This document shows, piece by piece, positions 1-40,470 of a DNA stretch of 40,470 nucleotides. A program made the translations under genes and the position numbers. The stretch lies in the sequence record SRR22947725_152, one strand, 5' to 3'. Numbering within the stretch: position 1 is the stretch's first letter; the number at the start of each line of letters is the position of its first letter. The notes beneath the pieces are model-generated. The model was not told where the DNA came from and made no database searches. It saw nothing but the letters and a program-made list of their open reading frames with translations.

Positions 1-3000
1 AAGGGGCGCATCTTTGCCGTCGAAACATGGCGTGCAGGCCAAAATGGTGTTTATGGGAATCGCAAACATAGGTACTGGCTTTTAGATGATAATGCAGCTC
101 AAACGACGGCCGACCGCATGGCCTTACTTAAGAAGTGGCAGCACAAAGAAGATTATACTCGACACAATCACATTTCAGAGATTGTTAAGCTCATTGAAGA
201 TACTGATGGCGATGGTATCGCTGATTCGTCTAAGGTTTATGCTGATGGTTTTAATCATCCGCTCGATGGTATTGCTGGCGGAATCTTTGCGTTTGATGGT
301 AAAGTTTTCTTTTCTTGTATACCCAATGTTTGGCAGTTGGAAGATACTGATGGCGATGGCAAAGCCGATAAGCGTCAAGTTATCCAAGAAGGCTTTGGGA
401 CTCGTTATAGTTTTTGGGGACATGACCTCAATGGTTTTAAACTAGGTCCAGATGGCCGGCTTTATTTCACGGTAGGTGACCGGGGTTTTAATATCACGAC
501 TAAAGAAGGAGAAAACTTTGCCGATCCGGGTTCTGGTGCCGTTTTCCGTTGTGAATTAGATGGTTCAAATATGGAAGTTTTTTATCATCGTTTGAGAAAC
601 CCTAAAGAACTCGCTTTTGATAAGTATGGCTTTTTGTTTACCGGTGACAATAACGGCGATATGGGCGATCGCGCTCGACTTGTTTACTGTTTAGAGCAGG
701 GCTCGACGGGGTGGCACAATGGTATGCAGTTCATGCACAGTTTTTACAAGAGTGTTTATCCTGGTGATAATATAGGTATCTTTAAGGCGTGGAATGACGA
801 GAAAGTTTGGGGAGTCCAAAAAGACAACGTTCGCGCTTATCATTTACCGGCTCTTAAGCATCTTTCTAATGGACCGACGGGTTTCACCTATAACCCGGGA
901 ACTGGCCTTAATCAAAAATATGAAAATACCTTTTTTCTGGTAGATTATCGCGGTGGGGCTTCTCATAGCCGCACCTTGACCTTTAAACTTGAGCCCCAAG
1001 GTGCCGGTTTTAAGGTGGTAAATGAGTCATCTTTACTCCAGGGCATTGCCGCAACGGATGTAGAATTTGGTCTTAACGGGGAGCTTTATGTTGCTGATTA
1101 TATCGGTGGTTGGGGTGTGCCTAATAAAGGCAATATTATAAAGCTCGAAAGTAAAGAAGGTAAGTATAAAGAAGCCGCTACTGTTAAGAGTATCTTTAAT
1201 AAAGGCTTTAATAAAATCGACGCAGAAATGCTCGTTAAGTATCTCGGTCATAGCGATTCAAGAGTTCGAATTCGCGCCTCCATTCAGTTGGCTAAAAGTA
1301 ACATTCCAGAGTTAATAAATGCCGCGAAATCTAGTGATGAATTAACGGCGATGCATGCGACCTGGGGCTTAGCCATTGCCAGTCGCAATGAAAGTTCTGC
1401 CGCAGAAAATGCCTTGATCTCTCAGTTGGCAAGTCGCAACTCTCATGTGCGCCGTATAGCGATAACAGCTTTGGGCGATCTAAATGCGGAATTAGCTCAG
1501 GAGAAAGTGACGGCTCTTTTGAGAGATACGGATTTACGAGTGACGACAGCAACGGGTATAGCTTTGTCGAAAATGAACAGTACAATTCATCTACGGACAG
1601 TGACGGCTTTATTGCAGCACAATAATAATGGGGATGTCTTTTTAAGGCATGGCTTAATAATGGCTTTAACTGGAGCTGGTGAAAATGAAGTTGCTAAGTT
1701 GCACTCACATCCTTCAGAAGCGGTGAGGTTGGCCGCAGTTGTTGCCTTATTTAGATTATCCAGTGAGAAGTTGGCCGTTTTCCTTAAAGATAGCAGTGCT
1801 AGAATTGTTGAAGAAGCGATCTTCTGTATCAAGGACAAAAAGATTCCGGTAGCTCTAAAAGCCGTTGCCGATATGGCGAAAGATAAAATTATTTTTCAAC
1901 TTAGTGAGTTATCTCTTTCTCGTATCCTCAATGCGAATAATATCATCGGGCAGCAAGAAAATGCGGAAAATATCATTGCCTTTTTAAATCATAAGCAAGC
2001 CAATGAGCGTTTAAAGTTGGTCGCCTTGGATCTTTTGCAGCATTGGCAAAATCCTAGAAAAATAGATAAATCAAACGGGCTATTTATAGACCTGCCTGCT
2101 CGTCAAGCCAAATTTGCTCCGGCACTTTCTAACTATATACAGAAAGGTCTTGCAGAGGAATCAGAAAAAGTCACGGCGCTATTACTGCAATTAGCGGTGA
2201 ATTTTAACATTCAGCTTAATGATACAGACTTACTGGCCCAGCTTAAAAGTAAAAAGGCTTCAGCCGAGATTCGCCTCGCCGCGATGAGTACATTAATTCA
2301 GAAAAAGCATCCTAGTTTAGAACCCGTTCTTAAAAATATTTCGCGAGAAAATAATGCCGTCGCGTTGGGGGCGTTAAAGTATTTGCTTACTTCTGATAGT
2401 TCTTTTGCCGTTAAAGCTTTAGGGAAATTGACGGCGAATAAAGATCTTGCCATTGTGCAGGGAGCCCTAGAAGTCTTAGGAGCTGTGAATAATTCGCAAG
2501 TTGTTGAGATCGTCGAAAGTAATATCGGCCGCTTAGTAGCGAATAAATTCCCCAAAGGCGCATATTTAGAGCTTTTTAATTTAGCCGATAAGCATGGCTT
2601 AACTGCCAAAATACTTGCTTATAGAAATCAGCAAAATAGCGCGCCCACATTAACTAACTTCATTGAGTGTTTAGAAGGCGGTGACCCCGTAAAAGGGGAG
2701 GAATACTTTAAGTCACACCCTACAGCCCAATGTTTCCGTTGCCATAAAGTTAATCAGGAGGGTGGAGATGTCGGTCCAGATTTATCGATCATCGGTTTAC
2801 AAAAAGCCGATCACGTTCTTGAATCGATTGTTGCTCCGGGGGCGGTGGTTGCTCCGGGCTATGGTATGATCACGATTACCAAAAAAGATGGTACAATTGT
2901 TGGCGGTCAGTTTATTAAAGACAATGGCAAGACTTTACAGGTCAAAGTCGGAGAAAAGCTTGTAAAGGTCTCAGTTAAAGATGTGGCCTCCAAAACAAAA

Positions 3001-3108
3001 CCCATTTCTGCCATGCCGCCAATGGGCTTAATTGTTAAGAAAAATGAAATTCGCGACATTATGGCCTATCTCAAAACTTTGCGTAAAAAGGTGAATAAAG
3101 GTCACTAA
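1..3108 (+). CDS. PVC-type heme-binding CxxCH protein (N-terminal dehydrogenase-like beta-propeller, HEAT repeats, C-terminal cytochrome c); 5'-truncated by window edge
   Basis: Frame is open from base 1 (KGRIFAVETWRAG...), so the ATG at 118 is internal. Motifs: DTDGDGxAD repeats, GPDGRLYF and LRNP propeller motifs, HEAT-like helices, GDPVKG...CFRCH (2731-2745), VGPDLS, distal SAMP. Confidence 0.88.
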   Translation, partial: KGRIFAVETWRAGQNGVYGNRKHRYWLLDDNAAQTTADRMALLKKWQHKEDYTRHNHISEIVKLIEDTDGDGIADSSKVYADGFNHPLDGIAGGIFAFDGKVFFSCIPNVWQLEDTDGDGKADKRQVIQEGFGTRYSFWGHDLNGFKLGPDGRLYFTVGDRGFNITTKEGENFADPGSGAVFRCELDGSNMEVFYHRLRNPKELAFDKYGFLFTGDNNGDMGDRARLVYCLEQGSTGWHNGMQFMHSFYKSVYPGDNIGIFKAWNDEKVWGVQKDNVRAYHLPALKHLSNGPTGFTYNPGTGLNQKYENTFFLVDYRGGASHSRTLTFKLEPQGAGFKVVNESSLLQGIAATDVEFGLNGELYVADYIGGWGVPNKGNIIKLESKEGKYKEAATVKSIFNKGFNKIDAEMLVKYLGHSDSRVRIRASIQLAKSNIPELINAAKSSDELTAMHATWGLAIASRNESSAAENALISQLASRNSHVRRIAITALGDLNAELAQEKVTALLRDTDLRVTTATGIALSKMNSTIHLRTVTALLQHNNNGDVFLRHGLIMALTGAGENEVAKLHSHPSEAVRLAAVVALFRLSSEKLAVFLKDSSARIVEEAIFCIKDKKIPVALKAVADMAKDKIIFQLSELSLSRILNANNIIGQQENAENIIAFLNHKQANERLKLVALDLLQHWQNPRKIDKSNGLFIDLPARQAKFAPALSNYIQKGLAEESEKVTALLLQLAVNFNIQLNDTDLLAQLKSKKASAEIRLAAMSTLIQKKHPSLEPVLKNISRENNAVALGALKYLLTSDSSFAVKALGKLTANKDLAIVQGALEVLGAVNNSQVVEIVESNIGRLVANKFPKGAYLELFNLADKHGLTAKILAYRNQQNSAPTLTNFIECLEGGDPVKGEEYFKSHPTAQCFRCHKVNQEGGDVGPDLSIIGLQKADHVLESIVAPGAVVAPGYGMITITKKDGTIVGGQFIKDNGKTLQVKVGEKLVKVSVKDVASKTKPISAMPPMGLIVKKNEIRDIMAYLKTLRKKVNKGH

Positions 3109-3125
3109 CAATACTGTCTAAATTC

Positions 3126-3161
3126 AAACCTCCGGCGCCGTAAAGGACCGGAGGTTTTTTT
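3126..3161 (+). terminator. Intrinsic terminator
   Basis: AAACCTCCGG (3126-3135) pairs with CCGGAGGTTT (3148-3157), followed by a T-tract, just after the stop at 3108. Confidence 0.85.
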
Positions 3162-3242
3162 ATGGTCGTTTTTCTCATCTAATTGGCGTTGGCTTTCACG
3201 GAAAAGAGCTATAGAATTTAGAAGCAAAAAATTGAGGCTAAT

Positions 3243-4322
3243 ATGTCAGATGTACTAAGAGAATCCGCTGAGCAAGTCTATGCTGCAGAAATAAAAGCCC
3301 TTATTGAAGTCGAGAAATACGCCGTTCCTCAAGGCTGGCAGATGTCACCCCGTTCGGTATTGACATATATTTGTGGCGGCCCATGTGGAAAGACAGAAAT
3401 TACTCCAAAGTTTATTGGCCATAAGCGCCTCGTAGAGATCTCAATTGCGACACTTTTAACTGATCGAGCCTTGTTGTTAGTGGGCGAACCGGGAACAGCC
3501 AAGTCGTGGTTGAGTGAACACCTAGCGGCGGCCATTAGTGGGGACTCCAAAAAAATAATTCAAGGTACGGCGGGGACGACGGAAGAGCAGATTCGCTATA
3601 GTTGGAATTATGCTATGTTGATTGCCAATGGACCGAGCCCAGAAGCCTTAGTGAAAAGCCCTCTTTACAAGGCCATGCATGACGGGAGCCTCCTGCGTTT
3701 TGAAGAAATTACCCGTTGTGCTCCAGAGATACAGGATGCCTTGATTTCTGTGTTATCTGAGAAAACTCTAGCAGTCCCTGAAATCGGCCATGAGGTAGCC
3801 GCTCAAAAAGGTTTCTCTGTGATTGCTACAGCGAATACGCGAGATCGAGGTGTGAACGAAATGTCGGCGGCTTTAAAACGCCGTTTCAATGTGGTGACTT
3901 TACCTCCACCAGTCGATTTACAAACTGAAATGTCTATAGTTCGCCAACGCTTAGATGAGTCTGTCCACAAGTTAGCTTTGGCGGCAAAAGTTCCCGATGA
4001 AAAACAAGTGGCTCAGGTTTTGACTGTCTTTAGAGAATTGCGGGCAGGGGTTACTTTTGATGGCAAGAGTAAGTTAAAAACACCTTCCGGTATTATGTCC
4101 ACCGCTGAGGCCATTTCACTGTTGACTGGGGCGATGGCGATGGCCGGGAGTTTTGGCAATGGAGAAATCCAAGGAGAACACCTCGCCAATGGCTTACATG
4201 GAGTCGTTATTAAAGATAACGATAAAGATAAGTTAGTTTGGGAAGAATACCTCGAGCAGGTTGTTAAGAAAAGAGGCAATGATTGGCGGCCCATTTACGA
4301 TGCTTCCAAGCAGCTTTTGTAA
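3243..4322 (+). CDS. MoxR-like AAA+ ATPase, YehL family
   Basis: Walker A GEPGTAKS, Walker B variant LRFEEITR, IATANTRDRGVNEMSAALKRRF sensor/Arg finger, and the N-terminal PQGWQMSPRSV typical of YehL-like proteins. Confidence 0.88.
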   Translation: MSDVLRESAEQVYAAEIKALIEVEKYAVPQGWQMSPRSVLTYICGGPCGKTEITPKFIGHKRLVEISIATLLTDRALLLVGEPGTAKSWLSEHLAAAISGDSKKIIQGTAGTTEEQIRYSWNYAMLIANGPSPEALVKSPLYKAMHDGSLLRFEEITRCAPEIQDALISVLSEKTLAVPEIGHEVAAQKGFSVIATANTRDRGVNEMSAALKRRFNVVTLPPPVDLQTEMSIVRQRLDESVHKLALAAKVPDEKQVAQVLTVFRELRAGVTFDGKSKLKTPSGIMSTAEAISLLTGAMAMAGSFGNGEIQGEHLANGLHGVVIKDNDKDKLVWEEYLEQVVKKRGNDWRPIYDASKQLL

Positions 4323-4380
4323 AGTGAAGATGAATTGTATGTCTTTGCTAGTGTGGATGTACCGGTGAAGCAAATTATTT

Positions 4381-6639
4381 ATGAATGAACTCGACGATAT
4401 CCATGTAATTGGCGTGCGCCATTTATCGCCTGCAGCCGCTTTATGTGTTGTTAAAACGCTTGAGGAAGTGCAGCCTTCAGTTGTTTTAATCGAAGGCCCT
4501 TCAGATGCGACTCATCTCATAGAGAAAATTATGCATGAAGATGTTCAACTGCCAGTTTCCTTGTTAGCCTACACTCCCGGTTCAGAGGGGACTTTGGCTT
4601 ACCCTTTGGTTGATTATTCGCCAGAGTATCAGGCGATGAAGTGGGCTCATGCAAACAACTCTGCAGTGAAATTCATTGACTTACCTTCGCGGACATTTTT
4701 GGCTTTAAATGAAGAAGACTTTAAGGGTGGGGGAGTCAGCGGTAGGAGTCGAATCGATATTTATCAAGAGTTAGCCGACCGGGCCGGTGAGAGTTCATAC
4801 GATGCCTATTGGGAGAGAAACTTTGAGCATTTGAAGGATGCTTCCTATTTTAAAGAAATGGCTTTTGAGTTAGGACTGACACTGCGGCAACTAGAGCGTG
4901 AAGCAAGGGACTTTCACCACGCCGAAAACTTACTGCGCGAAGCCTATATGAGGCGTTGTATCGCCGAGGAAATTAAGGGAGGGGCCCTTCCTGAAAAAAT
5001 AGTTGTGATTGTAGGAGCTTATCACGCTCCAGTCCTTGGTAGTGATGAACATGTTATGACGGATAAGGAACTGAAAACCTTACCCGCTATTTCATGCCAC
5101 TTGACTCTTATGCCTTATTCTTATTATCGCTTGTCGCGGCAGGCGGGGTATGGCGCGGGAAATTGTGGTCCTTTATACTTTGGTAAAATATGGCACTCAT
5201 TTCGAGAGCAAGAAAGCTGTTATATAGAAAGTTACCTCTCTGTAGTGGCGGCTAAATTGCGGCAAAGTTCAGTTAAGGTATCAACTGCAGCAGTGATTGA
5301 GGCGGGGCAGTTATGTCGGGCTTTAGCCAAGATAAAAGATGGTGTTGTTGTCTTAGAAGACCTAAGGTCGGCCGTAAACTCTTTATTGTTCCAGGGGGTG
5401 TCCGAGGATCTGCAAAGAGAGGTTTTCACAAGTGCCGAAATAGGTACAGCGGTAGGTTTCATTCCGGAAGGCTTGGTGATGACATCGATTCAGGATGATT
5501 TTAATCAGCGCCTTAAGAAATTAAACTTAGAAAAATACAAAACGGATCAATTAGCAGAATTAAAGTTGGACCTGCGTGAAAATCGGCGTGTAAAGACTCA
5601 AGCCGCTGCTTTTAGAGACCTCAATCGTTCACAGTTTTTTCATCAGTTAAACTTTCTTAAAGTCCCTTTTGCTAAACAACGACAAGATGACAATGAAAGT
5701 AGTTGGCAGGAGAAATGGTTTGTGCGTTGGCAGCCTCAGAGTGAAATCGCTTTAGTGGATAATGTCCTTTGGGGAGAGACTTTAAAAGCGGCCGTCCATG
5801 CCAGGTTTCAACATAAACTTCAACAAGCAGAAAAATTGGTGCATGTTTGCCGTTTAACCCGTCAGGCCTTGCAGTGTGGCTACCAGCAATTACTTCACTT
5901 GGGGGTCAAACAACTCCAACAGCAATCAGTAGGCGGAGCCGAATTCAGCGATTTGTCTGAGGCGATTTCTGAAATTTCATTTCTCGTTGATTACGGTTCC
6001 TTAAGGACGATTGATTCGAAAGCCTTTAAGCCTTTGTTAGAACAGCTCTTTTTTGAAGCTTGTCTACTTCTTTATAATGCTGCGGACTGCAACTCTGAAA
6101 GGCAGGATATTATTGCTAGAGGTTTAAAGTCTATTAATAAGGTCGGCCGTCGCCAAAGTGCTTTTGTTGATGATGAGCGCTGGTTACAGTCTTTAGAGAA
6201 ACTCGCATTTTCGGATGAACGAAATCCTTATCTGAGTGGTTTAGCATTTGCTTTACTCATTGAACGCCAGTTTATCGAGGATGCTCAATTGTCTGTTGAA
6301 ATGAGTCGCCGACTTTCTCCGGGTATGGCGTCTGACATTGCTATTAGTTGGTTCGAAGGTCTTATTTCACATAATCCTTTAGAACTGTTACACCGGCGCA
6401 AACTATGGGAGTCTTTAGCAGATTATGTATCGACTTTCACCGATGAAGAATTTCAAAAGTCACTAGTTTTACTGCGGCGTTCTTTTAGCCAATTTGCCGA
6501 TGAGAACAAACGACAAATCGCTCAAAACCTCTGCGCTTTTTGGGGCTTGTCAAAAACTGACTCTGAAGAGCTCTTGGATATTCAGCTATCCGATGAAGAG
6601 AGCGCTTTGCTAGATGAGTTGGACGATATTGACTTTTAG
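4381..6639 (+). CDS. DUF5682 / YehM-like protein
   Basis: GVRHLSP, VLIEGP, YSPEYQA, REAYM, VGAYH, MPYSY.RLS..AGYGAG motifs; directly downstream of the YehL-like ATPase. Confidence 0.85.
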   Translation: MNELDDIHVIGVRHLSPAAALCVVKTLEEVQPSVVLIEGPSDATHLIEKIMHEDVQLPVSLLAYTPGSEGTLAYPLVDYSPEYQAMKWAHANNSAVKFIDLPSRTFLALNEEDFKGGGVSGRSRIDIYQELADRAGESSYDAYWERNFEHLKDASYFKEMAFELGLTLRQLEREARDFHHAENLLREAYMRRCIAEEIKGGALPEKIVVIVGAYHAPVLGSDEHVMTDKELKTLPAISCHLTLMPYSYYRLSRQAGYGAGNCGPLYFGKIWHSFREQESCYIESYLSVVAAKLRQSSVKVSTAAVIEAGQLCRALAKIKDGVVVLEDLRSAVNSLLFQGVSEDLQREVFTSAEIGTAVGFIPEGLVMTSIQDDFNQRLKKLNLEKYKTDQLAELKLDLRENRRVKTQAAAFRDLNRSQFFHQLNFLKVPFAKQRQDDNESSWQEKWFVRWQPQSEIALVDNVLWGETLKAAVHARFQHKLQQAEKLVHVCRLTRQALQCGYQQLLHLGVKQLQQQSVGGAEFSDLSEAISEISFLVDYGSLRTIDSKAFKPLLEQLFFEACLLLYNAADCNSERQDIIARGLKSINKVGRRQSAFVDDERWLQSLEKLAFSDERNPYLSGLAFALLIERQFIEDAQLSVEMSRRLSPGMASDIAISWFEGLISHNPLELLHRRKLWESLADYVSTFTDEEFQKSLVLLRRSFSQFADENKRQIAQNLCAFWGLSKTDSEELLDIQLSDEESALLDELDDIDF

Positions 6640-6783
6640 ATATATCAGCCTTTAATTTGCCTTTCATGTAACATATACGAGATTTAATGTCTTTACTCAT
6701 AGCGTACGGCTATGTTAGTATTGGTCGTGCGTTATCGCAAATATCTATAAACAAATGATTTGTATGTGTTATAAGGTTGAGGT

Positions 6784-7452
6784 ATGAAGAAATTTACTTT
6801 GTTAGAATTATTGGTTGTCGTTGCCATTCTTGGATTGCTATTGACAATACTTTTGCCAAGTCTTCGGCAGGCGAGAGCTAAGAGTGAAAAGGCTGTATGT
6901 CTGAGTAACCTTAAGCAGATAGGGGTTGCCTTGCAGTTACACTTAAAAGATAATAATTATAAGTTTCCCGCCATGCTGACGGGCAATCACAGGTATGGTT
7001 GGTTAGGAAAGAAGGGTGAGGGTGGGATATACTCACAAGTTCCTTCGAGAAGGCAACTCAATGATTACTTATTGCAGCAACCGGCTGCAGACGATGCCGA
7101 AGTTCCGGTGGCTTATTGTCCTTCGGACTCTTATTACTATAACAACCATGGGGCTTCTTATGCGGCGAATACGAGTGCCGGTATGCCGAAGACTTTATTT
7201 GAAAATAATAATGGCTTTAAGGATTCCAAGAGTTTCTGGGATATTAAAAGCCCTGACCGTTTCGTTGTCATGTCTGAGCATGCAGTAGTTCCAAAATTGA
7301 AGAATAACAGTTTGAGTGCAAAGGACTACTTTCATACGGATGAAGGTGATGACCGTTGGCATATGCTGTTTACTGATGGAGCGGTTAGTTTCTTATCGGT
7401 GAAGTCGGGGCACTACGATACAACTGATTATACTACGCGCACAGACCGTTAG
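6784..7452 (+). CDS. Prepilin-type N-terminal cleavage/methylation domain protein (PVC DUF1559-like family)
   Basis: [19 protein letters not shown]...LPSL..AR, CLSNLKQIG, C-terminal LFTDG; SD GAGG upstream. Confidence 0.88.
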   Translation: MKKFTLLELLVVVAILGLLLTILLPSLRQARAKSEKAVCLSNLKQIGVALQLHLKDNNYKFPAMLTGNHRYGWLGKKGEGGIYSQVPSRRQLNDYLLQQPAADDAEVPVAYCPSDSYYYNNHGASYAANTSAGMPKTLFENNNGFKDSKSFWDIKSPDRFVVMSEHAVVPKLKNNSLSAKDYFHTDEGDDRWHMLFTDGAVSFLSVKSGHYDTTDYTTRTDR

Positions 7453-7616
7453 GCGAGAAAAGGCGGAGGATTAAAACCTTGCCGGTTAAATAGTTGAACT
7501 TTATTTCTGTGAGAAAATTAGCGCCATATGTTAGATTTGCCGAAGACATTTAATATTCCTTTATAGAGACAAACTCGGAAAGGTACTTTTACCTAAACTT
7601 CAATAAGCGAGGTCCT

Positions 7617-9344
7617 ATGATTTTACGCCTTCTATTTTTATTTTACATTTCAATACTCTGCCTCGAGGCTAAGCAGCCCAATGTCGTGCTTATTTTAACC
7701 GATGATCAGGGCTATGGAGATATGTCTTGTCATGGGAACCCCATCTTAAAAACACCGGAACTAGATAAGTTACATGCTGAATCCGTGCGTTTGGTAGATT
7801 TCCACGTAAATTCATTTTGCACGCCGTCGAGAGCTTCACTAATGACCGGCCGCATTGCCTCGAGGACTGGTGCTTGGCGTACGGCTTCGGGACGAACCAT
7901 GTTGCATACAGACGAGATAACGATGGCGCAGGTTTTTAAGGATAATGGCTACGCTACAGGCCTCTTTGGTAAGTGGCACTTAGGGGATAGTTATCCGCAT
8001 CGCCCTCAGGATCGCGGGTTTGAAAAAGTTCTTTGGCATAAGTGTGGAGGTATCACACAGGTGTCTGATTACTGGGGCAATGATTACTTCGATGACTTTT
8101 ATGAAGAAGACGGCGTCTACAAACAATTCAAAGGATACTGTACTGACATCTGGTTTGAGCAGGCGGCAAAATTTATGAAAAAAAGTGCTGATGCCAATAA
8201 ACCTTTCTTTTGTTATATTCCTACAAATGCTCCCCATGCGCCTTTTATAGTGGATGAGAAATACTCAAAACCTTACGAAAGAGAGGACGTCAACAACAGT
8301 AAGTTTTACGGTATGATTGCCAACCTTGATGAAAATGTCGGCAAGCTTCGTCGTCAGCTGGAAGCATGGGGCTTGTCCGAAAATACTATCTTCATTTATA
8401 TGACCGATAATGGCTCGGCAGCTGGTTCTAAAATGTCTTCTAATCCAGATGGCTTGCCGGTTATTGGCTTTAATGCCGGTATGCGCGGTAAAAAAGCTTC
8501 GATTTACGATGGCGGCCATCGAGTCCCCTGCTTTATACATTGGCCAGCAGGTCAGCTGACAGGAGGTAAAGATATCGACCAACTGACGGCTCATTACGAT
8601 TTATTGCCGACTTTAGCGGAGCTTTGTGATCTTAAAAAAGTCAATACAAAGAAGCTCGATGGTCAGTCAATTGTGCCTCTTTTTAAAGGTGACGCTTGGC
8701 AGTCAAGAACCATGGTCAGGCAGTATCAAGGCGGGGTCTTTTTTAGATATGCCCCACAACCATGGACAGAAACTGTTGTTATGACCGAGCGTTGGCGTTT
8801 AATCAATGGCAGTGAACTATATGAAATCGACAAAGATCCAGCTCAGCAAAATAATATAGCCGAAAAGCACCCTAAAGTCGTCGACCAACTTAGAAAAGAA
8901 TATTCAAAATTTTGGTACAGTATCGAAGCACGACTCTTAAAGCCTGTCGCGAATCATATCGGCAATCCGGCTGAAAACCCAGTTATGTTAACATCTCAGG
9001 ATTGGTATATTGAGCCCTTTGGAAATGCAGGGGTTAAACATGGCAACGCTCATAAATTAAATGGAGTGGTAGCCCCTTGGTTGGTGGAAGTCGAAGAATC
9101 GGGTGTTTATGAAATAACTTTGAGGCAGTTTCCCGAGGAGGCTCATTTACCTCTCGTCGCGACAAAAGCTGCGATTAAAATTGCTGGAGTGAACCAGCAG
9201 AAAAGCATATCGGCTGGTGCGAACTTTATTTCCTTTACTGCCTTTATTCCCGCTGGTCCGGCGCGCTTAACGACAGAGTTTACCGATAAACATGGCAAGA
9301 AGACATCGGCTTATTATGCCTATGTGAAGTTAGTCGATAAGTAA
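7617..9344 (+). CDS. Secreted formylglycine-dependent (S1) arylsulfatase with C-terminal extension
   Basis: Signal peptide, PNVVLILTDDQGYGD, CTPSR, GKWHLG, TDNG, GGHRVP. Confidence 0.93.
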   Translation: MILRLLFLFYISILCLEAKQPNVVLILTDDQGYGDMSCHGNPILKTPELDKLHAESVRLVDFHVNSFCTPSRASLMTGRIASRTGAWRTASGRTMLHTDEITMAQVFKDNGYATGLFGKWHLGDSYPHRPQDRGFEKVLWHKCGGITQVSDYWGNDYFDDFYEEDGVYKQFKGYCTDIWFEQAAKFMKKSADANKPFFCYIPTNAPHAPFIVDEKYSKPYEREDVNNSKFYGMIANLDENVGKLRRQLEAWGLSENTIFIYMTDNGSAAGSKMSSNPDGLPVIGFNAGMRGKKASIYDGGHRVPCFIHWPAGQLTGGKDIDQLTAHYDLLPTLAELCDLKKVNTKKLDGQSIVPLFKGDAWQSRTMVRQYQGGVFFRYAPQPWTETVVMTERWRLINGSELYEIDKDPAQQNNIAEKHPKVVDQLRKEYSKFWYSIEARLLKPVANHIGNPAENPVMLTSQDWYIEPFGNAGVKHGNAHKLNGVVAPWLVEVEESGVYEITLRQFPEEAHLPLVATKAAIKIAGVNQQKSISAGANFISFTAFIPAGPARLTTEFTDKHGKKTSAYYAYVKLVDK

Positions 9345-9465
9345 CTTTTTAATTTAGTTAAATTATTGAATTTGAATGATTAATGTTTTTTAGGTCTCAC
9401 TCTTAAAATACGGGGAAATTAACAATATACTTTTAAAAAGGTGTGGTTGAAAGGAAGAAGCTCTT

Positions 9466-10149
9466 ATGAAAAAATTTACCCTTATTGAGTTACTGGTTGT
9501 CGTTGCTATTATTGGTGTTTTAGCCAGTATGCTTTTACCATCTTTGAGAAACGCCCGTGAAGAGGGTAAGAAAGCCGTTTGTAAGAGTAACCTCAAGCAA
9601 GTGGGTATTGCCATACAGCTCTACCTCGATGAAAACGAGGAGCATTTTCCCCCTATGCAAACGGGCTCACACAAATATGGCTGGTTGGGTAAGCAAGGTG
9701 CAGATAGTACCTTTGATTTAACTCCTAAAGAGCGCTTATTGAACATGTACCTTTTAGGAGATTGGCCACCAGCTGATGACGCCGAGGTGCCCATTGCCGA
9801 ATGCTTATCAGGAACGGCCTTATACACATCTACAGGGTCCTCATACCCAGCTAACACTAGCGGTAATATGCCGAAGACTCTTTTTGAGAATAGCGGCAGT
9901 GGGGTGACGAAGTGGAAGTTCTCTAAAAAATATTCAGATATCTTAACACCTTCGAAGTTTGTGACCATGGGCGAACACGGGGCCTTTAAAAGTGCCCAAG
10001 GAAGCACTCTACAGGATTCGTGGTATTTTCATACGTCAGTTGGCGTTCGCCGTTGGAACCTTCTTTTCGCTGATGGCCATGTAGCTTTTCAAGGAATTGC
10101 CGATGGGGCCGGAACAACTGACTCTTATACCTTTCGACGCGATCGTTAA
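9466..10149 (+). CDS. Prepilin-type N-terminal cleavage/methylation domain protein, paralog of 6784-7452
   Basis: [45 protein letters not shown]. Confidence 0.9.
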
Positions 10150-10197
10150 TCTTAGAGATTTGTCAATCACTTAGCGAGTAATTTTTTTTAGATTATT

Positions 10198-10532
10198 TTA
10201 TCGCGGCGAATTTTTCTTTACCTCAAGACTATGATCGATTGCGGTTCCTTGTTCTTTAATCTGGATCATTTTTGCATGCCCATCAAACGTACAAGAACTC
10301 TTCAAGTTACAATTTTTACTTAATGTTTTAAAACTAGGGTCATTTATTGGCGAATAATTAGATTTGTTTTGAGTTCTTCAAAAGTCTTTTGGCTATTTAC
10401 CTCCATTTCAGAGTTGAGCTTTAAGCTAATTTTGTGAGCACTAATTTGATGAGTTTACTGATATTTAAGAAGAATATCACTTTCACTCGCTATGAGGGAT
10501 AGAGAAGTGATAAAGATGATAATTCGCTTCAC
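10198..10532 (-). pseudogene. Probable decayed gene for a secreted protein
   Basis: GTG at 10532 reads VKRIIIFITSLSLIASESDILLKYQ (signal-like). An in-frame TAA at 10455-10457 is followed by 36 more open codons, then further stops. AAGGAG lies upstream at long spacing. Fills an otherwise empty ~490-bp gap. Confidence 0.4.
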
Positions 10533-10637
10533 AAGACTTATAAAGGCTCCTTTTAATGATCTCTATAGGCGACTTCAGTTAGCCTTGTTGGACTTTAGGC
10601 TAAGATCATTGCATAATAGGGGAAAGAGGATTGCGAC

Positions 10638-11339
10638 ATGATGAAAATGCAGGCGCAGGAGCTTTCTCAGGAGTTTGACTGCCCATATATAGTGACGAAT
10701 AAAGCGCGCAATGAGCATTTCTTTGCCATGGATTTAACGGCAGAAGAGTTGTCCATATATTTACAGACCGGTTGGCGCAAGTTTGGTTGGTATTATTTCC
10801 GGCCCATGTGCTCGGGTTGTCGCGCCTGTGTGCCTTTGCGGGTTTTGAGTTATGACTACAAGCCTTCTCGCAGTCAGCGCAAGGTGATTAATAAGAATGT
10901 CAATACAGAGTTTCGCGTTTGTGAACTTGAGTTTCGAGATGAAATTTTTGATTTGTATAAAAAGCATTCTGCGGATCGATTTGAGCAGAAGGTGGAGAAA
11001 AAAGAATTTATAGAGACGCATTATTTCCCCTCTTGTCCCACCTTTCAGACCGAGTATTTCATTGATGGTCAACTTGTAGCAGTTGGATACCTCGATCAAA
11101 GTACAGAAGGCTTGAGTAGTGTATATTTCATTTACGATACGGCCTACCAACACTTAAGCCTTGGAGTTTACGGGGCGATTCGCGAAATTGACTTGGCCAA
11201 AAAATTGCACTTACCCTATTATTACCTTGGTTATTGGATTAAAGAGAACCAGTCCATGGAGTATAAAAACCGCTACTATCCTCACGAAGTCTATAATTGG
11301 CAGAAAGAAGATTGGGACCGCCGCGACAAGAAGTCTTAG
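10638..11339 (+). CDS. bpt: Aminoacyl-tRNA--protein transferase, bacterial Ate/Bpt family (N-degron pathway)
   Basis: CPYI, GWRKFG..YFRPMC..C.ACVPLR, SRSQRK, GLSSVYFIYD, SLGVY, YYLGYWI..N.SM.YK. Confidence 0.88.
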   Translation: MMKMQAQELSQEFDCPYIVTNKARNEHFFAMDLTAEELSIYLQTGWRKFGWYYFRPMCSGCRACVPLRVLSYDYKPSRSQRKVINKNVNTEFRVCELEFRDEIFDLYKKHSADRFEQKVEKKEFIETHYFPSCPTFQTEYFIDGQLVAVGYLDQSTEGLSSVYFIYDTAYQHLSLGVYGAIREIDLAKKLHLPYYYLGYWIKENQSMEYKNRYYPHEVYNWQKEDWDRRDKKS

Positions 11340-12940
11340 TCTCGGTGAAATGCCGCCATAGCCGCTAATGAGACGGCATAGTCTTCAGGAATACCGACTT
11401 GGATATATGAACACTGAACATTGGTGTTTGTGTAGGTATTAAGGCCGTGATTGATTTCATCTTCACTGATGATGTTGTCGATGATAAAGCTAAGTAAGAC
11501 TTGGCGTAGGTATTGATTGTATTGACGGTGTGATATAACTATGGCCCAATTTGTCAAATGTCGATCTACCCAAGGCCATAGCTTTTTATAGGGAAATATG
11601 GCGGCAAAGGGCGAGAAAAGGAGGCCGACTAGGGTGATGACTGCTCTAAAGTCTGTGTCGCTTTCGGGGATGAGGCTATTTTTAGCCCAAAAGAATGGTG
11701 TAGATATGAGCGCCGCGATCAGTGTGAAGAGAATTAATTTAGCAAGTTTTTCACCAAATGTGAGGATACTCATCAGTCTCGGTATGCGATTGTAGCGGCC
11801 GTTATTGAGACTTTTTAAGAAGTTGAAAATTGATAGGATTGAATCTTCTTCAGGTACTTTAAGGCCGCGGGCATACTTAAACTCTTCGGCAATGCTGTTG
11901 AGCATCTTAAAAGCTGGTGAGATATGTGAACTCTGATAGCGAACATTATCCGTTAAGTACTGCGGATCGCGGAGTTTTTTCATCAGTGTATAGAAGTGAA
12001 TCTCAGATTCGAGTCCGGGGTACTCACAATAGATCTGTATGCAGTCGACCAGGTCATCTTGGATATTTTTTTCTTCTGGCAGGTAATGGCTTAAGCTTTC
12101 GGCGAATTCTATGAGGCGGTCGATAAAATCGAGTTTTTCATCGAGATAATCGTTATTGAACTCGAGATTTGAATTGAGCTCTTCGACTTGCTTCAGAATC
12201 CATTCTTTAGGAAATCTAAAGAAGTAACGGCTGATAATGCGGCTATAAAAAACCGGGGCATCATTTTTTTCTTCGAAAGGTATTTTTTCTTCACAGGTTT
12301 TAAGGAGAGCGAGGAAATCATCGCGACTTTTTTCCCGTAGTATTTTTTGCAGTAGAGCTTCTGCATTGTAGTAAAAACCTTTTAGAACAGGAGCAATCTT
12401 TGGCAAGAGTACTTCTATTTCATCAATCTCTAAATCTTCTTTGAGAAAAAAGGCGGTAAATTGCGCTATTAAAGGGTCATCTGGGAATTCTTGGAGAAGA
12501 CCAGGGAGTTCTTTTACAATGGCAGACTTTCCTGACAATTGCTCTAAGAGAGCGAGATACAACAGAGTTTCTTTAGTGGACCTATCGGTTTTACCTTGCA
12601 GCTCCTGAAAGATTTTTTGACAGTTTTCTTCCGAGAAGTCCGAGTAGTTTTGGGCAAGGGTTTGATTCTGCGGAATGAAGATGATTTTTTCATCAAAGTT
12701 CTCTTCATCTTGGCTTTCAGCCGGCGAGGTCTCTTCGGCTTTTTGGGGAGTTGTTAGGCCATAAGCCAATTCACTTTCTAGTTGTTCATAAGCCGCGCGA
12801 ATTTGTTTAAATTCTTCAGGGAATTTTTCCGGTTTATAGCGCTTAATTTTTCGAGTGTAAGCTCTTTTTAGATCCTTGGCGGTAAAACCCTCTGGGAGCT
12901 CAAAAAAGTCTTTAGGGTCATTAATTTCAAAATCGCTCAT
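11336..12940 (-). CDS. J-domain-containing membrane protein (DjlB/DjlC-like co-chaperone) with KPE in place of HPD
   Basis: N-terminal DPKDFFEL...LKRAYTRKIKRYKPEKFPEEFKQIRAAYEQL J-domain; two C-terminal hydrophobic segments. Start moved to ATG 12940, which overlaps the upstream TAA (TAATG). Confidence 0.8.
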   Translation of the reverse strand: MSDFEINDPKDFFELPEGFTAKDLKRAYTRKIKRYKPEKFPEEFKQIRAAYEQLESELAYGLTTPQKAEETSPAESQDEENFDEKIIFIPQNQTLAQNYSDFSEENCQKIFQELQGKTDRSTKETLLYLALLEQLSGKSAIVKELPGLLQEFPDDPLIAQFTAFFLKEDLEIDEIEVLLPKIAPVLKGFYYNAEALLQKILREKSRDDFLALLKTCEEKIPFEEKNDAPVFYSRIISRYFFRFPKEWILKQVEELNSNLEFNNDYLDEKLDFIDRLIEFAESLSHYLPEEKNIQDDLVDCIQIYCEYPGLESEIHFYTLMKKLRDPQYLTDNVRYQSSHISPAFKMLNSIAEEFKYARGLKVPEEDSILSIFNFLKSLNNGRYNRIPRLMSILTFGEKLAKLILFTLIAALISTPFFWAKNSLIPESDTDFRAVITLVGLLFSPFAAIFPYKKLWPWVDRHLTNWAIVISHRQYNQYLRQVLLSFIIDNIISEDEINHGLNTYTNTNVQCSYIQVGIPEDYAVSLAAMAAFHRD

Positions 12941-13587
12941 TATTGGCCCACATATTGAATGAATTTGAAAAGAAGCCATATCAAAAAGATAATTAGGTAG
13001 CCATACCCAGAAGATTCCTTATCGCGATTAAAGAGTCGTTCTTTGAGGCTGGGGCCTTTATAGACTAAGTCCTGTTGGTGAAGGCCATATGTTTTAGGCA
13101 CAAGGGCTTTAAACTCATGACAGAGGGTATTGTGCCACTTGGCGATGCTTTTGTTCGAAGTGGCTTTGAGTTTAAACTTTTTATAAAGAATAAGCGCCTC
13201 TGTTTCCGTCGCCGTATAGTACTGCTTGTGAAAGTTGATGACGGCATCTGGCGTCTTAGGGTACTTTTGAAAGATCACCTCTATGGCGTGCTTGTCTGTG
13301 GCTACTTGTTTGAGGTTTGAGTACCACTTTTCCAATTCAGGGTAGGGACCGCTGTGAAATTCGTTTAGTTTAGTTTCGAGTTCTGTGTCCTGCCAAAATT
13401 TTTTAGAGATATCTTGCAGCGTTACTTTTGAGTTTTGGCGCTGTTCGGTATCGGGTATATAAACAGGGTCGGCTGGTTTGACTGCAAAATACTGCCGCCG
13501 GTGATAGACAAATTCTTCGATATTGTCTTCATCAAGAGCGGCCACGGCATTTTTAAAGTACTCGGCGACATCTTTTTTGGAACTCAT
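12940..13587 (-). CDS. Hypothetical protein with C-terminal membrane anchor
   Basis: 215-aa ORF coupled to both neighbours (ATGA and TAATG overlaps); C-terminal YGYLIIFLIWLLFKFI. Confidence 0.8.
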   Translation of the reverse strand: MSSKKDVAEYFKNAVAALDEDNIEEFVYHRRQYFAVKPADPVYIPDTEQRQNSKVTLQDISKKFWQDTELETKLNEFHSGPYPELEKWYSNLKQVATDKHAIEVIFQKYPKTPDAVINFHKQYYTATETEALILYKKFKLKATSNKSIAKWHNTLCHEFKALVPKTYGLHQQDLVYKGPSLKERLFNRDKESSGYGYLIIFLIWLLFKFIQYVGQ

Positions 13588-15320
13588 TCATTGAGTCCTT
13601 CGGGGCGGTGTTTAAAGGGATAGCCGAGGCTGGAGAGCTTAAGGAGGAGTTCTTTTTGAGCATTGTTGAAGAAGTCTTCGTCGCCACTGCTCATGGAGAC
13701 TTCAAATTGATCAATTACTTGTTCGAGGCCCTGGCGTTCTAATTGGTTGATCTCCCCGATGATCGATTCGGCAAAGAGCACGAGATGTTGGTTGTTTTGC
13801 TCATCGCGGGGATAGAATTTTAATTCCTGTAATTTTTTGACGGCGATTTGTACTTCAGATTCGCTGAGATTTTTGACATTATTGGTCAAAAGGGTGCGGT
13901 ACTTCTTGCCGTTTTTAGGGATGTATACTTCAACTTCGAGAATGCCGTTCATATCGTAGCTAAAGCGAACATTAATCGGCTGACCTTCGGGCCCTGGCGG
14001 TAATTCTTCGATCGCCAACTCACCCAATTTATGGTTGTCTTTGACTTTACGGCTTTCGCCCTGGTAGATTTCCACGGTTAATTTTTGCTGGTTGTCGTGC
14101 ATGGTGTAGACAACTTCTTCTTTTGAAACGGGGATGACGGTATTGCGGTGAATGACAGGTAAAAAATAACCGCTGTGATTTTGGTGGCCAAAAACTTTGA
14201 CGATCTGCATGCCGAGGGTAAAAGGGCAGACATCGGTCATGACCATATCTTCCACAGCAGTTTCATCTTTGATCAGAGCCGCTTGGACTGCAGCTCCAAG
14301 GGCGACGACTTGATCCGGGTCATGTTTGCAACAGGCTTCTTTCTTAAAAAAATCTTTGACGTAGTCACTGACGAGTGACATGCGGGTTGCACCGCCAACC
14401 AGTATGACGTCATCTATTTCATCGGGCAGTGATTCAGAGTCGCGCAAAGCTCGTATGACCGGCTTTTGTAGGCGTTCCATAAGTTCGGCGGCTATTTCTT
14501 TAAATTGATCATGGGTGACTAGCACTTGGCGCTCAGTGAGGTTTCCTTGATCATCGGGAATTTTAATCGCCACTTCACTTTCATGGGTAAATTTTCTTTT
14601 GGCTTCTTCACAGAGCTTGAGGAGTCGGGCAAAAAGCTCAGGCTGTTTAAATTCAACCATTTCAAAATTCATCCCGACTTCTTTGAGAACCCAAGAGGCT
14701 AAGCGATTTGTAAAATCTTCGCCTCCGAGAAAACTTTCGCCAGCAGTCGACGATATTTCTAAAGCCCCTTCAAAAATTTCCATAATGGTGACGTCAAAAG
14801 TACCGCCGCCAAGATCGATTATCATTAACTTTTTATCGGCATCCTGCTCGTGAAAGCCATAGACGAGAGCTGCGGCAGTCGGTTCGTTGATGATACGCCT
14901 AATATTGAGCCCAGCGATGGTGCCGGCCATTTTCGTGGCTTGGCGTTGGTGGTCATTGAAGTAGGCAGGAACCGTGACGATCACTTCTTTCACAGGGTGA
15001 CCGAGAAATTTTTCGGCATCTTCTTTGAGAGTTTTAAGAATAATTGCGGATAATTCAGGAGGATTAAACTTTTTTTCACCGAGTTTGTAGGTGGAGTCTG
15101 TCCCCATATTTCTTTTGAAGCAGGTGACAGCTTTTTCAGGTTGAGTTATTTGCAACTCTTTAGCGGCTGCTCCAACGATAATTTGGCCATCGAGCAATCC
15201 AACTGCGGAAGGAGTAAGAAACTGGCCTTGGGCATTGGGAATGAGAAGGGGCTTCCCATCTTTAAAAACAGCACAAAGAGAATTTGTCGTGCCTAAATCA
15301 ATGCCGATAATTGTTTCCAT
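13584..15320 (-). CDS. hscC: Hsp70 family chaperone, HscC (Hsc62) type
   Basis: IIGIDLGTTNS, TVPAYFND.QRQAT, INEPTAAA, DLGGGTFDV, LVGGATRM, MTDVCPFTLG linker, and the KFYPRD C-terminal segment typical of HscC; 578 aa, shorter than DnaK. Confidence 0.88.
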   Translation of the reverse strand: METIIGIDLGTTNSLCAVFKDGKPLLIPNAQGQFLTPSAVGLLDGQIIVGAAAKELQITQPEKAVTCFKRNMGTDSTYKLGEKKFNPPELSAIILKTLKEDAEKFLGHPVKEVIVTVPAYFNDHQRQATKMAGTIAGLNIRRIINEPTAAALVYGFHEQDADKKLMIIDLGGGTFDVTIMEIFEGALEISSTAGESFLGGEDFTNRLASWVLKEVGMNFEMVEFKQPELFARLLKLCEEAKRKFTHESEVAIKIPDDQGNLTERQVLVTHDQFKEIAAELMERLQKPVIRALRDSESLPDEIDDVILVGGATRMSLVSDYVKDFFKKEACCKHDPDQVVALGAAVQAALIKDETAVEDMVMTDVCPFTLGMQIVKVFGHQNHSGYFLPVIHRNTVIPVSKEEVVYTMHDNQQKLTVEIYQGESRKVKDNHKLGELAIEELPPGPEGQPINVRFSYDMNGILEVEVYIPKNGKKYRTLLTNNVKNLSESEVQIAVKKLQELKFYPRDEQNNQHLVLFAESIIGEINQLERQGLEQVIDQFEVSMSSGDEDFFNNAQKELLLKLSSLGYPFKHRPEGLNE

Positions 15321-15404
15321 AAACTTCCCTTGCTAATAAGTACTAAAGTTAAACTTCATTGTCTTCAGGTGAAGTTCAAGTAAAAAGGGCTGGTGAAGGC
15401 AGAA

Positions 15405-15680
15405 TTACTCTTTATAAAATTCAACTTTTAGTTCGACTGGGCCACAAACTTTTACATGGTGCCAAGCTTGTGGGACGATGTTGACCGATTGCTCTGGAGT
15501 GGCGGTAATTTCGCTATTATTCTCCAAGTCAACGAAGACCACAGAACCTGAAATAACAACGAGCTTACCCCAAGTGCCGGCTTTGGTATTATGGCGCTTG
15601 AGAATAGCTTTTGGTATAGACTCTTGCGTGAATGTCGGAGTTGCCTTGTAGAATTGGACATTTTCAGGCATCGGGTTCAT
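15405..15680 (-). CDS. DUF1971 / YeaR-like cupin (tellurite-resistance associated)
   Basis: YKATPTFTQESIP..IL.RHNTKAGTWGKL.V..G, PQAWHHV, VEFY. Confidence 0.85.
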   Translation of the reverse strand: MNPMPENVQFYKATPTFTQESIPKAILKRHNTKAGTWGKLVVISGSVVFVDLENNSEITATPEQSVNIVPQAWHHVKVCGPVELKVEFYKE

Positions 15681-15682
15681 TT

Positions 15683-18600
15683 TTATTCACCCAGTAGGAA
15701 TCTTAAGTCTTTCTCGTCGAGGTCACCTAGTTTAGTGGGTATGCCTTCCATGATATTTTCAAAAAGCTTGCGCTTTTGCTGTTGGAGAGCGAGGACCTTA
15801 TCTTCGATGGTGTCTTTCACAACCAGCTTGATGACATTGACCGATTTCTCTTGGCCAATGCGGTGCGTTCGGTCAGTAGCTTGATCTTCTACTTGAGGAT
15901 TCCACCACATATCGTAGTGAATAACCGTATCGGCTCCAGTGAGGTTCAGGCCTGTACCACCGGCTTTTAGACTCAGGAGGAAGACTGGAATAGTGTCATC
16001 GCTATTAAAGCGATCGACTTTCTCTTGGCGATTGTTACTAGCACCATCGAGGTACTCAAACTTAATACCTTCTTCTTTCAGCCAATTGGCGATGATTTTG
16101 AGCATCGAAGTGAATTGACTAAAGACAAGTACTCGGCGTGAGCTATCGCGAATTTCATAAAGTAATTCTTTGAGAAGTTCAAACTTGGAGGACTCTATTT
16201 CTTTACCAGCGTCTTTTACGGCTTTGATGAGGCCAGGGTGACAGCAGGCTTGTCGAAGTTTCATCAACAGGGCAAGAACGGTAAAGCGTTTCTGGTTGAG
16301 CTTGCCATCGAGTTCGTCGTAAATAGTACCGGCTTCGCGGGCAATCGCTGCATAGAGGCTCTTTTGTTCCTTGTTGAGTTCACAATAGAGAACTTGCTCT
16401 TGTTTCGGAGGCAGCTGCATGAGTAGATCGTTTTTCAGGCGGCGCAGAATAAAGGGACGTATGCGGGTCGCCAATTCTTGAGCCGGAGTCATTTGAGTTT
16501 CCTCATTAACTTCGATGGGGTTGAGCTCAAAGCGCCCTTTGAAGTCTTTGATTGAACCTAAAAGACCAGGAAGAATAAAGTCAAATAAGGACCATAAATC
16601 GCGCAGAGAGTTTTCTACTGGGGTACCTGATAAGACCAGTTTAAAATGAGCATTTAAAAGACGGCAGCTTTGCGATGTCTGAGAAGCGTGATTTTTGATG
16701 TTTTGAGCTTCATCCAGGATGAGGTTGTCAATTTCAAGGCTTTGGTAGAAATCGATATCGCGACGAATAAGAGCATAAGAAGTAATAAGGATATCGGCTT
16801 CCTTAAGGCTTTTGTCTTTGAGGTCGCGTTTGGTCCCGGAGATCACTCTTACTTTTAGGTGAGGCACAAAACGCTGTGCTTCATTGTGCCAGTTGTCGAT
16901 GAGACTTTTGGGACAGATAACTACACTGGGGCTATTTTTGCTTTCGTGGCGGCTGGTTATAAGCGATAAGGCCTGAATCGTTTTACCGAGGCCCATTTCA
17001 TCGGCGAGAACACAGTTGAAACCTATGTCTTTCATAGTCTGTAACCAAGCGATACCATCTTTTTGGTATTCTCTGAGTGTTTCATCGAGCTCATCACTTA
17101 ATTGATTCGGTTCTGCTGGGGCATCGAGTAATTTAGTCTGAATTTCCTGCCAAGGTGCGCTATTTTCATCGAGGTAACCGCTGAGGATATGGTTCATCAT
17201 CATGGACATATATCTCGAGAAGCGGTACTTGCCTTTAGTCATAGTTTCGAGTTGAGGCATATGTTTAAGGGCGTGCTTGGTTTCTTCATCGATTTTTACG
17301 AGGGAACCATCTTTCATGAGGACGAGGTCTTGGTCGCGGCGAATGGCTTTGATGATGGACTGCCAATCATTGATAGATTCTTCATTTACCTGGAAATCGA
17401 CGTTGAGTTCGACCCAATTTTCACTTTCGTCGACGGTGTGAGCCTTCATTTGAACAGGGCGAATATGCCTGGCCGATGTGGAGAAAGTTTCAGAGTAATA
17501 AATTTTCCAAGTCTGATTGAGCTCTGGTAAGATTTTCAGTAAAAAGTGGCTTATGGCATCGAAATCACTGATAAAAAAGGTATTTTCGGCGCCTTCTTGT
17601 TGCTCAAATTTATTTTCAGTTAACCAAATGTAAGCTTCTTCTTCTGCTTGTTGATCGCGTACAACGAATTGATAACCATTCCAGACAGTTGTCGAAGATG
17701 ATTTTATACTGATATAACTTCCGTACTCAAAGAAAATAGTGGCTTTAATGACACCGTTATTCCAGTCGAGATTGAGAAGAGGGGTACAAGGTTCTTCTAT
17801 GAGGGCAGAGCTTTCATCTGTTAGGTGTAATTCAACGGGGATGGTATTTTCTTCACAGGCTAGTCTTAGCATGGTGAAGTCTTCTTCTCCAAGGTAAATT
17901 TCTTCACCTTCCAGAAAGCCACTGATCCATTGGATGTCTGCTATACCAGGTAACCAGAAATAGTCATGGTTAAAGCCTATCCAATAGCCACTTATACCCG
18001 CGAGAAGACTACAGTCTTTAAGTTGTAGTAAACCGAGTTCACCGATACTGACAGTTGGTTTAAGGCGGTAACCTTTTTCTTCCTGGTGAACTTCGAGTTT
18101 GAGGGCCGCTTGGTGTGAGCTTATGTGCATGGTTTTTTCACCGCTGTAAAAACGGGTGAAGTTACAAAGGCAGTGAAATAAGCCGCTGAGATTGTGAGCA
18201 TTCATGACGAATTCATTGCCTTTTCGATCGACTTGGTTAGTCAAGTAGCGCATGATCATCTGATCTTGAGGCGGAAAATCTTCTAGGAGCATGCCACCAG
18301 CAGCGTTATCCATGTCGAGGAGCCGACGAATATTATTGGCGGAATAAATTTTGCCTTCATGTAAAAGTTCGGCTTTGATTTTTATCTGGTGCCAGCGGCT
18401 TTCACCTTTGGGAGGTACAGCGGTGTGCAAGGTTAACTGACCTTTATAGCGGTCAAAATGGCGGATCATGTTTTTCAGATCTTTTTTCTTCAGGGCAGAA
18501 CGGGTGGTATCTGTTGGGGGAGGTTTAGCGGCACTCCAGGCACTTTCTCCACCTTCGATACCATTACAATCTGTAAAGCAGTAGTCGAACTTTTCGCGAA

Positions 18601-18871
18601 ATGCTTTGCGGTAAGCTAGAGCCGCGGCGACGCCATGCGCACATAGGGTTCCCGACATGGAAATACCACAAGAGCACTTTGATTGAAGCGTTTCAAATTT
18701 GACGGTGAGCTGGACTTTTTCAAATTTACCGGGACGGCTAATAAGGCGAATAGTGGCGCCTTTGGTATCTGGGCTGATGTCGAGGACCGCCCCTTTTTCA
18801 AAAAGCTTCACACCTGTTTCTAGGACATCACCAGGTGACATTTCTTTGATAATTTCCGGTATATCTTCCAT
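15683..18871 (-). CDS. SWIM zinc finger + SNF2-family (SF2) helicase
   Basis: CSC...CAH SWIM motif, LREYQ, LADEMGLGKT, DEAQ, SGTPVEN, FSQFTSML, SLKAGGTGLNL, QATDRTHRIGQ. Start placed at ATG 18871 (SD AAGGA). Confidence 0.92.
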   Translation of the reverse strand: MEDIPEIIKEMSPGDVLETGVKLFEKGAVLDISPDTKGATIRLISRPGKFEKVQLTVKFETLQSKCSCGISMSGTLCAHGVAAALAYRKAFREKFDYCFTDCNGIEGGESAWSAAKPPPTDTTRSALKKKDLKNMIRHFDRYKGQLTLHTAVPPKGESRWHQIKIKAELLHEGKIYSANNIRRLLDMDNAAGGMLLEDFPPQDQMIMRYLTNQVDRKGNEFVMNAHNLSGLFHCLCNFTRFYSGEKTMHISSHQAALKLEVHQEEKGYRLKPTVSIGELGLLQLKDCSLLAGISGYWIGFNHDYFWLPGIADIQWISGFLEGEEIYLGEEDFTMLRLACEENTIPVELHLTDESSALIEEPCTPLLNLDWNNGVIKATIFFEYGSYISIKSSSTTVWNGYQFVVRDQQAEEEAYIWLTENKFEQQEGAENTFFISDFDAISHFLLKILPELNQTWKIYYSETFSTSARHIRPVQMKAHTVDESENWVELNVDFQVNEESINDWQSIIKAIRRDQDLVLMKDGSLVKIDEETKHALKHMPQLETMTKGKYRFSRYMSMMMNHILSGYLDENSAPWQEIQTKLLDAPAEPNQLSDELDETLREYQKDGIAWLQTMKDIGFNCVLADEMGLGKTIQALSLITSRHESKNSPSVVICPKSLIDNWHNEAQRFVPHLKVRVISGTKRDLKDKSLKEADILITSYALIRRDIDFYQSLEIDNLILDEAQNIKNHASQTSQSCRLLNAHFKLVLSGTPVENSLRDLWSLFDFILPGLLGSIKDFKGRFELNPIEVNEETQMTPAQELATRIRPFILRRLKNDLLMQLPPKQEQVLYCELNKEQKSLYAAIAREAGTIYDELDGKLNQKRFTVLALLMKLRQACCHPGLIKAVKDAGKEIESSKFELLKELLYEIRDSSRRVLVFSQFTSMLKIIANWLKEEGIKFEYLDGASNNRQEKVDRFNSDDTIPVFLLSLKAGGTGLNLTGADTVIHYDMWWNPQVEDQATDRTHRIGQEKSVNVIKLVVKDTIEDKVLALQQQKRKLFENIMEGIPTKLGDLDEKDLRFLLGE

Positions 18872-19062
18872 CTTGTCCTTATTAATTATAATCAGCGCAA
18901 TGTTTACCATAGTGGTTAGCCGAAAGGATTCAATAGTCCTAGTTCTGTTATAAGGACTAGTTTATATAAGCCTTCATTATAAATATGAGGTTCAATTATA
19001 ATTATTACTGATGAGTTAAGGCGCTATCATAATAATCAACACAAAAAATATAAAGGGAACTT

Positions 19063-19458
19063 ATGAAAAAAGTATTAATCATATTGTTAATTGTTATGGG
19101 GTTGGTAGTTGGCGGGGGAATGTTCGCTTGGAGTAAGGCAAAAGGGGCTTTTAATGAGGTTGTTAATACTGTCAACGGTGGTGAAATCACCAAGCCTAAT
19201 TTAGAGAATTGGCATAAGCTCGAAAAGGGAATGAGTATTGAAAAGGCCCAGGAGTTACTAGGCAATAGCATCGCTTATACGGTCACGGTGAATGACATCG
19301 AGACAACCTACCTGATCTACACTTATTCAGAAGGTTTGTTATCGGCTCCATCAGATAAGAGTCACAACCTGGAATTTGATAACGAGGGAAAACTTGTTAA
19401 ATGGAATGAGCCCAAAACAGTGATTGTTAAGGCAGAAGTAAGTTCGGCAAGTAAGTAA
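19063..19458 (+). CDS. Exported/membrane-anchored protein with SmpA/BamE-like domain
   Basis: N-terminal hydrophobic segment; LEKGMSIEKAQELLG motif, Y.Y and LEFDNEGKLV. Confidence 0.65.
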   Translation: MKKVLIILLIVMGLVVGGGMFAWSKAKGAFNEVVNTVNGGEITKPNLENWHKLEKGMSIEKAQELLGNSIAYTVTVNDIETTYLIYTYSEGLLSAPSDKSHNLEFDNEGKLVKWNEPKTVIVKAEVSSASK

Positions 19459-19505
19459 AGAGGGAGGAGTAACTTTGAAGCCGTAAAGGTTTCTTAGTTA
19501 TACGG

Positions 19506-19539
19506 AAGGACCGTACCATCAATGGTGCGGTCCTTTTTT
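19506..19539 (+). terminator. Intrinsic terminator
   Basis: AAGGACCGTACCAT pairs with ATGGTGCGGTCCTT (one G-U pair), followed by a T-tract. Confidence 0.85.
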
Positions 19540-19642
19540 GGTTTATAGCATTATAACAATCATAAAATTTGTAAATAACTGCTAAAATGAGTTATTTTAA
19601 AAACGGGTAAGTTGAGAGTGTATTGAGTTATTTTTCATACTC

Positions 19643-19669
19643 TTCACACAATTTTCACAGAAGGTTTAT
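19643..19669 (+). promoter_or_regulatory. CreB/OmpR-family direct-repeat box (TTCAC-N6-TTCAC)
   Basis: TTCAC at 19643 and 19654 (11-bp period), third degenerate TTTAT at 19665, about 60-85 bp upstream of ATG 19727. Confidence 0.55.
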
Positions 19670-19726
19670 ACAGGCATTCCATTTTGAGGTGTCGTCATTT
19701 GTGAATTAATTATGTGAGGAGAGACC

Positions 19727-20905
19727 ATGAGTAAGAATTCCTGGAAAACTACAAGTTGGCGAATTGTCCTTCTTATAAGCTTTGTGCCTTTAGCTATATG
19801 TTTCATTTCACTCCCTTTCTGTCAGCGTCATGCCGATGTTTTTTATGGGGCCGACCTTCAAAATTATGAATCCATGGGCAAGGGCATGGATTATTGGATA
19901 GATAAAGGTATGGGCCGTCAATACTTTGCGACTGGCAGTGATCGTTTTAATGGAGAATGGCTCTTTGGGACATACCTCATGACAGCGATTGGTTATACAC
20001 AAATCGTTCTTCAATACCCCGAACTTCAAAGCATCTATATGCCCCAAATAGAAAAGTCGTTGTTAGAAATTCAGCAAGAAGCTATTTATAAATTTGATAG
20101 CGAAGCTTGGGGCGAAAGTCCATTCACACTTAAGCGCGGCGATCATGCGGCTTATTTGGGTTATTATAACTTAGCTTTGAGTCTCTACAGTCTCGTACCT
20201 GCTTCGGAAGGCAAAAATGAGAGCTTAATTGAGCTCAATCACAAAATCAGCGCCTATTTACAAAAGCGCTTAAAGTTATCACCACTGAAGCTTCTTCAAT
20301 CGTATCCGAAAGAGATTTACTCGGTAGATAATTGTGCGGTTATTGCTTCTATTGCGGTTTATCAGAAAGCACAAAATAAAGAGGGAAGCCTTTTTGTTAA
20401 AGAGTGGCTTCAGGTGTGTCGCGATTTATGCATGGATAAGGAGACCGGCACTTTAATTCAGGCACTTGATTGGCAGGACGCCTCTCTTTCAGAGTATCCA
20501 AGGGCTTCCGGAACCCTCTTGGGGGTTTATTTTTTGAGCTTTGCCGACTTTAATTTTGCCAAAGAACTTTATGAAAATGCCCAACAAGAATTCTTTTCTC
20601 CCATTCTTGGTTTTGGCGCCACTCGGGAGTACACCCATGAACAGCCTAAAGGTTTGGGAGATATCGATTCTGGGCCGCTTCTTTTCGGTTATGGTTTATC
20701 ACCGATGGGTTTTATGCTGGGTTGTGCGCGCATTTTTGAAGATGAACAGACATTTCGTGCTCTCTATGCGACATGTGTTCTTGGGGGGGCGCCGGTTGGC
20801 GGGGAAGGTCAGTTTAATTGGTCTACGGGAGGGCCAGTAGGAGATGGCCTGATGTTTGGGATGCTGACGAGTTTAAATAAAGGTGCCTGGGAGAGACTCA
20901 AATGA
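19727..20905 (+). CDS. Membrane-anchored linalool dehydratase/isomerase-like (alpha/alpha barrel) protein
   Basis: N-terminal TM; YLGYYNLAL, LQSYP..IYSVDN, PRASG, G.REY, GDIDSGP motifs recalled from this family. Confidence 0.6.
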   Translation: MSKNSWKTTSWRIVLLISFVPLAICFISLPFCQRHADVFYGADLQNYESMGKGMDYWIDKGMGRQYFATGSDRFNGEWLFGTYLMTAIGYTQIVLQYPELQSIYMPQIEKSLLEIQQEAIYKFDSEAWGESPFTLKRGDHAAYLGYYNLALSLYSLVPASEGKNESLIELNHKISAYLQKRLKLSPLKLLQSYPKEIYSVDNCAVIASIAVYQKAQNKEGSLFVKEWLQVCRDLCMDKETGTLIQALDWQDASLSEYPRASGTLLGVYFLSFADFNFAKELYENAQQEFFSPILGFGATREYTHEQPKGLGDIDSGPLLFGYGLSPMGFMLGCARIFEDEQTFRALYATCVLGGAPVGGEGQFNWSTGGPVGDGLMFGMLTSLNKGAWERLK

Positions 20906-21159
20906 AAAAATATTTTGAATTATCAGTCATCGCGTTCATCGTTTTCTTGGCGCTGTTATCGCCAAGCATCATGTTTGATAATCAAGCGGTTTTTGCCTTA
21001 TTATCTCCAGGAGAGCATACGCCAGTGGGGGCATTAGCTTTCTTTTTAATATTTCTAGTTGTGCGCTTATTCGTACTATTGATATTACCTGGATACTGCT
21101 TGTGGCGCATAGTAGAAATTATCACCCGCTTACAAAAAAGAAGGAAGCTCGTTGATTGA
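20902..21159 (+). CDS. Small two-TM membrane protein
   Basis: ATGA overlap with the upstream gene; two hydrophobic helices; basic C-terminus. Confidence 0.7.
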   Translation: MKKYFELSVIAFIVFLALLSPSIMFDNQAVFALLSPGEHTPVGALAFFLIFLVVRLFVLLILPGYCLWRIVEIITRLQKRRKLVD

Positions 21160-21777
21160 GTTGACTGTGGAGTCGCAATGAGTTGGAGCTGGGTACTTAT
21201 CGTTTTTAACCCAGACAGTTTTCATACCGAGCTTAGAGGCTGGGGTGATGTCATTTTCTGGGTGATCACCGATAAAGATGCACTCTTGAGGCTGAAATTG
21301 AAGATCGGCGAGGCAATTTTTGAAAATGCGCAAGTCAGGTTTTGGAATACCTTCTTCTTGGGAGATTTTGATCGTTTTAAAGAAAGGGCGAATACCAGTA
21401 CTGTTGATCTTTCGGTTCTGACAAAGAGTTTTACCGTTGGTGATCATTGCTAAAGTATATTCTTGTGCGACCGATTCGAGTGTCTTGTAAGCATTTTCGA
21501 AGAGCTGGGCATCGTGACCGTAGTGATTGAGGTAATCTTCGTAGAGATCTTTGGCAAAATTTATACCGATGCCATGAGTGGAACAAAAAAGACTGTAGGC
21601 CTCAAGCTTGTCAGTATAACCATTCTTTTGGGCTTCTAAGTTCTCTTGAATGTAGATGTGCATGGTTACCGAGAGTTGATCGCGAAACTTTTCAAATTGC
21701 TGGGCAAGGAAATTTTCCATAGTGGCCCTGCGATTGACGAGAGTCTCATCGAGATCAAAAATAATAGCTTTAATCAT
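21130..21777 (-). CDS. HAD-superfamily hydrolase (subfamily IA)
   Basis: IIFDLDETL, ITNG, KPD..IF, IGDH.ENDI. Confidence 0.92.
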   Translation of the reverse strand: MIKAIIFDLDETLVNRRATMENFLAQQFEKFRDQLSVTMHIYIQENLEAQKNGYTDKLEAYSLFCSTHGIGINFAKDLYEDYLNHYGHDAQLFENAYKTLESVAQEYTLAMITNGKTLCQNRKINSTGIRPFFKTIKISQEEGIPKPDLRIFKNCLADLQFQPQECIFIGDHPENDITPASKLGMKTVWVKNDKYPAPTHCDSTVNSINELPSFL

Positions 21778-21917
21778 AAGTATTGGCAGACCATAAAGCT
21801 GGTCTCTTGAGTTTCAGTTCATATAAATCACACAACTCCATAATAAATGACATCCGGGTCTTTTAAAGCCAACTCGCCATTTTGGTGTGTCATCAGCATA
21901 TTTTATAATTAAATCTG

Positions 21918-21972
21918 CAGTGAAATTTCAGCGCTATTTATGGTCAAAGGTACTAAGCGGCAAATTTCACTG
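21918..21972. repeat. Intergenic inverted repeat
   Basis: CAGTGAAATTT (21918-21928) and AAATTTCACTG (21962-21972), with an inner CGCT/AGCG pair. Confidence 0.7.
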
Positions 21973-22017
21973 AGTGCTCTCTCCCAAAGTATTAAGAATA
22001 AATTTATGCAAATCAGC

Positions 22018-22045
22018 TTTACTTTTGCTCTGTCTAAGGCATAAT
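22018..22045 (+). promoter_or_regulatory. Candidate sigma70 promoter of the SulP gene
   Basis: TTTACT-N16-CATAAT followed by GC-rich GCGGC. Confidence 0.4.
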
Positions 22046-22139
22046 GCGGCTTTTCTGAGCGGGGAGTCTATTTTGAAATTGTCTGTGATTCGACTCTTCC
22101 AACGCCACATTGCGCGAAATTTAATTATCAAGGAAATTC

Positions 22140-23936
22140 ATGTTTCAATTATTTACTAAAAAACCCAGAAATGTAAAGGACGATGTTCTCTCTGGATTAA
22201 CTGCGGTTCTGACGCTTATTCCAGAAGCAGTTGCCTTTACATTTGTTGCGGGTATAGATCCGATGATGGGTCTTTATGGTTCATTTTTTATAGGTTTTAT
22301 TACAGCGGCATTCGGTGGTCGTCCAGCAATGATTTCAGGTGCTGCAGGTTCTATGGCAGTGGTGACTACGGCTTTTATTATTATGTTTGGCTTAGAGTAT
22401 CTCTTAGCGGCGGTCATTTTAACGGGTATTTTACAGGTGCTTTTTGGCGCTTTCAAAATGGGCAAGTTTATTCGGCTTTTACCGCACCCCGTTATGCTGG
22501 GCTTTGTCAACGGTCTGGCGATTGTCATTGGTATGGCTCAATTTGGTCAGTTTAAAGAGAATACCCGTGTTGTTTACGATGATAAGCACGAGATTTTCAC
22601 TTATGCTGGTGATTGGATGGCTCTGACCAGCCCAGCAATGTTGACGATGATTGGTTTGATTGTTTTGACCATGGCGATTGTCCACTTTTTACCGAAATTA
22701 ACGAAGGCAATACCGGCGCCCTTGGCAGCCATCGCCGCCTGTACTTTATTGGTAACTTTTACTCCACTTGAATCTAAATTGGTGCGCGAAGTCGTTAAAG
22801 GTCAACGCCTATCGATGACCGAAAAAGAAATTATCACTGCCAAGTTTGACACGGTGAAAGATCTTACTCCTCATGGAAAGTTTACTGAAGTCGCTCATGC
22901 GACGGCAGCTGCTCGCCCGACAGATATCGAGATTCAGGTTCGCTGGGACGCCAAAGAAGCAGAGAAAATTGCTAAAGGTGAAAAAGAAAACGCCGATGTC
23001 TTAGATGGCAGTTTAAAAGGAACATTACCGAATTTCCACTTACCTGAAATTGCTTGGGACCTCAGTGATCCAGATGCTCGAAATGCATTGTTAACAGTTT
23101 TCATGTTGGCGCTTATTCTCTCCTCTGTAGGTTTGATTGAAACTCTTATGACCATGTCTTTAATCGACGAAATCACCGAAACCCGAGGCCAGGGTAATAG
23201 AGAGTCTGTGGCTCAAGGTGCTGGTAATATAGTCAGTGGTTTTTTCGGCGGTATGTGTGGTTGTGCGATGATCGGTCAGAGTATGATTTGTCTAAACTCT
23301 GGTGGCCGTGGTCGTATGTCAGGAGTTGCAACGGCAATCTTCATGCTTATTTTCATTTTATTTGCTCCAGGTCTGATTGAGATGATTCCAGTTGCGTCTC
23401 TTATTGGAGTGATGTTCATGGTAGTCATCGCGACATTTGAATGGTCTTCTTTGCGTTTATTTGGTCGCATACCTAAGTCTGAGATCCTAATTATTATTAT
23501 AGTTTCAGCGATTACAGTTTTATTGGACCTCGCCGTTGCTGTTGGTATTGGTATTATTATTTCAGCGTTGATTTACGCTTGGAATTCAGCGAAAGAGATC
23601 CGCGTTAAAGTGACAGAAGATACTAAAGACGTTAAGACTTATAATATCGCTGGAAATGTATTTTTTGGTTCAATTACATCTTTTAAAGAAAAGTTTGATC
23701 CTTCCAATGACCCTAAAGATGTTTATATCGATTTTGCCGATTCTAAAGTGTGTGATCACTCGGGCATTGAAGCTGTTCATGGTTTGAGTGAACGCTATAA
23801 AGCGGCAGGTAAAGTTCTTCACTTACGTCACTTGAGCGCGGAGTGTGCCATGCTTCTTAAGAAGGCAGGAGGCATCGTTGAGGTGAATATCCTTGAAGAT
23901 CCTAAGTACCATGTTGCGGACGACGCTCTAGCGTAA
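22140..23936 (+). CDS. SulP/SLC26 family inorganic anion transporter with STAS domain
   Basis: IPEAVAF, GGRPAMISGAAG, GFVNGLAIVI, GNRESVAQG.GN, GGMCGCAMIGQS, STAS FFGS...DHSGIEA. Confidence 0.93.
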   Translation: MFQLFTKKPRNVKDDVLSGLTAVLTLIPEAVAFTFVAGIDPMMGLYGSFFIGFITAAFGGRPAMISGAAGSMAVVTTAFIIMFGLEYLLAAVILTGILQVLFGAFKMGKFIRLLPHPVMLGFVNGLAIVIGMAQFGQFKENTRVVYDDKHEIFTYAGDWMALTSPAMLTMIGLIVLTMAIVHFLPKLTKAIPAPLAAIAACTLLVTFTPLESKLVREVVKGQRLSMTEKEIITAKFDTVKDLTPHGKFTEVAHATAAARPTDIEIQVRWDAKEAEKIAKGEKENADVLDGSLKGTLPNFHLPEIAWDLSDPDARNALLTVFMLALILSSVGLIETLMTMSLIDEITETRGQGNRESVAQGAGNIVSGFFGGMCGCAMIGQSMICLNSGGRGRMSGVATAIFMLIFILFAPGLIEMIPVASLIGVMFMVVIATFEWSSLRLFGRIPKSEILIIIIVSAITVLLDLAVAVGIGIIISALIYAWNSAKEIRVKVTEDTKDVKTYNIAGNVFFGSITSFKEKFDPSNDPKDVYIDFADSKVCDHSGIEAVHGLSERYKAAGKVLHLRHLSAECAMLLKKAGGIVEVNILEDPKYHVADDALA

Positions 23937-23978
23937 AGAAAATAATTTCATTTTAGTGGGGTGGATCCACTAATACCG

Positions 23979-24010
23979 GCCTGACAGGTTTTTACTTGTC
24001 AGGCTTTTTT
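23979..24010 (+). terminator. Intrinsic terminator between convergent SulP and RimK genes
   Basis: GCCTGACAGG pairs with CTTGTCAGGC, then TTTTTT. Confidence 0.8.
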
Positions 24011-24033
24011 ATTTAAAAGGACTTTGGAGCCGT

Positions 24034-25431
24034 TTAAATAGGACAGCTTTCTTTTTTCCACCCAAGTTTGGCCTCGATAGACTGGATGATCATGCCTGCG
24101 ATGTTTTTACCTGTTGCGGATTCGATCCCTTCCAGGCCGGGAGAAGAGTTGACTTCCAAGAGCAATGGCCCTTTTTCAGAACGGATGATATCGACACCAG
24201 CCACTTTAAGTCCGAGAACTTTTGCTGCCTTTACGGCCAGTTTTCTTTCTTCCGGGGTAATTTTAACTATGGATGCAGTGCCGCCTTTGTGCATATTAGC
24301 GCGGAATTCACCTGGGGCAGCAGTCCTTTCAATAGAGGCAACCACTTTACCGTTGATCACAAAGCAGCGCAGATCTTTACCTCTTGCCTCTTTGATAAAT
24401 TCTTGAACTAGCAGATTGGCTTTAAGGGATTTAAATGCGTTAATTACACTTTCTGCGGCTTTCTTGGTTTCGGCAAGAACGACACCTTGTCCTTGAGTCC
24501 CCTCGAGAAGTTTGACGATGAGTGGAGCGCCTCCAACCATTTCAATAAGATCGTTGGTATCCATCGGCGAGTTGGCAAAGCCGGTAGTTGGAATGCTTAT
24601 ACCGCTCTTTAACATGAGTTGTAAAGAAAAGAGTTTATCGCGGGATTGAGTGATCGCTTCAGATGAATTGGTGGTGTAGATACCCATGCTTTCAAATTGT
24701 CTTGCGAGAGCACATCCGTAGAAAGTCATACTAGGACGAATACGGGTGATGACGGCATCCAGATTATTGAGTATTTTACCGCCGCGGTAGTGGATTTCCG
24801 GGGTCTCGTCATCAACCTTCATATAACAGTGCTTCATATTGAAGAATTCCATGCGGTGTCCCATTTCCTCGCCAGTTTCCATGATGCGCTGGTTACTGTA
24901 AAGCTCTGGGTTGCTGGCCAACAGGCCAATTCGCAGGCCATTATTTTTTGATGATTTTGGTTTCCCATAAAATTCGTCTAGCTGATTTTTTTCGACTTCA
25001 CCAAAACAAAAGCTTAGGGAAGGGTCTACGAGTAATTTGCCGTTCATGGCTTCACGACCAAGCAGCATGCGGTAGCCCATGCTGTCGCGATTGGTCAGGG
25101 TTAGTTCGACGTCCCAAGCTTCAGAGGCAAATTTCAAAGTGGATTTAATGGTATAACGCATTTCAGAGCTACCACTTGAGTTTTTTACTTTGCGTTTGCC
25201 GATGACTTGATGTTCACAGCGAATAACTGTTTTGCGGTTATTTAACAGAGGGTGAACTTCAAAACTTACCCAGAGTTCGCCATCTCGCCTGAAAGTTTTT
25301 ATGTTAACTGCGTGAATTGAAGAGGTTTTGGCTCCCGAGTCGATTCTCGCTTTGATCGCGGGAATACCCATGGCGGGAAAAGACAGCCATTCTTCACTGC
25401 CTACGATATGTTTGTCATCAAATTTTTTCAT
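24034..25431 (-). CDS. rimK: Fusion of retropepsin-like protease (RimB-like) and RimK ATP-grasp glutamate ligase
   Basis: N-terminal [11 protein letters not shown]...[17 protein letters not shown]-terminal [48 protein letters not shown]. Confidence 0.92.
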
Positions 25432-25527
25432 TAACTTTCACCTTTAAATTTTGGTGGCGAAAATCTACAAGAAATTATTTTTTTTTAAAGAATGGATTAT
25501 TTAAAAAGTGATTAAAGTTAGGGGCAG

Positions 25528-25563
25528 AAAAGCTCTTCTTCAAAATAGCTTTGAAGGAGAGTT
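25528..25563 (-). terminator. Intrinsic terminator of the esterase gene
   Basis: CTCTTCTTCAAA pairs with TTTGAAGGAGAG; the A-run on the left gives a T-tract on the minus strand. Confidence 0.65.
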
Positions 25564-25581
25564 AATGTTTTCAAGAATTAT

Positions 25582-26865
25582 TTATTTTATAATTCGATCT
25601 AACTCTTCTTGGGCGCGTTTAGCAGCGAAACTGTCTGGGCAAGTGTCGATCACTTTTTTGAGAGCCGCTTTTACCTTGTCATTGGTGTTGCCGCCTTTTA
25701 TGGCCTTTTCGATTTTAAGGAAGTAGGCCATGGCTTTTATTTCGAGAACGACCTGTTTATCTTTTTTGTGTTTTTTACTTAGGTCATAGGCATCCTTAGT
25801 GAGTTCTTTGCCGTATTTTTTGACCATGTCGTCGAAAGTATTTAAGCACAAGACAAAGTCTCTTTCAGCTTCGGCATTTTTAGCCATGTCATATAGGCCT
25901 TCAATTTCGTTTATATAGCGTTCATACTTTGTTTTGGCTTCTTCACTACCATATGATGCAGCTTTGGCAAAACCTTTTATGGCGTCGGCATACTGTTTAT
26001 TTTTTTCGGCTTTCAGGGCGGAACTCAAAGCTTCTTTTAAGCGTAGTTCTTTGGGTGTATCGAGGTATTGGATGGCCTTGTCATAGGCATCGGCATCGGG
26101 AGTGCTGTGACCCAGTCCATTAATCACCATGAGCGTAGAGTTTTTAAAGCCATTATCTTTATAGTGATTATAAACGCCTTTAGTATCGTTAAGGTTAAAG
26201 TCTTTGGTGCCCGTCAGGTGAACGTAGTAATTTTTTGAAGCCTCTTTTATAACACTCGGCTTGATACCAGAAAACCAGCGATTGCAACCACAGAGGTAAA
26301 TGGCACCTTTGTAGATATCGGGTCTAGCGGTAATTAAGAGACTTGAAACGCGGCCGCCACCGGACATGCCGGAGAGAAAGACTCTATCTTCGTCGATGTT
26401 GTATCTTTCTTTGAGCATAGCGACGCCTTTAATGGACATGACCTGGCGCCAGTAGTTGTAGTAAGGTTCTTTGGGTTTTGACCCAGAGACAAAGTTACCT
26501 GCTTTGTTGGCTCCAACCCAGATGAGATTATGTTTACTCATGAGTTCTTGCCATTTTTTGGGGAGTTTACCCCCGTCACCGGCATTTATATAGGAGAGAA
26601 TTCCAGCTGGCTTACTGGGATCGTAGGTGTCAGGTACATAGACTTCCCAGGAAGCGGCAGCTCCTTTATTTTGATGGGTTATATAACCGTCTTTATCAGG
26701 TTTCGGTGTAAAGTAGTCAAGTGTACCGATTTCCCTTTCAAAGAATTCCGCCTTTATGCCGGGGGCATCGATGCGGTACTTGCCTTTTTTATGCTGCTCG
26801 ATATCTTCACTTGCGTTGATTTGGACAGAGGTCAGTAGAATGGTAAATATAATGAATAATTTCAT
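25582..26865 (-). CDS. Secreted alpha/beta-hydrolase (esterase-like) with C-terminal helical domain
   Basis: Signal peptide, VYVP..YD, IDEDRVFLSGMSGGG nucleophile elbow, GTKD Asp, GLGH His; SD GGGAG. Confidence 0.8.
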   Translation of the reverse strand: MKLFIIFTILLTSVQINASEDIEQHKKGKYRIDAPGIKAEFFEREIGTLDYFTPKPDKDGYITHQNKGAAASWEVYVPDTYDPSKPAGILSYINAGDGGKLPKKWQELMSKHNLIWVGANKAGNFVSGSKPKEPYYNYWRQVMSIKGVAMLKERYNIDEDRVFLSGMSGGGRVSSLLITARPDIYKGAIYLCGCNRWFSGIKPSVIKEASKNYYVHLTGTKDFNLNDTKGVYNHYKDNGFKNSTLMVINGLGHSTPDADAYDKAIQYLDTPKELRLKEALSSALKAEKNKQYADAIKGFAKAASYGSEEAKTKYERYINEIEGLYDMAKNAEAERDFVLCLNTFDDMVKKYGKELTKDAYDLSKKHKKDKQVVLEIKAMAYFLKIEKAIKGGNTNDKVKAALKKVIDTCPDSFAAKRAQEELDRIIK

Positions 26866-26923
26866 GAAAGTCTCCCTTTTGTAATTTGATCAATAATGGG
26901 CTGCCTCCCCAGGCAACGGCCTG

Positions 26924-26952
26924 ACACTACAACGCCATTTTATCTTCGTCAA
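26924..26952 (-). promoter_or_regulatory. Candidate sigma70 promoter of the esterase gene
   Basis: TTGACG-N17-TAGTGT on the minus strand. Confidence 0.5.
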
Positions 26953-27044
26953 ATCTACTTAGATAACAGAACATTAGTGCAAAGACTTTTGACGAATGGC
27001 GAGGAAGCAGTATATATAAGGCGGAAATTTCTAATACAGGTAAG

Positions 27045-28088
27045 ATGATGAGCAGAATTACATTCGAAGAAGGTGTCGAACTTTATAAAAGCGCCGATCT
27101 TTTTGATCTCCAGAAGATGGCTATTGCCGTGCGTAACGAAAAGAATCCTGCAACTGAGGTTACTTACGTTATCGATACCAACCCGAATTATACTAATGCC
27201 TGCGAAGCGGATTGTCTCTTTTGCGCTTTTTACCGCAAACCAGGAGATAGCGAAGTTTATGTCAAGACTCTTGAAGAAGTCCGCCAATTCATGGCAGATG
27301 CGAAAGCTTTAAATGCAACGACTGTGCTATTACAGGGAGGTCTTCATCCGGATCTGCCGTTAAGTTATTACACAGATATTATCAGTATGACCAAAGAAGA
27401 ATTTCCAGAGATCGTTCCTCACTTTTTCTCAGCTCCTGAAATTCAAAATATCGCCGAAGTTTGTGGTATGACGGATAAAGAAGTTTTACAGGCTTTTTAC
27501 GATGCCGGGCAGCGCTCTTTACCAGGTGGTGGAGCCGAAGTTTTAACTCAGCGTGTACGCAATAGAATTTCTCCTAAGAAGCAAAAAGTTGCTAAGTGGT
27601 TATCGATTCACGAAGAAGCTCATGAAGTCGGTATGCGTTCGACAGCGACGATGATGTATGGCCACAGAGAAGAGGCTGAAGATGTCATTCAGCACTTTGA
27701 AGAAATTCGTCAAATTCAGGATCGCACTGGTGGCTTTACCGCTTTTGTCCCATGGTCTTATAAAAAAGACAATACTTTACTAGGTAAAAAAGTTACCCGC
27801 GAAACAACAGGCACTGACTACTTTCGTATGTTAGCGATGTCGCGCATTTATTTAGATAACTTTGATCACATTCAGGCGTCGTGGTTTTCAGAAGGTAAAG
27901 ATGACGGAATTAAGTCTTTGTCCTATGGAGCCGATGATTTTGGCGGCACCTTATTTGAAGAAAATGTTCACGCTGAAACTGGTCACATCAATAAGACTTC
28001 CGTTGAAGGCGTTAAACAGATGATCAACGAAGGTGGTTTTACACCGATTCAACGCGATACCTTCTACGAAAGAGTGGTTAAAGCTTAA
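27045..28088 (+). CDS. mqnC: Cyclic dehypoxanthinyl futalosine synthase (radical SAM, CofH/MqnC family)
   Basis: NPNYTNACEADCLFCAFYR (CxxxCxxC), LLQGGLHP, SLPGGGAE, STATMMYG, GGFTAF.PW, HIQASW, GADDFGGTLFEENV. Confidence 0.85.
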   Translation: MMSRITFEEGVELYKSADLFDLQKMAIAVRNEKNPATEVTYVIDTNPNYTNACEADCLFCAFYRKPGDSEVYVKTLEEVRQFMADAKALNATTVLLQGGLHPDLPLSYYTDIISMTKEEFPEIVPHFFSAPEIQNIAEVCGMTDKEVLQAFYDAGQRSLPGGGAEVLTQRVRNRISPKKQKVAKWLSIHEEAHEVGMRSTATMMYGHREEAEDVIQHFEEIRQIQDRTGGFTAFVPWSYKKDNTLLGKKVTRETTGTDYFRMLAMSRIYLDNFDHIQASWFSEGKDDGIKSLSYGADDFGGTLFEENVHAETGHINKTSVEGVKQMINEGGFTPIQRDTFYERVVKA

Positions 28089-28136
28089 TTTTTAAAGTGA
28101 TGGCCAGTTTCATCGGTATTTTAATTGTTGTGAAAT

Positions 28137-29519
28137 TTACCTTATTTCGATCACTGGTTGAGAGAAAAGAGTGTTGGTATTATTGACTGCAAAGCCGATA
28201 TAGTTAAGGCTCTTAATGTTTTGAGTTAAAGTTTGTTTTATGCTAAAATTGTTTATGGTAAACTCCGCGGTTCTTGTATCCATATTTACTGTTAATTGAC
28301 AATTTAATTCCCCCTTTAAATTAAAGCCTGATTTAACGGCATTTATACGTTTTTGGACATTTTCAAAAATGGTAATATGTCTAGAAGAAATCCAAGATCC
28401 GGCCAGTAAAGAAGGTTCGCCTTTTTGTTCTTGACTCAAGATTAAAAAGCCATTTTTTGTTGGGTTTTGTTGATTAAAAGGCTTCATCTTCCAGTGGATT
28501 GAGATTTCACCTGAGGTCATGCTTTTGTCTAGCTTTTTCAGGCTATAGACAAGTCCTTTATTTTGCATATTAGCTACTTTGTAGCCGTAGGCATTGTTTT
28601 CAATTACGGCAGTACCGGCATAACGATTCACAGTACTTGTAGATAGGCTGGCTTTTGCAACAGGAGTGTTATTATTTTTAATGATAGATGAACTGTAAGA
28701 TTTTATCGGGTAAAGTGAGACAGGCTTTTTATTCGGCATCTGAAAATATAGCCTTTTTTGAGTCAGTTTGAAGATGATGGTCATCTTGCGTCTCGAGTCG
28801 TAAATGTGAATTTCACCTTTACTTCTTTGCTTTTCTGCGAAGGTGTATTTCAACTTGCCTTGTTTATCGATTTCCCGCCATTTCTTATCAGCTCCTCTTT
28901 CAAAAGTAATGCCTCTGCCGGTATCGATGAATATGGCGTTGAGTCCACTTATAGCCGGTGGCGCTTTGATTGGCGGAATAGTTCTTTCTTTGACTGGCGG
29001 CTTGCTTTGTACTTGAGCATGATTTTGGCTTAGGCTTTTTACATAACTTCTAATGGCCAGGGCATCGGTTATTTTGTTTTCTTTGGTTAAAGAGATGATT
29101 TTTTTATTGAGTGCTTTGATCAAACTTTGCTGAAGTTCATTTACACTTTTTTGGTAAGATGCCATTAATTTTTTGTTGTTGCTTTTTAACTTCTGGAGCA
29201 CAACTTGAGCGTCACTATATGCGGGGAGGCTTTTATTGAGCAATGTGAGTTCTTGGAGCTTAATTTCATCGAGAAGTTTTCTGATGGCGAGGTAGGCTTT
29301 GAGCTGACCTTGTTTTTGATAAGCATTTTGAACTTTTTGCAGATTTTGGATAGCGTTTTCACACAGTTTAAATTGTAATTGCTCTAAAGTGATTTGCTTG
29401 TTTTTAATTTGCTCTTGGTATTTCTCTTTATAGAGATTTAAGACTTGGCTTTCGGCGCCTGTGACTAGGTAAGTCGAGAAAACCAGTAATAGACTAAGAA
29501 TTATTTTTATGTTCATCAT
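28137..29519 (-). CDS. Secreted multidomain hypothetical protein
   Basis: Signal peptide; helical region with a repeated motif (QKQGQLKAYLAIR / TKENKITDALAIR), Pro-rich linker, two beta-rich domains. Confidence 0.75.
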   Translation of the reverse strand: MMNIKIILSLLLVFSTYLVTGAESQVLNLYKEKYQEQIKNKQITLEQLQFKLCENAIQNLQKVQNAYQKQGQLKAYLAIRKLLDEIKLQELTLLNKSLPAYSDAQVVLQKLKSNNKKLMASYQKSVNELQQSLIKALNKKIISLTKENKITDALAIRSYVKSLSQNHAQVQSKPPVKERTIPPIKAPPAISGLNAIFIDTGRGITFERGADKKWREIDKQGKLKYTFAEKQRSKGEIHIYDSRRKMTIIFKLTQKRLYFQMPNKKPVSLYPIKSYSSSIIKNNNTPVAKASLSTSTVNRYAGTAVIENNAYGYKVANMQNKGLVYSLKKLDKSMTSGEISIHWKMKPFNQQNPTKNGFLILSQEQKGEPSLLAGSWISSRHITIFENVQKRINAVKSGFNLKGELNCQLTVNMDTRTAEFTINNFSIKQTLTQNIKSLNYIGFAVNNTNTLFSQPVIEIR

Positions 29520-29695
29520 TTTGACCCTTTAAGTGATTCCATAAAATCGAGATTTTGCTTAATCTCATTATAGCGTTTTTGACAGCTCTTACAATTGTGA
29601 AGGTGAAGTCGCCAAAAGATACCCTTGATGCCATTGCTATGGTGTACAAGGTACTCTAATTTATATTCGTTGAGAGACTGCCCATTATTTCTCAA
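29516..29695 (-). CDS. Small zf-HC2 (anti-sigma-like) zinc-finger protein, 59 aa, absent from the ORF track
   Basis: TTG start after AAGGAG; MRNNGQSLNEYKLEYLVHHSNGIKGIFWRLHLHNCKSCQKRYNEIKQNLDFMESLKGSK; HxxxCxxC motif; its TGA overlaps the next ATG (ATGA). Confidence 0.7.
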   Translation of the reverse strand: MRNNGQSLNEYKLEYLVHHSNGIKGIFWRLHLHNCKSCQKRYNEIKQNLDFMESLKGSK

Positions 29696-29717
29696 AAGCT
29701 CCTTTTTGTTTTTTTAC

Positions 29718-29751
29718 TGTCTTAATAGAGGATTTTCGGATATTCTTACAC
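29718..29751 (-). promoter_or_regulatory. Candidate alternative-sigma promoter, copy 1
   Basis: GTGTAAGA-N13-CTCTATTAAGACA on the minus strand; near-identical copy at 30284-30318. Confidence 0.45.
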
Positions 29752-29757
29752 GGTTTT

Positions 29758-30238
29758 TTATTTTATGGGCTCAAAAATCATCGCTTGTATATCATCGCGG
29801 TAGTTATGCAGGGTTTTGTTCTTAACATTTATGGTGGCGACTTTGGAGGATTTATTATAAGTAATCGTAATAGTATCTCTTTCGCCTTTCCAGGTGAAAT
29901 AGCGGTCATCTGAAGTACTACCTGTACCACCTGGTTTTAAATTTATATAAAAGGGGCCGACAGTACGCTTCCATAGTCCGGCAAACTGTCTCTGGTCTTG
30001 AGGGGGATCCTCTTTTAACTTTCGGTAAAACCTATCCCGGAAGCGGAAACCTTTGACTTCAGTTGAACCGTTTTTGAAGCCGATGTAGAAATATCGAGAG
30101 CTCTCGCCTTCATTGAAGTAGGGAATGTCTTTCTGCAGGCTCCAAGCCTCCGACGAATTTCTTGAAGAGGCTATCGACATCGGCCTCTGCTTGTAGAGAT
30201 ACTTGTAGAAGTATGAATAGTGTTATTAGTTTGAACAT
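29758..30238 (-). pseudogene. Frameshifted secreted hypothetical protein (or sequencing error)
   Basis: ATG 30238 gives signal peptide MFKLITLFILLQVSLQA...KKFVG but stops at 30110-30112. Removing one base near 30145-30151 joins it to the 29758-30180 frame (..FVG-x-WSLQKD..), giving about 159 aa. Confidence 0.65.
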
Positions 30239-30283
30239 ACACTCTTAGTCCTGTTAAAGTTATTATATTATCGATCTTTCATT

Positions 30284-30318
30284 TGTCTCAATAAAGAGAG
30301 TAGTCTTAGCTCTTACAC
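30284..30318 (-). promoter_or_regulatory. Candidate alternative-sigma promoter, copy 2
   Basis: GTGTAAGA-N14-CTTTATTGAGACA on the minus strand, 45 bp upstream of ATG 30238. Confidence 0.45.
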
Positions 30319-30469
30319 AGATTTTAGAATAATTTTGTTTTTTCTATCAAATAAACTGCCAGCTTGAGGAGAAAAGGTCTTACATTCCTTTTTAATTAGT
30401 ATAATTGCTAATGTGTATTTTTTGTGTCAGCTTAGTAGTGGATATTATGAATGGATAAGGGAGCAGTAT

Positions 30470-31093
30470 ATGGGTTTTGTACGGTCAATTTTTGGACCTT
30501 CAAAAGATGAAATTTGGGGACAGATTGCTAGGGACATCGGTGGGGACTATATAGATGCGGGATTTTTTGGGACGGACACCTTAAAGTATCAACACGGAGA
30601 ATGGGAGCTTCATCTCGATACTTTTACGCGCTCGAGTGGGACAGGCAGCTCTCGTACATCGACGACTTACACGAGAATGAGGGTGCCTTTCAAGAATAAG
30701 GATGGCCTTTATTTTAAAATCTCGCCCGAGAGCATTTTCAGTCCAGTGGGTAAATTTTTCGGCATGCAGGATATCCAGATAGGCGATGCTTTTTTTGATG
30801 ACTCTTTCGTGATTAAAAGTAATAACGAAGAGAGAGTTAAAGAGTTATTAGCAGATAGCCGTGTGCGAGAACTTATTCATAGTCAACCGCGAATCTACCT
30901 GGAAGTAAAGGATGACGAAGGTTGGTTTTCTCAGTCTTTTCCCAAAGGGGTTGATGAGCTCTACTTTGAGACTCACGGCGTCATTAAAGATGCCAAGACA
31001 TTAAAATTGCTCTTTGAGCTTTTTGCCGCTGTACTGGATCGTTTAGTTGACATAGACTCTGCCTATGAAAGCGCTCCGGGAATTAGTTTTTAA
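30470..31093 (+). CDS. DUF3137-like protein
   Basis: Start moved to ATG 30470 (SD AAGGGAG); MGFVRSIFGPSKDEIW, YTRMR.PF.N.D, FGMQDI.IGD.FFD..F.IKSNNE. Confidence 0.7.
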   Translation: MGFVRSIFGPSKDEIWGQIARDIGGDYIDAGFFGTDTLKYQHGEWELHLDTFTRSSGTGSSRTSTTYTRMRVPFKNKDGLYFKISPESIFSPVGKFFGMQDIQIGDAFFDDSFVIKSNNEERVKELLADSRVRELIHSQPRIYLEVKDDEGWFSQSFPKGVDELYFETHGVIKDAKTLKLLFELFAAVLDRLVDIDSAYESAPGISF

Positions 31094-31144
31094 AAACGCA
31101 ATGATGATAGTTCGGACTAAAAGAAATATTATAAGGAGTAGAAT

Positions 31145-31390
31145 ATGGAGTTGGCACAACTAAGGGAGTTTTTAGGTTGGTGTACACTGATCAACTCTTG
31201 TCTTTTGATTCTTTCTGGAGCGGCTGTTTTATTGTGTCGGGAAAGAATAATTTCGATTCACGGTCGCCTCTTTTCTATGGCGAAAGAAGACTTGAGCAAA
31301 GCTTACTTTTATTATTTGGCGATTTATAAAATACTGATTATCTGCTTTAATCTGACTCCCTATATAGCCTTGCACTTTATGCTCAATTAA
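31145..31390 (+). CDS. Small membrane protein, DUF6868-like
   Basis: SD AAGGAG; REFLGWCTLIN..LL, H..LF, YKILII.FNL.PYIAL. Confidence 0.75.
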   Translation: MELAQLREFLGWCTLINSCLLILSGAAVLLCRERIISIHGRLFSMAKEDLSKAYFYYLAIYKILIICFNLTPYIALHFMLN

Positions 31391-31887
31391 GCTTTGAGTT
31401 TTTTCTTCAGCAGGCGGATTTTCTTAGAGAAGCGAAATTTACTTATGACTTTTTCTTGATCAGCTTCAGTAAAAATTCCAGAGTAGATGAAGTAGAGAAT
31501 GGGGAAAATCCCAAATGAAAAGAGAAAGCAAATGAAGGAATTCTTTTCGACCCAGGTTTCAAAGCCATGGCTTCCATGATGAATGAATAATTGGAGTGTC
31601 CCACTTAAGAAAAAATAACTAAATAATAGCCAGAAACTTTTGGTTCCTGACCTTATCATCGATACGGCCATTATGTAGCTGGCAGAACTTAGTGCTGAGC
31701 CCCACATAACCGATTTTAAAGGGAGTTGTGGGTTCATGAAAAAATGGGTCATGAAGCCGGCAATTAAAAGCGGCAAGCCATAAACGATGCATATTCTTTG
31801 ACACCGGAGGTAAGATTCATCTTCAAACATTTTAGGTTTTGGAATCTTTGGTATTTTGATCTTTGCTTTGGATATTCTAAGTTTCAT
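31387..31887 (-). CDS. Hypothetical membrane protein (about 4 TM)
   Basis: Four hydrophobic segments, basic termini, G-rich SD upstream. Confidence 0.7.
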   Translation of the reverse strand: MKLRISKAKIKIPKIPKPKMFEDESYLRCQRICIVYGLPLLIAGFMTHFFMNPQLPLKSVMWGSALSSASYIMAVSMIRSGTKSFWLLFSYFFLSGTLQLFIHHGSHGFETWVEKNSFICFLFSFGIFPILYFIYSGIFTEADQEKVISKFRFSKKIRLLKKKLKA

Positions 31888-32052
31888 ATTGTTACCCCCC
31901 TATAACTTTTACCTTAGCAGTGTAACGAAGGTTAGATAACTACAGTTTAATGCTAGATTTATAACCAATGATGGGTTCTCCTGCGATTTTGTGACTTGTA
32001 GAATTCCAAGGATCATTCACATTGAGAGTAACAAAGTTTTAAGGAGTCTATA

Positions 32053-32640
32053 ATGAGTGATCTTGACAATTTTAATCAATCAAAAGCTGGTGTTTGGGAG
32101 CAAATATCTAAGGATATAGATGGCGACTTCATTGATTGTGACTTTTGGGGCGATGATGTTCTCAAGTACAAATACAATGATTGGGAAATTGTTTTGGATA
32201 CCTATTCGGTAACTAAGTCTAAAACGAAAATCACTTATACAAGAATGAGGGCGCCCTTTGTTAATAACGATAACTTTGATTTCAAAATTTACCGAGAAGG
32301 CTTATTTAGTTCAGTAGGTAAAATCTTTGGCATGCAGGACATTGAAATTGGCGATGATTTCTTTGATAAGGAATTCATTATTAAATCCAATAATGAAGAC
32401 ATGGTCAAAGAGTTATTTAATGACGATTCTTTAAAAGAATTGATTCACCAACAGCCAGAGATCATGTTTGAAATCAAGGAAGATGACGGTTGGTTCAAAC
32501 AGTCGCACCCAGAAGGCGTTGATGAACTCTACTTTGAAGCCGCTGGTATTCTTAAAGAGACAAAGTTGTTGCGCTCTTTATTTGAGATGTTTGCTTTAAC
32601 CCTTGACCGTCTCGTTCATCTAAAGATTACAGATAAATAG
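32053..32640 (+). CDS. DUF3137-like protein, paralog of 30470-31093
   Basis: SD AAGGAG; shares YTRMR, FGMQDI.IGD.FFD, IKSNNE, DDGWF...P.GVDELYFE, LDRLV with the first copy. Confidence 0.75.
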   Translation: MSDLDNFNQSKAGVWEQISKDIDGDFIDCDFWGDDVLKYKYNDWEIVLDTYSVTKSKTKITYTRMRAPFVNNDNFDFKIYREGLFSSVGKIFGMQDIEIGDDFFDKEFIIKSNNEDMVKELFNDDSLKELIHQQPEIMFEIKEDDGWFKQSHPEGVDELYFEAAGILKETKLLRSLFEMFALTLDRLVHLKITDK

Positions 32641-32745
32641 GGCTTCCTGAATGGGATATTAATTTTTTATTCAAAATAATCAAGAATTGGCCATAATGAA
32701 GACCTTGTTCTTCATATATGCTTCATGAATAACATAAGGTATTTC

Positions 32746-34323
32746 ATGAAAACAATTCTATTTTTATTATTGCTGTCTTTATCGGTCTTTGCCGAACAAC
32801 AGAGACCGAATATTCTCTTCATCTTTTCGGATGATCATTCTCTACAGACTCTTGGGGCCCATAATGGTCGCATGAAAGATTTTTTGAAAGAGCACAAAGT
32901 TACCCCAAACTTAGATAAGCTTGCAGCACAAGGCATGTACTTTGAAAATAGCTTTGTTTGCAACTCCATTTGTGGTCCCAGTCGAGCGGCAATCTTGACT
33001 GGCAAACACAGTTGGCAAAATGGCTTTAAAAGCAACGGTCAAAAGTTTAATGGCAAGCAGTGGAATATGGCCAAAGCTTTTCAGAAATCGGGTTACGAAA
33101 CCGTGGTTTATGGTAAGTGGCACTTGAGCACGACCCCAACTGGGTTTGATAGCTCATGGGTCCTTCCTGGACAAGGTAAGTACTACAATCCCGATTTTTC
33201 TGTTGATGGTAAAAAGAAAGTTCAAAAACAGGGCTATTGCACAGATGTAGTGGTGGATATGACTCTTGACTGGCTAAAAAATAAGCGCGATCCAAAGAAG
33301 CCGTTTTTTCTTTGTAGTTGGCAAAAAGCTCCACATAGAACATGGATGCCGGCTCCTCGTCACTATACCTATCTCGATGATGTTGAAATCCCTGAGCCGG
33401 TTAATATGTTCGATAACTATGGCGGTGGTCGTAATTCCTCTTTGAAAACCCAGCATATGGATCTTGAAACTTACCTAAGCTTGCAGACAGATGTTAAAGT
33501 GACCCCACCATTTGCTACTAGTACGGTTGAAGAAATTAGGAATTCAGTTGAGAAGCAGCCTTCTTGTGATAAGTCGACCATTGGCGAGTTTGAAAGAATG
33601 ACTATGGCACAAAGAAAGGCCTGGGATGCTTACTACGTACCGCGCAATAAAAAGTTTCGCTCTATGAATTTAAAAGGTAAAGGCCTCGTTCGTTGGAAGT
33701 ACCAGCAATACTTGAAAGACTACTTGCGCTGCATTAAAGCTCTTGATGAAAATGTCGGCCGCCTGATGGCTTACCTAAAGGAAACCGGTCTGGATAAAAA
33801 TACGATCGTCATTTACAGCTCTGATCAAGGGTTTTATAATGGTGAACATGGTTGGTATGACAAGCGCTGGATGTATGAAGAGTCCTTAAGAAATCCATTT
33901 ATTATTAAGTACCCCGGTGTCACCAAGCCAGGTTCACGTGTTGAGCAAATGATTCAAAATATCGACTATGCTCCAACTCTTCTTGATATTGCGGGTATCG
34001 ATATTCCTAAGGATGTGCAAGGGGCATCTTTCAGGCCGATTCTTGAAGGCAAGAAACCTGAAAACTGGCGTAAAGATTTACTTTACACCTATTATGGTCG
34101 TGGGGCTCATAATGTTGCATCACACTACGGAATACGCACAGAGCGTTATAAATTAATCCATTTTCCTAAGACAGATGAATGGGAACTTTTTGACCTTAAG
34201 AAAGATAAGAATGAAATGACGAATCTTTATCAGAATCCCGAACAAAAAGGTAAAGTACAGGAGCTCAAAAAATCTCTTGAAGGTCTCCTTTCAAAGTACG
34301 ATGTCGAGGTTGATAAAAAGTAA
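32746..34323 (+). CDS. Secreted S1 sulfatase (N-acetylglucosamine-6-sulfatase-like)
   Basis: Start ATG 32746; RPNILFIFSDDH, NSICGPSRAAILTG, GKWHL, KAPHR, SDQGF..GEHG..DKRWMYEES. Confidence 0.93.
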   Translation: MKTILFLLLLSLSVFAEQQRPNILFIFSDDHSLQTLGAHNGRMKDFLKEHKVTPNLDKLAAQGMYFENSFVCNSICGPSRAAILTGKHSWQNGFKSNGQKFNGKQWNMAKAFQKSGYETVVYGKWHLSTTPTGFDSSWVLPGQGKYYNPDFSVDGKKKVQKQGYCTDVVVDMTLDWLKNKRDPKKPFFLCSWQKAPHRTWMPAPRHYTYLDDVEIPEPVNMFDNYGGGRNSSLKTQHMDLETYLSLQTDVKVTPPFATSTVEEIRNSVEKQPSCDKSTIGEFERMTMAQRKAWDAYYVPRNKKFRSMNLKGKGLVRWKYQQYLKDYLRCIKALDENVGRLMAYLKETGLDKNTIVIYSSDQGFYNGEHGWYDKRWMYEESLRNPFIIKYPGVTKPGSRVEQMIQNIDYAPTLLDIAGIDIPKDVQGASFRPILEGKKPENWRKDLLYTYYGRGAHNVASHYGIRTERYKLIHFPKTDEWELFDLKKDKNEMTNLYQNPEQKGKVQELKKSLEGLLSKYDVEVDKK

Positions 34324-34327
34324 GTTC

Positions 34328-36337
34328 CTAGTAGAAAATGACTTCGTACTTTTCGTGTAATTTACGGAGGTTCTCCTCATTGAAGGTATGCTGTGGGATG
34401 TGTACTTTCTTGAGGGATTTAAAGTTTTTTAATTCACTAAGATCGAGCCAACGATTATTGAGGGCAATTTCTTGAAGCGGGGTGTTTTCTAGTTTTTGAA
34501 TATGCCTAATGTTGGTTTTATACATTAAAAGTTTTTCTAAGGGGCAATTAGCTAGAGGCTCGATATCTAGTACATCCGTTTGAGTAATATTCAGGATTTT
34601 GAGTTTTGAGTTCATTAGGGGCCGTAGATCGAAGATATTTGTGTTTGATATATCCAAGTCAATAATGGGGAGATTATTGAGGGGGACTATGTTATACATG
34701 CCGTTATTATTGGCTAATGATAGAGAGTAACCGCCTTCGATTTCTTTAAGGTCAAAAGTATACTCATAATTAGTGATGCTTCTAAAGTAACGCTTGGCAA
34801 ACTCCAGTCTATCTTCGAGCTCATATAAAAGAGTGCAATGGTGCAGGAAGTGCATGCGTAAGTGGGGGGCATCGGGAATATCGCGCATTTCTTTAATTTT
34901 AGAAATGAGTTCCTGTTGTCGAATAAGGCTGCCTTTCTCCTGTAGTTTCAGGCAAAAATGGCAGAGCTCAACGAGCAATGTATACTTGTCATTATCGCGC
35001 CCTTGCGCCCAGTCTATGGCTTCTTGGAACTGATGGCGACCGACTAGTAAATTCATCATAAATTTATGTACATTGTCATTACTCGGGTCTAGCTGTATGG
35101 CCTTTTCAGTCAACTTAAAGGTTTTTTGATAATTTTTTCGAGCATATTCACGGCGAGCGTATTTGAGAAAATTAGGGGCGGCCATTTGGCGCAGAGCCAT
35201 ACTGTCTTCCTGAGCTCGTTCCGCTTCATCTCTCGCCATTTCGGCAGCACTCTGGGCATCGATTGCAGTGAGCTTTTCTCGATTAAGGTTATTGATGAAA
35301 GTGGTCGTTAACATTATCAAGCAAAGAATAAAAGCACTGATTGTCCCTGCTAAGACTTTATAGCGTTTGATGAGTAATATGGAAAGAGTTAAAAATCCAG
35401 CGTCTTCTGCTTGAGTGGCAAACCCACTTTGATAAGCACGGATATCTGCAGCAAGTTGGCGACAACTTTGGTAGCGCTCCTGGGGGTCGAGAGCTATAGC
35501 TTTCTTAAGAACGGCTTTGAGTCCGACGGGTAAATTTTCAGGTTCTTTTAACTCTCCAGCACAGGTATTCTCTTTTAGGTCTTTATCTGTATGGCCACCG
35601 ACGGGCAATTGATGGAGGAGCATGGCGTACAATAAGCAGCCAAGGCTATAAATATCTGTTAATGGACTGATGCCCTCTCCGACGATTTGTTCAGGTGACA
35701 TGAACCCCGGAGTACCGACAATTTTATTTGTTTTCGTCATTTGATCATCGATATACGCAGCTAGCCCCCAATCACAAACGAGAACTTCACCGAATTCACT
35801 TATCTGAATGTTTGCCGGTTTTATGTCGAGGTGCATGATATTCTTTGAGTGGGCAAAAGAAATAGCATCGCAAATTTTTAGGAAAATCTCCAACATTGAC
35901 TGCTGATTATATTTTTCTCTATAGTTTTCTTTTTTGATATTTTTAATGACTTCAGCGAGATTTTCTCCATGTAAGATTTTCATGGTGAAAAAAGGGCGGC
36001 CCTCATCGACAGAGAGTTCGTGAACAGGGACGATATTGGGGTGTTCCAGGCTTGCAGAGATGCGTGCTTCCTGAATAAAGGCATCGATTCCTTCAGCATC
36101 GAGGTCATCTTTTGGCACGGCCATCGCCACATCGCGTTCGGTATAGAGGTCTCGGCAAAAAAGGATTTGCTTCATGCCGCCTTCATTGAGAAATTTTGTC
36201 GGGCTGTATTTTTGTTCTAATTGGCAGATTTGCATGTAGCGATCAGAATCTTTTAAGCGCGCTTTTTCATCCTCCATAGCAGCATCAAAGTGCTGTAGGA
36301 GTCCTTCATTCATGCAGAATTTATTGTTATCTGACAT
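34328..36337 (-). CDS. Hanks-type Ser/Thr protein kinase with TM helix, coiled coil, TPR-like and LRR regions
   Basis: EGGMK loop, FIQEARI, HPNIV, HLDIKPANI, DWG, GTPGFMSPE, DIYSLG; TM VLAGTISAFILCLIML; LDISNTNIFDLRPL-type repeats. Confidence 0.92.
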   Translation of the reverse strand: MSDNNKFCMNEGLLQHFDAAMEDEKARLKDSDRYMQICQLEQKYSPTKFLNEGGMKQILFCRDLYTERDVAMAVPKDDLDAEGIDAFIQEARISASLEHPNIVPVHELSVDEGRPFFTMKILHGENLAEVIKNIKKENYREKYNQQSMLEIFLKICDAISFAHSKNIMHLDIKPANIQISEFGEVLVCDWGLAAYIDDQMTKTNKIVGTPGFMSPEQIVGEGISPLTDIYSLGCLLYAMLLHQLPVGGHTDKDLKENTCAGELKEPENLPVGLKAVLKKAIALDPQERYQSCRQLAADIRAYQSGFATQAEDAGFLTLSILLIKRYKVLAGTISAFILCLIMLTTTFINNLNREKLTAIDAQSAAEMARDEAERAQEDSMALRQMAAPNFLKYARREYARKNYQKTFKLTEKAIQLDPSNDNVHKFMMNLLVGRHQFQEAIDWAQGRDNDKYTLLVELCHFCLKLQEKGSLIRQQELISKIKEMRDIPDAPHLRMHFLHHCTLLYELEDRLEFAKRYFRSITNYEYTFDLKEIEGGYSLSLANNNGMYNIVPLNNLPIIDLDISNTNIFDLRPLMNSKLKILNITQTDVLDIEPLANCPLEKLLMYKTNIRHIQKLENTPLQEIALNNRWLDLSELKNFKSLKKVHIPQHTFNEENLRKLHEKYEVIFY

Positions 36338-36435
36338 CGACGACCTGTATATTAACTTTGAATTATTTTACACATCTTGTGTCAACATTTGCCAGTTATT
36401 TACCATTATTGCTGACAAACAAGACAGGAATTATT

Positions 36436-37860
36436 ATGAAAATTGCCATCATTAGCCTTTTATTGACACTGGTCTCCAGTTTATATGCCGAAAAACCCAA
36501 CATTGTATTTATTTTAGTTGATGACCTTGGTCGCCAGGATTTGGGCTGTTATGGCTCGACCTTTTACGAGACCCCTCATATAGACTCTCTTGCCGGCGCA
36601 GGCTTGAAGTTTGAAAATGCCTATGTGGCTCATCCGCGTTGTGTTCCTTCGCGCTTCGCTATCTTCAGTGGTCAGTACCCTGCTCGTTATGGCGTTCCAG
36701 GTAAGAAAAAACAATTTAAACATACTTTACCGTTAAAGCTTAAGACATTTGGCGAGCACCTTAAAGAAGCTGGCTACGCTACTGCCTATATTGGTAAGTG
36801 GCATCTTGGAGGACACGGAGGCGAACCCAAATACCAAGGTTGGGACACAAGCATCATGGCTGGTCATGCCGGTGGTCCTCCTAGCTATTTTTATCCATTC
36901 CACAAAACTCAAAAGGGCAAATCCAAAGAAGACTTTCCTGTCGTTGAAGGAAAAGAAGGTGAACACCTTACCAATAGACTCACAGATGAAGCTCTCACTT
37001 TTATTGAAGCGAATAAAGAAAAACCGTTTCACCTAACCTTGGCTTACTATGCCGTTCACACTCCCATTGAAGCGCCCAAACATCTTATTAAAAAATATGA
37101 AGAAAAAATTAAAAAATTAGGCATTCAAAACGGTGGTAAAACATCTACTGCTGATGTCATCAAAAACTCTACCGGTGTTTTTAAAACAGTACAAAACAAT
37201 CCGGCTTATGCGGGAATGATCGAAAAATTAGACAATAATGTCGGCCGACTGATGAATCGACTCGAAAAACTGGGCATAGCAGATAACACAGTAATCGTCC
37301 TTACTTCTGACCATGGTGGTTTATCTTCTCGAGGCCATGAATCCAAAAGAGAACTTGCAACTTCCAACCTCCCTTACCGTCATGGTAAAGGTTGGATTTA
37401 TGAAGGGGGCAACCGCGTCCCTCTACTGGTTAAATGGCCAAGTAAAGTGAAACCTGCAACGACTAAACAAAGAATTACCGGCACCGATCACTTCCCTACT
37501 TTCCTTGAAATTGCCGGTATCAAACAAGCTCCTGAAGATCACAAAGATGGCCAAAGTTACTTCGCTGCCTTGAATGGCAATACTTACGATAGAGGGGCAA
37601 TATTTTGGCATTCAGCTTTAGGCCGTCCGGCGCAAACAGGCGATACCAATATGTCAGCGATTATTGAAGGCGATTTTAAGTTTATTCAGTGCCATAATCT
37701 AGACAAAATTGAGCTTTATAACATTGATAAAGATAGCGCAGAAAGTAAAGATTTGTCCGTGACTATGCCAGAGAAAGTTCAGGAAATGGCTAAGAAGCTC
37801 GATGCTTGGAAAAAGAGTGTTGGTGCCGATATGAAGCCGACAAAAAACAAGAAAAAATAG
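36436..37860 (+). CDS. Secreted S1 sulfatase
   Basis: Start ATG 36436 (SD CAGGA); KPNIVFILVDDLG, CVPSR, GKWHLG, YAVHTP, TSDHGG, GKGWIYEGG.RVP. Confidence 0.93.
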   Translation: MKIAIISLLLTLVSSLYAEKPNIVFILVDDLGRQDLGCYGSTFYETPHIDSLAGAGLKFENAYVAHPRCVPSRFAIFSGQYPARYGVPGKKKQFKHTLPLKLKTFGEHLKEAGYATAYIGKWHLGGHGGEPKYQGWDTSIMAGHAGGPPSYFYPFHKTQKGKSKEDFPVVEGKEGEHLTNRLTDEALTFIEANKEKPFHLTLAYYAVHTPIEAPKHLIKKYEEKIKKLGIQNGGKTSTADVIKNSTGVFKTVQNNPAYAGMIEKLDNNVGRLMNRLEKLGIADNTVIVLTSDHGGLSSRGHESKRELATSNLPYRHGKGWIYEGGNRVPLLVKWPSKVKPATTKQRITGTDHFPTFLEIAGIKQAPEDHKDGQSYFAALNGNTYDRGAIFWHSALGRPAQTGDTNMSAIIEGDFKFIQCHNLDKIELYNIDKDSAESKDLSVTMPEKVQEMAKKLDAWKKSVGADMKPTKNKKK

Positions 37861-37949
37861 CTGGGTTGTCCATAAATTCACATTGAGTCATTACTAATGT
37901 TAAATGGCGTCTGCCGATTAAAAATTAAGACTCAAAGTGAAGAGGAAAT

Positions 37950-39305
37950 ATGAAAATTTTATTATTAGTTATGTGCCTTTCTTGGGCTGCGATGGCAGCC
38001 CCAAAGCCCAATGTCATTTTAATCTTAGCAGATGACCTAGGAGCCAGTGGCTTAAATTGTTATGGCGGCCAATTCCTGGAAACACCGCATCTAGATCAAC
38101 TTTGCAAAAAGGGGATGAAATTTACCAACGGTCTGGCGGCTTACCCTACCTGTAAGCCTTCAAGAGCGGCTCTTTTAACAGGGCAGTATGGCTCAAGAAC
38201 GAGCGTATATCGAGTTGTCGATCGACATACAGGGCAAGAAAATAAGATAAAATACTTGGTCCCACCGAATAAAGTCGTAGCTCATGAGAAAACGGTGATT
38301 TCTGAGGTTTTTAAAAAGGCAGGTTATACGACGGCGATGTTTGGCAAGTGGCATGTCAGTAATCACACCGACGGTCATCCTTTGAAACATGGCTTTGATG
38401 AAGCGATCGCTAGTGCCGGTGTTCATTATAATTTTAAGGCTTATCCTGCAGTGGATTATCCTAAAGAACAGACAAGCGCTGAGTATTTTACCGATTGTGC
38501 CAATCGCTTTATGGCGAAAGCAGTTCAAAAAGACACGCCCTTTTTTCTGTATATGCCCTATTACTTAGTGCACCGTCCCATGGAAAGTAAAAAGGAATAC
38601 ATAGACCACTTTAAAAAGAAATTTGGCGCGACATATGAGGATGAAGAACTACCCATTCTAGCGGCGATGACCAAGCTCTTAGATGACTGTGTAGGTTCTC
38701 TCATGAGTAAAGTGAAGGAACTTGATATTGAGCAGGAAACCTTAATTATTTTCACCTCGGATAATGGTGCTTTTAAGGAGATCTATACGGCTGGCTTGAG
38801 AGGCTCGAAAGGGGATACTTATGAAGGGGGCATGCGCGTTCCTTATATTTTCTCTTGGCCGGGTAAAATCCCGTCGGCGAGTGTGAGTGATGAGCGCATT
38901 ATTGGGGTTGATCTATTTCCGACTCTTGCTGCCATCGCCAAGCAAACAGTAGATCAAAAAAGCGATGGCGATAATCTTTTGCCATTATTGACGGCCGAAA
39001 AGAAATCTTTAGGTAAGCGCAGCCTCCTCTGTTATTTTCCTAAGTATGCTCGTTTTAGTAAGAAAACTGGCAAGTGGGCTCAAAGTTGGCGAAATATTCT
39101 TTATGAAGGAGATTATAAGTTGATTGAGTACCCCGAGTACGGAACTTATGAAATGTTCAACTTGAGGCAAGACGAGCAAGAAGTTGATAACCTACTTAAG
39201 TCTCAGCCAGAAAAAGCCCAATATTTAAAAAAGAAGTTAGCCCAAAAACTCGTCGAGATAGAAGCTCCTAAAATGCAGCTGAATCCCGACTTTGAACTCA
39301 AATAA
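37950..39305 (+). CDS. Secreted S1 sulfatase
   Basis: KPNVILILADDLG, CKPSRAALLTG, GKWH, TSDNG, GSKG..YEGGMRVP. Confidence 0.93.
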   Translation: MKILLLVMCLSWAAMAAPKPNVILILADDLGASGLNCYGGQFLETPHLDQLCKKGMKFTNGLAAYPTCKPSRAALLTGQYGSRTSVYRVVDRHTGQENKIKYLVPPNKVVAHEKTVISEVFKKAGYTTAMFGKWHVSNHTDGHPLKHGFDEAIASAGVHYNFKAYPAVDYPKEQTSAEYFTDCANRFMAKAVQKDTPFFLYMPYYLVHRPMESKKEYIDHFKKKFGATYEDEELPILAAMTKLLDDCVGSLMSKVKELDIEQETLIIFTSDNGAFKEIYTAGLRGSKGDTYEGGMRVPYIFSWPGKIPSASVSDERIIGVDLFPTLAAIAKQTVDQKSDGDNLLPLLTAEKKSLGKRSLLCYFPKYARFSKKTGKWAQSWRNILYEGDYKLIEYPEYGTYEMFNLRQDEQEVDNLLKSQPEKAQYLKKKLAQKLVEIEAPKMQLNPDFELK

Positions 39306-39312
39306 GGAAACT

Positions 39313-40362
39313 ATGAAACTCATTCTCATTTTATTATTCAGTTGCTGCTTAAGCCTCACGGCAGAGCAAAAAATTTCTGCCGACCATAAGAGTTTAAGCC
39401 TTGTTGGCGCTCATTATAGTTTCATGAAAGATGACTTATTGATTCCACAAAGACACTCTTCAGCTATTCTGAAAATGAGTAAACCTGAGTTGTCTTTCGA
39501 TCCCGTTAAAGCCCAAACTACGTCTGGTGCAGTCCTAAAATTTAAGACAAATAGCCAGAACATATCTTTATCATTTAAAGCTCTTAAAGGAGAAAATCGC
39601 GGCTCAGAGTTTGCTGTTTTTGAAAATGGCCAACTTAAATTCGAGAAGAAATTTCAAAAGTCCCACGAAGCTCTGCAGCTAGATTATAAACGTCAAAGTT
39701 CTGAACTTGCAGAGATAGAAGTGGTTTTGCCTTCATGGTCAAAAGTGGCTTTTGCGGGTATGACTATCGATAAAGGGGCAAGCTTAGAAAAATGTCAGTC
39801 GAAGAAAGTCTACGTTGCCTTTGGCGATTCCATATCGCACGGAACAGGGCAGGGCTCAGCTACTTACAAAACTTGGCCTTATTTACTTACCCAAAAAATG
39901 GATTTTGACTTATATAACCTAGCCGTCGGTGGCGGCAAGGTATCATTACCCGCAGCTGGCCTTTTAAAGGACTTTCCACAAGTCGATGTCGTGACGTTAT
40001 TGATTGGTTATAACGATATGAATTCGGGGATTTCCCCACAAGGCTTTGCCGCAAAATACAAAAAATTTCTGACAATTGTTTCTGAAGCTCATCCACAGGC
40101 CAAAGTTTACTGCATCTCGCCGCTCTATACCAAAACTCAGAAATCTAAGTCGCAGAAGTCCGAGCATACTATCGATGAATTTCGCCAAGCTGTGATTAAG
40201 ACAGTTACGGCTTTTCAGAAATCTTCGGCCAATATCCAGCTGATCGTTGGTCACGAGATCAGTTCAGAAAAAAATCTTCGGCCTGATTCAAAAGATCCAG
40301 TACATCTAGGTATTTCAGGAGCTCAAATGCTGGCCGATGAATTGGTTAAAATCATAAAATAA
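39313..40362 (+). CDS. Secreted SGNH/GDSL hydrolase (possible carbohydrate acetyl esterase)
   Basis: Start ATG 39313 (SD AAGGA); FGDSISHG, NLAVGG, IGYND, DPVH. Confidence 0.88.
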   Translation: MKLILILLFSCCLSLTAEQKISADHKSLSLVGAHYSFMKDDLLIPQRHSSAILKMSKPELSFDPVKAQTTSGAVLKFKTNSQNISLSFKALKGENRGSEFAVFENGQLKFEKKFQKSHEALQLDYKRQSSELAEIEVVLPSWSKVAFAGMTIDKGASLEKCQSKKVYVAFGDSISHGTGQGSATYKTWPYLLTQKMDFDLYNLAVGGGKVSLPAAGLLKDFPQVDVVTLLIGYNDMNSGISPQGFAAKYKKFLTIVSEAHPQAKVYCISPLYTKTQKSKSQKSEHTIDEFRQAVIKTVTAFQKSSANIQLIVGHEISSEKNLRPDSKDPVHLGISGAQMLADELVKIIK

Positions 40363-40451
40363 TTTTTTCGTGTCAATTATAAATTGTTGACTGCAATATA
40401 CTCTTGTGTGTATGTTATTTATTAGGAAGGAACAACGTGTGAGAAGATATT

Positions 40452-40470
40452 ATGAAAAAATTTACCTTGA
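40452..40470 (+). CDS. Start of a third prepilin-type gene (truncated by window end)
   Basis: ATG AAA AAA TTT ACC TTG = MKKFTL, the same N-terminus as the two complete paralogs. Confidence 0.6.

Follow-up and report, generated by a model that had tools for sequence, protein, structure and literature searches.

A bacterial PknB-like receptor kinase with the catalytic-type lysine in the glycine loop, as in WNK kinases

Background

WNK kinases carry a DLG motif and bind chloride where the activation loop begins. They are regarded as the one functional protein-kinase family without a beta-3 lysine (PMC1821047), with K233 of WNK1 located in beta-2, Cys250 in beta-3, and the glycine-loop lysine being functional (PMC1821047, PMC13686953). 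Positive charge has also moved from beta-3 to the glycine loop in POMK/SGK196, which is described as having a G-loop lysine and a DLD motif and lacking the alphaC glutamate (PMC12599244). A further comparison is offered by CAK-chloro, a member of the choline/aminoglycoside kinase group with Arg55, Met72, Gln186 and a Phe at the Glu position (PMC1821047). Among bacteria, the families ActPs1-3, DLHK, GLW, CP1 and DYD of the bSTK atlas lack the VAIK lysine and are described as pseudokinases of actinobacterial, proteobacterial, cyanobacterial or firmicute origin; in addition, they are missing the HRD Asp, the DFG Asp or both, or have Arg at beta-3. The main text of this 2025 preprint (10.1101/2025.01.12.632604) describes a glycine-loop lysine for none of these pseudokinase families. 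The terms Lentisphaer-, Planctomycet- and Verrucomicrobi- are absent from the main texts of the preprint and of a review, as is PVC from that of the preprint, and we found no published description of a bacterial WNK-like kinase in the literature searched.

Bacterial Hanks kinases can also be linked to ECF sigma factors. Sigma phosphorylation has precedents in Xanthomonas citri PknS/EcfK (PMC13147305) and Vibrio parahaemolyticus PknT/EcfP (ECF43; PMC8999054), and further groups (ECF59/61/62/217) are predicted in Planctomycetes (PMC13147305, PMC8999054). PknS is reported to have all canonical motifs, including GxGGMG (PMC13147305).

Here we describe a kinase from a marine Lentisphaerae bacterium, encoded in a 40,470-nucleotide stretch of DNA (the window; record SRR22947725_152), in which the lysine is placed as in WNK. 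It belongs to a family of domains with a glycine-loop lysine and no beta-3 lysine, which we call swap domains or swap kinases. Swap kinases resemble WNK in having the lysine at the third glycine of the loop (PKA position 55), with a small residue in place of the beta-3 lysine (PKA position 72), and both families keep the alphaC Glu, the catalytic Asp and Asn and the metal-binding Asp; they differ in that WNK keeps the HRD Arg (R348, PMC1821047), whereas the swap family has HLD. The relocated charge is shared with POMK, but swap kinases keep the full protein-kinase catalytic set. They also differ from PknS in their motifs.

A PknB-like kinase with a probable membrane helix

The gene (34328..36337, (-) strand), identified from the ORF list, its translation and Pfam, encodes 669 amino acids plus a stop and is the sole kinase gene of the window. 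From N- to C-terminus, the protein consists of a cytoplasmic kinase domain, one probable membrane helix and an extracytoplasmic region with TPR-like and LRR-like parts. The Pfam Pkinase (PF00069) match covers residues 49-291 (35465..36193, (-) strand; E 9.7e-40) and scores 137 bits, where the cut-off is 31.7. An AF2 model of residues 1-320 has a mean pLDDT of 91.4, and a Foldseek search with this kinase model is led by PknB (TM of at most 0.88 by target, probability 1.00). On both the bilobal fold and the significant Pkinase match, the product is a Hanks-type kinase, and overall a membrane PknB-like Hanks Ser/Thr kinase.

A hydrophobic stretch at about residues 328-348 (VLAGTISAFILCLIMLTTTFI; 35294..35356, (-) strand) read in the translation is probably the single transmembrane helix. 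The extracytoplasmic region (34331..35293, (-) strand) has a weak match to TPR_19 at residues 399-443 (35009..35143; E 0.0046, under the curated Pfam cut-off), and the residues near the C-terminus, when read by eye, appear to form LRR-like repeats. Homologs of the kinase have precomputed PF14559 and PF12799 (LRR_4) annotations.

PknB is also the best sequence match (E 5.9e-38), and shares with the 669-aa protein the GGM core of the glycine loop, the order of kinase, transmembrane helix and extracytoplasmic sensor, and the activation-loop Thr. PknB itself combines a canonical beta-3 Lys with HRD, DFG and PASTA sensor domains, while the 669-aa kinase has K56 and A73, HLD, DWG and a TPR/LRR-like sensor. 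It differs from WNK in its DWG motif and in its architecture, that of a receptor which would cross the membrane once and carry a TPR/LRR ectodomain.

Position of the lysine

The initial annotation had read the glycine loop as EGGMK, with a lysine at residue 56, and beta-3 as VAMA (V70-A73), and both readings were borne out by the translation and by alignment to PknB. The loop N51-E-G-G-M-K56 lies at 36170..36187 on the (-) strand, with the AAG codon of K56, the proposed catalytic lysine, at 36170-36172, and the beta-3 strand V70-A-M-A73 at 36119..36130 on the (-) strand, with the GCC codon of A73 at 36119-36121, where Ala takes the place of the canonical VAxK lysine. In a phmmer alignment to Mycobacterium tuberculosis PknB, EGGMKQI stands opposite FGGMSEV and VAMAV opposite VAVKV, so that K56 pairs with S23 and A73 with K40. 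This places K56 at the third position of GxGxxG, and A73 stands where Hanks kinases have the beta-3 (VAIK) lysine, which is absent here. In the AF2 model K56 is the first residue of strand beta-2, and A73 lies within beta-3. Equivalence of K56 to WNK K233 was set by motif register together with PMC1821047. The catalytic-type lysine thus sits in the glycine loop instead of beta-3, as in WNK. Of the loop glycines, the first is replaced by N and the third by K.

Conservation across homologous domains

The survey covered 6 genomes and about 300 loci. We aligned 286 kinase domains: 174 swap domains (query included), 100 with the beta-3 Lys and 12 with neither lysine. The glycine-loop Lys is present in 174/174 swap domains, none of which has a beta-3 Lys, and in 0/100 domains that keep it; across the 286 aligned domains, both lysines were never found together. 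In a larger pooled set, which is not de-duplicated, the counts are 238/238 swap and 0/210 canonical domains. GGMK and loss of the beta-3 Lys, for which a joint check had been proposed, therefore co-occur without exception across the homologs, and the contrast of 174/174 with 0/100 rules out chance for the K56/A73 pairing. The swap type accounts for 120 of the 121 closest proteins to the 669-aa kinase, and only five columns (K56, A73, L170, C188 and T258) set swap domains apart from their canonical DWG relatives.

At the beta-3 position the 174 swap domains have Ala (169), Gly (4) or Thr (1), and a residue this small would make room for a lysine reaching in from beta-2. In 65 genes, K56 is encoded by AAA (45) or AAG (20), and A73 by GCT (21), GCC (18), GCG (16) or GCA (9), plus one GTT. 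That both Lys codons and all four Ala codons are used indicates that selection acts on the residues themselves.

As K76 is only three residues C-terminal to A73, and many paralogs have Lys at position 72 (e.g. VAKA), either K76 or the x of VAxA could in principle supply the catalytic lysine, leaving K56 incidental. K76 (36110..36112, (-) strand) lies in the beta3-alphaC loop, past the end of strand 68-75 of the AF2 model. It had been singled out initially as a residue that might hold the catalytic position, which the alignment does not support: Lys occurs there in only 81/174 swap domains, the others having H, R, L, S, I and more, versus an invariant K56. Position 72 is Met in the 669-aa kinase and M, K, L, I, R, T, Y or F across the family, and its side chain would be turned from the ATP site by strand alternation. 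K56 is the sole invariant lysine of the N-lobe, and we rejected K76 and position 72 on conservation; that either is the catalytic lysine is extremely improbable.

Remaining catalytic motifs

The FIQE, HLDIKPAN, DWG and SPE motifs reported at the outset were all found in the translation (E90, 169-176, 189-191 and 214-216). The alphaC glutamate E90 (36068..36070, (-) strand; helix 81-96 of the AF2 model) is Glu in 173/174 swap domains. The catalytic loop H169-L-D-I-K-P-A-N176 (35810..35833, (-) strand) is non-RD, with Leu for the HRD arginine, and conserves H in 174/174, D in 174/174, K in 173/174 and N in 174/174 swap domains. The HRD Arg position is Leu in 164/174 swap domains versus Arg in 81/100 canonical domains. 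D189-W-G, the metal-binding motif (35765..35773, (-) strand), is preceded by the family-typical C188 and is conserved at D in 173/174, W in 174/174 and G in 174/174. In the P+1 motif S214-P-E (35690..35698, (-) strand), of APE type, P and E occur in 134/134 aligned swap domains, and the same holds for two further C-lobe residues, the Asp of subdomain IX and the Arg of subdomain XI. In all, the alphaC Glu, HxD Asp, Asn, DxG Asp and APE/SPE are present in the 669-aa kinase and 99-100% kept across the clade, a level of conservation equal to that in the canonical relatives. With no HRD Arg and two of the glycine-loop glycines replaced, the kinase departs from the active-kinase consensus.

A kinase domain that lacks the beta-3 Lys is usually classed by sequence as a pseudokinase (10.1101/2025.01.12.632604), and the clade might then signal by nucleotide or partner binding, through conformation or as a scaffold and without transferring phosphate, with K56 needed only to bind nucleotide or to stabilize the fold. 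Such a role would fit the 164/174 swap domains that have lost the HRD Arg, and the ortholog P0005, which has no DFG Asp. However, most bacterial pseudokinase families on record lack the HRD Asp, the DFG Asp or both. Here these are kept in 174/174 and 173/174 domains, together with the alphaC Glu and with Lys and Asn in the catalytic loop. The compensating lysine is invariant despite synonymous codon turnover, and the same arrangement is active in WNK (PMC1821047). We therefore regard a pseudokinase clade as unlikely. Compared by description, the 669-aa kinase falls outside the pseudokinase families of the atlas, as both its HLD and its DWG Asp are present. The atlas family GLW was considered as a home because its name might have referred to Leu in HLD and Trp in DWG, and was rejected: GLW there replaces HRD, and both Asp are absent. 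P0005 (L300), one of the four closest orthologs, reads C-V-W-G, with the DFG Asp gone and nearby changes as well, and is either a degenerating ortholog or a faulty MAG sequence.

A third possibility is that the reaction catalysed, or the donor, is not the usual one (involving, for example, a nucleotide other than ATP or a substrate other than protein), and that the moved lysine reflects an altered substrate geometry and is no direct substitute for the beta-3 lysine. Kinase-fold enzymes with a basic glycine-loop residue and unusual chemistry or substrates are known, as in POMK (PMC12599244) and CAK-chloro with R55 (PMC1821047). Against this, the APE/SPE P+1 motif, subdomain IX Asp and subdomain XI Arg, all typical of protein kinases, are intact in 134/134 aligned swap domains, the closest folds to the 669-aa kinase in Foldseek are protein kinases, and activation-loop Thr residues are retained opposite those of PknB in the phmmer alignment. 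We take the latter to be T171 and T173 of PknB. A different chemistry is very improbable.

The reading we favor, and consider likely from sequence, is that of a catalytically competent, PknB-descended receptor Ser/Thr kinase whose ATP-anchoring lysine has moved from beta-3 to the glycine loop. K56, on beta-2, would anchor the ATP phosphates and pair with the alphaC glutamate E90, with Ala73 replacing the beta-3 lysine. Two changes would have come with the move: the HRD arginine was lost, giving HLD, and a Cys, a small residue, came to precede DWG. The initial proposal of an active kinase is in this sense supported, activity itself being a prediction.

Origin and distribution

In one tree, 66 swap rows fall within one 67-row clade with SH-like support of 95. 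In a separate comparison, a tree that keeps the swap rows in one group beats the free quick tree by 23.5 lnL units (AU test, p-AU 0.884). In the trees, the swap clade is nested among canonical bacterial DWG kinases, which argues for a single origin, independent of WNK. Among the top 60 PDB sequence matches listed and the Foldseek matches listed there is no WNK entry; PknB, PknA and StkP lead both. The lysine relocation arose once and independently of WNK, whose descent is not shared: the nearest sequences and folds of the 669-aa kinase are bacterial and of PknB type. The proposal that the kinase converged on the WNK arrangement holds up, since its nearest structures are PknB and its clade lies inside the bacterial DWG kinases. 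The co-occurrence of GGMK with beta-3 Lys loss is accordingly one ancestral event and not independent replication.

We suggest that this one move took place in an ancestor of a clade that now extends across Lentisphaerae, Kiritimatiellota-type and other PVC genomes. The Lentisphaera marina genome surveyed (G001, reached via locus L024) encodes 53 swap and 26 canonical kinases, and 53 copies with intact motifs would be hard to explain as dead enzymes. If our reading is true, a large bacterial clade is a natural replicate of the WNK design, at about 50 copies per genome, and would reveal which accompanying changes are needed, such as HRD to HLD and the Cys before DWG. It would also provide a bacterial system in which the reason for the move can readily be studied, and caution against labeling such proteins as pseudokinases by the VAIK rule.

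Gene neighbourhood and ECF sigma factors

Divergent from the kinase gene lie two sulfatase genes and a GDSL esterase gene on the (+) strand (Pfam; 36358..37860, 37950..39305 and 39292..40362, spanning 36358..40362). The same divergent order of kinase, sulfatase, sulfatase and GDSL is found in a related genome, at the L300 locus, with identities to the window of 85% (sulfatase), 69% (GDSL) and 56% (kinase). On the other side, a convergent third sulfatase (32725..34323, (+) strand; Pfam Sulfatase and SGSH_C) ends 5 bases before the kinase stop, and this side is not conserved in L300. Based on the conserved divergent position, the kinase most likely controls the adjacent sulfatase-sulfatase-esterase operon via a phospho-target, in response to a periplasmic cue that its TPR/LRR region would detect.

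No sigma gene was found in the 40-kb window, either by Pfam or with an HMM of 78 L. marina sigma sequences (no match at E<=10), so the adjacency to an ECF sigma gene that is a feature of ECF-sigma-coupled Hanks kinases is not seen for the 34328..36337 kinase. In L. marina, an ECF sigma gene lies 215-629 bp upstream of 31/53 swap kinases, and within 3 kb of 44/53, versus 3/26 canonical kinases. The L. marina swap paralogs match the sigma-kinase microsynteny by which the ECF groups above are defined in the sources cited there. Most paralogs lie downstream of an ECF sigma gene, whose product they probably switch by phosphorylation, and a layer of kinase and ECF-sigma signalling may govern sulfated-glycan degradation in marine PVC bacteria. 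A far more speculative extension, and a long shot, is that the lysine move frees the corner between beta-3 and DFG for a regulatory ligand, as happens with chloride in WNK. The PVC clade would then consist of receptor kinases gated by ions or osmolytes. In marine bacteria, these would combine an anion or osmotic signal from inside the cell with a glycan cue from the periplasm, and so switch ECF sigma factors and sulfatase loci by the dozen.

A sigma dependence of the ECF43 kind was considered for the linked sigma factors and rejected. They keep the acidic residues of region 2.2 (consensus D-x-E-D-L-x-Q), and the class is thus not obviously phospho-dependent in the way that ECF43 is. The sigma class linked to the L. 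marina paralogs carries an N-terminal T-R-x-T-L-L motif.

Motif architecture of the query kinase

The query kinase is encoded at 34328..36337 on the minus strand (669 aa by ORF translation), and its residues 49-291 match Pfam Pkinase (E 9.7e-40). Among PDB sequences it matches M. tuberculosis PknB best (E 5.9e-38), and since that alignment sets 'EGGMKQI' opposite 'FGGMSEV' and 'VAMAV' opposite 'VAVKV', K56 (codon 36170-36172, minus strand) is placed at GxGxxG position 3, and A73 (codon 36119-36121, minus strand) at the beta-3 lysine position. The initial annotation had described a Gly-loop Lys and a beta-3 Ala with four other motifs intact. Translation and the PknB alignment confirm this as exact, as both positions hold and FIQE (E90), HLDIKPAN (169-176), DWG (189-191) and SPE (214-216) are all present. 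On the kinase domain's C-terminal side, a hydrophobic stretch read by eye is a putative single membrane helix (approximately residues 328-348), followed by a weak Pfam TPR match below the cut-off (TPR_19, E 0.0046) and by LRR-like repeats at the C-terminus. PF14559 and PF12799 are precomputed on homologs.

Co-occurrence of the two substitutions

By word-indexed search, 120 relatives were retrieved, and those with names are labelled Lentisphaerae, Lentisphaerales or Lentisphaera. Written as Gly-loop site/beta-3 site, these and the query (121 proteins) comprise 117 K/A, three K/G and a single canonical G/K protein (P0042). The best 150 representatives of 33,746 proteins found at E<=1e-30 by exhaustive HMMER search were added, and alignment of 234 proteins to the query yielded 386 domain stretches, both sites being covered in 286. 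In this set, which includes those best 150 of 33,746, a Gly-loop Lys is found in 174 of 286 domains, none of which has a beta-3 Lys (Ala 169, Gly 4, Thr 1); a beta-3 Lys is found in 100, none of which has a Gly-loop Lys (Gly 73, Ser 12, Ala 12, other 3); and 12 have neither. The proposed pairing of GGMK with loss of the beta-3 Lys is thus complete, at 174/174 swap domains (Gly-loop Lys, no beta-3 Lys) versus 0/100 canonical ones.

The remaining catalytic residues are nearly invariant across the 174 swap domains: alphaC Glu in 173, HxD His and Asp in 174, catalytic-loop Lys in 173 and Asn in 174, and DWG Asp, Trp and Gly in 173, 174 and 174. The APE Pro and Glu, subdomain IX Asp and subdomain XI Arg are present in all 134 swap domains aligned there. 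As anticipated, it is K56 and not K76 that occupies the conserved site, with Lys at the K76 position in just 81 of the 174. The HRD Arg is replaced by Leu in 164/174 swap domains and kept in 81/100 canonical domains. A column contrast of 238 swap and 126 canonical DWG domains (three sets pooled, not de-duplicated) gave only five family-specific columns, namely K56, A73, L170 (HRD to HLD), C188 (just before DWG) and T258; DWG itself is common to swap kinases and their canonical sister group. Codons were surveyed in 65 swap genes (53 from Lentisphaera marina, 12 from other loci), where K56 is AAA in 45 and AAG in 20, and A73 is GCT in 21, GCC in 18, GCG in 16 and GCA in 9, with one GTT (Val). 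Given these mixed synonymous codons, both residues have therefore been maintained despite saturated synonymous change.

Origin of the swap and relation to WNK kinases

A FastTree phylogeny was built from 170 kinase domains (66 swap, 102 canonical, 2 other), drawn from the query and ORFs of loci L001-L197, with trait columns removed and with rows excluded if they did not cover positions 56, 73, 216 or fell outside 230-420 aa. All 66 swap rows fall inside one 67-row clade (SH-like support 95), whose sister comprises 86 canonical DWG kinases. In an AU test on 60 rows (28 swap and 32 canonical; 10 forced, others random), the tree holding swap rows together outscored the unconstrained quick tree by 23.49 lnL units (p-AU 0.884). 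The swap clade has one origin, separate from WNK, and the complete co-occurrence of K56 with beta-3 Lys loss is a single inherited event. An AF2 model of the query kinase (mean pLDDT 91.4) is closest to PknB by Foldseek (TM up to 0.88 by target). Because the swap rows form one clade beside canonical DWG kinases and the fold is closest to PknB, the likeness to WNK is convergent, which bears out the earlier proposal.

At the clade base lies L137 (G001:C1:422372-423951), a canonical L. marina kinase (GGMG, VAYK, HRD, DWG) placed with weak support (73) and adjoining a long branch. L137 may resemble the ancestral state, and its neighbouring gene is weakly sigma-like (Sigma70_r2 E 1.2e-4).

In WNK, the beta-2 Lys of these eukaryotic kinases (PKA position 55) is needed for catalysis and touches ATP like PKA K72 (PMC1821047, PMC12599244, PMC13686953), and WNK is described as the only functional ePK family without K72 (Kannan et al. 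2007, PMC1821047). In the query, I58 would be the counterpart of the adenine-contacting Val, and since K56 is two residues upstream, it would face the ATP pocket from the strand adjoining A73, where the small Ala could give its side chain space to reach the phosphates and E90. Sequence, phylogeny and context support a kinase convergent on the WNK arrangement and predicted to be active. A 2025 bSTK atlas preprint (10.1101/2025.01.12.632604) and a 2025 review recognize seven bacterial pseudokinase families, none of which is described with the swap pattern in main-text passages. Lentisphaerae, Planctomycetes and Verrucomicrobia are not mentioned in either main text, nor is PVC in that of the preprint. 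In the papers searched, no published description of swap kinases was found.

Spread and sigma factor linkage

The 5.3-Mb genome labelled Lentisphaera marina (G001; label from the record title) has 98 Pkinase matches (kinase loci L103-L197). Its 97 ORF pieces comprise 53 swap kinases (48 K/A/HLD, 3 K/A/HRD, 1 K/A/HMD, 1 K/V/HLD), 26 canonical kinases and 18 uncovered or other, and none of the 97 carries both lysines. Swap types account for 21 of 24 best matches in five further genomes, named by record title: six in Pontiellaceae (G002), three in Verrucomicrobiota JB023 (G003), one each in a Chthoniobacter MAG (G004) and a Planctomycetota MAG (G005), and ten in a Verrucomicrobiota MAG (G006). 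Swap kinases also occur in Pirellulaceae- and Fimbriimonadia-labelled MAGs, though MAG labels may be unreliable. The paralog load of L. marina is extreme overall, with at least 150 sulfatase matches (150 scored of 321 first-look candidates) alongside its kinases and 82 Sigma70_r2 matches.

Sigma genes (loci L222-L299) lie within 3 kb of 44/53 L. marina swap kinases but of only 3/26 canonical kinases, and 31 of the 53 have one 215-629 bp upstream. Of 79 recovered sigma ORFs, 56 belong to an ECF class marked by a conserved N-terminal T-R-x-T-L-L-type motif, and 28 of these are followed by a swap kinase on the same strand within 1 kb; no kinase follows any of the 23 ORFs without it. This proximity in L. 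marina marks the swap family as the probable kinase partner of one sigma class in PVC bacteria. We speculate that the motif threonines are candidate phospho-acceptors. The swap-linked sigma factors retain acidic region-2.2 residues, unlike ECF43, which has Thr in their place (PMC13147305, PMC8999054). The partnership fits with Planctomycete groups ECF59/61/62/217, which so far are predictions only.

Genomic neighbourhood

Within the 40,470-nt window the query is the only kinase, and Pfam and sigma HMM searches found no sigma-like ORF. By Pfam, two sulfatases and a GDSL esterase (36358..40362) are divergent to the kinase gene and a third sulfatase is convergent with it. The closest named ortholog, P0005 (L300:7995-10058, Lentisphaerales MAG), has matching divergent sulfatase, sulfatase and GDSL neighbours, with identities of 85% (sulfatase), 69% (esterase) and 56% (kinase). 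This conserved gene order suggests that the query kinase regulates the divergent operon. P0005 keeps K56 and A73 and reads C-V-W-G versus C-D-W-G, with more changes just before; it is the sole DWG-Asp exception among the 174 swap domains. This loss counts against a purely catalytic reading, though P0005 may be decaying or its MAG sequence may be faulty. The second L300 sulfatase (L300:5033-6384) is broken up into a pair of overlapping ORFs (5668..6384 and 5033..5785), suggesting a frameshift or assembly error; its window counterpart (37950..39305) is intact.

The first sulfatase is listed with a TTG start at 36358, just 20 bases from the kinase start (region 36338..36440). As a signal-peptide-like 'MKIAIISLLL' begins 26 codons past that TTG, the actual spacing between the divergent genes is probably about 100 bp. 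Pfam assigns no family at E<=0.01 to five window ORFs of 166-460 aa (28137..29519 and 31387..31887, minus strand; 30413..31093, 32053..32640 and 19727..20905, plus strand), except that 28137..29519 matches a WipA-like phosphatase below threshold (E 0.0078). Elsewhere, a single minus-strand ORF (24034..25431) joins a putative ATP-dependent zinc protease domain (PF05618) to RimK pre-ATP-grasp and ATP-grasp domains.
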